Assembly (NCBI RefSeq): GCF_044704955.1
Contig: NC_091999.1
Coordinates: forward strand, 10,354,001 to 10,418,000
Length of the DNA: 64,000 bases
DNA from: Pristiophorus japonicus
Lineage: Eukaryota
Direction of reading: 5' to 3'
Part shown: piece after piece, positions 1-64,000 of the stretch
How the letters are laid out: each line of letters begins with the position of its first letter
Position numbering within the stretch: the first letter of the stretch is position 1
Position numbers and translations under genes: made by a program
Notes under the pieces: generated by a model
The model's database searches: none
What the model saw: the letters and a program-made list of their open reading frames with translations, nothing else
What the model was told of the DNA's origin: nothing

Positions 1-1041
1 TTCGGGGGACACTTGACTCAGTGCCATTGGTATGTTAGGGCTAGTTTGTCCGGGGGGTTGCTGTTTTTCAAACGTAGCATCGTGCCCTTTTCTCTCCCAG
101 TGGAGAATTCCTCTGTCACGGGTGATAAATTCTAGCCGTATATCCTGCAGTTCTATCATCGCCCATGGTTGATAACCTGGTCGCTGTCTTTTCTCTTCTA
201 TGTCTAAGATCATTCCGCCCATGTCTTTAGGTTTTGCTGGGGGCTTTACAGCCAATGTCAGATGGGGTGTCGTATTTTCTTCTTTAAATCGTTTTTGTTG
301 TAACGGTGTTAGCTCCACGGCCACCCCCAACCCTTCAGATCCGAAATAAATGTGGGGAGTAGCTTCTATTACTTCGTTTTTATTTAAGAACGGTTGCACA
401 AAGCGCTGATAGTCTTCAGCCCTGTGTCGAGTATACCAGGCTGTACAGTGAAGCTGAACTGCCTCAAAGCTTGTTAAGATGATATACAATAACTCTTTAA
501 TATTAGGGTCAATTTTAATCTTTAAGTTTTCCACTGCCTCTTTTATCAGGGGGGAGTAGAAGTTGCCACTCAGTTGCCAACTATAAAGGGCAGCACTTTC
601 TTCATTCTTTTCCTCTTTCTCTCTTTCTATCCCATTAAAGAACTGATGAATGTTATTTGGAGGGATCTCCATAAACATCCCTTCCTTTGTGCAATATATT
701 GTGGCTCCTAGTTTGCACAAAGTCTGTCTTCCTAATAGAGGGAGAGGCGTTGTCTTAGAGACTATCAGGGTTTCGTCATTAACTTGTTGTCCTTCAATTG
801 TCAATTTAGTAGGTTCGGATAAAAAATCTTTCAAGGGGACGCCGGCCACACCCATGCTTAAAACAGTGGTGTTGCTTACGGGTAATCCCACAGAGGGCGG
901 TACAGAGGACATAGTGGCGCCGGTATCCACCAGGAACTTTACATAAGTGTTTCCTACTTTTAGTATTGCTAAGGGATTTTCTTCTATGTCCGTTGATAAG
1001 CGAAGAGTCGCTGCCTGTACCGTTATGCCTCTGGGGCATCC
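1..1041 (-). CDS. pol: ERV pro-pol (partial, runs off window): aspartic protease followed by 2H-phosphoesterase-like domain
   Basis: My translation is open for 347 codons in frame with gag after a single TAG (TAG GGA TGC CCC...). Protease motifs FLVDTGATMS (DTG 919-927) and LLGRQTLCKLG; then HCTAW (442-450) and PHLTLA (256-264). RT not yet reached at the window edge. Confidence 0.92.
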
Positions 1042-2745
1042 CTATGCTGATTGATACGGATTGGGGTTAGAAAAGGAAAATTGAGGGGCTGGTGGAGGTG
1101 GAGGTTCGGAAAAGTTCCCTTGCGACCCTCTATTCTGTTTGGGCGGGCATCTACAGTCGCGAGCCCAATGCCCTATTCTTCCACAATTTCTACACTCATC
1201 TTGAGAGCGATCTCGCTGTGACCACTGTCCTCTTCCTCTTCCTCCACCCCTAAATCCCCCTCGATTCTGCGCCTGCCCTCCGCCTCTCTGCTGGTAATAT
1301 TGACCTGTTGCTTTGGTTTTACTTACGTAATTGAACAATCCCTCCCTGTCCATGTTTGCCAAGACAGTGACTGTCTCTTTCCAGGTTTTTCCTTGCCAAT
1401 CTAAAACTTTAATTTTGTAGGTCTTTGCATGCTGTGGTAACATGCAGTTCAGCAGTGTTTGTACTGCTAAAGGTTCATTCGTATCTAAGGGTATTCCTGC
1501 ATACTCCTCCCAGCTATTTTTCCACCTGGCTGCGAAATCTATCATTGATTCTTCCGCTTTCTGCAAACAGCGAGTAACCTCCCCTATATCCCCATGTTGT
1601 CTAGCCCCTTGTAGAATTGCATTCCGTCCTCTATTCTGTAGCCAGTGTGTTAAAGATTCGTTTCCTTCATTTAGCAAATCATTATTAGCTCTCCAATCCC
1701 CTTCTTCTCCGGGCGGGATATGGAACATATCTTTTACTCCCTGCCAGGAAGATCCGTACGCTGCTTGTAATAATAGTTTAACATCCCCTGGTAGCGGATT
1801 ATAAATTGTACAGGTCTGCTCAAGCCAGTTATGAAATGCAACAGGTTTCTTTACCGGGTTTGGGGCTGCAGAGATCATATCTCTGGCCTCTCCCGGAGAC
1901 CAGGGTTTTAAAACCGCTGTGGTTCCTATCATTACTCGGGGATTTTGGAGGAGGAGGGTAGAGTCGGCTTCTGCCTGAGCTGGGGTTGTTTGTGACCTTA
2001 GGACCATACCAGCTCTCAGATTGGCTCCCCCTCCCTCTGCTGCTTCAGCCTCTGCTGCTCCAGCCCCTGCTCCCAATACCCCCGGGTTTCCTTCATCAGC
2101 TCCTCCATTAGGTGGTGGGGCCGGGAAGACAGCTAGTTCTCCCTGGGCTTGATCTCTATGGGCAATAACCATTTCTAAAATTTCCTGCCAGCTATTTCGC
2201 TTTGGGGGTTCTATGCGAGGAGAGAGTCCCACGGTTGGTGCTGAGGGGATAGGGAGGTTTGGAGGGCTATAAGAGGGAGGTTTTTCAGTTTCCCCCTTTT
2301 CTTTCTCTCCTGATTTATTCTCTGATATTTTTACTTTCGGAGGCTGATGTCTTTTTGCAACCTCTAGCCATTTAATAAAACATTCATCCATATAATCTTT
2401 GTCCCAAGTAGGGTCTCCTCCCCCTTCCTTAGTTATTTTCCTCCATTCTTCGATTAAAGACAATTTAAAACTTCCTCCATATGGCCAGTCCCCATCAGAC
2501 CAACCATATAAATCGCTACTAAACGTTACCGCGTATCGGTCATCTCCTGTTTCTTTAATTACAGTGTCCGCCGGCGAGCCGGGTGGCACAATTGGATCTC
2601 CTACCTTCTCTCGTTGCTTTACTACCTTACGAATCCTTTTTTCAGTTTTGCGCTGCATACTCATTCTTTTAGTTGGAGGGTCGGTTTTCTTCCCTTTTCT
2701 AGGAACTGGACGCAAGCATCCTGCTCGACTAGAGCTGTTTCCCAT
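1042..2745 (-). CDS. gag: ERV Gag polyprotein (~567 aa)
   Basis: ATG at 2745 gives MGNSSS (myristoylation-like); PPSY and PSAP late-domain motifs; MHR-like QKAEESMIDFAARW; single CCHC knuckle CRNCGRIGHWARDC; uninterrupted ORF. Confidence 0.95.
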   Translation of the reverse strand: MGNSSSRAGCLRPVPRKGKKTDPPTKRMSMQRKTEKRIRKVVKQREKVGDPIVPPGSPADTVIKETGDDRYAVTFSSDLYGWSDGDWPYGGSFKLSLIEEWRKITKEGGGDPTWDKDYMDECFIKWLEVAKRHQPPKVKISENKSGEKEKGETEKPPSYSPPNLPIPSAPTVGLSPRIEPPKRNSWQEILEMVIAHRDQAQGELAVFPAPPPNGGADEGNPGVLGAGAGAAEAEAAEGGGANLRAGMVLRSQTTPAQAEADSTLLLQNPRVMIGTTAVLKPWSPGEARDMISAAPNPVKKPVAFHNWLEQTCTIYNPLPGDVKLLLQAAYGSSWQGVKDMFHIPPGEEGDWRANNDLLNEGNESLTHWLQNRGRNAILQGARQHGDIGEVTRCLQKAEESMIDFAARWKNSWEEYAGIPLDTNEPLAVQTLLNCMLPQHAKTYKIKVLDWQGKTWKETVTVLANMDREGLFNYVSKTKATGQYYQQRGGGQAQNRGGFRGGGRGRGQWSQRDRSQDECRNCGRIGHWARDCRCPPKQNRGSQGNFSEPPPPPAPQFSFSNPNPYQSA

Positions 2746-3074
2746 TCTCTCCGGATGCAGTTTCTCGCGGTGTTTCCTGAAACGAGAGGTTAAGACACGC
2801 CCACAAAAATATATACACACACAGTATTTACAAAGCGCTCACCGGTGTCTCTTTTCGGCTCGGCTCGGGTCTCCTTTAGCTTTCTTGTTATTTTAGCTTC
2901 TTACGGTAGCTACCCTATGCCTCACCCTTCCGGGATCTAGGCGGCTTGCCCCCTTTTCTAGGACAGCCTAGGCACTTTCCCCCTTAAGCTGGGAAAATCC
3001 TTTTAAAATTCCTCTTTTTCTTTTAAGCCAATTTTTACTTTTAAACTTGTTCGTTTGGGATCTCGTTATCAGAG

Positions 3075-3092
3075 ATCCTGCCGACTACGCCA
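3075..3092 (-). promoter_or_regulatory. Retroviral primer binding site, tRNA-Ser
   Basis: Minus strand TGGCGTAGTCGGCAGGAT is complementary to the 3' end of vertebrate tRNA-Ser (...ATCCTGCCGACTACGCCA); 5 nt downstream of the LTR terminal CA. Confidence 0.88.
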
Positions 3093-3097
3093 GAAAC

Positions 3098-3638
3098 TGT
3101 CGAGGAAATTTCTAAGTTAAAGTAACTCAAGCGGAGATTTCAGAGTCTTGCTTCAAGAGATTCTTTTAATATGTACAGGCGAGATATCTCGGAGAGCTGC
3201 TTGGTCCTTACCAAGGCAATACTCTCAAATTCTATAGAAACTTGTTCCATCTTTATACAGAAAAAAAGGAATTTTATCTCTAATTGACACCTACATTATT
3301 CAGGAACATTACCAGTTCTAAACAGGGCACAAAGGTCAGTTTACACAGCCCAACAGTATCTTGTCACGTCATTATTCAATCTTTTCGAGGGTCAGCAAGA
3401 TCATCACTAAAAGCCCCTCTTATCAGAGAAATCAGTTTGTCCAGGCAATGGGGGTATCTTAACATATACAAATACCAGATGTACAGCTTTCATGTTATCT
3501 GTTCTTTTCTAACAAAGAAGAGACATCAAGTATTTTCTGGCCTTGCAGGATTCTGCAGTCTCAGCACAGAATTAAACTTACTAAAAGGAAGAGAGAAATT
3601 TAACCCCTTCCTATATCGTGAACTAAAGTTCTTCCACA
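3098..3638 (-). mobile_element. 5' LTR of the ERV (~541 bp)
   Basis: Termini TGTGGAAGAACTTT...AAATTTCCTCGACA (11/14 inverted repeat); TATAAA ~3252-3257 and ATTAAA ~3165-3170 on minus strand; abuts PBS. Far boundary inferred because the 3' LTR is outside the window. Confidence 0.75.
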
Positions 3639-3864
3639 ACAGTGATCGGTTAAAACTAGGTGCTGAATTCAGCGATGGGAACGAGAACAAAACTGGAAGG
3701 AAAAGTATAACATTAATGAGCTGAAATGTGAAATCAAAAGGAATTTTATCCTAATTTATATTGAATAATATAATTGCGGATTGACCACTGTCCTTTAACT
3801 GAACTGGCCGTTTTCGGAACCGATTTGACTGTTACCCAATCAATTCACACTTTGCTCAGAGAGG

Positions 3865-4165
3865 AGAAGTTGTACGAGAGCGGGACTTTTCCCCATACTC
3901 TGGCACTCAGCACAGCAATAGGTTCCGGTATCCACAAACTCCGCATGGCCGAAGCCCAGTGTGCTCAGACTTTGATCCCGGTTGGTACGGATCTTAAACC
4001 GGATTTGATCGCGTTCTGATTTGAATCCACAATGCATGTATCTCGGGGCCGTGCTCACTAGCCGGCTGTACCAACAGATGTTGTCGGTCTTGCTCAACCC
4101 ACGCTGGATTCTGACAGGATTTCCTTCCACTGCCAAGTCTCAGGCAGGTAGAGAATCTTGGCCAA
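3865..4165 (-). pseudogene. Degenerate TCR V segment with decayed RSS
   Basis: AVEGNPVRIQR..CWY..APRY..STLGFGHAEFVDTGTYCCA; first Cys lost, upstream stop; CAGAGTA-22-ACAACTTCT. Confidence 0.75.
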
Positions 4166-4907
4166 ACTCGGTGCAACTTTCGACAAAATGTAATAATTAC
4201 CTGGAATGTACTGCATAGAAACAGCTCATAGAATCAGAGACCAATTGGGAAATAGAGAAGAGAAAGAGTTAAAGAAATTTCGAAACGAACAGGGTTCGAA
4301 ACATAGGTGGAGGAAAAGAAAGTGAAAGTACGAAAGAAAGAATGCGAAAGACAAAGAGACAAAGCCCTGCAATAATGAGAGTGTAGAGGACAGCAAATGA
4401 GAAAAGGGGAAAGAGAAGTGAAAGAAGGTGACAAGTAATGAGAAAAGACAACACTAACGGGTAAAACATGTTCTTTCCTTTATATTCCCTCACATTTCAG
4501 TTCCGCCTATTTAGACAGTTGAATTGTCTGAAACAATAGTCTCAAATAATAGGCCGCTGGAAACCACCCAATCGATGAACTCACACTTTACTCTGCCCAT
4601 TATCTGGACTGTGTGAAATCCTCAGATTCACCATCAGAGGGCGCCGGGGACACATGTTTCTCTCCATTATCTCCCGGAAATTCCAGAAACAAATCTTGCT
4701 GTAACACTGTCCAAGGCAGCCCCGCCCACAGCTTCCATTTTCCGCTCTCGCTCAAACCCACGTTGCCAGCCTTGTGTTATTGGAGAGATTGCTAAAGCAG
4801 CTCCCTGTTTGCATTGGTTGGATCAGCTTTGCAGTGGCGCGGGGATCTATAATTCTGCTCCCACAGAGGATTTCCCGGACTGCAGAGTTACAGACGGAGG
4901 GAGCATT

Positions 4908-5450
4908 ATGCGGAACCGCCTCACAGCACTCCTCATCATTATATCACTTCTCAGTAAGTCTTTCCTTGTCATTAAAAATCAATTTTCACCTGGACTGCTG
5001 TAACTCAGCTGTTATTATTGGTAAAATGATGTTGATGATTATGTTGATTGGGATTATGGTGATGTTGATGATGAAGATGGTGATGATTACAATTATTTTA
5101 TGTTAGAATGGAGCCACCAAGACACAATGGAATAGCTGGTCCCTGAAATGACCATTGAAGAGGAAAGTAATGTCACACTAACCTGCAACTTGAAAACAGG
5201 CGATACTGCCCCTTATGTGTACTGGTACAGTCAGCACCCCGGGAAGCAGCCATAGTACGTGCATCACCTTATCGGTGGGGATGTATACAGGAACACTAAC
5301 ATCACTGATGGATTTTTCTCTACGTTTACTAAAATTACCAAGATTACCGTGCTCACGATCGGCAAAGCCCTGATCTCCGACACTGCCGTATATTTCTGTG
5401 CGATGGAACCCACACTGCTACAGAGTTATTGTGGATCCCTTACAAAAACC
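4908..5450 (+). pseudogene. TCR alpha/delta V pseudogene (leader 4908-4953, V exon 5107-5410, RSS 5411-5450)
   Basis: Leader MRNRLTALLIIISLL/GTAAG; VTLTC..YWYSQHPGKQP..DTAVYFCAMEP; two in-frame TAG; CACACTG-24-ACAAAAACC. Confidence 0.93.
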
Positions 5451-5837
5451 CACACTGAGAGTTCCAGTTGCTGCGAACCAGAGGGCGCTCTCATACCGAT
5501 AATTAGAAGCAATAATTCAGACTGCTCTGTCAGTATCACAGGGAGATACTTTAAAGGCGACAAAACTAAACCAACGACGAGTCTGCCCTTCTGCTTCTCT
5601 CTGCATGACAGCGTCGGAGTGACACAATCTCCATGATTTAGGTCTTAAAATACATGTTCCATCGGGGAAAGAACAAACCATCGAGTGTTTGCAATTCAGA
5701 ACCTAAAAATGTTGCAAATTAGAGAAAAGAGGAAACGTGTTTCATGCAGAATCATCAGTGCCATCGATTTACCAATAATAACACTTGGGTCACAACAGCC
5801 CGGGGGTGGATGGTTTTTTCTGGGAATGCAATATCAC

Positions 5838-5883
5838 TGCGAAGTTATATAATGATGAGGAACGGTGCGAGACGGTTCCGCAT
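5838..5883 (-). pseudogene. Orphan inverted copy of the 4908 V leader exon
   Basis: ATG CGG AAC CGT CTC GCA CCG TTC CTC ATC ATT ATA TAA..., with similar promoter and intron flanks; no V exon seen. Confidence 0.75.
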
Positions 5884-6169
5884 GATGCCCCTGAGTCTGG
5901 ATTTCTGCAGTCTGCGAAATTCATATTCGGAGCAGAAATACAGATGTTCGCCCAACTGCAGTGTTAATCCAACCAATGTCAAACAAGAAATGGCGGGAGC
6001 AATATCTCCAGTAATTCAGGGCAGGCCTGGTGGGTCAGAGTGTATGGAGCAAATGTAAGCTGTGAGTGGAGCTGGTAAAGTGGGAGGAAGAATAAATAAA
6101 TAGTCACCTGACCCCTTCGTCTGATCCATCTGCACCTCATCTCATCGCATTTTGCTGAAACATGTCAGT

Positions 6170-7155
6170 CATAGAAACATAAAACATAGAAGCAGAGAAA
6201 ATAGATGCAGGAGTAGGCCATTCGACCCTTCGAACCTGCACCGCCATTCAATGAGTTCATGGCTGAACATGCAACTTCATTGCCCCATTCCTGCTTTCTT
6301 GCCATACCCCTTGATCCCCCTAGTAGTAAGGACTACATCGAAGTCCTTTTTGAATATATTCAGTGAATTGGCGTCAACAAATTCTACAGGTTCACCACGC
6401 TCTGGATGAAGAAGTTTCTCCTCATCTCGGTCCTAAATGATTTACCCCTTATACTTCGACTGGGGCCCCTGGTTCTGGACTTCCTCAACATTGGGGACAT
6501 TCTTCCTGCATCTAACCTGTGTAAACCCGTCAGAATTTTAAACGTTTCTATGAGATCCCCTCTCATTCTGCTGAACCCCAGTGAATACAAGCCCAGTTGA
6601 TCCAGTCTTTCTTGATATGTCAGTCCCGCCATCCCGGGAATCAGTCTGGTGAACCTTCGCTGCACTCCCCCAATAGCAAGAAAGTCCTTCCTCAAGTTAG
6701 GAGACCAAAACTGTACACAAATACTCCAGGTGTGGCCTTACCAAGGCCCTGTACAACTGTAGTAACACCTCACTCACCTAAACTCAAATCCCCTCGCTAT
6801 GAAGGCCAACATGCCATTTGCTTTCTCAACTACAGCTGTACTTGCATGCCAACCTTCAATGGTTGATGTACCATGAAACCCAGATCTCGTTGCACGTCCC
6901 CTTTTCCTAATCTGTCACAATTCAGATAATAGTCTGTCTCTCTGTTTTTACCACCAAAGTGGATAACCTCACATTTATCCACATTATACTTCATCAGCCA
7001 TGAATTTACCCACTCACTTAACCTATCCAAGTCACTCTGCAGCCTCATAGCATTCTCCTCGCAGCTCACACTGCCACTCAACTTAGTGTCATCCACAAAT
7101 TTGGAGATACTACATTTAATCCCCTCGTCTAAATCATTAACGTGCAATGTAAACA
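6170..7155 (-). mobile_element. 5'-truncated CR1 LINE
   Basis: RT C-terminal KFVDDTKL, VQRRFTRLIPG; (CATAGAAA)n tail at ~6170. Confidence 0.9.
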
Positions 7156-7789
7156 TTAATCCCAATTTCATTCATATAACAGGTGGCGTTTTTATAATTT
7201 ACCATATCGTTGTGTTCGAATACCCTGGGACCAGCTTGCTGTCTATATTAACCTTTATATCACCAGTGGTTAGAACTAATGGTCAGTGAGCAGCTCCTGT
7301 AGTTAGAGCCCTTTCTGATACGTGTACAAAAGTAACTGTTTCCCTTTCCTGCCCCAAATTGATAGATTGCACCAGTTTAAAGAATTGAGACCCCATTGCA
7401 TCTGAAAACAGTGAGCGATTTGCTGTCGAAACAACGTGAAATTTATATTTCTATCCGTTCAAGGACCTGTACTCATCAGTTCAAGGCGGCAGCAAATAGA
7501 TTGCACCGAGGGAATGTGGCTGTGCTGATTGTGTCCAGAAAGGGAAGCAAGATATAAAAAACAACCTATGCCTCAGGAATGAGTGGGTGCAGCTTGTTAT
7601 ATGATCTTGTGGAATTGTCTGACGGATTGTTAAAAGTGTTGGCGCATTGCTGAGACGTAAGGAATCCAATTCTGGAATAGTTTGCATCGAGTCTGTTCCT
7701 CATTCATCTCAAAATATTGACAACTGAACATACATCAATATCCTCCTCAAGATATCAATCATTGTGTGCCCGTCTGTGTTTATTCTGGT

Positions 7790-8050
7790 ATGTGTGACTG
7801 TGTGTGTTTGAGCGTGTGTCTATCTATTTTTCTCTGTTTCTGTGCATTTCTGAGTGTGAGTGTGTGTGTGTATGCCTATGAGTGTGTGCGGTAGAGAGAG
7901 AATGTGGTTGTGTGTTTGAGTGTATGAATGGGTGTGCATGTGTACCTGTCTGTGTTTGCATGTGTGTGTATGTCTGTGTGAATGAGTTTGTGTGTGTGTC
8001 TGCGTGTGTGTGTGTGTTTGAATGTTCCTGTGGCTGTGCCTGTGGTAATG
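7790..8050. repeat. Degenerate (GT)n microsatellite
   Basis: Visible GT-rich low-complexity tract. Confidence 0.85.
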
Positions 8051-8294
8051 TGTTTTTTCCTCCAATGCTCTGCATGATGCTTGTATTTGACAGAAGGGTG
8101 CGCGTCTGATCACTTGTTAAAGAACTTGCATCTCAAGCAAAGTCCAAGTAAATATACGTCAATAAGATCCAAATATGTCAAACATTGTGTGTATTTTTGT
8201 TAATGTTGGTATGTGTGTGTAACCTATATTTTTATGACTGCAACTATTAATGGGACGCATTGACGGCAGGAATGTCTTCACTTATTACCTTAAA

Positions 8295-11200
8295 AAAATA
8301 GAAACATAGAAAATAGGTGCAGGAGCAGATTATTCGGCCCTTCGAGCCTACTCCGCCTTTCAATATGATCATGGCTGATCATTCAGCCACTGTACCCCAC
8401 CCCAGCCTTCTCTCCATACGCCCTGATCCATTTAGCTGTAAGGATCTAATTCCCTTTTGAATAGGTCCAATGAACTGGACTCAACAAACAACTGTGGCAG
8501 AGAATTCCACAGGTTCACAACTCTTTCGATTAAACAGTTTCTCCTCATCTCGTCATATGTGGCTTACCCCTTATCCTTAGACTGTGTGCACTAGTTCTGG
8601 ACTTCCCCAACATCCGGAACATTCTTCCTGCATCTAACCTCTCCACTTCTGTCAGAATTCTTTATGTTTATAAATTCCAGTGAGTATAAGCCTAGCCGAT
8701 CCAATCTTTCCTCATATGTTAGCCATCCCGGGAATCAGTTTGGTTAATCTTCGCTGCACTCCCTCAAAGGCAAGCACGTCCTTCCTCAGATTAGGAGACC
8801 AAAACTGCTCACAATACTCAAGGTGTGGCCCCACCAATGCCCTGTACAACTTCAGTAAGACCTCCCTGGTCATATACTCAAATCCTCTCGCTATGAAGGC
8901 CAGTATGCCATTTTCTTTCTTCACCGCCTGCTGTACCTGCATGCCTAACTTCAATGACTGAAGTACCATGGCACCCAGGTCTAGTTGCATCTCCCCTTTT
9001 ACTAATCTGTCACCATTCAGATAATAATCTGCCTTCAATTTTTTCCCATTAAAGTGCATAACCTCACATTTATCCGCATTATACTGCATCCACCATGCAT
9101 TTGCCCAATAATCGAAACTGACCAAATGCCCCTGCAGCTTCTTAGCTTTCTCCTCGCAGCTCGCACTGCCACTCAACTTAGTTTCATCTGAAAACGTGGA
9201 GATATTACATTCAATTCCTTCGTGCATTCATTAATGCATTTTGTAATAGCTGGGCTCCCATCACTGAAACCTGCGGCCCCCCACTATGCACTGCCTGCCA
9301 TTCTGGCAAGGACCTGTTTATTCCCACTCTTTGCTTCCTGTCTGCCAACCATTTCTGTATCCACGTCAATACATTATCACCAATACCATGTGCCTTAATT
9401 TTGCACACTACTCTTTTGTGTGGGGCTTTGTCAAAAACCTTTTGAAATTCCAAATACACCACATCTACGGATTCTCCCTTATCTACTCAACTAGTTACAT
9501 CCTCAAAAATCTCTACAAAATTTGTCAAGCATGTTTTCCTTTTCATAAATCCATGCTGTCTTGGACAAATCCTGTCACTGCTTTCCAAATTCGCTGCTAT
9601 TACATCTTTAATAATTGACTGCAGCATTTTCCCCACCACCGATGTCATGTTATCTGGTCTATAATTCCCTATTTTCTCTCTCCCTCCTTTTTTAAAAAGT
9701 GAGGTTACATTAGCTACCCTGCAATCCATTGGAACTGATCCAGACTCCATGGAATATTGCAAAATGCATTTACTATTTCTAGGACAACTTCCTTAAGTAC
9801 ACTGATGCACACTATCAGGCCCCGGGGAATTTATTGCCCTTCAGTCCCTTCAATTTCCCTAACTCCATTTCCGGTATAATAAAGATTTCCCTCAATTCCC
9901 CCTCTCGCTAGACCCTCGGTCCCCGAGTATTTTCGGGGCATTATTCGTTCTTTCATTAGTGAAGACCGAAACAATGTAATTGTTTAATTGGTCTGCCATT
10001 TCCTTGTTTCCCATTATGAAGTCATGTGATTCTGACCGCAAGGCACCCTCATTGGTCTTTACTAAACTTTTTCTCTTCACATATCTTTTGACGCTTTTGC
10101 AGTCAATTTTATGTTCCCTGCAAGCTTACACAATTTTCCCCCTCCGAATTAAACCGTTAGTCCTCCTCTGCTGAATTGTAAATTTTTCCCAGTCATCAGG
10201 TTTGCTGCTTTTTCTGGCCAATTTATATGCCTCTTCCTTGCATTGAACACTTTCCCTAATTTCTCTTGTTAGCAACGTTTGAGACATCTTCCCCGTTTTA
10301 TTTTTACTCCAGACATGGAAGTAAAATTGTTGTAGTTCTTCCATGTGATCTTTAAATGTCGGCCATTGCCTATCCAGCTTTAAATATCATTCGCCAGTCT
10401 ATCGTAGCCAATTTGCGTCTCATACCGTCGAAGTTTCCATTGTTTAATTTCAGGCCACTATTCTCTGAATTACCTGTGTCAGTCTCCATCTCAATGAAGA
10501 ATTCTACCATTTTATGGGCACTCATCCCCAAGGGCCCTTGCACGATCAAATTGTTAATTAATCCTCTCTCGTTACACAAGACCCAGTCGAGATGGGCTGC
10601 TCGCTGGTTGGTTCCTCAACATAATTTTCTAGAAAAACATGTCTTATACACTCCAGGAACTCCTCCTCCACAATATTGCTACCAGTTTGGTTACCCCAAG
10701 ATTAAGGTCACCCATGATAGCTGCTGTATCCTTATTGCACACGTCCCAAATTTCCTGTTCCATGCTGACCCCAATCTCCCTTCTACTGTTTGGTTGTCTG
10801 TACACAACTTCCACGAACGTTTTCTGCCATTTGGTATTTCGCAGCTCTACCCATATAGATTCCACATCATCCCTGCTAATGACCTTCCTTACTATTGCGT
10901 TAATTTCATCTTTAACCAGTAACGCACCCGCCCCCCACTCCTTTTCCTTCTTGTCTAACCTTCCTGATTATTGAATACCCCTGGATGTTGATTTCCCAAC
11001 CTTTTTTACCCTAGAGCCATGTCTCCGTAACCCCAATTACATCATATCCGTTAACAGCTATCTGCGCAGTTAATTCATCCACCGTATTACGAATGCTCCT
11101 CGCATTGAGACTCAGAGCCTTCAGGCTTGTTTTTTTAACAATCTTTGTCCTTTTAGAATTATGTTGTAATCTGGCCATTTATGCTTTTTGACCTTGATTT

Positions 11201-11700
11201 GATTGCTTTCCACTCTTGTTTTTCTCCTTCCTACCTTTTGCTTCTGCACGCTTTTGACTTCCCTCTGCCTCCCTGCATTGATTCCCATCCCCCTGCCATT
11301 TTAGTTTAACCCTCCCCAACAGCACTATCGAACATTCCAGCGAGGACATCGGTTCCAGTCCTGCCCAGGTGCAGACTGTCAGGTTTGTACTGGTCCCACC
11401 TCCCCCAGAACTGGTTCCAATGTCGCAGGAATTTGAATACCTCACCGTTGCACCCTTCCTCAAGCCACATATTCTTCTGAGCTATCCTGCGATTTCTACG
11501 CTGACGAGCACATGGCACTGGTAGCAATCCTGAGATTACTTCCTTTGAGGTCATACTATTAAATTTATCTCCTAGCTCCCAAAATTCAGCTGATCCCGTT
11601 TGTTATCTATATGGTTGGCACCTATATGCACCACGACAGCTGGCTGTACACCCTCCCCTCCAGAATGCGCTGCATCCGCTCCGAGACATCCTTGACCCTT
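8295..11700 (-). mobile_element. Decayed CR1 LINE (ORF1 esterase remnant, endonuclease, RT)
   Basis: VVVHIGAN (ORF1), ESIWVELRN..VYRQPN (EN), YLEFQKVFDKAPH and PHLEYCEQFWSP (RT); many frameshifts. Confidence 0.9.
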
Positions 11701-11979
11701 GCACCATATTGAGAGCGCGGCAGAGATAGAATGCATGTAAAAGACATAGAGAAGGAGACCGAGAACGTGGTGGGGAGAGAGATCCTGCAGCAATTGGTCA
11801 CAACTAACATTCATTGGTGCAAAGCTGAATACAGTTCTGAGAGACCAGACAAGCCTTTCCGTGGGAAACACCACTCAATTTGTCAATAAGTGAAGCCTGT
11901 CCTGATTTGGGTTTAATCTTCAATATCGCACATATTTAGAACATTCTATTATTTTTTGTCGGATTCTAAACCAGACACC

Positions 11980-12454
11980 ATGTACTCCCCATGTCCTTAT
12001 TGATAATAATGGTCGTACTGTCCGGTGAGTCTATGTTTAAATGACCAGTGTATGTTTCATGCTTTAAATTTACTCCCAGACTTAGGCCGCATTCTGTATT
12101 TTGTAACAGGAATGAATGACGAAGATTCAGTGTCCCAGGATCCGTCAGAATTAACGGTTCAGGAAGGACAGGCCATAATACTCAACTGCAGTTACTCCAC
12201 ATCCGAACCTATCCTTACCTCTTCTAGTATATCCATCATCCCGGGAAGACTCCGAGATATTTACTGAAGAGATACGGCAAGCGGCAGCGGGATCAGTCTC
12301 CAGATCTTCCAGACCGGATCTGTGATGATTGGGACCAAGACAAGAAATCGGTTTCATTAAATGTCTCCGGGTCTTTCCTCTCTGAACCCGCCGTATATTA
12401 ATGTGTGCTGCGCCCCACACTGTTACAGAGATACAGTCAGCTCGTACAAAAAAA
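11980..12454 (+). pseudogene. TCR V pseudogene (leader 11980-12024, V exon 12111-12415, RSS 12416-12454)
   Basis: EDSVSQDPSELTVQEGQAIILNCSYS; frameshifts, conserved W replaced by TAG; CACACTG-23-ACAAAAAAA. Confidence 0.9.
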
Positions 12455-13611
12455 CAGGAACAGATATACTCTCAATTAATCAGATCTGTGACCGAGATTG
12501 TGAACTAACAATGAGACTTAAACCAAAATATACAGACTAGTTTCGTCAAATGACGAATTTCTCTGCTGTAGACTCTGAAATTCTTTGTAAACTGCTTCTA
12601 ATGGTGAGTGAGCAGCTCTTTTAAATGGAACCTCCGGCACGGATACCAGAATAATATTAACTGCATCCCTTCACTGCCTCCACGACACATACTGACCTCG
12701 TTAAAAGGCAATATTGGGTTTAATTACCTGTTAAAGGATCAACATTGGCTTTAATCCCCAGGCACTTCTCTGTTGTAAATATTTTTTCACTGCTTTCCCT
12801 GCTGACGCTTTGCAGAACAATTGAGCTGTGAGCTGATTGGATGAATTGGAGAACAAAGCACAGTGAGCAGATTGGTTGACTTGGGGAACAAAGGGCTGTA
12901 AGATGATTGGATGAATTGGAGAACACAGAACAAGTGAGTTGATTGGATATCACCTGCGAACTTTGTCAAGAACGATCCAATCAGCAGAGAGGCCGGATAT
13001 TCGTCAACCTCTGCCGACTCTTGACGAAAAACAATTTCAGGTTCAACCCGTTCTGTTGAAATCCGCAAGCCAGCATGTTGGATGTTACTTTTTATTTGTT
13101 CGTCACATCTACAATTCTCTTAACTGGTAAGTTCACAATTTGCACAACACTGTGTTGCACATCTGCATTATCCATTATATTTAATCGGTCACTATCATGA
13201 ACAGAAGAATATCAATAGATTGATCTAAAGTGAAGATGAACATTAGGATTCTCCTTGACTCACCGCTGAGAACTGTTTGGGAAAACTTGCCAACATCTCC
13301 CAGTGAATGAAAGCGCTTGAGTTCAGATGAGATTACAGGCTAATGACAGGCAGATTCACCAGGCCCACCAGGGCGAATGACGGACTTTGACAGACACAGG
13401 GGTCTTAAACCCGCAGACCGTTTGGAGTTTTACCTTCACATCACAAGATATGAAGTTGAGGAACTGATCCCGCTGAAGGTTCATTGAAGGAAAATTTATT
13501 CAGTCGATGCAAGCACCTTCCATTTGCAGCCTTTGCGTTGTGTGGAAATATATTTCTGTTTAATTGCCCAGAGTTACTTCTCAGGCAAGTGTTGGGGGTG
13601 ACGGAATCATT

Positions 13612-13979
13612 ATGGGTGATAGACACAATGAAGTGACACTGTTTAATTTATTATCACTCTGGGCTCTTGCAGGACATTGTCGAGGAGACTCCGTTTCACA
13701 GACACCGGCTGTAACCAGAGTAAGTGAAGGAGACGATGTTCAGTTGCACTGTAATTACACAGCGACAAGCGGGGGCACTCCTAACCTATTCTGGTATCGT
13801 CAGTATCCCAGCGGATCAGTAGAATATCTGCTGCAGATTAACAAATATACCGAGCAAAATGAGAGACCTCCAGGGCACCGTTTTTCAGCGAAGCTGAATG
13901 ATTTGAGACGGACCGTCCAACTGAATATGTCTGAAACACAACTGACAGACTCCGCGGTGTATTATTGTGCACTGAGTCC
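13612..13979 (+). CDS. TCR alpha/delta V segment, intact V exon (13673-13979), leader uncertain
   Basis: GDSVSQTP..VQLHCNY..LFWYRQYP..DSAVYYCALSP; acceptor TTGCAG ending 13672; in-frame ATG at 13612. Confidence 0.88.
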
Positions 13980-14018
13980 CACAGAGACATGGTGCAGGGC
14001 TGGACCTGTACAACAACT
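13980..14018 (+). other. 23-RSS (non-consensus)
   Basis: CACAGAG-23-ACAACAACT directly after YYCALSP. Confidence 0.85.
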
Positions 14019-14189
14019 GTCAGAGCGTCACTCAACATATCAGCGCATCGGGGTAACATTGTGATCAGGGGCGAGTCTGAGATTGACACTGTATTTTTGA
14101 TCAGATATGTTACTATTAATTCTCATCTGTAGTCACGTTTACTCATAAACAATACAGCCTATTGGCACACAAGTGAAAGGGAAGGCAAG

Positions 14190-14600
14190 AAAGCAAGAAG
14201 AAAGACATTGCATTTATACAACATCTTTCATGACCTCGGGACGCCGAAAGCCTTTTACAATGATTCCACTCCATTTTAATAGTGTAGTCACTGTTGTAAT
14301 GTTGGAAACATGGCAGCCAATTCGGCGCATAGCAAGATCACACAAAGAGCAATATGTTTATGATAGTCTGGTTTAATGATGTTGATTAAGGGATAAATAT
14401 TGGACAGGATACAGGGGAGTACTCGTCTGCCCTTTTTCGAAATAGTAGCTTTGGGTTATTTTACAAATACCTGAGAGAGCAGACGGCATTAACATCTCAT
14501 GCGAAATTATTCTGCATTCCCGCACTTCTGCATTGAAGTATCAGCCTCGATGATGTGCTCAAGTCTCTGGACTGAGCCATGAAGCCTCAACAGCTAACAC
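14190..14600 (-). mobile_element. SINE copy
   Basis: Similar to 32790-33240 and (inverted) 55300-55600; shared GTAGTCACTGTTGTAATGT and ACCTGAGAGAGCAGACGG cores. Confidence 0.65.
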
Positions 14601-15263
14601 CAAACACTTGCAGATTCGACCTTGTTTAGTAACTCTAGCACATCGATATCTTTATTAATAATAAATATTATACATATATGTATATAATATATATATACAG
14701 AGATGCAGATCGATAGGCGAAATTACATTATAGAGGGAACTGGCTGATAACTGATACAGAGATGTAAAACGGCCTCTATGGGCGTCGGTTCCTGTCAATG
14801 AACAGGGCGACAAGTTTGTATCAGGGTTACCTCAATGCAACGACACACAGAAAGGAATCACTGGAATCGGGAAATGCAAACATGAATGTTACAGGAGAAT
14901 GAAGCTAATGCTCTCGATGAATCGTCACAGGCCAGCATAAAATAAACCAACACTCAATAAAGTCATTGGCTCAGGTCTGGTGAATACAATCACACAATTT
15001 AGCAATGCTCAAGTTTTCCTCACAATAAAGTCTGCACTCATTGAGCGACTGGCTCCACAGGTCGATTCTTTAGGCTGTGGCTGACAATATCTCTGATCAA
15101 ATCCACTATGAACTTGGAATGATAGAGACAAGCCTTACGGTAACACTGCCTGTGGCAGCCCCGCCCACAGCTTCCGTTTGCTGCTCTCGTTGTGACCCGC
15201 CTTGCCTGACCTGTGTTTTTGGTGAGATTGCTGCAGCTGTTACGGAACTGTAAACAGGATGGA

Positions 15264-15701
15264 GGTTTCTGTAAAGTGACTGCTGCATTTCCTCTCAGTA
15301 TCGCATAATAATACACAGCGGTGTTCGAGCTCTCCGAGCTCTCAATGACCAATTGGCAGCGTTTGTCACCAGTGGAAAGATCCAATTCAATCGGGCTGTG
15401 CTTCCTTTGCCATGCGATGCTCGCATTTTTACCCACTCGATTCGCTGACTAGATTTCTGTTTGTACTAGTGCATGGCGTAAATGCTGGACATGTCATAGC
15501 TGCAGTTTATCAACATTGATTCACCCCTTCAGAATGTTATCGCAGCGGGAGAATGCAGCAATTGGTCCGAGAGACATCGACCTGTAAAAATATTCAGATG
15601 ATAAAAAACTGGAGCAAAGCAAATAAAAACACTGTGGGTTATTGACCTCAGTTCCTGTACCTACTTCTTAGGAGCAGCAGAATAACGAGTAATAGCTGCA
15701 C
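15264..15701 (-). pseudogene. TCR V pseudogene (leader relic 15665-15701, V exon from 15581)
   Basis: QLLLVILLLLR leader relic; SMLINCSYD..H*YKQ..NTAVYYYA; stops; nonamer ACAGAAACC with lost heptamer. Confidence 0.8.
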
Positions 15702-15769
15702 TTGTACCGAGTAATACATCGTTGGGAATATAATGTGAAGAATAACGCGGCTCAATGCTCGACTTAGAA

Positions 15770-17960
15770 GAATCCGAACCGAATCAGAGAACTGCAGGTA
15801 TCCCATTCATGAAAGTGAGACAAGGGTTACAGCAATGGAAGGCAGAAGGGCCTGAGTGGACAAATCCCGTGAGTTGTCGCATAAAAGGAGCAGGACCACG
15901 TGGTGCCTGGATCAAGACCAATCAGTTGATAGAGAACAGGGATAGACTGGGAAAGAGTTGGAAAAGTTAAAAGAAAAATTGAAAAATGAGGAAAGAGAAG
16001 CTCGAGTCACAGTCAGGAATGATACCTCGGTTCAGTTGCTGAGGTTGGGATAGATTCCGCAGGTGAGGGAGGATACTTATCGGGATGCCGCTCCTCGACT
16101 GCACATGTCGTTTCTTTCAGACCCTTACTTCAGGATAGGGGTGGCCATGCCCTTATCCAGGCATGTGTGGGTGCCAGCGGGTGGGCAGCGGGTGATTGAC
16201 ACAGGGTCTGTCAGACAAATGAAGGTTGAGATGCTCCTGGAGGAAGGGGATTCCCATCTTCAGAAGCGGTGTGCCATCACCCCAGTTCCACAAAGAGCAG
16301 TTACTGAACAGTCGGAGATGAAAGCAGTGGGAGAAGCTTGTTCAGAAGCATTTAAAGTTTGTGCAGTAAATGGCTGTCTCAGAACTGATGAGATGTTCAG
16401 TGAAAAGCTCAAATGTGGAAGTTTCAATCATGCTCTTAAAGGACGCGAAATAGAAGTTTGAGCGTTGCAAATGTCAAGAGAGGAAATTACAGAAGCTTCG
16501 AAGGGTGAACTGAGAGAAGGACTGGGACTCTCGACTGACTATTCAGTATTTCCGTCATCCTTTACTCTGTGTTGTTACACTTCTCCCACAAAGCAGAGAA
16601 AATTGTTAAAAACTGTGCAAGGGCAACAGACTTGGTCGAAGACACCGATTGCGTGTTTACATTTCTGAATGTAAACAGCATGGAATTCAGTCGAAAACAT
16701 CAAAAATTGAAAGTTGACGTTTAATTGAAAATGGATATGGTGATCACAGACCACCGGACTTTAAAATGGCATACTGATAATTTGAATGTACAGCAACCCT
16801 ACTTTGACCCCAATCGTGCTGCTATTTGGAAGAAGGAAATTTGGAAATTGAGTACAAGATTTCAACAGCTAAAGAGTTTGAATCAGGGAATCGTTGTGGA
16901 CATTAACCATCACAGTACTCACATCGAGAACGTTCGCTCAACTTTGGACCAGCTTGGACATGTAAGCTGGTGGGAGTTATTGTTGGATGGCGCCCAATGC
17001 CAACAGGCGCAATGGACACAATGATACACCCTGACTTTATGCTGGTGCTGTTTCAGCTGATCGTGCTGGTCATTTTGATTTAATGCTGATGGTTGTTGTG
17101 AAAAACAAGGACTTCAACTGTACAATGCCTTTGACGAGCTCCAGCGATCAGGCAAATGTATGTTACCCAGATAAGACCTACAGAGAGGCGAGGAGAAGAA
17201 GTGGGGGAATGTGAGATCGCAGTCCGGCATTTCTGAATTCTTTGCTTCAGCACGCGGTCTGAAGTTTGGAGCAAAAAACAAGAAGATTGGAAGTTTGGAT
17301 TGAAAAAAGACTGTTAGACAATGTGGTGCCTTCCAGGCAGTGAGATGAGTGACTGGTCATGGTCTGTGTGTTAAATATTTGAGTACCTTGTTACGGTGCG
17401 AATAATGGAAACTCATGACTAATGGATTTGTTGAAGTCTGTATGTTATATTTGAGATAATTGTTTTACTATGCGAGGAAACGATTCTCTATGTTCTGTAC
17501 TTTATTGTAACTTTTTAAATATTTAATGACATCTGCAAGTGAAACAAGCAATGTTAAGTATGTGAGTACTTTGTTACGATGGGAATAATAGTGTGTATGA
17601 TAAACGATTCAGAAAGCTGTTAGTCTTGATTGTCTAAATGCAAAGAATAATAATTCAAAGGCTTTTTCGATATAAAAGATTGAACCGGCTTTTGTCACAC
17701 AGACACATGAATTGTAGAGACTCTTATGGACTGCAGAGACACTTATGGAATGTAGAGACACTTGGACTCGAGAGACATTGGAATCTTGAAAGTTGTGTAA
17801 TTCTGGAAGATCTGCCTTTGCAAGTAGAGTTGTTGGCCAGTGAATATCTGAATGTTTAAATAAAGATCCAGCATTCAATGCAACTGAGTGTGTGTGGGTA
17901 ATTCGACATTGAAAGCAATGGAAGGGAAAAGAGTAAGACCGCTGTTTACAACACCCCACA
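15770..17960 (+). mobile_element. Old ERV/LTR-element remnant: env-like fragment, PPT, 3' LTR (~17210-17960)
   Basis: Heptad-like stretch plus HVSWWELL and a frameshifted hydrophobic TM-like run (~16850-17100); purine tract 17182-17209 then TGTGAG; AATAAA ~17859; ends CCCACA. 5' boundary uncertain. Confidence 0.55.
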
Positions 17961-19149
17961 GCAGTAACAGCTAATATCCAGCCTTAACTTTTGAAGTCGG
18001 GCTATCGAGCTCTGTTATAATTAAAGGGTTAAGAATGGATCTTCGAACGAAAACGAGCTGACATAGGCTTTTGTAGTGGTCAATTTCCTAAAGGTGTTTA
18101 AAGGGAAATAACATATCAAAATGATTAACTGTTACAAACTGTGTAAACCGAGGACAATTGCAGGAGGACAAACTGTTGACCCACAGGAAGCCCAGAGGGG
18201 CAGCTAAACAAGGCAAGGGGTCAAAAGTGCCAAAAAGGAAAACCGCCATCTGGTCACGACAAGAAAGATAAGAAAACATTCCAATGTACTATTGAACTTT
18301 TGGGATACAATGAGGTTTCTGGAAAAGTACTGGAGATATGCGTGGTCAGGATTGTATCTTTAATTTGAGTGACGAGGGTGTTGAACATTTAAATCTATGT
18401 ATGTCTCATGTATTGAATGCCCGGCCATTATAGGCCGAGAAACTGTAGAAAAAACCGATGTTTTCTTTGTTCAGCGAGAGCAATTGAGCACAGCTCAGCA
18501 ACAGGTTGACTGCAGACATGACTTCACTTGCAAGCAAATTAAAGGCTGCTTGAATCTTCCAATCCAGATCTGGTGTTGAGTGTTAATCTTAAATACTACA
18601 TTACACTTTACAGAGCAGACAGCAGCAATGGGGCTACTGTGCGGGAGCTGTGCTCCCTGCTGGCAGCAGCAGAATAATTACGCTTCTCTGGGAGGCATTT
18701 CTGACACCCGAGCTGGATTACAGTCTCTGTCCTTTTAGGAGAATGGTTCCACTATAGAACGGGGAAGAAAGGAACATATTGTCTGGTTATTAACATCCGA
18801 AATTTGAAGAATTGTTATTAGTTTGGTTTATTCTGAGGTCGATTCATTGCCGATATTTCTGTTATCTTTACTGTCAGGACGCTGTTAACTGTGACTCCAA
18901 TGACCAATTCCTCACAGTCAGTTAACGAGCGAACTAACAATGATTAATAGGAACACTCCCTGTAATTTAAACAGCGTTTGAAGCACCGTCCCCTTCTGTG
19001 GTTTGCATTTAAAATGCTGATCAAATTCTATCTGATGAGTCCTGATCTGTATGTCGGTAATGACTTATTTAAAGGTCCATAAACATCAGAACTTTGAATT
19101 GTCATGACAAGAACGGAGTGAACAACCAAGCGGAGCTTTTCAGCAAATT

Positions 19150-19880
19150 AACGTAAATCTGATAAAGCTGTAGCATGACTTCTTTGCTTTTATATTCCAC
19201 CCCCTGGCAGTAAAGGCCAACATTCCATTTTCCTTCCTAATTCTCTGCTGTACCTGCATACTAACTTTTTCTGTTTCATGCACAAGGACCCCCAGGTCCC
19301 ACTGTACTGATTTGAATCCTTGTGCATGAAACAGAAAAGTTAGTTTGCAGGTACAGTAATTAATTAGGAAGTCAAATGGAAGGGTGGCTTTTAATTCAAG
19401 GGGAATAGAGTATAAAAGCAGGGAAGTCCTGCTACAACTGTACAGGGTTTGGTGAGGCCACACCGGCGTACTGCGTACAGTTTTGGTCTCCTTTTTCATG
19501 GAAGGATATATTTGGATTGGAGGCAACACAAAGAAGGTTCACTAGATTAATTCTGGCGATTAGGGTGTTCACTTCTGAAGAAAGGATGAGCTGGTTGTTC
19601 CTATACTCATTAGAGTTTAGAAGAATGAGACGTGATTTTATTGCAGAGGGTTGTACATCTGTGGAATTCTCTGCCCCGGAGAGCTGTGGATGCATGGTCA
19701 TTAATCATATTTAAGATGGAGATAGACAGAATTTTGAACGATAAGGGAGTGAAAGGTTATGGGGAGCGGACAGGGATGTCGATTTGAGCCCATGATCAGA
19801 TTAGCCATGATGTTATTACATTGGTGGAGCAGGCTCAAAGGGCCAAATGGCCTACTCCTGATCCAAATTCTTATGTTCTT
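19150..19880 (+). mobile_element. CR1 3' fragment with inverted (fold-back) 5' portion
   Basis: EATQRRFTRLI on plus; DLGVLVHE..QVQQ on minus at 19150-19310. Confidence 0.8.
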
Positions 19881-20337
19881 AAATAAAGAATCTGTGCGCC
19901 TCCAGAAATTTCGGATCGTTTGTAGATTATGTTCTATTTCTCACTGTCTTTCAGCCATTGGTTTTAATCCTCCTAAGTAATGAAGATGACGGCAAGTATT
20001 GATTGATTTAATAAATCTGAAAATCATCAACGATAACACTAACGGAGCCCTTAGAGAGGCGGCGTTATATAATTTTCCAAAGGGATCATTATTATTGAAT
20101 TCTGACCTCTCAAGTGGATCCTACGTGTGACAACACTGCCCGCGGCAGGCCCGCCCACAGCTTCCGTTTGCTGCTCTCGCTCTGACCGGCCTTGCCTGCC
20201 CTGTGTTATTGGAGAGATTGTTGCCGCTGTTCCCTGTTTGGCATTTGTTGGGTGAGCAGTGCAGTGGAGCTCGGATTAGTATTTCTGCTCCGACTGAGGA
20301 TTTCCCGGACTGCAGTGTTATATACTCAGGGACCATC

Positions 20338-20803
20338 ATGCTGGACTCCTCAGCATAATATCACTTCTCAGTAAGCTTTGCTTTCCCAGTTATAGTCCAT
20401 TCTCCCCCTTATTGCTGTAATCCAGGTGTTGTTTGTTGTAAAATGATGACGCTGATGATGGTGACTATTACAATTATTTGTGTTAGGATTGAGCCACCAT
20501 GACACAGTGGAACAGCCGATCGGTGCGATGACGGTTGAAGAGGAAAGTGATGCCACACTAATCTGCACATTGAAAACAAGAGATACGAAGCTTACATCAG
20601 TAATATAATGCGAATGCTGGAATCCAAAATCTCAGCGGGCAGGCAGCATCTATGGAGAGAAACAGATTTAATGTCTCGGGTCTATGACACTTCGTCAAAA
20701 TTGGAAAATGTCAAGATGAAACTGATCCTACGCCTTATGATTTCTCGTACATTCAGTACCTCGGGCAGCCTCCACAGTATTTGTTTTATTTCCATGGAGG
20801 GAT
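20338..20803 (+). pseudogene. TCR V pseudogene, paralog of the 4908 V, disrupted by insertions
   Basis: Same promoter block as 4700-4900; shortened leader; HDTVEQP..EEESDATLIC (20487-20597), ~125-bp insertion, then PYDFSYIQYLGQPPQYL; cut by a LINE at ~20805. Confidence 0.8.
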
Positions 20804-20804
20804 A

Positions 20805-21972
20805 GTCTTGAACGTGTTGTCGCCTCCAAAATTGGTGAAAATCTTTCCCGCAACTCCTTGTTTGAATCGATCCAATCTGGTTTCCACCCCTGCTGCCGTG
20901 CCAGAATAGCTCTCATCAAAGACAGAAATTACATCCTTTGTGACTGACCCTCCTCACCCTTCTTGACTTGTCTGCAACCTTTGATGCGGATGATCACACT
21001 ATCCGTCTCCAACGCCTCTCCAAGTATGTCCAGCTGGGAGGGACTTCAATCTCCGGGTCCCATTTTCATCTATTTCATAGTAGCCAGTGAATCACCAGCA
21101 ATGGCTGCACTTCCCCCTCCCGCATCGTTACCTCTGGTGTCCTCCAAAGATTTATCTTTGCCCTTTCCTATTTCTCATCTGCATTCTACCACTTAGCGAC
21201 ATTATCCAAAAGCATAGCGTCTCTTTCCACATATATGCTGACGATGCACAGGTATAACTCATCGCCACTTCTCTCGACTCCTCCACAGTCTCTAACTTGT
21301 CAGACTGCTTGTCCGATATCCAGCAGTAGATGAGTAGAAATGTCTCCAATTCAATATTGGGAAGAACAAAACCATTGTTTTCGTTCCCCGCCACAATCTG
21401 AGTTCGCTGGCCACTGACAGCTGCCGTCCCACCCCTACATTGTAGCCGACATAAACTTGAGGTCATCCAACCTGGCTTCCCGTATCCTAACTCGCACCAA
21501 GTCCCGTTCGACCATCACCCCTGTGCTCGCTAACCTACATTAGCTCCCGGTTAAGCAACGCCTGTATTTCAAAATTATCATCCTTGTTTTCAAATCCCTC
21601 CATGGCATCGCAGCTCCCTATCTATGTAATCCGCTCTGGCCCCACTTTCCCTTCGAAATTCCAGTGCTTCTCTGCTTCTGCCCTCTTGATCCTTCTTGCA
21701 GATAATCGCTCAACCATTTGTGGCTGTGCCTTCAGTTGCCTAGGCCGTAAGCTCAGGAACTCCCTGCCTAAATGGAACAGTCCCTTTACCTCTTGTTCCT
21801 CCTTTAAAACAATCCTTAAAATGTACTTTTTGAACAAGCTGTTGGTCATCTGCCCGAATTACTCGTTAATTAACTCAGAATCAAATGTTTGTCTTATAAC
21901 AGCAGCAAGAAGCGCCTTGAAATATTTTGCTACATTCATGGCGCTGTATAAATAAAAGTTGTTGTTGTTGTT
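20805..21972 (+). mobile_element. Decayed L2/CR1-group LINE 3' part
   Basis: QSGFHP, FHIYADDAQV, ITPVLANLH*LPV-type RT remnants; (GTT)n tail. Confidence 0.7.
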
Positions 21973-22932
21973 GATATCGCCGACAGTACGAATTCCAACT
22001 AATGTTCAGCAGATGTCGCTATCATGCTGCTTAACAGCAGAAATAATTCAGCCTATGCAGTGCTTCGCAAGGAACTTCTTTGAAGGGCAACAAATCACAC
22101 AAGACTCAACAAGACCAGGTGAGGTCCACTGGCAGAATTATATTAGTTGGTGATTTTAATTCCCGTTAATAATAAAATATAATAATGACAGCTCAGTCAC
22201 AAGTTTCAAATGGCAGATTTACATTAAGTAATCTGACAGTATATTGGATAGGTGGGAATCATGAGACAAATCTCCATCCTCTGCATGTGGCAGGTAATTA
22301 AATTCGACATTTCTGTGGTTTCATACCTGATAAATTGCAATATCCACATTGACACCTGGGTGTCCCTGGGCAAAGACCGCCCTCAGTGGAGGAAGTGCAT
22401 CTGGCAGGGTGCTGAGCTCCTCGAGGCTCGTCGCCAAGAGCATGCAGAGACCAAGCGCTGGCAGCGTAAGGAACGTGCAGAAAACCAGACTCCCTGCCTA
22501 CCCTTTCCTTCAACCACTGCCTGTCCCAACTGTGACAGAGATTTTGTTTCTCGTATTGGACTGTCTAGCCACCTAAGCACTCATGCTAAGAGTGGAAGCA
22601 AGTCTTCCTCGATTCCGAGGAACTGCCTATGATGATTATGAAATGAGCTTCAATCAAATGGTTTCCCTGAGAAATGTACAAACTTAGTGAATCAGCACGA
22701 GTTAAACTGGAGTGGACCATATATGTTTATCGACATCTGTGTTTAAATATCGCCGCAATACATCTCCAATCAATGGGCGCTGGAGGCTGCTCCATAGATG
22801 CATTGACTGTGATTGAATTCAGTCTCTGAACAGTGTAAAATGTCCTATCAAAACCGCCAGAATGATCCATAGTCACATGTTTCTCTCTGCTCCCTCGGGA
22901 CTCTGTTTATGTCTGATCTACAAAGTGCCAGG

Positions 22933-23276
22933 AGTTTCTATACGAGAGTTCAACGGGTTTCCATCATCGGGAGACTCAGAGCACAGTAATAAACTACTGT
23001 GTCGGTCAGCTGCATCCTCGAGATGGTTAATAGTGAATTTATTCGTGGTTCAGGAGCTTTGATGTGAAGCGGGTTTCAGCAAATGCTGCTTTAGCTTCAT
23101 AACCGCTCGGGGTTTTCATCAGAATAAATTCGGGCTGTGTGTCCAGGAATTGCCGGTACCAGTATATATAATAGCCTCTTGCGCAGTATCATAGATGCAG
23201 CTTAAAGTCATTGTTTCTCCTTCTGTCTTAACTCCTGAAGACAGTGGCTGAGTGACAGAATCTCCATGACTCACAT
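22933..23276 (-). pseudogene. TCR V pseudogene (not represented in the ORF track)
   Basis: HGDSVTQPLSSGVKTEGETMTLSCIY../YWYRQFLDTQPEFIL../QLTDTVVYYCALS; frameshifts; CCCGATG-23-ATAGAAACT. Confidence 0.85.
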
Positions 23277-24197
23277 CTGAAAAATATGTTCAATAGGAGA
23301 GATACGATGTTTAAAATTCAGATTTAAACCATATCATAAATGGAATGAAAGAAGAAGTGTGTTCGATCCACAATTACCTATCAAAAATGCCCCACATGCA
23401 ACCCAGGTGCTAAGGAGCCACATTGTCACTGTATGTTCCGTAAAGTGGTGGTTGGATATTTGCAGACACCCATTAGAATCCCCAGCCTCAATAATCTGCC
23501 ATCATGTCTCAGGCTGCTCTCATCTCATTTCCTTGTGTTTCCAGTTGTGCTGTGAGCTGCCTGCTCGTGAATGGAATCAACCAGAACTGGACTACTGTCA
23601 ATGTATTATACGGGAATACTTCAGTTTTTAGAGACTTGAGTTGGAAATGAAATTGTTGTCTGGCTATTGTAACCCGGAAGCTGAGGGTTAATGCTGGAAG
23701 AAAATATTCTAGAATTTAACAAACAATCAGAAGGGCAGTGGAAAAGTAGGAACTCTGTGATTGGAACTTGTTTGGAATTGCAAAGTCATTACCTTGTGAA
23801 CTCTGTGCCTTGCGTATGAACTGTCTCTGACCCAGCAACATATTCTGTTCAATTAACCCTGTGTGCAGGCCGCGATCAAAGGGTCTGGAACACTAACAGC
23901 GCTGCTTAAAAAGGGCTGCACAATATTGCAGGCAGGCACAAGTTAAGGTGCCACAGATGGATTTGTGATAATTGCGCGTTGCACTCACTAACTAACGTCA
24001 TGCCTGAAGAGCACCTCACCTGCTCTGGTTGCGTGCTGTTTTATGTTGCAAGTTTAAGAATTTCCCCGCTACTCTCAGGTTGAATTATTGAATCTGTTCA
24101 TCCAGGTGAGAATAGAAGGTCGGATCATATTGGCAGCATTTTCGTGATGGCACTGGTTGAGCTGCTACTGATGTCTATTGCAATTGCTAAATTGTGG

Positions 24198-25182
24198 AAT
24201 GTGTTCCCTCTGCTGGTGTGAATGCTCCTGATGGCTATTTTATAACACGTAATTAGTACAATATGTTCCCGATGCTTGTGTGTATGCTCCTTATGGTCGT
24301 TGTAATAGGCAATAAGTAAAATGAGTTCCTTCTGGTGTGAATGCTCCTGATGGTTATTGTAATAGGTAATGAGTAAAGTCCGTTCCCCATGCTGGTGTGA
24401 ATGCTCCTGATGGCTATTTTATAATACGTAATTAGTACAATATGTTCCCGATGCTTGTGTGTATGCTCCTTATGGTCGTTGTAATAGGCAATAAGTAAAA
24501 TGAGTTCCTTCTGGTGTGAATGCTCCTGATGGTTATTGTAATAGGTAATGAGTAAAGTCCGTTCCCCATGCTGGTGTGAATGCTCCTGATGGCCATTGTA
24601 CAATGGATAATTATTAAAATGTGTTCCTCATGCTGGTGTGTATGCTCCTGATGGTCATTGTAATAGCTAATTAGTAAAATGAGTTCCCTCTGCTGGTATG
24701 TATGCTCCTTATGGTCATTGTAATAGGTAATCAGTAAAATGTGTTCCCTATGCTGGTGTTTATGCTCCTGATGGTCATTGTAATCGGTAATTAGTAAAAT
24801 GAGTTCCATATGCTGGTGTGTCTGCTGCTGATGGTCATTGTAATAGGTAATTAATAACATATGTTCCCTTCAAGTGTGAATGCTCCTGATGGTCATTGTA
24901 ATAGGTAATGAGTAAAATGTGTTCCCTCTACTGGTGTGAATGTACATGACATCCATTGTAATAGGCAATTCGTGAAATGCGTTCCCTCTGCTGGTGTGAA
25001 TGCACATGATATCCATTGTGATAGGTAATAAGTAAAATGTGTTCCCTATGAAGTATGAATGCTCATGATGGCCATTGGAAAATAGGAAATTCGTAAAATG
25101 TGTTCCCTATGCTGGTGTGTATGCTGCTGATGTCCATTGCAATAGGTATGTTGTGCTATATATTCCCTATGCTGGTGTGAAT
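24198..25182. repeat. Minisatellite, ~60-bp unit, ~16 copies, with an internal 179-bp higher-order duplication
   Basis: Consensus ~AATGTGTTCCCT(C/A)TGCTGGTGTGAATGCTCCTGATGGTCATTGTAATAGGTAATTAGTAA. Confidence 0.93.
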
Positions 25183-25232
25183 TTTCCTAATTAAGAACGG
25201 GACTAACTAATGATTTAAATACTTTTACGCAG

Positions 25233-25573
25233 GTAATATCCAATGCAGTTCGGTGATGCAGCCTCAATATGAGCTGCAGGTATATCAAGGAGATAAGTCT
25301 CAATTGAACTGCAATTACAACACCAGTTCGGACGATCCGAATCGTTACTGATACCAGCTGTACTCGAACTAGGTTTTGCAGTTTATTTTGTACCGTGATA
25401 ACACTAGGGGAATGATTGCATGTTTTGTGAAAGGAAAATTCGATGCTCATCATTTCAATCGATATCAAGTTTCCCTTTGTCAATTTCTTCAGCAGAGACT
25501 GAAGACAAACTGGTCTATTGCTGCGGACTGAGGATCACGGGGCTTCAAAACTGCTCGACTCTGAGCAAAAATC
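25233..25573 (+). pseudogene. TCR V pseudogene, same family as the 29509 V
   Basis: SSVMQPQ..LNCNYNT..Y*YQ..FILYRDN..FPLSISSAETEDKLVYCCGLR; CACGGGG-22-GCAAAAATC; no leader seen. Confidence 0.87.
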
Positions 25574-25689
25574 TTACCAAACCACAGTCCATCCCAAGAG
25601 CTAATTAAACACATCTGTCATCGAGCGAGTCAAGAAAAAACTATTTGTCATTGAGGGAATAATGAAAATAGATCTCGCATTTTTACACG

Positions 25690-26140
25690 AAGTGTACAAC
25701 GGTTGAGGTACATCGTGTCCGTGGAGAGACTCGAGAAACAGAGATTGTTGTCCTTGGAGCAGCGAAGGTTAAGTGGAGTTTAATAAAGGTGTTTACAATT
25801 ATGAAGAGTTTTGATAAAGTAGATGGGGAGGAAATGTTTCCACTGCCATGAGGCTCGATAACCAGACAACACAGATTTATGATAAAAGGCCAACAAAATC
25901 CAGGCGGCAAATTAGGAGAATATTTTTCTGCAGAGAATTGTTACAATCCAGAATGCATTGACGGAAAGGGTGTTGGAAGTATATTATACAATAACTTTCA
26001 AAAGGGAATTAGATAAATACTTGAACAGGACAAGTTTTCAGGGTTATGGGCAAAGAGCAGGTTCGTGGACCGAATTGGATCGCTCATTCATAGAGCGAGT
26101 ACAGACACAATGGGTCTTCTTCTGTGCTGTACGTTCTTTA
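25690..26140 (+). mobile_element. CR1 3' fragment
   Basis: SLEQRRL and FKRELDKYL-type RT tail remnants. Confidence 0.7.
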
Positions 26141-26599
26141 ATTCAATAAGTCGCTCGCCACCCTGAATTTGACGTAAATCGTCGTTCCTTTACTGTCTCT
26201 GGGTCAATAACCTGGAAGTCCCTCCCTCACAGCACTATAGTGACACCTTCAGCAAGGGCAGCTAGGGATGGGCAATTGAATCCGGCCTTTTCATCGACGC
26301 CCATATCTCGAGAATGGACAGAAAAAATTAAGAGAAACAGCCGGTACAGTAGGACAATCACCACGTGAAATGTTGCTTGGTTTCTGTCACACATTCTTTC
26401 TTTCTCTATTTCAGTTTTTCTCTCCTCTCTCGCATGTTATCTCGTTCACTCATTTTCATTACTTCAATTTCTTCCTTTGCAATATTAAAAAACATTCAAC
26501 AGTTATATTACATTTCTCGATTTTTTTGATCATGAAGAATGAGCTGAGGAGGGAGGGGTGAATTGATAAACAGAAATCCCGTTCAGGGCGGTGTTATCT

Positions 26600-29230
26600 A
26601 CATAGGAGCACGAGTAGTTCAGTTATCCCCTCCAGCCTGCTTCGCCATTCAGAGACCATGGCTGTGACGTAACGTCATATGTTTTGCGCCATATCCCTTA
26701 ATAAATTTGGTTGAAAAAACCTATCAATCTCAGACTGAAAATGAACAATTGACCTGCTAACAATTGCCGTTTACAGAAGAGAGTTCCAAACTTCTGCCAA
26801 ACCTTGAATGTAGAAATGATTATTAACTTCACTCCAGAAAGGCATGGCTCTAACTTCTAGGCTATTTCCCCTAGTCCTAGAGACCCCACGCGATGGAAAT
26901 AGTTTATCTCAATCTAACCATTAGAAGCTTGAAAACTTCGATCAAATCACACCTGAACCATATAAATTCCAGCGAATTCTGCACTAGTTTGTGCAATCTC
27001 TCATCGTAATTTAAGCCTTGAAGTCCAGTTTTCATTCTGGTCAATCCACGCTGCACACATTGCTAGTCCAATATATGCTGTCAAAGATGTGCTGCCTAGA
27101 ACTACTCACAGTACTTCAGTTATAGCCTAACCAGGCATTTTTTGCAGCTGTCGCATAATTACGACCCCCTTGTATACGAGTCCTCTAGATATAAATGCCA
27201 ACATTCCAGTAGACGTTTTGTTTATTTTCTGTGTCTGTCCATGACATTTTAATGATCTATGTACATTGACCCCCAAGAATCTTTGTACCTGTATTGTTTC
27301 TAGCATTTCACCATTTCGAAAATACCCTCTTCTAGCGGTTTTAGGTCCAAAAGTGGATGAACTCACATTTGCCTATATTGAAATCCATTTTCCAGAGAGT
27401 TTTACCCATTCGCTTAATATAGTAATATCTCCTTGTAATTTTATGTTTCCATGTACCTGCTTACAATGGCGGCTATCTTTGTGTTATCGGCAAATTGTTG
27501 CTTTTTTATCCCATCACCTCAGTCATTAAAAAATATGGTGAATATTTGAGACCACCACTGAACCTTGCAAAAAACTATTATCGAGACGCTTTTTCTCCTG
27601 CCGCTCAGCCAGTTTCGTAACAAGGTCAATAATTTGTCTTCACTTCCACGAGCTTCAACTTTAGCTAGCAGTCACTTATGAGAGACTTTCTCAAATTCCT
27701 TCAGGAAGTCCATATAAATAACATCCATACACATTTCCCTGTCCACTACATTAGTCACCTCTGCAAATAGTTCAACGAGGTTCGTCTGATATGACCTACC
27801 TGTCACAATGCATGCTGGCTGTCTCTGCACAGCTGAATATTTTTATGGTGTTCATTCACTCTATCCTAAGTTATAGATTCTAGTAATTTTGTGACAACAC
27901 ATGTTAGGTTACTTGCATATAATATCCTGGCTTTCCTCTCTCACCTGTCTGAAATAACGGAGTGACAAGCACAATTTTGCCATCGAAATGAACAGTTCCT
28001 GAATCAAGAGAAATTTGGTTGATTACAGTTAGCGCATCTGCAATATTCACACCTGCATCCTTGAAAATCCTGGCTTGGAAACCATATCGTCCTAGGGATA
28101 TTTCACACTTTTTGCCATTATTTTATTCATTACTGTTATTTTCTTTATTTTAATTTTTTGAGCTACCGACCCAGCTTCAGTTTCCTTTGTATTTCCGGAT
28201 TGCTGTGCCCTTGCTCTATCCAAACAGTGACGCAAAGTGATACTCAACATGTCCTTATTTTCGATGACACTTTCACCGTTATCAATTTTCAAGGTACCCA
28301 CATTGTTCCTGAACACCGATTTTTCTTGATATAATTGTCAAACAAATTGTGTTGGTTTTTATATCCCTTGAAGGTGCACTTACATACTCCTTTTTTGTAG
28401 ATCACTATCTGTTTTCACTATCTGTTTTGTCACCCTTTGCTTTTCTTTGCATCTTTCCCATTCACCAGGATCTGTGCTATTGTTTGCTTTATTGTATGCG
28501 TTTTCTTCTCATTTCATGTGGTCTCTTACCTCTTTATTCATCCAAAGCAGTGTTTGGCAAGTACAGCATTAGCCCTTTGGGGTATAAACTTATTTTGTGT
28601 CACATTGAATTCTGTTTTGAACAACTCCCATCGGTCTTCTGTCGTTTCACCCATTAACAGATTTCCACAGTTTCCTGTGGACAGTCTCTGTCTCATTTCA
28701 TTGAAGTCAGCCTTATCCAAATCTACAATGTTAGTAGCTGTTTCGCGTTTCACCCTTTCACAGGCTATGATGAACTTGATCATACGCGGCTCGTTATTAG
28801 ATAATTATTCATATACCGTTAGGGTGTTGAATAAATCTGGCTCATTACTCATTCCAAATCGAATATGTCATGCCCGCTTGTTGGTTCCAGTACATATTAT
28901 TCCAGAAAACTCTCCTGACACACTCAGGACACTTACTACCTTTCCTACATTAGTTGGTCAGCTTATCGCAATCGACATGAAAGTTAAAATCATTCATTAA
29001 AACCAATCTGTTTTTGCTACATATTTGTCTAATCTCTGCATCTCTACATTCTACCACTTCACAACTGCTATCAGGGGGCATATAAACAACTCTCACTAAA
29101 ATCTTAAATCCATGTTATTTCTTAATTCTACCCATTAAGTCTCCACGATCTGCTTAAATCTCGTTTCTCCTCTCTTATCATTGATGTGATTTCATCCTTA
29201 TTCACTAAGGCTACCTGTCCTCCTCTACCA
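26600..29230 (-). mobile_element. Heavily decayed CR1 LINE
   Basis: KADFNEMRQRL, GMLAFISRG remnants. Confidence 0.8.
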
Positions 29231-29508
29231 TACTCTGTAATCTCTGCCTCTCCTCCTTTAATCTACTGAGTGACGTTGTGAGTGTCGTAGTAGGAAGTAG
29301 AGAAACTACATCCGATGAGATGTTAAAATGCTCTTACCCAATTATTGCATTCGGTAGTTTTACCAGAAACAGACTTGCATGAGATACTTCCTCACTTTCT
29401 GTTATATCGTCCAGTCGAACACTTTCTCACTTTACTCAGTATAACGCATCGCAACAGTAGGCAGAACTATTATTCCAAGCGATTGTTGGTGAAGATAGAG
29501 TGGACCCC

Positions 29509-29961
29509 ATGTCGTACTGTCACCTCATCATATTGTGGCTCATGATTCTAGGTATGGCCATGCCTTTAACTGTTTGCACTAATATGAAGTGACTAGACAT
29601 TCTAAGTTATTAGACGTTCTATCTCTGTACTGTATTCAAAGTTAACTTTTATTTCAGGGGAGATTCAGGCAAATTCGGTGGCACAACCTCAGACTGCGCT
29701 CTCTATCGCTGAAGGAGATGGAGTGAAAATAGATTGCAGTTACACATCAAGCCACGCCAACCCAGATCTATATTGGTACAAGCAGCACACGAACCAGGCT
29801 CCGCGTTTTATTTTGTACCGGGATAACAACAACAAAGATGATGCAGATTTTGCTCAGGGAAGATTCGAGGCTGGCCAAGCAAACGCAGAAAATAAGTTTC
29901 CTTTAACAATCAATCGAGCGGAAATACAGGACTCTGCCGTTTATTTCTGTGGGTTACGCTA
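29509..29961 (+). CDS. Apparently functional TCR alpha/delta V segment (exons 29509-29551, 29658-29961)
   Basis: Leader MSYCHLIILWLMILG with phase-1 GT-AG intron; VKIDCSY..LYWYKQ..DSAVYFCGLR; no lesions seen. Confidence 0.95.
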
Positions 29962-30000
29962 CACAGTGTTGTAAAGCTCATCTCTCACTGTACAAAAACC
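29962..30000 (+). other. Consensus 23-RSS
   Basis: CACAGTG-23-ACAAAAACC. Confidence 0.97.
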
Positions 30001-30109
30001 TGAGTGAAATAAAACTGCCACAGACGGTGCCTAAACCCTCTGATTCAGAGACGCGAGTGAGACTGATTGAGCGACGGCTGACACTGACAGACAGTTGAAT
30101 AGAACCGTT

Positions 30110-30520
30110 CCTTGTCTGCAAGTGTCAGCCGTGGCTCAACCGCTCTCACTGATGCCTTGGGTCAGAAAGTTTTCATGTGAAGTCTGAGTCCACGGACTCG
30201 GGCTGCATAATCCAGGACCGACACTACCGATGCTGGTACTGAGGCAGAACTGCACTATCCGAGGGCATACCGTCTTTCAGTGAGATGTTACACGAAGACC
30301 CTCTTTGCTTTTGCAAGTGGATGTGAAATATTCCACAGCACTGTTTTGAAAAAAGCATCAGAGCTCACCCAGGTGACGTGGGCCAAATTCATCCGAAATT
30401 CAGATAATCGCAGTGCTCTTTGTGGGGTCTTGACGTGCAGAAATTGGCCAGCGTGTTGCCTGCATGACACAGTATATTTTTAAATTACTTCGTTGGCATT
30501 TTGGGATGTGTGTGGCAGTC
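30110..30520 (+). mobile_element. Degenerate SINE copy
   Basis: Resembles the reverse complement of 32790-33240 (GTCTTTCAGTGAGATGTTA, AGTGGATGTGAAA). Confidence 0.5.
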
Positions 30521-32789
30521 TGTATGGACCAGGGCGCCTTTTCCTATCTGTCATTGTTCCTATATAAAGCATTTTATACATTGCAAATCCTGGAGTGGTC
30601 TCACTTCCAATCTGGCCGCAATGATGTCAATTATTTTAGTTGCCCTGGCGCCTGGCCAATGGCGCATTGCGCCTTTCACGGGACCGGATTTGAGGCTCTT
30701 TGCAACAATCCGCGAACAGCACTTGAGCCCAGAACCATCAGGTCACATTTTCACAGGAGCATCGGCTCAGTTTAAGAGTTGTAAGCTTCATTAAATTGCT
30801 CAATTTCTTTGTTCCATTTTCTCTCTTACCCACATCCTGCAAAACGACATTTGGTGACCTAGTTTTTTGGATGCGAATAAAACAGCGAACCGCAGGATTG
30901 TCAGTTATATTTATAAAAATAAATAACTTGCATGATGAAAAATCTTGCGCTTGCTAACCGAGAGCAACGGTTTATATTTAATGCTTTTTAAGGCAAGTGG
31001 AATATGGTAGCATAGCCTTAGATTCTCAGTTATTTTAAATTTTCTGTAAACATTTCTGTGCTCAGAGTGTTTTATAGTGGGAGAAGGGAATTTGGAAAGC
31101 CAGAATAACAGTGGAAAAAACAGAGAGAATAGCAATCCCTGAAATATTATAATCAGAAAGTGACTGAAATGTAAAACAAGACAGTCAATATCTGAACGTG
31201 AAGGACAGCGCAAAGCTTTACTGGGAGATCTCAGCAGCCATGATCTTTTAAGAGTCGTCAATTGTCGTGCTGCTCTAATCAATAATTTTCAGTCTTTACA
31301 CCATGAATGGACTTTGGACAAAATAGTCAAGTTCAATAAAAGGGAAGCCTCTGATGTAAATAAAATCATTTTCAACGATTTAATATCACGTTTTGTCCGT
31401 GAACCTCAAAGTGATATATTTTATTTGGGATGCTGTTTTAAAATGCTTGCATATATTCTCTGATAAACATAGCGCATTTGCCTTCGCGTTAAAGCACTAT
31501 TTAGCAGCGGGGTGCACTGAAGACAACTTTTGCTGACACTTTCAGTTGACCATCAGTAACTGTTACCCTTTATCCTGGTCCTAAATGTCCCCCAATTATA
31601 CCGGATGTTTTAACTCAACTGATTTGTGCAGATTTTGTTCGTATTGCACCGTCGACACAGCAGGATAATACGATAGGGCTTTAGTAACCTGCATGGACAT
31701 TACATGTGGCGATCGGAGAAGTTATGCAGAGAGCATTAGACAATATGCTTGATTGATAAATTCCACAAAATGCATGTAAATTGAGGAGAAATGTTGCTGA
31801 CCAAAATGCGGAGAAAAATCAAGAATCTAATGGGATGTGGCAGAACCAAAGCTCAGCTTAATTTTGAAACTTATATTAATTTCCAAGAAAGGTGATACGA
31901 CGTTTTAACATGATTAAAATCTGAAGAATTTCAGTACAAATGAAGTGAAGCAGATTGTCATTCGCAGTGCTGTAATCAATGTACAAACTAATGCAGAAAG
32001 CTCTACATTCAAAGCCGAAATTCACAGTCGGTTCACAAATACCTCGGCACAGTAACGAACAAGGGCTTTTAACAGAAAATTGATGAGGAAAACTCAAAAC
32101 TGTTCGGTTGTACTTAACATGATTCATTCAGACAAAGGTTAAAGCAATGTGCTTTCTGCTGGTTGTACCACCCTGAGAGTCGCGTTTCTGAGAGGCCGTC
32201 TTTGCCGTCCTGGATAAGGAACAATGGTAATCAGAATAAGTGGAAAAACAAGATGTTTGGAGTAATACAAACAATTTTTTGGGGGGTTTTGCTGAATATT
32301 CAATTTTTAACATAGTTTCTTTTCCTTTCTCTCTGTCACTTTCTCTATCTCCAAATCTTTCTCTCCCTTTGTTTCTGTCTCTCCTCTCTCACTGTCTCTC
32401 TCGATTTGTCTGTGCGCATATCTCTCTCTCACTCTGCGTGTGTCTGTGTCTCTTTTTCCATTTTTCGATCCCTATTTCTCTCTCTCCAGCGATTATACAC
32501 CATTTATCACATGCCAAAGTGAAGTGTAATGCTTCAACTGCACTACACCACCAACCATTCCAAGTTCCCGTACAACAGAGGTGAGATGCAGGGTAAACCT
32601 CCCTTTAATGTGCCGCACTAAAGTCTCAGACGTCAGATATAGCTTGGGCGAAATGTAATCTAAATTCATATTTGCAGCATTCCACAAGACACTCAAATAT
32701 TGGGTTGAGAAAATGTTGCAAGACAGGAAATCTTCTTCGACACTTTTGCAACAAACTCTCATCGGGAAAGGATAGCACATGTTCGATAA

Positions 32790-33240
32790 AGAAAGAAAGA
32801 AAGACTTGCATTTATATAGCGTCATTGACAACTACCAGACGTCTCAAAGCGCTTTACAGCCAAAAGAGCAATTTTGGAGTGTAGTCACTGTTATAATGTA
32901 GGAGACACGGCTGACAACTTATGCACAGCAAACTCAAACAACTAGCAATGTGCTAATGACCAGAAATCTGTTTTTGTTATGTTGATTGTGGGATACATAT
33001 TTCGATGGACACCGGGGATAACTCACCTACTCTTCATCTAAATAATGCCATGGGATCTTTCATGTCCACCTGAGAGAGCAGACGGGACTTCGATTTAACA
33101 TCTCATCTGAAAGACTGCACCTGAGACAGTGCAGCACTCCCTCAGCGCTACAGTAGATTTTCAGCCTATAATTACGTGCTTAATTCCGTGGTATGAGACG
33201 TGAACAAACAACCTTCTGAATCAGAGGTGAGTGTGCCAAC
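32790..33240 (-). mobile_element. SINE copy
   Basis: (AAAG)n tail then the same core as 14190-14600. Confidence 0.7.
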
Positions 33241-33279
33241 CATTGAGCAGCGGGAGTTAAAAAATGGCACGAGAGAGCT

Positions 33280-34260
33280 TACCAGAGGGGGTAAAATAAC
33301 AGCGTATATTAGAGACGGCAGGGGATGCGATGTGTTGCAGCTGCAGCATGTGGGAGCTGGTGGACACCAATATGATCCATGGCGACTGCATCTGCATTAA
33401 GTGTTGGCTGCTCGAGGAACTTCGGCTCCATGTTGATGAGCTGGAGTCCGAGCTTCAGACAGTGTGACATATCACGGAGGGAGAGAGTTACCTGGACGCT
33501 GTGTTCCAGCAGAGAGTCACGCCCCTTAAGTTGAATAAGTCCGTGCTCAGGGCTAGTAGGATGTGACTACGAGTGAGGCAGATATGGGGACCCAGAATGT
33601 AGTGATGAAGAAGCCTCAGCCCTTGCAATTGTCCAACAGGTACGAGATTATTACTCCATTTGTGGACGAGAGAAGGGGCTGCTGGGAGGATGAGCAAACT
33701 GACCACAGCACCTTGATAGAGTGGACCATTCAAGTGTAGGTGCAAAGAGAAACGTGCTAGTGGTAGCGGGCAGTATAGTTCTGGGGATATATACCGTTCT
33801 CTGCAGACGAGAGAATGTGTCCGGAAGGCTCTGTTGCCTTCTTGGTGCCAAGCTTAAGTGCACCTCCTCTGTGCTGGAGAGGAACTTAGAGTGGAAGGGG
33901 AAAGATCCACTTGTCGTGGTCCATGTAGGTACTTATGACATAGTTATGTCAAAGAAATTGGTGCTGCTGAGGGAGTATGAACAGCTAGGAGCAAAATTAA
34001 AATCATAACCACAAATATAGTAATCTCTGGGTTATTACCGTATCCACGAGCAAATTTGCATAGGGTAAATTATATCATAGAGATAAACACGTGGCTCAAA
34101 GACTGGTTTGGAAGAAATGGGTTTCACTGATGGGAGACTGGAACCAGTAATGTGATAAGTGGAAGCTGTTCCATGCGGACCGGCATCTATTGAACCAAGC
34201 TGGGAACAGTGTCCTAGCGAATCGAATAACTAGAGCTTTAGCTAGAATTTTTGAACTAAT
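33280..34260 (+). mobile_element. CR1 ORF1 remnant (Cys-rich region plus esterase-like)
   Basis: CCSCSMWE, LCCLLGAK..VVVHVGTYD. Confidence 0.75.
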
Positions 34261-34269
34261 CTTGGACAG

Positions 34270-36930
34270 GGGCCAAACCTGCTCAACTTTTCTTCATAAG
34301 TCAAACGCTTTATCTCAGAATCACGCAAATGAACCTTCTGTGAACTGCCTCCAATGCAATTATACTCTCTTTAAATCAGACCAAAACTGCACGCAGTACT
34401 CCAGGTGTGGTCGCACCAATACCCTATACAGTTGTAGCAGGACTTCACTGCTTTTATACTCCATCCCCCTTGCAATCGAGGCCAACATTCCATTCCTGAT
34501 TATTTGCTTATATGCATACTATATATTTGTGTTTCATGCACAGCGACCCCAGGTCCCATTGTACAGCAGCATTGTATCATCTCTCGCCATTTCAAGAATA
34601 ATAATAACAATAAACATAGAAACATACAAAAAGTTACAGCACTCAAGGAGGCCATTCGGTCAGTCGAGTCCCTGCTGGCTGTGTGCAACAGCACTCCAGC
34701 TAGTTCCACTTCCCTGCCTTTTCTCCGCAGCCCTGCAAAACTTTCGCTTCGGCAGTTATCCCACTCCATTTTGAAAGCCACGATTGAATGTGCATCCACC
34801 ATCCTCTCAGGCACAACATTCCAGATCCTAACGACTCGCTGTACAAATATGTTTTACCCATGCCACCTTTTGTTCTTATGCCAATTACCTTAAATATGTG
34901 TCGTCTGGTTCTGTAACCTTTCGCCAATGAGAACAATTTCTTTCCAGCTCCAAGTCTCATGATTTTGAACACCTCTATCAAATCTCCTCTCAAACGTTGC
35001 TGCTCTAAGGAGAACAACCCGCGTGTCTCCACTCTATGCACGTAACTGAAGTCCCTTAACCCTGGATCCATTCCTGTATATCTTGTCTGCACCCTCTCTA
35101 AGCCTTTCACATCCTTCCTAATACTTGGTGACCAGAATTGGACACATTACACCAATTCAGAACGGACCAGTGTTTTATAAAGATTCATCAAAGCTTCATT
35201 GGCTCTCTATTCCTTGCTTCTATTTAAGAGGCCGAGGATCACGTATGCTATGTTACATGCTTTCCCAAGTTACCCTGCAAGCTTCACCGATTTCTGCAGA
35301 TATACACCGACGTCTCTCTGTTCATGCATGCCCTTTTGAATTTTACCCTTTAGTATATATTGCCTCTGCTCGTTCTTTCTCCCAAAATATATCATTTCAC
35401 ACTTATCTGCGTTAAATTGCGGCTGACACGTGTCCGCCCATTGCACCATCCTGCCTGTCTCCTCTTGAAGTTATCACTATCCTCCTCACTGTTCAGTACA
35501 CTTGTAGGTTTTGTTTCATCTGCATGTGTTGAAATAGTTCCCTGTACAACCAAGTCCATTTCACCAATATATATCAAGAATAGCAGAGGTCTGAGTACCG
35601 ATCCCTGTGGAACCTAACTGTGTACCATCCTGCATTCTGAAAAGCAACTGTTCACCTGTAATCCGTTTCCTGTCACGAAGTGAATTTCGTATCCATGATG
35701 CCACTTTCACTTTTGTGCGATGGGCTTCAATTTTGCTGGCATGTCTATGACGTGGCACTTTATTAACGCATTTTCTGAAGTTTATGCACACTACATCAAC
35801 ACAATACTTTCATCAACCCTCTATGTTACCTCGTCAAAGAACGTAATCAAGTTATGTAAACTCGAGTTCCTATTAATAAATCCGTGCTTCCTTTCCTTAA
35901 TTAATCCAAGTGACTGTTAATGTCATCCCTGATTATCGTTTCACAAAGCTGCCTCATTACCGAGGTTCAACTAACTGGCCTGTAGTTACTGGGTTTATCC
36001 TTACACCATTTTTGATCAAGGGTGTAACGTTTGCAGTTCTTGAGTCCTCTGGCACAACCCCCTTGTCGAAAAAGGATTGAAGGATAATGGCCAATACTTG
36101 CGCAAATTCAACATTTGCATTTATCAGTAACCAAGGATACATCCAATCCCATCCTGGTGACATATCTTCTTTAAGTACAACCAGTTTTTGTCGAACCTCC
36201 TTTTGATCAAATATTATCCCAACCAGTATCTCCACTATCTCCTCTTTCACGACAATCGGGCAGCATCTACTTCCTTGATAAAGACAGATGCAGTGTACTG
36301 CTTTAGTAACTCAGCCATAGCTTCTTCCTGCATGGTCTCTAATTGGCCTCACCCTCATATTACTATCCATTTACAATTTATACATCTATTGAAGACTTTT
36401 GAGTTCCTCTTTATTTTATCTGCCAACTTAATCTCATTTTCACTCTTTGCTCCTCTTATTTTCATTTTCACTTCCTCTATGAACATTCTGTATTCAGCCT
36501 GATTCTCCCGTGTATTCTCAAGGTGATACGTGCTCATTTTCTGCTTGAGCTTACTCTCGATCGCTTTCATCATACAGGGAATCGTGCTTTCAGTTGTCCT
36601 AACTTTCTCTCTCACGGGAATGTTTCTCGACTTTAGTGAACCAACTCAACTTTAAAGTCAGCCTATAGTTTGAATGCAGTTTTGACAGCCAATTATGAAT
36701 TATATTTATCCTGGCCTGTTCGGCTCTCAGCCAACTGAAAGTGCCCTTCCTCAAATTAACTACTTTAGACTACATTGCTCCCTGTCCGTTTCCATAGCGA
36801 ATCTAAAACTAATGATGCTATGATCACAGTTACCTATATTTTCTCCGACTGATACTTGGTCCACTTACCCCACCCATTCCCCAGAACCAGATCGAGCAAT
36901 GCCTCCTTCCGCATGGGGCCGGAGACGTAC
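34270..36930 (-). mobile_element. Decayed CR1 LINE(s), ORF2
   Basis: LERVQTRYT..SLEQQRLRGDLIEVFKIM, ISTHADETK, ANVTPLIK; additional tail at ~34610. Confidence 0.85.
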
Positions 36931-36934
36931 TGTA

Positions 36935-39900
36935 TTTACTCGTTCATGGGATATGGGTGTTGCTGGCAATGACACTATTTATTGCCCATACCTAATTGCC
37001 CTTCTGAAGATGGTGGTTAGCCGCCATATTGAAACATAGAAATATAGAAACATAAAAAATAGGTGCAGGAGTAGACCATTCCTTTCTTCGACCCTGCACC
37101 ACCATGCAATATGATCATGGCTGAACATGCAACATTAGTACCCCATTCCTGCTTTCTCTCCATAAACCTTGATCTGTTTAGCCATAAGCGCCACATCTAA
37201 TCCCTTTTGAATATATCTAACGAATTGGCCTCAGCAACTATCTGTGGTAGAGAATTGCACAGGTTTACAATTCTCTGATTGAAGAAGTTTCTCCTCATCT
37301 CGGCCCAAATTGGCTTACCCCTTATCCTTTGACTGAGACGCCTGGCTCTTGACTTCACCAACTTCGGGAATATTCTTCATGCATCTAACCTGTACAATCC
37401 CGTTAGAATGTTATATGTTTCTATGAGATCCACTCTCTTTCTTCTAAATTCCAGTGAATATGAGCCTAGTCGATCCAGTCATTCTTCACATATCAGTCCT
37501 GCCATCCCGGGAATCAGTCTTGTGAACATTCGCTGCACTCCCTCAATAGAAATAATGTCCTTCCTCAGATTAGTCGATCAAAACTGTACACAGTATTCAA
37601 GGTGTTGCCTCACCAAGACCCTGTACAACTGCAGTAAAGCCTCCCTGCTCCTATAACAAATCCTGTCGCGATGAAGGCCAACATGCCATTAACCTTCTTC
37701 ACTGCCTGCTGAACCTGCATGCCAACTTTCAATCACCGAGGTAACATGACACCCAGGTCTCGTTGCACCTCCCCTTTTCCGAATCTGTCACCATTCAGAT
37801 AATAATCTGCCTTCCTGTTCTTGCCACCAAAGTGGATAACATTACGTTGATCTACATTATACTGCATCTGGGATGCATTTGCTCACTTATCTAACCTGTC
37901 CAATTCAGCCTGCACCCTCTTAACATCCTCCTCACAGCTCACACTACCATCCAGCTTAGTGTCATCTGCAAACTTGGAGATATTACATTCAATTATTTCA
38001 TCTAATTCATTAATGTATATTGTAAATAGCTGGGGTCCCAGCACTGAATGTTGCGGTTCCCCACTAGTCCTTGCCTGCCATTCTGAGTGGATCTGATTTT
38101 TCCCAGTCTTTACTTCCAGTTCTCTATCCAGGTCAATACATTATCCCCGATACCATGTGCTTTAATTTTGCACATTAATCTCTTGTGTGGGACCTTGTCA
38201 AAAGCCTTTTGAAAGTCCAAATACAGCACATCCACTGGTTCTCCCTTGTCGACTCTACTAGTTACATGCGCAAAAAATTCTAGAAGATTTGTCAAGCATT
38301 ATTTCGCCTTCATATTTCCATGCTAACTTGGACCGATTTGTCACTGCTTGCCAAAAGCACTGTTATTTCATCTTTAATAATTGATTCCAACATTTTCCCT
38401 ACTACAGATGTCAGGCTAACCGGTCTATAATTCATTGTTTTCTCTCTCCCTCATTTTTTAAAAATGAAGGTTACATTAGCTACCCTCCAATCCATGGGAA
38501 CTGTTCCAGAATATACACTGATCAAGAATATACAGAATGTTGGAAAATGACGACCAATGCATCCACTATTTCTAGGGCCACTTCCTGAAGTACTCTGTGA
38601 TGCAGCCTATCAGGCGCTGTGGATTTACCGGCCTTCAATCCCATCAATTTCCCGAACACAATTCCCGGACTAATAAGGAGTTCCTTCCGTTCCTCTTCTC
38701 GCTAGAGCCTCGGTCCCCGAGTATTTCGAGAAGGTTATTTGTGTCTTCCTTAGCGAATCACATCAGTTTGTGTGGTGAGGGTATTGTTAGGGAGGGAATT
38801 CAAGTGTTTTGACCCAATAATGGTGAAGTAACGGCGATATACTTCCAAGTCAGGGTTATGTGTAACTTGCAGTGGAATTTACCGACTGCCATTGACATTC
38901 TAGGCGGTAAAGTCATGGGTTTGGAATGTGCTGCCGAAGAAGCCTTGGCGAGTTGCTGAATTGCACCTTGTACATGGTGCACACTGCAGCCATGGTGCAC
39001 TGGTTGTGGAGGAACTGAATGTTTAAAGTGCCGGATGGGCTGCCAATCAGGCGTGCTGCTTTCTCTTGGATGGTGTCGAACTTATTGAATGTTGTTGGAG
39101 CTGCACTCATTCAGGAATGTGGGGAGTATTCCATCACACTCCTGATTTGCGCATTGTAGGTGGTAGAAGTGCTTTGGGGAGTCAGGAGGTGGTGCAGTCC
39201 CCACAAAATACCCCACCTCTGACCTGCACTTCATTCATGTGGTTGGTCCAGTTAGGTTTCCACTCAATGGTGATCCTCAGGACGTTCATTCGGTTCTGGT
39301 TATACCCTCGCTTGTTCCAGATAGTCATTTACAGGCACTTATGTGGAGCAAATAATGCTTTTCACTTATCAGCCCAAGCCTGAATGGCATCCAGGTCTTG
39401 CTGCAATTGGGCATGGACTGGTGCATTTTCTGAGGATTTGCGATGGCACTGAACATTGTGTCGTCATTAGCAAACATCCACACTGCACAATTCTGAACTT
39501 ATCATGGAGGGAAGATCTTCCATGTAGTAGCTGAAGAACGTTGGGCCGAGGATAATATCCTGGGCAACTCCTACACCGATGGCCTAGTGCTGTGATGATT
39601 GTCGTCCAACCACCATAACAATCTTTTCTTTGCTGGAAATGTCTCCAGCCAGAGGAGAGCACCCCCCGATTTCCACTGATTTTCATTTGCTTGGGCTCCT
39701 TAATGTCACACTAAGTCAAATGCTGTCTTCATGTAAGTAGCTTTCATTATCACCTCATCTCTAGTATTCAGGTCTTTTGTCAACATTTCGACCAAGGCTG
39801 TAATGATGTCTGGAGCCGATTGGTCCAAACTGGGCATCGGCGAGCAGGTTATTGACGAGTAATTGCCATTTGATAGCACTGTTAACGATAACTTCCATGA

Positions 39901-40990
39901 TTTTGATGATGATTGAGAATAGACTGCTGGGCTGGTAATTGGCCGGATTAGAATTGTCCTGCTTTATGTGGACAGGACATACCTCGGCAGCTTTCCAGAT
40001 TGTTGTAGCTGTATCAGAAGTGCTTGACTAGAGGCGCAGCTAGTTCTGGAGCACAAGTCGTATTGACGACAACCAGGATGTTGTCGGGACCTCTAACCGT
40101 TGCAGTATCCAGGGACCTCAGACTTTTCTTGGGCTCACGTGGAGTGAATGGAATTGGGTGAAGACAGGCTTCTGCGATGTTGGTGATCTCAGGCCGATAT
40201 GGATCATCCATTTGATATTTTTCACTGAAGATTGTTGCAAACGCTGCAGCCTTGTCTTTTGCACTGACGTGCTGGCTCTGCCATCTTTGCAGATGGGGAT
40301 ATTCATGGAGCAACCATCTCCCCTTAGATGTTTAATGCACCACCACCATTCACGACGGGATGCAGCAGGATTGCAGAGCTTTGATCTGATCCTTTGTTTG
40401 TGAGATCGCTGAGCCTTGTCTACGGCATGCTGCTTCCACATTCTAGCGCGCATGTAGTCTGTGTTGCAGCTTCCCAGGGAGGCACCTCATTTTTACATAC
40501 ACCTGGTGCTGATTCTGGCATGCTCTTCTATATTCAACTCTGAACCAGGGTTGTTCCCCTGGCTTAATGGTATTGGTAGATTGAGGGATATGCCAGGCCA
40601 TTCGGTTACAGTTTGTGGTGGAATACAATTCTGCTCCTGCGTCATGGATGCTCAGTTTTGAGCTGCTTGACCTGTTCTGAATCTATCCCATCTAGCCCTT
40701 TGGTAGTGCCAAACAACACGATAAAGGATGTCCTTAGTGTGAAGATGGGACCTCGTCACCACAATGACTTTGCAGTGACACTGCTGCCAATGCTGTCATG
40801 GACAGATGCATCTGCGACAGGTGGATTGTTGAAGACGAGTTCAAGTCGTTATTTTTCCTCTTGTGATTTCACTCACCACCTCCCGCAGGCCCAGTGTGGT
40901 AGCTATGTCATCAAGACACGGCCAGCTCAGCCAGTAGTGTTGCTACCGAGCCAAACTTGGTGATGTACATTGTAGTCTCCCACCCAGAGT
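36935..40990 (-). mobile_element. Second non-LTR retrotransposon family (host of the nested CR1)
   Basis: GPDNI..CAPELAAPL, KFDTIQEKAARLIG, KPGEQPWF; 3' end at 36935-37030 resumes at ~38755. Confidence 0.75.
37030..38752 (-). mobile_element. CR1 LINE nested inside another LINE
   Basis: YLDFQKAFDKVPH; CATAGAAA-type tail at ~37035; close paralog of the 6170 and 8295 copies. Confidence 0.88.
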
Positions 40991-41049
40991 ACGTCTGATC
41001 AAGAAAGTTCTCCTGAACGCACGATGAAATTCTTCCACCTCTGTGCCGT

Positions 41050-41900
41050 TCATGCTATTACTATCCCAGACCATATTAGAACAGTTCAAGGCCTCCGTTA
41101 TCAATACTCGATAGTTATTCTACTTCTCTGTAATTTACCAACAAATGCCCCCGTCTATATACTTCCCACTATTTGGCGGCCTCTCGGAAACACCCAGTAG
41201 TTCATTTGAGGCTCTATTATTTCTTATATCCAACGATAGAGCGTCTGTGCGTGATCTATCCGGTACAAACCTTCCTCCAGCACTGCACCATTCTCCTGTA
41301 CTAATACTTCCAACCCAACTCCTTTCTTTCCTTCCCATTCATGAACACCTCTATCCAGGACTAATTAATACCCAAATCCTGCCCTTTTGTCAGCCACTAT
41401 CGCCACAACTTCATATCCGCATGTGGCTATTTCCACCTGCTGCACACCAACCTGATTAACCAAGCATTGTCCGTTTATCTATGTGAGATATCCTTGTATT
41501 CTCTCTTCGTGTGACCACCACCTACTAACTTAATATTTCTTGCTCTAGTGCTACCTGCATTCTGCCATCTAATGCTATATCCTGGTGCCCAACCCTCTGC
41601 CAAATTGGTTTAACGCCTCCCAACATAACTCGCAACCCCCACCCCCCAGCTGGGGAATATTTGTCCTGGAAGTTGAGGTGGAACCCTTCCTGCCTTTATG
41701 GTCCCACTTTACCTGGAGCGGGTCCCAATGTACCAGGAATCTAAAGCCTTCACTCTTGCACCATCTCTCCAGCCAGCCATTGCTCTGCTCCATCCGACTT
41801 TGGCTATATTCAAAAGCTCGTGGCACCGAGAGTAATCTGGAGATTATTAGCTTTCAGGTGATGCATTTTAATCTCGTTCTGAGATCCCTAAAATAATCAC
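41050..41900 (-). mobile_element. CR1 ORF1/endonuclease remnant
   Basis: WLERWCKSEGFRFLVHWD. Confidence 0.7.
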
Positions 41901-41917
41901 GAACTCATCCCTGATTA

Positions 41918-42605
41918 GGTTTTTCTACAGCTGTCTCCGTGCTCCGCATCACCGTGCCTGTGATACCCACCACGTCCAGGTTTGTGAAGTCTCTTCATGC
42001 ACTACATCACTGTGTGTCTGTAATCCCCACTATGTTTAGGCTTTGGAACACTCTCGGTGCTCTGTATCATTGTGTGTCGGTAATCCCCAACATGTTCCGG
42101 TTTTAGTACGACTCTCCCTGCTCTCTCCTTCCCCATGCTCTCCCCCTCCCCTGGTTCTCCACGTTCCCGCCCCAGCTCTCCCCTCCCTGTGCTTCCCCCC
42201 TCCCCGTGCTCTCCCGTTCCACTTCCACCCCCTGCTCTCTCCCTCTCATTGCTCTCCCCCTCCTTCCTTCCCTCTCCATGCTCTTAACAGATAAGGGAAT
42301 AAGGGTTTATGGGGACCGGGCAAGGAAGTGGACCTGAGTCGAGGATCGGATCAGCCATGATCATTTTAAATGGCTGAGCAGACTCGAGGGGTCGTATAGC
42401 CTACGCTTGCTTCTATTTCTTATGTTCTCATGTTCCCTACATGCACTATATAAGTGCGTATCTGTAATTGCCACCATGATCAGGTTTTAGTGCGGCTCTC
42501 TCCCTGCTGTGTCACTCTGTGCCTGTAATCCCCAATATGTTCTGATTTAATATCGCTCTTTCCATGTTCTGTATGACTGCGTATCTGTAATCCCGACCAT
42601 GATCA
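41918..42605 (-). repeat. Tandem array of ~6 degenerate RSS-containing units (~61 bp), interrupted by a CT-rich/CR1-tail insert (~42120-42435)
   Basis: Each unit copies the heptamer-spacer-nonamer of the 42606-42644 RSS plus a ~21-nt linker. Confidence 0.85.
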
Positions 42606-42644
42606 GGTTTTTGTACGGCTCTCTCCCTGCTGTGTATCACTGTG
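42606..42644 (-). other. Consensus 23-RSS of the supporting V-delta
   Basis: CACAGTG-23-ACAAAAACC. Confidence 0.97.
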
Positions 42645-42950
42645 CTGTGTGCCGACTCGGTGCACAGTAATACACAGCGGAGTCACTCAGTTGCAGTTTT
42701 GCGATGTTTAACCGGCTGATTTTCTCGGCAGGATCGATCGTAGCAGAAATTCGGCCACCGGCAGCGTTTTCTTTATTCCCCTCTCCTGAAGTGTGTCTCT
42801 GAAGCAGGTATTTTGGAGGCTGACCTGGGGACTGACAGTACCAGTGTACTGTGTACTGACAGGCACCTGGATATTCACAGCTTAAAGTAATGGTGTCACC
42901 GACAGTAGAAGTTTGTAGAAGCGGCCTCTGGGACACCGTGGAACTGGAAG
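42645..42950 (-). CDS. NAR-TCR supporting TCR-delta V (leaderless)
   Basis: Phase-1 acceptor CCCTCCAG; SSTVSQRP..ITLSCEYPGACQYTVHWY..DSAVYYCA; extra CDR1 Cys; no in-phase leader nearby; downstream of the NAR J. Confidence 0.92.
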
Positions 42951-44109
42951 CTGGAGGGCAAAAATGGGAGAATGTTATTTATTTGGCTGCTATTTACCCG
43001 GGGACAGTGGTCAATCACAGAAAAATTCTGCCTCTCACGGTAATGCTAATTTCATTTGAAGCCTGCTGCAAATTTATTCACTCTCAATGTCGAAAGAATA
43101 AGAGGGGGAGTTGAGAACGTTTTTTAAGCAGCACGTTTTTATGAACTAGAATACACTGCCTGAAAGGTGCTGCAACCATATCCAATTGTAACTTTCAAAC
43201 TGGAATTGGATCACTACTGCAAAAGAAAACATTTGAAGCGCTATGGGGAATGAGCAAGGGGCTGGGATCAAGTGACAGCACCTTCACGAGCCGGCACCTA
43301 CACACTGGGTAGAATGACCTCCTGCTGTGCTGCATGAAGTTATGATTGCTAGTAACTTTATCTTTTTATTTTTCTTGGTGCAAGATAAACCTGAGGTAAC
43401 ATTGTAATTCTCCTCCTCACTTACAATGATGATTGACCCATAGGAGCACTGCAGCGTTATTCCACTGAGCACAGCAAGATCCATCAAGAAGCAGTGTGTT
43501 TCATCAGCACCGATTGAGACAAACTGAAATTTTGTGGGTCAAAGACCAAGCGTTCAATGTAACCTTACTCTTACCGGGAGCTCCTGCCTGCCTTTAACTA
43601 TGTTTCACTTGTCTTCCGTTAATTGGGCAAATATTACGCCATTTAAATTTAAGTTGAATTATTTCCAGTTAGTTTCATTTTATTTCCACATCTGAGTCGC
43701 TCACTTTGTGCTGTTTGTGGTTTTCTTCCAAGCCTGTGAACTTGTCCTAAAGTGACTCAGTTGTCGGTTGGTTTCAGTCTGTGCAGCTCCTGCAGTGGTT
43801 TTACTGTTACTCACCGGGAACTGGCTCTTCAAAAACTCTGACAATTGCAGTTCCTCAGGCCCATTGGATGATTAAATCCGATTTGCTCCGGGCGGAGTTT
43901 TCTCTGAGTTTTACTTTGTACAGAATCTGCAGAAAAGGAACATTCGACTCAACGAGTCTGCTTTGGTGTTTATACTCCACACGAGGCTCCTCCCACTCTA
44001 ATTACCTCTTCCCACTGTGAACCCCGTGTTCATCCATTCCTTTCTTATCGTGTGTTTTCCAAGCCTCGCCTTAATTGCATCAAAGCTATCTGCTCCAACT
44101 TGTCCTTGT

Positions 44110-47100
44110 AGAAATATAGGAACATAGACATTTACAGCGTAGAAGTAGACCATTTCGGACCATCGTGTCTGCACAGGCCGACAAAGAGCCGCATGGCCCT
44201 TGGTCAGCAGCCCTAAAGGTTACGTATAAACCAATGAACAATGACGTAGAGGGAAAGAAAACCCAGCCAAATCAATCAGCCTCACACAACTGCCACACCC
44301 CTTATACTGTACCATTCTACACTCCACCCCAACCGGAACCATGTGATCTCCTGGGAGAGGCAAAAACCAGAGAAAATCCCAAGGAGAAAAAATGTGCGAA
44401 AAATTTCTCTCGCGGCCATCCAGGCGATCGAAACTAGTCCAGGAGATCAAGTTGGCGGTATTCTTTTCACTGCAGTACTTACCATAATACCTGCGCCATC
44501 CAACAAAAGGTCATCCAGTCTAATCCCAATTACCAGCTCTTGGTCTGTAACCCTGCAGGTTATGGCACTTGAAGTGTCCATCCAACCATCTCTTAAAGGT
44601 GGTGAGGGTTTTTGCATCCACCACTCTTCCAGGCAACGAGTTCCAGATCCCCACAACCCATCTGTGTAAAGAAGCACCGCCTCAAATCCTCTCTAAATCT
44701 TCCACCAACCACCTTAAATCTATGCATCTCGTTATAGAACCCTCCCTCAATGGAAATAGGCCCTTACTATCTACTATGTCTCGGCCCCTCAATAATTTGT
44801 ACACCTCAATAAGGTCTCCACTCAACCTCCTCTGTTCCAATGAGAACTAACCCAGCCTATCCAATCTGTCCTCATATCGAAGATTCTCGGTTCCAGGCAG
44901 CATCCCAGTAAATCTCTTCACCCTCTCTACTGCAATCCGCCCTTCCTATAATACGGCAAATAGAACAACACATATTACTCCAGCTATGGCCGAACCAGAA
45001 TATTATACAATTTAAGCATAACCTCACTGCTCTTATGTTCTATGCCTCGGTCAATAAAGGCAAGCATTCCATATGTCTTCTTAACGACCTTATCCGCCTG
45101 GCCTGCTGCATTCACGGATCTGTGGACAAGCACTGCAAGGTCCCTTTGTTCATCTACTCTAATAAGTGACCTATCGCCTAATGTGTATCCACGTTCCTTA
45201 TTACCCCTCCGAAAGTGCATCACCTCACATGTCTGTGAATTAAATTCCATTTGCCACTACTCTTCCCACCTGACCAGTAGATTGATATCCTCCTGTAGCC
45301 CATGACTTTCCTCCTCATTATCAGCACACAGCCAATTTTAGTGTAGTCTGCAAATTTCTTAATCATACTCCCTGTGTTCAAATCTAATTCGTTGATATTC
45401 ACCAAAAAGCTAGGGAACCAGTACTGAGCCCTGCGGAACCCCACTGGAAACATCCTTCCAGTCACAAAAACATCCATCAATCATTACCCTTTGCTTCCTA
45501 CCTCCAAGCCAGTTTTGGATCCATCTTGCTACTTTGCCCTGTATCCCATGGGCGTTAACCTTCATGGCAAGTCTACCATGTGGGAGCTTATCAAAAGCCT
45601 TTCCAAAGTCCATATATACTAGTATGTAGGCACTACCATCGTCGATCCTCTTGATAACCTCCTCAGAAAACTCAATAAGGTTAGTCAAACACGATCTTCC
45701 CTTAACAACTCCGTGCTGACTCTCCCTAATTAATCCAAATGAGGATTCATCCTGTTTTTCAGATTTTTTACAATAGTTTTCCCACCACTGAGGTTAGGCT
45801 GACAGGCCTGTAATTAATCGACCTATCCCTTTTTTCCTTCTTGAACAGGGGTACTACATTAGCAATCCTCCAATCCTTCAGCACTATGCCCAGATCCAAA
45901 GATGAGTGGAAAAAATGGTCAAGGCCTCTGCTATTTCCTCCTTTACTTTGCTCAACAGCCTGGGATGCATTTCATCTGCTCCTCTGGACGTATCTAATTT
46001 CAAAACTGTTAAACCACTTAATACTTCCTCTCTCACTATATTGATTTCATCGAGAATATCACACTCCTCCTTAATAGCAGTATCTGCATTGTCCCTTTCA
46101 TTTCTGAAAGCAGAGCAAAGTATTCGCTAAGAACCAGACCAACATCTTTCGCCTCAACACAAAGATTACCATCATGGCCACTAATAGGCCATACCCTTTC
46201 TATAGTTACCCTCTTACTCTTCATATCTTAATCGAACAATTTAGAGTTTTCCTTTATTTTACTGCCCAAGAATTCCTCGTACTCTCTCTTAACATTTCTA
46301 ATAACTTTTTATTATTTCCTCTTAACTTTCTATATTCCTCTGAAGATTTTATAGTATTTAGCCGTTAGTTTCTGACATACACGTCCTTTTTTTCTTAATC
46401 GTTCCATGTAAGTCCCTAGACATCCAGCGGGGGGGGGGGGGGGGTGGGGGTTTGAATTAATTTTCCAAGCCTTTTTATTTCAGGGCACATGTTTGGCCTG
46501 AACCTTCCTGATCTCCTCCTTGAATGCCTCCCACTGTTCCGACACTGATTTATCCACAAGTACCTGTTTCCAGTCTACTATGGTCAAATCACTGCTTAAC
46601 TTAGAACATTTTTCTTTACACCAATTTGGAACTTTTATTCCAGGCCTATTCTTGTCCTTATCTATAACCAACTTGAATTTGACTGAATTATGGTCAGTGG
46701 CACCAAAGTGCTCTCCCACTAATACCCCTTTAACCTGCCCAGCTTCCTTCCCCAAAACTAAATCTAAGACCGCCTCCTCTCGTGTTGGGCTTGCTACATA
46801 CTGACTAAAAAGATCCTCTTCAACGCATTTCAAGAATTCCGCACCCTCTATACCCTTCACACTAAATTTGTTCCAATCATTTTTTGGATAGTTAAAATCC
46901 CCTACTATTACTATCCTATGGTTTTTGGACCTCATAGCAATTTGCCTACATGTTTCCTCCTCTATCTCTCTCCAACTGTTTGCGTCTATAATACAAGCCC
47001 AGCAGTGTGATCGCCCCTTTTTTAATTTTCAATTCGACCCATATGGCTTCGTTTGATGATCCCTCTAACATAGCATTCCTCCTCACCGCTGCAATAGTTT

Positions 47101-48450
47101 CTTTAATCAGTACCGCAACCCGTTCCCGTTTTTTACCCCCTCTCTATCTTGTCTGAAAATCATGTAGCCAGGAATATTGATCTGCCAAACCTGCCCCTCT
47201 TCCTGCCATGTCTCTATAATGGATATAAAGTCAAACACCAAGTGTCTACCTCTGCTCCTAGCTCATCCGCCTTACGCGCTATTGTAATGACTCAAGGATA
47301 TGCTTAATGTAAACTCACTCAGGTGCAAGCTGATCCATCTTTATTCCAGCACAATTGTGCCTGCGTGACAAAGATACCCAGCTTTTACTCGGGTGATTAA
47401 ACCTACAGCCCGATGTCCTCCGACCACAGTGCCCTGTGGTGTGTGATGACCCCCAAGCATTAATACATAACAGCTATACTCCTTGCATTAAATTATATAA
47501 CATTCAGCACAGGAAGTCCTCCTTCCTTACTACATACTAAGCCCTGCAACCTCTGTCTTACAGATTCGCTTTCTGAATTCTTGCTATCCAATTTCTGATT
47601 TAATTCCTTCCCTTTTGAATTCGTTCTCAGGTTTCCATTCCCATGCCAAGCTAGTTTAAACTCGCCCCAACTGCACTAGCAAAAGTCCCCGTGAGGATAT
47701 TAGTCCCGGCTCTGTTGTCATGCAAACCGTGCGGTTTGTACAAGTCCTATCTCCCCATAGAAGCGGTCCCAATGCCTCAAGAATTTCAAGCCCTCCCTCC
47801 AAGACCAACTTTCCAGACATGTGTTAATCCTCTTTAATCTTCTATGCTTGTACTCATTAGCACATGGCACCGGTAATAACCGGGGGATTACTAACTTTGA
47901 GGTCCAACCCTTCAATTTACTTCCTAGCTCCCTGAATTCTTACTCTAGGAACTCATTCCTCACTTTACCTATGTCCATTGGTCCCGATATGGACCTCGAC
48001 CCTCGCTGTTTACCAGACCCGGCAGGATGCCTTCCGTCTGTTCTGTGACAACCTTGACCCTGGCACCAGGGAGGCGCTAAACCATTCGGGACTCAAGTCT
48101 GCGGCCGCAGAAACGCCTCTCTGTCCCCCTAACTATAGAATCCCCTATCACTAGGGCTCTTTTGTTCTTCGTCCCTCCCAATTGTGTAGTTGAGCCACCC
48201 ATGGTGCCTTGGAATTAGCTCTGGCTGTACTCCCCAGAGGCACCATCGTCCTTACCGATACTTCGAAGTGAATATCGGTTTGCAAGCCAGATGAACTCAT
48301 GGGAGGATACCTGCGCTACCTGCCTAGCACATTTATTACATCTGCTGTTAACGCACTTCCCCTCAACCTGCACCCCTTTAAGCTGCGGGGTGACCATCTC
48401 CTGAAACGAGCTATCCACGTAGCTCCCAGCCTCATGGATGCACCGTATTG
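44110..48450 (-). mobile_element. Near full-length decayed CR1 LINE in the NAR J-to-V-delta intron
   Basis: VGDFNYP..VLDLVL..DHN (EN), MDFGKAFDKLPH, SGVPQGSVL, KFADYTK (RT), ORF1 remnants. Confidence 0.9.
47283..47472 (-). mobile_element. Solo LTR (190 bp) with 5-bp TSD
   Basis: TGTAATG...CATAACA flanked on both sides by GCTAT; AATAAA on minus at ~47340-47345; interrupts the CR1. Confidence 0.85.
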
Positions 48451-49613
48451 ACTCCACCCGCTGCTCCAGATCCGAAATGGGGCAGCGAGTTCCACATTCT
48501 GAATCATCTCTGTGTAAATAAATTCTTCCTAATGTCTTTATTTGTTCTGTTAGTGACTATCTTATATTTGTGGCCCATTATCCTGGCCTCACCCATAATG
48601 GAAACAGTTTCTGTACGTGCATCCTATCGAACCCTTCATAATTTTAATAAACTATTTCAGTTCTGCTCGTTTTCTTTTCTTCTCCAAAGAAAAGAGCTCC
48701 CGCCTGTTCAATATTTCCAGCAATGTGCGGAATTCTGCTGCGGTCTTTTTTCAGGGGTGTAGAATTCCAAAGCGGAGAGAAGGGCTGGAGCCAAATCACA
48801 GCCCGTTCCTCCAGGAAAGTTCACTCCCCTGGTGTCAGGTTGTGATTTGAACGTCCCAGAGACCGTTATCTCTACACAGCCGCCTGGCCGGTGAAGTCAG
48901 ATATTTCTCTCCTTTTTGCTGCACATATCGGACCGGCCTCTGCTAATATCGGTCGGGCCGGTGCATGTATTGAACCTGCGGCAGCAGATATAGGACTGGC
49001 CGCCACATATAACAGACAGGCCGCTGCAGATAGAGCATCGCCGCTGCATTTAACGTCCGGGCCGATACAAGTATTGGACAGGTCGCTGAATTGTTGGTTT
49101 CACTCTCCCATTACCTGATTCACTCAGCCCGACTCTGAGAGCTATCTCCTGCCCATGAGAAAGCTCTGTGCATGCCCCCCTCACCCACCCCACACCCACC
49201 CCACCCACCACCACGGCTCCCAGGGAGAGCTTTAGCTCCCTCAGTCACAGAGAGCGGAGTCCAGTGTGTCGACAATCTGCGCTCAATTACTTCAACTGCG
49301 GATCAGAGAAAGAGAGTATCTGGATCATTCCTTGGATATCCTGAGGACCCCGTTGAACCAATGATGCAGATCGGGGTCCGACCACTACAGCCCGCTAGCT
49401 GCATGGGAGGGGGGGTCTTACACCTCCAATATCCGGACCCGAGCCCCACCCCTGTTCATATTTAACCCCGGAAAAATGCATTGGAATGACTCTATTAGGA
49501 AACAGCTCTGTTTTACTTCGAAAGAAATTGAGGTGATATTGATCACAATACTAAAGTGACGGTGAATAGTAACCTGGAAAGTCTGTAACACGGTCTGGTT
49601 TTGAGTTACTTAC

Positions 49614-49668
49614 CGGCTGTGACAGTCACCACAGTTCCGGATCCATCCACAGTATCATAATAGTCCAC
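49614..49668 (-). CDS. NAR-TCR J segment
   Basis: VDYYDTVDGSGTVVTVTA + G/GTAAGT donor; RSS at 49669-49707 (CACCGTG-23-ATAAGAACC read on plus). Confidence 0.92.
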
Positions 49669-50051
49669 CACCGTGACACCACTCTCAGTCACTCCGACAT
49701 AAGAACCACCGACACCTCAATCTACCGGCCACACAACACCAGACATTAGGCGCTGCTCAATAATGATCCAATGACCAATAATCAAAATTTGTTTCCCACA
49801 GTCCCCGTCGGTTCAATCTGTTCTTTGTGAGATTCTGACCTCCTCGTAAAATAGTCCGGGAACATGGGCCGGCGTTAAAGGCTTCCTATAAATGGAGAAA
49901 ATATCAGAGAAAGATAATCGAAAGCAGGAATTACACTGAAATTAAACCAGATTACAGCGACAATATGGTCAAACCTACAATTCAAGTTCCGGGCCCGGCG
50001 AATTCATGCTTTAATTGTATATAGGTTTTTGCTCAGGGCTCTGCCACTGTG

Positions 50052-50064
50052 TTGCTCCAGTCAA
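50052..50064 (-). CDS. NAR-TCR D segment (13 nt, TTGACTGGAGCAA)
   Basis: 3' RSS CACAGTG-12-GCAAAAACC (50024-50051); 5' RSS CACACTG-12-ATAAATTCT (50065-50092). Confidence 0.88.
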
Positions 50065-50404
50065 CACACTGTTTCACGTCAGCATAAATTCTCTCAGTAA
50101 TCGGTGAGATGTTTGTACATTAGGGACGCAGCAGTTTCGACGGTTCCCGGTTCCAGCTGTTAGAGCAGGATCCCACCTGGTGTTCTGGATTTGCAACAGC
50201 GATCAGTCATTCCAAATTACAATTCATTGACACCAATCCCGGGAAAGACATCACCGCCCGCACACACTCAGCATTTACAAAACTCAAGCTGTTAACTGCA
50301 ATAATCCAATCTGATTATAAACTCGACTGTGGGGCAGATAGTGCGAGGTGGAACTCAGTGTTTAATCCCGCTTTTCACTAGTTTCTGTCAAAATCTGCAG
50401 TGAG

Positions 50405-50442
50405 AGTTTTTGTATCGCGGGAAACCAAGGTCTATCACTGTG
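50405..50442 (-). other. 22-spacer RSS of the NAR-TCR V
   Basis: CACAGTG-22-ACAAAAACT. Confidence 0.95.
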
Positions 50443-50919
50443 TATTATATTTGTACTGAGCTTTACAGTAATAGATGGCGCTGTCTTCAACTCGCACATC
50501 TCCAATTTCCAGCCAAAATGTCTTTTCAGCCTCATTCGTCCTCATAACAAATCGCTCGTCGATCGAGATCCGTTCCCTCTCTGTCCCGGTCTTGGTTTGT
50601 CTGAAGAATTCCCCACGAGTTAAAGGACGAGCGAAAAATCCACCATAGAAAACGCAGGTGATGGTGAGAGACTGACACTCCTGCCTGGTCACCGCTGGCG
50701 GGGTTTGTACCACTGACTGACTGAAATAAGCTGGAAATTAAACGGAGAGTGTTTAATGGAACATCTGAGTCGAACCACACAGCGGGGCTAAAACCCAGAT
50801 AAAGTCTGTAATTCGGAAGGACACGGCAGCTTTATATTAAATCCACACAATGTCTATTTGACTGAACGGTACTCACGGGGGAAACAGATATACAGGGCGA
50901 AAACAAGCAGGATTCCCAT
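50443..50919 (-). CDS. NAR-TCR V segment (IgNAR-like; exons 50877-50919, 50443-50730)
   Basis: Leader MGILLVFALYICFP/GTGAGT; VVQTPPAVTRQECQSLTITC..FFRQ..ERISIDERF..EDSAIYYCKA; shortened CDR2 region and YYCKA as in VNAR; extra FR1 Cys. Confidence 0.95.
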
Positions 50920-51559
50920 CGCTGTTCTGCCAATAACGGATAGTTCATGTGACGGGGAGCTGGAGATTGTAGCCCTGGACTGCTTTTGGAGACTAAAGCT
51001 CAGAGCGGGACTGAAACACTGTAGAGGATGAAGTGATTTGTAGAGGGCAGTATTCCGGTGATCAGTGATGGGTCGCACGGTCCCAAGATCTCTGGCTGTG
51101 AGCTGTGTGAAAAAGCCACAGGTTTAACGAGGGACCTGCAGTTTTCTGGCGCTTTATTTAGTCTCTGAGCCCGATGAGAAAGCCCCGCCCACATTAGTCT
51201 GAGGTACATGGGCCGAGTTGTTCTTTCAGCCCTCCATGGCCGATTTATTAACTCACCGAATCAAATCCCAACCTCCGTTCAGCAAGGAGATGCTGTGTTG
51301 TTGGTACTTTCTGACTGCGGGTATCCTGAAGAGCAGAGAGAATCTCTGAGTGGATTGGACACCGAATCCGGGAATTGCAGGAGGAGGACGCCTCTCATCA
51401 AACAAATCATTGAAAGATGGATTGAACCACGGGAAAGGAAAGAAGAAACTCTACTGGTCTCTGTGGAAACAGACGCATAATAAATTTACCTCCAGGGTGA
51501 AATATGACACGGCAAAATATACTTTTTTATGGTGAGGAAATCAATTCCTCTCACAGACA

Positions 51560-51880
51560 GAGGAGAGAAATGTGGATTGGCTGCATGATTTATATAACAG
51601 CGGCATTGACTAAGTGACAGGAAACAGATAGCCTTTGTGAACGGTTGTTTATCAGACTGCAGGAGGGTATATAGTGGTGTCCATCAGTGTCTGTAATAGG
51701 ACAACTGCATTCTTGATGTTTATTAATAACTTATACTTGAGAGTACAAACCATAATTTCAAAATTTGCAGCTGCCAGAACATTTGGAAATATAGTGAACA
51801 GTGAGGAGGACAGCGATGAACTTTAAGAAGATATCGACAGGCTGGTGGAATGGGTGGACATGTGGCAGATAACATTTCTC
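51560..51880 (+). mobile_element. CR1 RT fragment
   Basis: ISKFAA..ELQEDIDRLVEW-type remnant. Confidence 0.65.
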
Positions 51881-52249
51881 GATCCAATTTGACTTCCTGA
51901 GGCGACAGAGGACAGAGCTCCCTAGAAGACAGCAAGGGCCAGCCAAAATGCCTTACACCAGTCCAAGTGCATGCCTACCCGCCGAATTACTTTACCCAGT
52001 CCAAGTGCATGCCTTCCCCAGCCGAAGTGCCTTACCCCAGTCCAAGTGCGTCCTTCCCCCAGCCAATGTGCTTTACCCTAGCACAAGTGCATCCTCCCGC
52101 CGCCCCGACCCCACCATAGATGGGGAATTGTGTACGCATTGTGAATAGGTTTATTGGCTATAAATTGAATAGTGACCGTGTCATGACTTCTGGATTCCAT
52201 CCACTCCAACGACGTCCCTTGTAGGTGGTTGGAAGTGCATGATCCGTCT

Positions 52250-52580
52250 TCTCTGAGTTTCCTTTCTCCCCTCCAGTCCCCCGGCACGCGTGGCTCTCCC
52301 TCCCCAAATATCTCTCTCAATCGCTCTCTCCTCCAGTCTCTCTCTCTCCCCAAGCGTCTCTCTCTCCCCGTCTCTCTCTCCACAGTGTGTCTCACACTCC
52401 TGTCAGCCTCTCTCTCATTCCTGCACCAGTATCTCTCTCTCTATCCCTCAGCCTCAATCTCTCACTCTCTCCCGGTCTCTCGCTCTGCCCCAGTCGATCT
52501 CTATCTCTCTCTCTCCCAGTCTCTTTCGGTCCCGCCAGTCTCTCTCTTCCACTCCCTCCACCCGTCTGTCTCTCTCTTGC
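52250..52580. repeat. CT-rich low-complexity tract
   Basis: Visible (CT)n-like sequence. Confidence 0.8.
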
Positions 52581-52839
52581 ACCCGCTTTCGGCCCCCCAC
52601 TGCTTCACTGCGAGCCGCCGCCGTGTTCGGCCCCCCGTCGCCACTCGCCGGCCCTCTCGGTCCCCCGTCCATCGCTCTCGGCCGCCCGCCGAGATCAGGT
52701 CCGCAATCTCGGGCCTTCCGTCCTGCATCTCCGCACCACGTGGAGTGAATGATTCGGGGACGGGTGCAGTGGTGAAGGTTGACAGATGCCCCACGTTGGG
52801 GGTTGGGGGGTGGGGGTGGGTGAAGGGGGGAGCTTGACA

Positions 52840-53760
52840 GATGCATGTCTGTCAAAATAAACTACAGTACAAATAGTTAAATTTTTTATCCAGCTTCTTT
52901 GGATTTTCCTTGATTTTACTTGCCTATATCTATCCAGATCTTCTCTTTGCTTTTTTAATTTCACTCTTGCACTTTCTATATTCCTGCAGGGATTCTGCAG
53001 TATTGAGCCCTCTATATCCGCCATAAATTTCCCTTTTGTTCCTTTTTATACCCTTTGTGCCCCTTGACATCCAGGGGGTCTGGATTTGTTTTCACACCAT
53101 TTTTCTTTAAGGGACAATACTTGTTCTGAACTCTCACTATCTCCTTCGTGAATATCTTCCATCGCCCTGACACTGATGTACCTTCAAGTAGATTTATCCA
53201 TTTCCCTTTAGCTAAATCACATCTCAGCTTTGATATAATGGTTTTTCACCAATTGGAAACCTTTATTTTTTGTCAATTTTTGTCCCTTTCCATAACTACC
53301 CGAAATCTCACTGATTATAATCACAACCATCAAAATGCACTCCCACTGATACCCCTTCCACCTGCCCAGCTTTATTCCCTGAAACTAAGTCCAGAACGCC
53401 ACCTCTTGTTGGGCTTGGTACATACTGGCTAAAAAGTTTCTCTTGAATCCATTTTAAGAATTCTGCTCCTTCTATACATCTCACAAAATTATATCCAAGT
53501 TAATATTAGGCTAGTTGAAATTTCCTACTATAACTGCCCTATTATTTTTGCATTTCTCAGATATTTGCATAAATATTTGCTCTTCTATCTCCTTCTGACT
53601 GTTTTGGGAGTCTACAGTACACTCCCAGCGGTGTGATTGGCGCACTGTTTTTTCAGTTGAACCCATATGGCCTCATTTGATGATCCTTCTAACATATGAC
53701 CCCCTCATCGCCACTGTAATTGCTGCTTTAATTAATATTACGACACCCTCCGCTTTTATA
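52840..53760 (-). mobile_element. CR1 endonuclease-region remnant
   Basis: Similar to 46300-47150. Confidence 0.7.
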
Positions 53761-54349
53761 AGTTGAAAGAAATGCATTTCTGCATTCGTTTGTTCGGCCT
53801 CCTATCTTGCCTTGCAAAAATCCGCCTTATTTTTGCGCTTTTTTCTCGATACACCATAACACACACAACCTGCTTTGTGCGCTCTCTGTACTAGTACAGA
53901 TCGGGGTTACTGGACCTTGTTGTTTAGCGGCAGTCTATTTTCACAATACCCCTTCAGTCACATGGAGCACATTCTAAGTCTGTGGCACCGAATCTGCCTG
54001 AATCTCCATGAAATAAAAGTTAACTTTGAATACATTACTGAGTTAGAACGTTTATTAACATAACATTAGTGCAAACAGATACAAGGCATAGCCATCTCTA
54101 CCCAACACAGCCACAATATAACGAGGTGACGGCATGACATCTGCTCTATTAGACCTATACCTAAAACCCCTTGGACCAGATGTTCTATTTCCCCTTGCAG
54201 TAATTTATACTGATAAAGTGAGCAACTCTTCGATAGGAAAGTGTAACAAAAGGTGAGGAAGTATCTAATGCAATGCCTTTTCTGGTAATATGAATCGAAT
54301 ATTTTAACTGGGTAACATCATTTCAAATATTCCACTACTTCAGTTCACT

Positions 54350-54700
54350 TTCTGCTGAAACCCTCCTCTGTGTCTTTGGTATGTCTAGACTCGACTATTT
54401 CAATTCACTTCGCGCCGACTTCTCATCTTGCACCCTCAGGAATCTTGAGCGCGTTGAAAACTCGTCAGCCCATCTCCTAACTCCCTCCAGAGCACTTTCA
54501 CCCATCACACCTGTGCTCACTGACCTGCATTAACTGTTGATCCGACAACGCCGAGATTGTAAAATTCTCAACCTTGTTTTCAAATCGCCCCATGGCCTCG
54601 CCTCTCCCTATCTCTGTAATCTCCACCAGCCTCACCACATTCCGGGATCTCACACTGCTGCGGGACTCCTGCTGGAAATATAAGCAGATTAAATGCGTTT
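54350..54700 (+). mobile_element. L2-like LINE 3' fragment
   Basis: CCCATCACACCTGTGCTCACTGACCTGCATT, similar to ~21510. Confidence 0.6.
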
Positions 54701-55299
54701 GATCCACAATTACAGGTGAGAAATGCCCCCAAACAACCCAAATGCCGAATAAACGCATTGTCGCCGTGCACTCTGTAAAAGTGGTGTTGGATATTTGAAA
54801 ACACTCGTTCTAATCCCCACTCTCAGTTATCTGCTGTCGGATATCGGGATTCTACCACGTCACTCCCTTGTGTCCCCAGGGTGTCGTGAGACTGTAGGTG
54901 GTGAGCTGGCTGTCAGTGAATGGAAATACACCAAGCTAGGCCACAGTCAGTGCCCTGACAGGGAAATGGTTCCGCTTTCAGAGACTGGGGTGGGAATGAC
55001 ATCTTTCTGTTTAGTGTAACCGGGAAACATGAGGTTGTTAAAGGTGACAGAAAATATTGCAGCAGGAGAGACAATCTGAAGGAAAATGGACATTGGGGGA
55101 ACTCTGAGTGTGGGGCGTGTTTTAAAGGGCACAATCACTGCCTTGTGAATTCTGTTCATTTTGTATAAACTCTCTCTGACCCAGCAACATATTGATCAAA
55201 TAAGCCTTGTGTACAAGCCGCGATCAAAGGGTGCGTGAAAATTACAATGGAGATGTGTAAACGGCTGCACACTATTACAGGCAGGCATGGAAAAGTCTT

Positions 55300-55605
55300 T
55301 TGTATGACATATTCAACCGAGGCCCAGCCTGCTCTCTCAGGTGGATGTAAAATATCCAATGGCATTCTTCGAAGAAGAGCAAGAGAGTTATACCTGGAGT
55401 GCTGACCAATATGTATACCTCAACCTGCATCACTAAAGCAGATTATTATCATTATCTGGATGCTTTTAGTGTGAGCTTGCTGTGCGCTGAATGACTGCCG
55501 CGTTTCCTACATTACAACAGTGACTATGGTTCAAAATGTATTTCATTGGCTGTAAAACGCTTTGGGATGTCCGGCATCGTGAATGGTGTTATACAAATGA
55601 AAGTG
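55300..55605 (+). mobile_element. SINE copy
   Basis: Reverse complement of the 14190/32790 family core (CTCTCTCAGGTGGATGTAAAA, ACATTACAACAGTGACTA). Confidence 0.7.
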
Positions 55606-55833
55606 TTAGATTTTTTTTACCTGTGAAAGGGGAGTAAATACTCCACAGACACGATTGCGAAAGTTAACTTTATTATAAATACGAGGTGAATTCACGAACT
55701 AATATAATTGCACAAGCCGACCTGTCCTGTGCTTGTTGAGTGTTGTGTTTTTTGCTGTCATTCAGGAAGTTGAATTATTGTTTATGGGTGGAAGAGCGCT
55801 CTCTGGTGAACACTAACTGGAACTCGTAGTGTG

Positions 55834-56311
55834 CGTTTTTGTTCGGGATCCGCTACATCTCCTCAGCAGTGTGGGCTCCAAGGCACAGAAATACACGGCG
55901 GTGTCGGTGATAAGAGCTCCGGTGATATTTAACGGAACCATTTTGTTGTCTCTGAGGAAAACAGCAAAGAACCTGTCTATTAAAACTGGAGAGTGATTTC
56001 CCATCCCCGAGCTATATCTCCTCAGTAATTATCTTGGAGCTTTCACGGGATACTGGATGTACCAGAAGAGAGTTGGGGCTTTGCATGTTGTCGACTAACT
56101 ACAGTTCATTATTATGGTCTGCCCTTCCTGTACCATTAAATGAGGCGGATCCTGGGACACTGAATCTTTACCACTCGTTCCAGGAACAAAATGCATAATG
56201 TGTTAAAAGTCTCGGATTGAATATAACCCATGGGACACGCACCGGCCGTTTAATCATTGACATGCCGCCAGCACGGTCATTATTATCAGTAAGGAACCAG
56301 GGAGAGCACAT
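55834..56311 (-). pseudogene. TCR V pseudogene
   Basis: Frameshifted leader with lost splice sites; KDSVSQDP..MNCS*..LFWYIQYP..DTAVYFCALEP; CACACTG-24-ACAAAAACG. Confidence 0.92.
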
Positions 56312-58807
56312 GATGCCTAGTTTCGAGTTTGACAGCAAAGAGCGGAATGTTTTAAATATGTTGACACTTTTAGTGTGATATTAAATAGTGAATTCAGATC
56401 GGCGCAAGCTTTATTTATTGGGAAACTGAGGTGTGTTTCGCATTGACAGGATTCGCAGGTCTGTCAAAGCTGATGACAGTTTTGCACTAATCCTTATTAG
56501 TTGGCGACCACTTACTTTCCCTGCCTGTTTCCCTTTCTGTCTCTCTGGCTTTCACTGCGTCTCTGTCTCTCTTTTTGCCTCTGTGTCTATCTGTCTGTTC
56601 GTCTGTCTCTCCCTGTCATTAGTTCTGTCTCTCTCTCTCCCTATCGTATTCCATAAAGATACCGCGTGTAGAAACCTATTTGACTCAATCTTTCTTTTCA
56701 ACACAACAAAATGCTCAATTAATAGATGCAGTTATAATCGAAAATAGACGATAACCGAGGCTCACGAACATGTTTAAAATGGCCGCGGATACTTTAGAAA
56801 TCCCACAATATATTAGACAGGTGTGAAACATGATACAAATCTGCATCCTCTGTATGTGGTGCGGTACCTCAGAGTTGGAATTGGTGTGTTTTCATATTGT
56901 TTTGAGTGAGGTTCATTCATGAGTCATGTCTTGGGCATTGCAAATGCACAATGGATAGCAGCAGGATTCAGACTGAAGTTGTCATTAACACCGTGTCGAT
57001 ACATATCTGCATTATATTGTATAATAATAAAACAAGATGAATATGACAGCATGAAGCAACAACATCCATCAGCAAATTGATAATTCAAAGATTTCTCAGG
57101 CAGAGGTAAATATAAACTTCACATCGCCACCAGAAAGAGCGCCCTTAACGTGTTTGCCTGTTAACTGCTGCTGATTAATCACACAATCACATGGTACTTG
57201 TGGATGAGGAACACCGTTCGACCCAGAATAATTTATCCTTCCTGAATCCACTCACCCTAATTTCCTTCATTTATTACAAAATAATTTCTTGATGTTGGAC
57301 TTTGTCACTTTGTCCATTTCAAGTGAAGATCGCTCTCTGTGCGACCCCCGATCTCTTCATCTCATTTCGAAAGTTACCTCTTACTAGTTTGAACCTGGAT
57401 ATACTTGTCCTAATGCCACTGTATTAATTAAGCCATTTCCCGGATTAACAATTTTCTATATAACGTTTTACCGTACATATTTATGTAATTTGTTGTTTTC
57501 GCTGGAATTCATAGACATTGCTTCTCTCACTCTCTCTCTCTCTCTGCTGCTCTCACTTTCACTCTCTGTTTCTCACAGTCTCTACATCTGTTTCTCTCGC
57601 TGCCTCTACATCTGTTTCTCTCGCTGTCTCTATAGTTTATTCACACTCTTTTTCTCTTTCTGAACCTATCATTGTCCCTTTATTAGTTTCTCTCCGTTTT
57701 ATAGTCCGTGTTGCTGCAACTGTTTACCTCTCCCTTTCTTTCCCACCGCTTCTCCCACTGATCTTATCATCTGTCCCACAGTTGTCTTCCTGTAATTTCA
57801 TCTATTTCCCTCCGCATCTCTCTCTCATTTTTCTCACTTTCTCTGTATTTTTCTCTATCCGTCTCCCCCTTTCTTTCTCTCCCTGTTTAACTCCCTGTAG
57901 ATTTCCCTGTCTTTCATTTTCCGGGAAATCCTCTGTCGATGCATAAATATAGATAGGGCCCGACTGCAAACCTGATCCAACAAATGCCAAACAGGGAACA
58001 GCAGAATCAATAGCACAGGTCTACAAAGAAGAGTCAGAAAGAGAGCAGCAAATATCTGCCTTGCGCGCTGCTGCCGCTGAAACAAAATTGAGTGAATTCA
58101 AGGCTTTGTTTAACTGCACAAACCGCGCAAAACCGCTCAGCTGCAGGGCGATGGTGGGGTCGAGAGGTCTGTGGCCTAACTGCTTCTGCTTACTGAGCAA
58201 GTGACAGGGAATTAGCAGAGTTGGAGGGAAAAGAAGCGATTGCAGATCTTCAGAAATAATGAGTACGTTTAAGCAGCTCCAATCTACGGTGGTGAAACAA
58301 AATATCTGGCACATATGTTTTTATAGATAATCAACAAACCCGAAGTCCCCTCAATGCACTTATTCGGGAAAAAATTACGCCAGCAGAGAGCGCCATTATC
58401 AAACGTGATCATTGGAAAGTTACGTGATGCAAACACCAGTGGCACAGTGATCGAAGCCTGAGTGATATCACAATGGGGCTGCCCCCTGCAGTGAATGGGT
58501 GGAGCAATGGAATAGGCCCCGATTTACTTGTCGTCTTCTCAATCTCTGCCTCATTCAATTCAAATTCGTTGCGACATGTTGCGAATAATCCTGGCGACTG
58601 TGTTGGACCGTAATGTTGCATTATATTAAACAACACAGGTTAACTGATTGATTCAAAGGGCTTGTGCTGGGACTCGGTGCAATTATAACCACAAATATTA
58701 ATATGGTGGTCAGCTGGGTAGATGGGAGAATAAACGCACTGATACAGATTGGCGCAAGTTTAGATCGCTGCTGGTTAACTTCCTGTTCTTTTACTGCCTA
58801 ATCTTCA

Positions 58808-59130
58808 CATAGAAACAAAGAAACATAGAGAATATGTGCAGGAGTAGGCCATTCGGCCGTTCGACCCTGCAACATCATGCAATATGATCATGGCTGATCA
58901 TGCACTTCAGTACCCGGGTCCTGCTTTCTCTCCGTACCCCTTGATTTCTTTAACCAGAAGGGCCACATCTAACTCCCCCTTGAATATATCTAACGAACTG
59001 GCCTCAACATCTTTCTGTCGTAGAAAATTCCACATGCTCACAACTCTCTGAATGAAAAAGTTTCTCGTCATCTCGGTCCTAAATGGCTTACCCCTTATCC
59101 TTAGACTGTGACTCCTGGTTCTGGACTTTG
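58808..59130 (-). mobile_element. CR1 3' end
   Basis: Same tail and 3' sequence as the 6170 copy. Confidence 0.85.
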
Positions 59131-59835
59131 ACAGGCGGACTTTGTAAAGATCCAGTAACTTTGTTTCTGTGAACAATTGTCAGCAGTGGGTTCGGTGCAG
59201 TTAGATTGTGAATGTGCATCTCTGGATAATTATTACATGGAATCGTATCGGGAGAACCTGACGCAGCCTCCAAGCTAAACAATTACCAAAGTAGCAGCAC
59301 TGAAGGGTGTCGAAAGCTCAGCCGGCTGCTAACATCTCTGCAAAGTAAGGTGAGCTCAAGATAAGTGGACTGAGTGTGGAGATTGGGGGAACTCTGTGCT
59401 TGGGGCTTGTTTTAAAGATCACAGTCATGACCTTGTGAAATCTGTTGATTGTGTATAAACAGACTCCGAACCAGCAACATACTCTTATCAAATCGCCCTT
59501 GTGTACAGATCCCGATCACTGGGTCCGGGAAACTAACAGGGGAGATGTGTAAAGAGATGCACAATACTGGAGGCAGGTACCGAAACAGCATCAAAGGACA
59601 AAGGGTAAATTAAGGCGACAGAAATGGATTTGTGACTTTCATTTTTAGTATAAATACGAGTGTAAATCCATTAATAAAATTATCCAAGTGGACTTCACAT
59701 GTTCTTGTTCAGAGTTCTGTTTTGTCACCATTTTAAGAAGGTCCCTGTGACTGTCACTGTGGAGGCTATATTTTCGCTTCTGTTTAGCAGTGTGAGGGCG
59801 CCCTCTGGTGAGTACTGACTTGAAATCTCAGTATG

Positions 59836-60307
59836 GGTTTTTGTACGGGGTCCGTTATATCTCTGCTACAGTGTGGGCTTCATGGCACAGAAATACACGG
59901 CGGAATCGGAGACTAGCGTCCCGGCGATATTTAAAGGTATCGTTTTATTTATTGTGTTCATAGCAGCAGAGACTCTGTTTGGTAAACCTGGAGACTTGTC
60001 TCCGGCTTCTGAGCTATATCTCTTCAGTAAATATCTCGGAGCTTCCCCGGGATATTGGACGTACCAGAACAGAGTTGAACCAGCTGTGAGTAACTGCAGC
60101 TCAGCACTATGTTTCGCCCTTCCTGAACCGTCAATTGAGACGGATTCTGGAGCACGGTATCTTTGCCATTGATTCCTGTAACAAATCAGAGAATGTATCA
60201 AACGTTGTGCGAGTGAATATAACCCATGGAACACAAACTTGCCATTTAACCATAGACTCACCGGGCAACACGAACATTATTATTACTAAGAAACGTGTGG
60301 AGCACAT
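59836..60307 (-). pseudogene. TCR V with a single frameshift in CDR1 (leader 60262-60307, V exon 59876-60175, RSS 59836-59875)
   Basis: MCSTRFLVIIMFVLP/GTGAGT; KDTVLQNPSQLTVQEGRNIVLSCSY then frame shift to TAGSTLFWYVQYP..DSAVYFCAMKP; CACACTG-24-ACAAAAACC. Confidence 0.92.
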
Positions 60308-60559
60308 GGTGGATTGTAGAGAGTTCGACAGAAAATACAGAATTCTAATCGTTTCTTAAGGATTAAACGTAGATCAGGCGCAGACTTCACTGATTGGGAG
60401 ACTGAGGGGCGTTTCCCAAGGGACAGGATTGGTTATTCTCTCAGAACCGAAAATAGTGTGCACCAATCAGTTGTGGACCAATTAGTTTCTCTGCCTGTTT
60501 GTCATCCTGTCTCTGTTTTTCTCGGTGTCTACACCTCTCTCTTTGTTTCGGCGATGTTA

Positions 60560-61785
60560 AGGGAAGGCCGTGTCTGACTAAATTGATTGAATTTTTTAAA
60601 GAGGTAACAAGGAGGGTAGATGAAACAGTGTGTTTTTTGTCGTCTGCATGAATTTTAGCAAGGATTTTGACACGTGGCAGGCTAAACTAAAAATTAATGC
60701 CCCATCGGATCCAAGGGACAGTGGCAAATTGGATCAAAACGTTGACTCAGTGGCAGGGTGCAAAGTATAATAGTTGACGGCAGTTTTTGCGCATGTAAGG
60801 CTGGTTCCAGTAGGGCTCCACGGGGCTCAGTGCTCGGTCCTTGCTGTATGTAATATATATTAATGAATTATACCTAAAAAGGGGGCATGATAAAGAGATA
60901 TGCAGATATTACAACATTTTCCGTGTGCTTAACAATGAGGTGGAAAGCATGTCGGAATATTGCGATGGGCTGGTCAGTTGGGCAGAAAAATGGAAAATGG
61001 AACTCATTCAGGAGAAATGTGAGGTAATGCTATCGGAGTGGTGCAACAATACATTCGAATACATAACAAATGTAAGGACACCGTGAGGTGTGGAGGAACG
61101 ATTGGACCTTGGAGTGTTGGTTCACAGATCATGAAAGTGTGCAGGACAGGCAGATAATGTAATTAAAACGGCAAATGGAATGTTTTCCTTTATTTGCTGA
61201 TGCATAGAGGAAAAGAGCTAGAACTTTATACAATTAACCCACAGCTTGAATACTGCATACAGATCTGGTCACCACATCACAGGAAAGATGTGATTGCACT
61301 AGACAGCGTACAGAGGAGATCTAAATGATGTCGCCAGGACTGCAACATTTTAGTTATGGGAAAAATTGGATAGGCTGGGGATGTTTTCTTTGGACCAGAG
61401 GAGGCTGTAAGGAGATTTAATTGAGGTTTACAGAATTATGAGGGTCCTAGAAACAGCTGATAGCAAAGATCTATTTCCCTCAGCAGAGGGTTCAATAATC
61501 TGGGGGCATAGGGAGACAGTCGTTGGTGGAAGGAGTAGACAGGAGATGAGGAAAAACAAATTCACTTAATGTTTGGTGAGGGTCTATAACTCACTGCTGG
61601 AAAGGGTGGTAAAAGCAGAAACCCTCATCGCATTTGAGACATACTTGGATTTTCACTTACAGTGCCGTGACTTGCAGGGCTACGTACACTATGCTGGAAA
61701 TTGGGAATCGGCGGGATCACTCTTTGTCAGCACGATGGGTCGAATGGCCGCCCTTGTATGTCGTAATTTATGATTCTATGATTCT
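60560..61785 (+). mobile_element. Decayed CR1 LINE
   Basis: PRGSVLGPLLYVIYINEL, EKCEVM; TATGATTC tail. Confidence 0.85.
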
Positions 61786-62489
61786 AACGTGTCTGCCTGT
61801 GTGATTCTTTCCTTCGTCCGACCGCCATTTCTCCCTGCCGTTTTGCAATTTGCCTGAATCCCTGTTTCAACACAACAAGGTGCTCCGTTGACAGTACCAG
61901 TTATAATATATAAAATATAACTGATGGTCAGTGACATATTTAAAATAGCAGCCATTCCAGCAGGATCCAAACATTTATTCATTAAGCAGGAATCATGAGA
62001 CGGGTCTACATCCTCTGTATGTGGCGTGATTCATCAGATGTGGAATCTGTGTGTTTTCATGTTGTTTGGTCCGAGCATCATTCATCAGTTGTGTCTTGGA
62101 TCTTAAAATAAATAAAGGGAACACAGACAGACACGATTTAAGCTGAAGTTCCATTAACACTGGGTAAATGTATTTCTGCATTAAAGTGTATAATAATAAT
62201 GGCAATAAGAATAGCAAGACAAATGAGACATAATCTTCCAACAACATCCATCGGTAATTCGAGAATTCCTTGTTTTCCCTGGTTGCTTACTGTTTAGCTC
62301 ACATCGCCACCAGAGGGAGCTCCGGCATCTGCCTGCGGCTTCACTGCAGCAAATCAATTGCAAGGTCACAAGCTCGTTTCGGATGAGGAATGCCATTTGT
62401 CCGATCATATTCTTCCAGTAATTCGACACCCTAAAATATGCTTTTGTTGTTAAGTGAGAGGCTTACGAATCTTGATATGAAATGGGATT

Positions 62490-63705
62490 CGAACATAAAT
62501 CACAGAAAGTTAACATGCAGTTCCAGCAAGCCCTTTTGAAGACAAATGATATATTAAAGTTTATTGCACGGCATTAGAGGATACGGGTTAGGAAGCCTTG
62601 CTGCAATTAAATAGATTTTTGATGAGATCACACCACGAGTACTGTGTTCAGTTTTGTTCTTATCACAGGAAGGATGTGCTTGCCATACAATCAACGAAGG
62701 TTCCCTTGATATATTCCTGAAAAGAAAAGATGTCTCTTTGAGCAGAGATTTCGTGGAATCGGTCTACATTCTCTGCTATTTAGAAGAATGAAAAGTGATC
62801 TCATTGAAATGTATGAAACTTTTAGAGGGCTTGGCAGGACAGCTGCTGAGATGTTGTTTCCCTGCCTGGAGAATTTGGAACTAGGTTCGTAAGAACATAA
62901 GAACATAATAAATATGAGCAGGATTAGGCCATTTGACACCTCGAGCCTGCTCCGCCATACAAAAGCTAAGGCTGATTAAATCAGGGGCTCAGCTCCACTT
63001 TCCTGCCCTGTCCCCATAACGCTTTACTCCCTTATCACCCAAAAATCTGACTATCCCCGCCTTAAATATATTCTATGACCCAGCTTCCACGGCTTTCTGG
63101 GGCAGAGAATTCCACAGCTTTACAACCCTCTGAGAGGATAAATTCCTCCTCATCTCAGTTTTAAATGGGCCACACCTTATTCTGAATCTATGTCCCCTAG
63201 TTCTAGTTTCGCGCATGAATGGAAATATCCTCTCTGCATCTACCTTGTTATCTTCTATGTTTCAAGAAGCTCACCTCTCATTAATTTGAACTCCAATGAG
63301 TATAAGCCTAACCTACTCAACCTTTCTTCATAAGTCAACTCCTTCATCTCAGGAATCTCGTGAACCTTGTGTAAACTCCCTCCAATGCAAGTATATCCCT
63401 CATGAAATAAGGAAACCAACACTGTACGTAGTGCTCTCGGTGTGGCCTCACCAATAACCTATACAGTTGTAGCTGGACTTCTCCGCATTTGTACTCCAAC
63501 CCCTTGCAATAAATGTCAGCGTTCCATTTGCCTTCCAGATTATTTGCGGTACCTGCATACTAACTGTTTATGTTTCATGCACAAGGACCACCATGTCCTC
63601 TGTAATGCTAGATTTTGTAATTTTCTCCATTTAAATAATAATTTGCTTGTTTATAATTTCTGCCAAAGTGGATATACTTACATTTTCCCACATATACCCC
63701 ATAAT
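62490..63705. mobile_element. Two tail-to-tail CR1 fragments (plus ~62490-62890; minus ~62895-63705)
   Basis: RRMKSDLIEMY on plus; (AAGAACAT)n tail and RT C-terminus on minus. Confidence 0.75.
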
Positions 63706-64000
63706 CTCAGGCTATTCATGGATCCAGGAACAGTATCCTCACAAGGGTGAGGGGGGTTGCTAGTGCTGATGGAGAGGGGTTAAACAAGCTTGGCAGAGGG
63801 ATGGGAATCTGAGTGTAGATTCAGAATGGAGCTGAGCACCGCTGGAAATGGATAGCAGCAAATTTGAAAGTGAATTTAAAGGCAGAGGAAACAAAGGCTG
63901 GAAAATAAATGGAGATTGCCAATGCTCAAGGATGTATAGTCAAAGCAACGAGTGCAAGAAATAATGCAGATGTGATGAAAGCACAGAGAGACACTCTAGG

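Follow-up and report, generated by a model that had tools for sequence, protein, structure and literature searches.

An RSS-derived minisatellite behind the supporting V-delta segment of the shark NAR-TCR

Criscitiello et al. reportedly described, in 2006, the NAR-TCR, a doubly rearranging TCR-delta of cartilaginous fish. The NAR-TCR chain requires two separate rearrangements. According to the available part of PMC1845163, a leader, an NAR V, a D and a J are followed by a supporting V-delta with a Cys in CDR1, which joins the common D-J-C delta. The host cassette analyzed here is of the same kind, but repeated recombination signal sequences (RSS) behind the supporting V are absent from that part of the account. 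In TCR-mu of marsupials and the platypus, the second, supporting V domain is germline-joined or lacks a D (PMC3457774, in the part available). That second V is specially handled too, but it has a separate origin and involves fewer recombination steps, and the available part of PMC3457774 mentions no RSS array. In the mouse, TRBJ1-7 and TRBJ1-2 have alternative RSS whose use retains germline DNA (available part of PMC6857471). As would be the case here, a farther RSS is usable there and the first RSS stays in the coding joint; however, the mouse system involves one dissimilar RSS at a distance of 39 nt, with 9 positions shared, whereas the locus described here carries up to 10 homologous tandem copies that recur across species and whose use is putative.

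Literature searches that covered NAR-TCR, arrays of RSS, the rules for spacers and satellites of sharks gave no description of such an array, although an earlier remark in the primary NAR-TCR papers is possible, and none is given in the available parts of PMC12227049, PMC6795676, PMC13617356, 10.64898/2026.09.05.749481 and PMC2193808. The family-specific RSS minisatellite, shared among sharks, is real and, apparently, undescribed.

A NAR-TCR cassette in the TCR alpha/delta locus

The window (the entire analyzed stretch of 64,000 nucleotides) lies inside the TCR alpha/delta locus on C23, where we detected a C exon at 9722.5k, seven J segments and, at the RSS threshold used, one D-delta. The supporting V is located upstream of D-J-C delta, and joining of the window V would be by deletion because D, J and C are on the same strand as this V.

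About 7 kb upstream of the V that hosts the array are the leader, V, D and J of a NAR-TCR (Table 1). The NAR V is preceded by its leader, carries a Cys in the a-b loop and has no Trp in the WYRK motif, and a D and a J of its own are encoded between it and the second V. The supporting V-delta contains the CDR1 Cys (CEYPGACQYTVHW in translation), and its acceptor at 42950 is in phase with the donor of the NAR J; homologous protein models splice J to V. Two hydrophobic ATG stretches, which might include a leader, are found within 600 nt of the supporting V. Many sharks and one ray have two-V proteins that are homologous to the cassette; among the 60 protein matches, those labelled Pristiophorus japonicus are the closest that carry a name. 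The gene identity proposed in the earlier note, a NAR-TCR cassette with a supporting V-delta, is thus supported by features that match those in the available part of PMC1845163. In FR2 of the supporting V, near 42850, WYCQ replaces WYRQ, and the resulting extra Cys is common to the four intact paralogues and to some Hemiscyllium models.

Table 1. Features of the NAR-TCR cassette and of the RSS array in the window
Feature	Position	Strand	Description
NAR-TCR leader exon	50877..50919	-	ATG at 50919, hydrophobic peptide, GT donor
NAR-TCR V exon and RSS	50405..50730	-	Exon 50730-50443; RSS with 22-nt spacer at 50405-50442; open frame
NAR D segment with 3' 12-RSS	50024..50064	-	D at 50052-50064; RSS scan, sequence
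NAR J segment with 5' 23-RSS	49614..49707	-	J at 49614-49668; RSS scan; DYYDTVDGSGTVVTVTA and GT donor
Supporting V-delta exon	42645..42950	-	Splice acceptor, CDR1 Cys, YYC; homologues in two-V predicted shark proteins
Unit 1, true consensus 23-RSS	42606-42644	-	CACAGTG-23-ACAAAAACC; 0 mismatches, score 27.4; directly behind V exon
Linker and unit 2	42543..42605	-	CGCAGTC-23-ATTAAATCA at 42543-42581; decayed nonamer; no CAC register; predicted inert
Linker and unit 3	42483..42542	-	Best register CACAGAG-23-ACTAAAACC (42483-42521); score 18.0; predicted cuttable
Linker and unit 4	42099..42482	-	Heptamer CGCACTT at 42452-42458, nonamer at 42099-42107; insert in spacer
321-nt insert inside unit 4 spacer	about 42119-42439	-	Presumed retroposon-like piece and GA-rich tract
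Linker and unit 5	42039..42098	-	CACAATG-20-TCCAAAGCC at 42039-42074; best register with CAC and 22-24 spacer scores 6.3; predicted poor
Linker and unit 6	41979..42038	-	Consensus CACAGTG-20-TCACAAACC at 41979-42014; marginal via overlapping CACACAG-22 register, score 12.6
Linker and unit 7, terminal	41918..41978	-	CACGGTG-23-AGAAAAACC at 41918-41956; score 15.0; predicted weakly cuttable

Anatomy and distribution of the array

Behind the supporting V, from 42644 to 41918 on the minus strand, seven units are arranged in succession (the true RSS and six more), each consisting of a heptamer, a 20-23 nt spacer, a nonamer and a 22-24 nt linker. The RSS origin of the units that had been proposed from the sequence is supported. 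The six units beyond the true 23-RSS are 58-63 nt each, one of them split by a 321-nt insert, which, judging by its tail, we take to be retroposon-like; this insert is present in one unit of all six parsed arrays. The RSS scan and the sequence place the units named in the earlier note where it had located them on the minus strand. For the third unit, the place is confirmed, but the register given for it (42483-42519/21) is less good than the one that starts two bases earlier, with CACAGAG as the heptamer, which is also the heptamer of an entire ordinary V-gene family in the locus. By comparison with units 3-4 of paralogue L002, unit 3 is likely a fusion that remained after one unit was lost. 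Pairwise identity among the window units is 53-90%, and a repeat search of the window identifies them as a 60-nt family with a spacing of 60-62 and an identity of 63-73%; the divergence among copies is too great for TRF, which does not report the array at score 30. At positions 24198-25182 of the window there is another tandem array, with a 60-nt unit and about 16 copies, whose relation to the RSS unit is not significant (p 0.13-0.19).

This genome encompasses eight supporting-V copies, and the head-to-tail units, within the 10-100 nt range of minisatellites, vary in number from 1 to 11 among these paralogues of a single assembly. Like the minisatellites or VNTRs with higher-order repeats known in general, the array has a short unit (about 61 nt), a variable copy number, recurring unit types and neutral-like divergence; unlike in an ordinary minisatellite, the unit is a recombination signal and is tied to one V family. 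The six parsed arrays comprise 7 (window), 8, 11, 11, 8 and 4 units, including the true RSS. The longer arrays repeat the order of three types, namely 23-spacer, CGC-broken and 18-20-spacer, and end in a terminal 23-spacer type. A further supporting-V copy, read by eye, has two units followed by unrelated DNA, and a pseudogene supporting V has a single RSS, with a 3' flank that matches the flank behind the terminal unit. The lone RSS of this single-RSS pseudogene (L007, C23 about 9970k) has an insert in its spacer, apparently flanked by a short target-site duplication.

The V survey covered 1.26 Mb of a 2.0-Mb span, picked around V matches, and yielded 106 V segments. Five supporting V segments were tested and have 1, 4, 4, 5 and 5 downstream copies of their RSS. 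Among the 101 other V segments, 97 were tested, the remaining 4 having no full flank; their own RSS is not repeated downstream in 95 and is found there in one copy in 2, compared to 94 with none and 3 with one in the opposite-strand control. When up to 2 mismatches are allowed, a 34-nt pattern of the unit matches the whole 5.9-Gb genome at four places, all inside these arrays, so that a genome-wide satellite in Pristiophorus japonicus is rejected for the pattern used. A supporting V is present within 20 kb of 7 of the 11 NAR V segments and of none of the other 4; the NAR V at C23:10624k, 10928k, 11190k and 11338k have no supporting V of the array-bearing family within this distance. Conversely, no NAR V was found upstream of the supporting V at C23 9935k.

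To trace the unit in other sharks, we scored 21 protein tails, selected from the 60 matches for having a tail and including 2 controls, against 30 shuffles (p floor 0.032). Eight tails fit the unit beyond RSS1 (z 2.9-8.5), one fits weakly, four are too short and eight do not fit. The fitting tails belong to Pristiophorus, Hemiscyllium (4), Rhincodon and Stegostoma, and to the protein P0053. Tails of Carcharodon, Cetorhinus and Heterodontus are uninformative because they already misfit RSS1, likely as spliced models; the Callorhinchus tail shows no unit fit and belongs to a different V. In P0053, which came to light only through its long open frame, five units follow one another at a period of exactly 61 nt. 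By best-case back-translation of the peptide rather than in DNA, none of the five differs from the consensus 23-RSS by more than 1 mismatch, and 299 of 300 shuffles yield no such site. On the same best-case basis, P0061, the only protein added by an HMMER search with the P0053 tail, has two consensus-compatible 23-RSS units. Among the same-frame units of P0053, motif-coded residues are identical at 9 of 10 positions and the others at 18 of 30, which is a trend only (p=0.08). Near-length and tail-only protein searches returned nothing further, and the unit pattern has 0 matches in metagenome and viral contigs. In P0017, P0019, P0021, P0035, P0046, P0049, P0053 and P0061, the frame is open through RSS1 and further units, and in these records, found by a search that favored open tails, a distal join could be in frame, each unit then adding about 20 residues to CDR3.

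In sequencing runs of other organisms, contigs proceed from V through RSS1 to the linker, and loose ends continue with nonamer, linker and heptamer. The 7-unit template recruited 175 contigs from run X8, 73 from X9, 45 from X15 and 2 from X14. At one linker with its heptamer (L003:2016-2063), the contig depths add up to 275,719 in X8, 15,673 in X9, 6,004 in X15 and 43 in X14, against 356, 32, 15 and 4, respectively, over RSS1, a difference of several hundred times in the first three, where contig depth is no copy number and uncovered parts of the template are uninformative. In X8, X9 and X15, the loose ends at the deepest part are head-to-tail 20-spacer units. These depths hint at the existence, in some other sharks (three of the four runs), of a high-copy family built from the RSS-derived unit. 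An RNA search of the stretch listed no holder of it, a result uninformative as to expression or distal joining. The array being present in paralogues and in other sharks, the objection of uniqueness to the window copy, which the earlier note had allowed for, falls away.

Signal quality and sequence change of the units

Spacers of 18-20 nt confer poor RAG activity. CAC is needed for appreciable RAG cleavage (PMC10536018, in the part available). The CGC units and those with 18-20-nt spacers are expected to be RAG-inert. The extra units were scored with a simple matrix, not an RIC model and with no shark RAG data in it. This matrix was derived from the other V genes of the locus, which supplied 68 distinct RSS, and it required CAC and a spacer of 22-24. 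By this measure, 10 of the 43 extra units reach at least the score of the weakest real V RSS, 5 reach at least the 10th percentile, and four pass only through an overlapping CACACAG/CACACAT register. The other 33 fall below and do not combine CAC, a 22-24 spacer and a nonamer in the real range. In the window, three of the six extra units pass, and the units orthologous to window unit 7 miss the same threshold in 5 paralogues. One or more extra units score higher than the weakest real RSS in each of the four intact paralogues; the copy with a single unit is a pseudogene. Two paralogues carry a second perfect consensus 23-RSS 185 nt downstream of the true RSS; the heptamer of this 23-spacer unit is unchanged in all four copies. 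On this prediction, about a quarter of the extra units remain cuttable and might influence rearrangement.

Minimal changes per site were counted across the four intact paralogues, with 2-4 members in each group of orthologous units. Heptamers and nonamers changed at 30/160 (0.19) and spacers and linkers at 86/437 (0.20; p=0.92), compared to 61/309 (0.20) for the insert and 35/298 (0.12) for the V exon. The five unit groups with all four copies, summed by hand, give 18/80 for motifs and 45/214 for spacers and linkers, and when the two damaged paralogues are added, the counts for the six are 43/112 and 104/303 (p=0.52). The linker (39/236) is the class with the fewest changes after CAC (4/30), and the true RSS alone has 2/16 motif changes. 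The 3' flank (153/249) does not serve as a neutral control, since in one paralogue it contains an unrelated insertion. As the motif rate equals that of the spacers and linkers and that of the insert, the whole array evolves in this genome in the manner of non-coding DNA; the test is small, and its data are compatible with moderate constraint on one or two units. Motifs no more conserved than linkers were among the outcomes that the earlier note had named as speaking against its functional interpretation, and this is the outcome in this genome; the five consensus-compatible units of P0053 keep that interpretation in play, so that it is partly supported overall.

Drift, selection and other explanations

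On balance, and with some reservation, we regard the array as an old minisatellite of RSS origin that gains and loses units, is mostly inert, and drifts in this genome, with some cuttable units as a by-product. We infer a single ancestral origin: in an ancestral supporting V, the RSS and its flanks would have been duplicated once in tandem, after which units would have been gained and lost by unequal crossing-over or slippage. With drift in the absence of selection in this genome, most extra units are predicted to be poor targets for RAG, and the few that are intact would be no more than decoys arising as a by-product. Near-perfect distal units could be accounted for by renewal, that is, by fresh duplicates of unit 1 rather than by selection. 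The split between the sawshark-like and carpet-shark lineages is more than 200 million years old. Persistence over this time, as suggested by the proteins of both lineages, is long for a neutral minisatellite and counts against drift. The restriction to the supporting V, the five units of P0053 and the two of P0061, and the second perfect 23-RSS in two paralogues would also speak against it.

It is possible, if doubtful, that selection maintains the array as a RAG landing and retry device that tunes the frequency or order of the second NAR-TCR rearrangement. In the landing version, RAG would occupy the neighborhood of the supporting V more often because of the additional heptamers and nonamers. 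In the retry version, a distal intact RSS would take the first join and unit 1 would be left for a later V-to-J join, which, with one D-delta found, would be D-less. Confinement to the supporting V family, occurrence across shark lineages, the consensus-compatible units of P0053 and P0061, the retention by every intact paralogue of one or more extra units that outscore the weakest real RSS, the status of the single-unit copy as a pseudogene, and the availability of seven J-delta for a retry are all consistent with such a device. However, the motifs are not conserved in excess in this genome, most extra units have no CAC or have 18-20-nt spacers, the insert is tolerated, and the compatibility of P0053, ascertained by its long open frame, and of P0061 is one of peptides and not of DNA sequence. 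In the window copy, an in-frame TGA stop lies within the unit 1 heptamer, and a distal join would be non-productive because unit 1 stays in the joint; it would also consume the only D-delta 12-RSS found. Thus, the retry idea of the earlier note stands as mechanically possible, but it would need a D-less join and would encounter the TGA in the window copy. The broader proposition, that an ancient RSS multimer present only at the NAR-TCR supporting V loads RAG or gives several tries and has grown into a high-copy satellite in some lineages, we can put forward only tentatively. If this proposition held, an RSS array would serve a receptor segment, and a V(D)J signal would have given rise to a satellite.

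An RSS repeat that, among the V segments tested, is confined to the second V provides a direct handle on the two rearrangements: every shark assembly can be scored for it, and breaks in the thymus can be mapped at fixed coordinates. Even a neutral array shows how an RSS array decays in a RAG-exposed locus, and in other sharks a high-copy repeat may have originated from the RSS unit. The array is also a trap for gene models and for automated annotation of V and RSS, and several shark protein predictions extend into it.

We consider it improbable that the array serves chromatin opening, the ending of germline transcripts from the NAR VDJ, or spacing, its RSS appearance being a matter of ancestry. 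Such a role would be compatible with linker columns that are at least as constant as the motifs and with persistence across lineages, but the overall rate of change equals that of the insert, and copy number, at 4-11, follows no pattern.

Another explanation, which addresses the origin of the linker only and to which we likewise give little credence, is that a D-delta with its 5' heptamer was captured, so that a V-RSS/D chimera formed in a germline event and was then amplified. The one D-delta found, at C23:9737202 (L020), resembles the linker together with its 5' heptamer: the linkers align to this D-delta better than to random 25-mers of the locus (p about 0.007) or to shuffles (p about 0.006), and the V coding end aligns to the linkers less well (p 0.11 and 0.08). 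Yet, this likeness was noticed after the fact, and both sequences are short and G-rich. Furthermore, all spacers derive from the RSS of the V and none from that of the D, no 12-spacer nonamer is seen by inspection 5' of the linker, the chimera has a form that matches no ordinary RAG product, and the terminal unit retains the CACAG of the V end ahead of its heptamer. The linker, about 23 nt in length, does not have the structure of a D-delta segment with a 5' 12-RSS and a 3' 23-RSS, and no RSS in reverse orientation was found behind the supporting V. An assembly artefact is ruled out because the units are diverged and recur in paralogues and other organisms.

Elsewhere in the locus (C23 9.99-11.67 Mb), for the RSS of many V genes, including those at 5411-5450, 55834-55873 and 59836-59875 of the window, the best reading is a CACACTG heptamer followed by a 24-nt spacer, and CACAGAG is used in a different family. 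Between the V-delta block and the D, at C23 about 9746.5k (L021), there is a V end, YYCAR, with a 23-RSS; this is possibly an IgH-like V, of the kind called TAILV.

Follow-up and report, generated by a model that had tools for sequence, protein, structure and literature searches.

A probable germ-line NAR-TCR cassette in the V region of the shark TCR alpha/delta locus of Pristiophorus japonicus

Results

The window, which is the whole stretch of DNA analysed here, covers 64,000 nt of Pristiophorus japonicus (GCF_044704955.1, NC_091999.1:10,354,001-10,418,000), and the cassette segments described below all lie on its minus strand. A leader exon of 43 nt and phase 1 (50877..50919, donor GTGAGT), for which homologous leaders exist, is followed by an open VNAR-like V exon (50443..50730) that carries a Cys in the A'-B loop (QECQ), has EFFRQ in place of the core Trp and lacks a CDR2. 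The RSS of this NAR V (50405..50442) has a perfect heptamer, one nonamer mismatch and a spacer of 22 nt, a length also present in the 7 paralogues where it was scored. The D segment (50052..50064, 13 nt) is placed between a 5' 12-RSS (50065..50092) with heptamer CACACTG and four nonamer mismatches, and a 3' 12-RSS with one mismatch (50024..50051). The J (49614..49668) contains a DGSG motif, ends at a phase-1 donor GTAAGT and is preceded by a 23-RSS (49669..49707) with one heptamer and two nonamer mismatches. The J heptamer, which reads CACCGTG on the plus strand, was considered as a weak signal and this was dropped, because according to the accessible part of PMC9723617 it is a well-used heptamer and position 4 hardly matters. 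The scan for RSS, which accepted up to 3 mismatches, overlooked the D 5' signal because of its four nonamer mismatches, and it returned only 12 RSS-like sites with spacers of 22-24 on both strands of the 64 kb.

An intron of 6,663 nt (42951..49613), with matching phases at both ends and containing a broken LINE (RT 45413-45793, endonuclease 46483-47028), separates the J from an open, leaderless supporting V-delta (42645..42950), which has a Cys in CDR1 (GACQ), a Cys in FR2 (WYC), a Pro after YYCA and a perfect 23-RSS (42606..42644). The initial annotation had proposed these segments and signals, from the leader to the J whose phase-1 donor fits the supporting V 6.66 kb downstream, and each was found where it had been placed. 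The five segments contain no stop, no frameshift and no lost splice site, and mismatches number 0-1 in three of the five RSS. The cassette has what two independent V(D)J joins require in segments and signals, with a 22/12-12/23 arrangement and a poor D 5' nonamer.

The NAR V matches VNAR chains over its full length (best single-domain E 4e-14) and has a leader of the typical form, a 43-nt phase-1 exon, with two private changes. Among 87 candidate proteins, 18 are longer homologues, 16 of which combine NAR V, a J with DGxG and supporting V in one chain; this copy itself is not among the 18+2 protein matches. One homologous chain, P0013, has junctions that do not look germ-line and reads NAR V-J-supporting V-J-C-delta. 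The extra Cys of QECQ and of GACQ, to which the initial annotation had drawn attention, and the FF that marks the missing Trp are invariant in 17/17 aligned sequences. The WYC of the supporting V is a further Cys that was absent from that account; it is common to copies c1-c5 and c9, which led us to drop the idea of a lesion private to this copy, and 15/15 homologues of other species have R, S or T instead. The predicted fold of the paralogue protein P0002 consists of two Ig domains (pLDDT 76.9, pTM 0.58), with the A'-B Cys between strands A' and B, while the complex prediction of the two V domains (score 0.03) gives no answer and is not evidence either way.

The supporting V shows the leaderless hallmark of the associated V-delta. 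Its leader was sought in the 6,663-nt intron, which gave two weak candidates, neither of them conserved as an exon. A piece of 46 nt (43459..43504, minus strand), with an in-frame stop and no GT donor, is a tentative candidate for a fossil leader exon, with only faint resemblance to 7 real leaders (12-21/46 bases); the GT donor is missing from this piece in 8/8 copies. Use of the V at 42645 with a leader of its own had been named as counter-evidence to the cassette, and the only leader-like exon is dead in all these copies. If real, the dead leader would show a route from an ordinary V-delta to a supporting domain.

One D-delta with 12/23 RSS (C23:9737185-9737202), 9 J and a C-delta exon (C23:9722495-9722764) occupy C23:9.72-9.74 Mb, some 660 kb downstream of the cassette and oriented like it, with both D-delta and C-delta on its strand. 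We infer that this constant region is delta and not alpha because of the presence of a D and of a second C 143 kb further on. The 23-RSS of the supporting V is compatible with the 5' 12-RSS of D-delta. IgH-like V genes adjoin D-delta, and IgH clusters are found on the same contig.

The locus contains 11 copies of the NAR-TCR V in both orientations. Seven are broken and four have open frames, so this copy is not unique. Birth and death of copies are rapid, as this census shows. Ten paralogous regions, with 67-98% DNA identity, keep the order of parts seen here. The supporting V is paired with the NAR V in 7/11 copies and an eighth shows its deletion. The surroundings had been described as mostly dead V genes and, in fact, of the 10 further V-like pieces that the window contains, 8 are broken and 2 open.

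Two TCR C queries detected no constant exon in the window or in the 12 cassette regions (best E 0.31), and Pfam found no constant domain in 9 flanking ORFs (of 17 non-V ORFs). A search of the whole genome for C1-set domains, in which 150 of 970 candidates were scored, is uninformative on nearby C exons because even C-delta is not among the matches listed. The NAR V is only 35-41% identical to the 8 IgNAR-like V genes found in this genome, all of which lack an A'-B Cys at the corresponding position.

Behind the supporting V lies an array of RSS-derived units of 61-62 bp (41918..42605, minus strand), interrupted by a GA-rich insert and by a short repeat, with heptamers at about 42581, 42521, 42137, 42074, 42014 and 41956; the unit at 41956-41918 is a near-consensus spare 23-RSS. 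The array was detected by blastn and alignment, and Tandem Repeats Finder gave no report of it. All its matches (13/13) fall at the 6 supporting-V loci and nowhere else, and the copy number varies from 2 to 11 across the 7 regions examined.

Discussion

NAR-TCR was reportedly described by Criscitiello et al. in 2006 from the nurse shark and the elephant shark. Every sequence hallmark of NAR-TCR in the accessible text of PMC1845163 is found here, which assigns the cassette to a known system; D-delta, J and C-delta lie downstream and P0013 has the same form. The best explanation as a whole, in which we have high confidence, is thus that the V region of the shark TCR alpha/delta locus harbours here a NAR-TCR cassette in germ-line form; the initial annotation had likewise proposed a NAR-TCR cassette. 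It adds a genomic example to a receptor that is already known, and no new system is involved.

Assembly would proceed in two joins. In the first, RAG would link NAR V, D and J within 1.3 kb, following a 22/12-12/23 pattern like that of the Ig heavy chain. In the second, the 23-RSS of the supporting V would be joined by deletion to the 5' 12-RSS of D-delta and then to a J-delta, and splicing of the transcript would connect the leader and NAR VDJ to the supporting VDJ and C-delta, encoding a delta chain of three domains topped by an unpaired VNAR-like domain. The parts, frames, phases, spacer compatibility and orientation come from the present analysis, while the double rearrangement and the unpaired top domain are taken from the literature. 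The two extra Cys may form an inter-domain disulfide, which is putative in the literature as well.

The cassette had also been called complete and apparently functional. The open frames agree with this, but lesions private to this copy make the functional part doubtful, and we consider that its use in vivo has about even chances. It might instead be a young pseudogene with open frames, rarely rearranged or giving an unprocessed product, with function residing in c3 and c5; this reading falls somewhat short of an even chance. Two leader changes, C10Y and S16Y, are private to this copy, and one places a Tyr at the likely -3 site under the -3/-1 rule of signal peptides, where 13 aligned homologues have none. 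T100I affects a column that is invariant in 15/15 homologues of other species, the Pro after YYCA is common only to this copy and c2, and the V exon has diverged from c2 (14/287) like non-coding DNA (37/828) in a locus where 7/11 copies are already broken. Against this stand the integrity of the five segments, the three RSS with 0-1 mismatch and dN/dS values of 0.41-0.74 in 6/6 pairs of the four open copies, the value against c2 being 0.51. The branch to this copy carries 8 replacement and 3 silent changes, near the 3.3:1 ratio of sites, in counts too small to test. Residues unseen in other species number 20 here against 16, 17 and 16 in c2, c3 and c5, which makes this copy not much worse.

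Position 6 of the D 5' nonamer has lost its purine in this copy alone, compared with the 9 paralogues with a D, and, as far as the available text of PMC12711392 goes, the base found here is tied to poor function in mammalian RAG assays. The D 5' nonamer is also weak in all the paralogues and may therefore be tolerated in sharks, and the nonamer data are those of mammalian RAG. Because of this nonamer, the copy is probably used less often than c3 and c5, as judged from its sequence.

A second question regards the array. In the old paralogue c11 a single RSS is followed by the same flank, and gene models of other sharks suggest that the RSS duplication is old: the tails of the whale-shark and zebra-shark models match a second unit more closely than any of 22 controls (7 mismatches against 10 for the best control, and 5 against 9, respectively). 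Most likely, a duplicated RSS long ago gave rise to a minisatellite, the present array, which is decaying neutrally with a few units perhaps still cleavable in non-productive joins; possibly the array acts as a decoy. A working element is improbable, though less so than the alternatives discussed below. In that case the spare 23-RSS would capture RAG or D-delta first, the cassette would be pulled beside the D-J region and the V's own RSS kept for a second join to a downstream J, which nine J with 12-type signals would permit; in another form, the array would act as a decoy limiting the use of NAR-TCR. The confinement of the array to supporting-V loci speaks for it, as do extra 23-RSS with up to 2 mismatches behind 5/8 supporting-V regions against 0/22 control V genes and a second perfect RSS at +185 in c3 and c5. 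However, these counts are not independent because the loci derive from one ancestral array, and a spare site appears in 4/22 controls too when 3 mismatches are allowed. Moreover, the heptamer or nonamer is broken, or the spacer too short, in most units of c1-c5 and c9, and c1, c2 and c9 have a decayed second RSS. CAC is missing from the second unit of the carpet sharks as deduced backwards from protein, and read-through from the V meets a stop ahead of any intact spare RSS. If RAG does use the array, a doubly rearranging receptor would be under an unusual kind of control, setting how often and in how many tries assembly takes place; it would amount to a layer of V(D)J control made of repeated RSS, old and dedicated to the NAR-TCR supporting V. 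Tandem or duplicated RSS at these genes were not found in a search of the literature outside the main NAR-TCR papers.

The NAR V might also join D-delta directly (22 x 12), driven by the weakness of its own D, so that the supporting V would be deleted and a two-domain VNAR-C-delta chain produced, like the chimeras of IgH-V and TCR-delta. The 12/23 rule permits such a join, IgH-like V genes adjoin D-delta, and joins of IgH-V to TCR-delta in sharks appear in the accessible parts of PMC12227049 and PMC3457774. We regard this as quite unlikely, since the local D is at 0.4 kb and D-delta at 667 kb, the A'-B Cys would have no partner in such a chain, and none of the 18 longer homologues has a NAR V directly on C-delta. 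An IgNAR V-D-J cluster lying by chance near an unrelated V-delta would account for the VNAR likeness and for the IgH clusters on the same contig, but it is hardly credible given that no constant exon was found in the regions and ORFs searched, a splice from J to an IgNAR constant exon having been named beforehand as counter-evidence, the low identity of the IgNAR-like V genes and their lack of the A'-B Cys, and the linkage of the supporting V in most copies.

The NAR-TCR cassette shares with IgNAR clusters the V fold without CDR2, the J without Trp and the V-D-J cluster layout, and it differs in having no constant exons in the regions searched, a predicted splice from J to a TCR V, a lost core Trp and a single D, while IgNAR clusters have three. 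With NAR-TCR of nurse shark and elephant shark, in the accessible parts of PMC1845163, PMC5931798 and PMC12227049, it shares a leader, a VNAR-like V that has the a-b loop Cys but not the Trp of WYRK, a V-delta that lacks a leader and carries a CDR1 Cys, two rearranging segment sets and the TCR-delta locus. The third non-canonical Cys (WYC) in c1-c5 and c9 and the weakened D signal of this copy are differences, and the same portions of these three papers contain neither the RSS array nor the possible fossil leader. The ligands of NAR-TCR are described as still unknown in the available text of PMC7615758. TCR-mu of marsupials and monotremes similarly has three extracellular domains, in which a supporting V bears an antibody-like top V that is unpaired, but it has an independent VH-like origin and its own locus, and the marsupial supporting V is germ-line joined (PMC3457774 and PMC7615758, in part). 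TAILV and the trans-rearrangements of IgH-V with TCR-delta also place an antibody-type V on C-delta in the same locus, with one V domain, one rearrangement and an IgM- or IgW-like V.

One paralogue looks V-D joined in the germ line, which, like the array and the possible dead leader, the initial annotation did not mention. Germ-line RAG activity is known for shark Ig genes, and this paralogue would extend it to NAR-TCR.

Cassette structure and identity

Every part named in the initial annotation was located on the minus strand of the window, C23:10354001-10418000. The leader exon (50919-50877; 43 nt, phase 1) is followed by the VNAR-like V (50730-50443), with a recombination signal sequence (RSS) of 22-nt spacer directly after it, by a 13-nt D (50064-50052) flanked on both sides by 12-spacer signals, and by a J (49668-49614) with a 23-RSS and a phase-1 donor. 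An intron of 6,663 nt, which contains a broken LINE, ends in the phase-1 acceptor at which the supporting V begins (42950-42645), itself closed by a perfect 23-RSS.

The evidence supports the proposed identity as NAR-TCR. Solved VNAR domains align with the upstream V of this cassette (c1) over its length. Of 87 candidates in a search among longer proteins, 18 matched, sequences of sharks and one sawfish; in 16, mostly gene models, a single chain holds NAR V, J and supporting V with the joins predicted for c1. Across 17 aligned sequences the Cys between strands A' and B, the Cys in CDR1 and the absence of the core Trp are invariant, features that PMC1845163 gives as hallmarks of NAR-TCR. In the homologous rearranged chain P0013 both V domains end in non-germline-looking junctions and the chain continues into a C domain; judged by its sequence, it has the form that a mature chain should take, here in a relative. 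Two proteins labelled Pristiophorus japonicus match paralogues c2 and c3 exactly over stretches of 129 and 104 residues; this sawshark is therefore very probably the source of the genome. The system is already known and c1 is a further member; it differs from other-species homologues in a lineage-specific third extra Cys, the WYC of supporting V FR2 (window 42834-42836 region), common to c1-c5 and c9; all 15 such homologues have R, S or T at that position.

Proposed assembly

RAG would join NAR V, D and J locally and the supporting V to D-delta and J-delta at long range, while splicing would link the leader, both V domains and C-delta; the cassette parts, splice phases and spacer rules fit this two-join assembly. 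Double rearrangement and an unpaired top domain are described in PMC5931798, PMC3457774, PMC6795676, PMC12227049 and PMC3149040. A disulfide linking the two extra Cys is putative, as PMC1845163 also calls it, and the predicted model of the paralogue protein P0002, with these Cys in the expected loops, supports their placement, not the bond.

A C exon lies on the same strand as c1 (C23:9722495-9722764), with a second C 143 kb beyond. The surrounding 100 kb contain nine J motifs, IgH-like V genes and a single D that has 12/23 signals, so the supporting V can join D-delta, deleting about 660 kb. At C23:9727600-9760000 (L072-L075) the nine J motifs precede C-delta and the IgH-like (TAILV-like) V genes lie directly upstream of the single D-delta.

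No conserved intact leader was found upstream of the supporting V. A 46-nt piece (43504-43459) has a hydrophobic core and is as long as the leaders of most control V genes (15 of 22), and its GT donor is absent in all eight copies; because it resembles real leaders weakly, we infer only that it may be a "fossil leader".

The RSS array behind the supporting V

Behind the supporting V lies an array whose 61-62 bp unit is an RSS plus about 22 nt. With the V's own RSS included, there are 7 units in c1, 8 in c2, 11 in c3, 4 in c4, 11 in c5, 8 in c9 and 2 in c12, a partial V (units scored at least 50, against a shuffle maximum of 43; one c4 match at 38 was excluded). When 196 bases of the array were searched against the genome, 13 of 13 matches fell at six supporting-V loci. 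Extra RSSs with at most 2 mismatches occur behind 5 of 8 supporting-V regions versus none of 22 control V genes, drawn from the 150 scored V matches; at 3 mismatches they occur behind 4 of the 22. The ordinary V genes L039, L042 and L048 have a second RSS-like site (3 mismatches) about 100-125 bp behind their own, possibly independent duplications. Read-through tails of whale-shark and zebra-shark gene models fit a second unit, which suggests, indirectly, that the duplication is old.

Most units are degenerate, their copy number varies among regions and in c11 the same flank follows one RSS only, so the array reads as a neutral minisatellite. A working role is improbable. A join at a spare RSS would spare the RSS of the V itself, which could then take part in a second join, and the heptamer of unit 41956-41918 ranks among the best in PMC9723617; the unit at 42521 has a purine at heptamer position 6, disfavoured there, and such joins would be non-productive at first, because read-through from the V hits a stop. 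A literature search outside the primary NAR-TCR papers found no account of the array, and we do not claim that it is unreported. In c10 (L063) a deletion has removed the supporting V together with the initial part of the array, and the flanks are joined.

Possible use of c1, and the paralogues

Of the 19 genomic matches to the NAR V query, 11 (59-100%) lie between 9.97 and 11.34 Mb on C23 and eight are IgNAR-like (35-41%). By the sequence of all 11 C23 regions, leader, V, J and supporting V are all open in four (c1, c2, inverted c3 and inverted c5) and seven copies are broken. The surrounding V genes are mostly dead, as first described: eight of ten other V-like pieces in the window are broken.

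The case that c1 is used, to judge from its sequence, is about evenly balanced. In favour, it has no stops, frameshifts or lost splice sites, dN/dS is 0.41-0.74 in all six pairs of open copies, and 20 of its residues do not occur in 15 homologues of other species, compared with 16-17 in the other open copies. Against stand two private Tyr in its leader, one at the likely -3 site, and 8 replacement and 3 silent changes on its terminal branch, counts too small for a test. Also against use, position 6 of its D 5' nonamer is T, tied in PMC12711392 to poor function in mammalian RAG, and A in the nine paralogues with a D. Its J heptamer has no defect by PMC9723617.

In the pseudogene c11 (L066, C23 about 9,973,450) the NAR V abuts a short piece resembling a D, followed by the D 3' 12-RSS, and the V-RSS and V-D interval are absent. 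The arrangement suggests a V-D join made in the germ line, although deletion between two identical heptamers may have produced it instead. At L015 (C23:64674802-64675050) an IgNAR-like V reads in frame via CDR3 into a J motif without RSS, apparently a germ-line joined VDJ. The pseudogene c8 (L059) has its D plus signals duplicated in tandem, 427 bp apart.

Spacers of 22 or 24 nt are found in many V genes of the locus. The two open V genes among the ten pieces are inverted (plus strand; 13681-14018 and 29509-30000), the latter with a leader and a perfect 23-RSS. Directly before a broken V lie 16 tandem copies of a 60-bp repeat (24198-25182).
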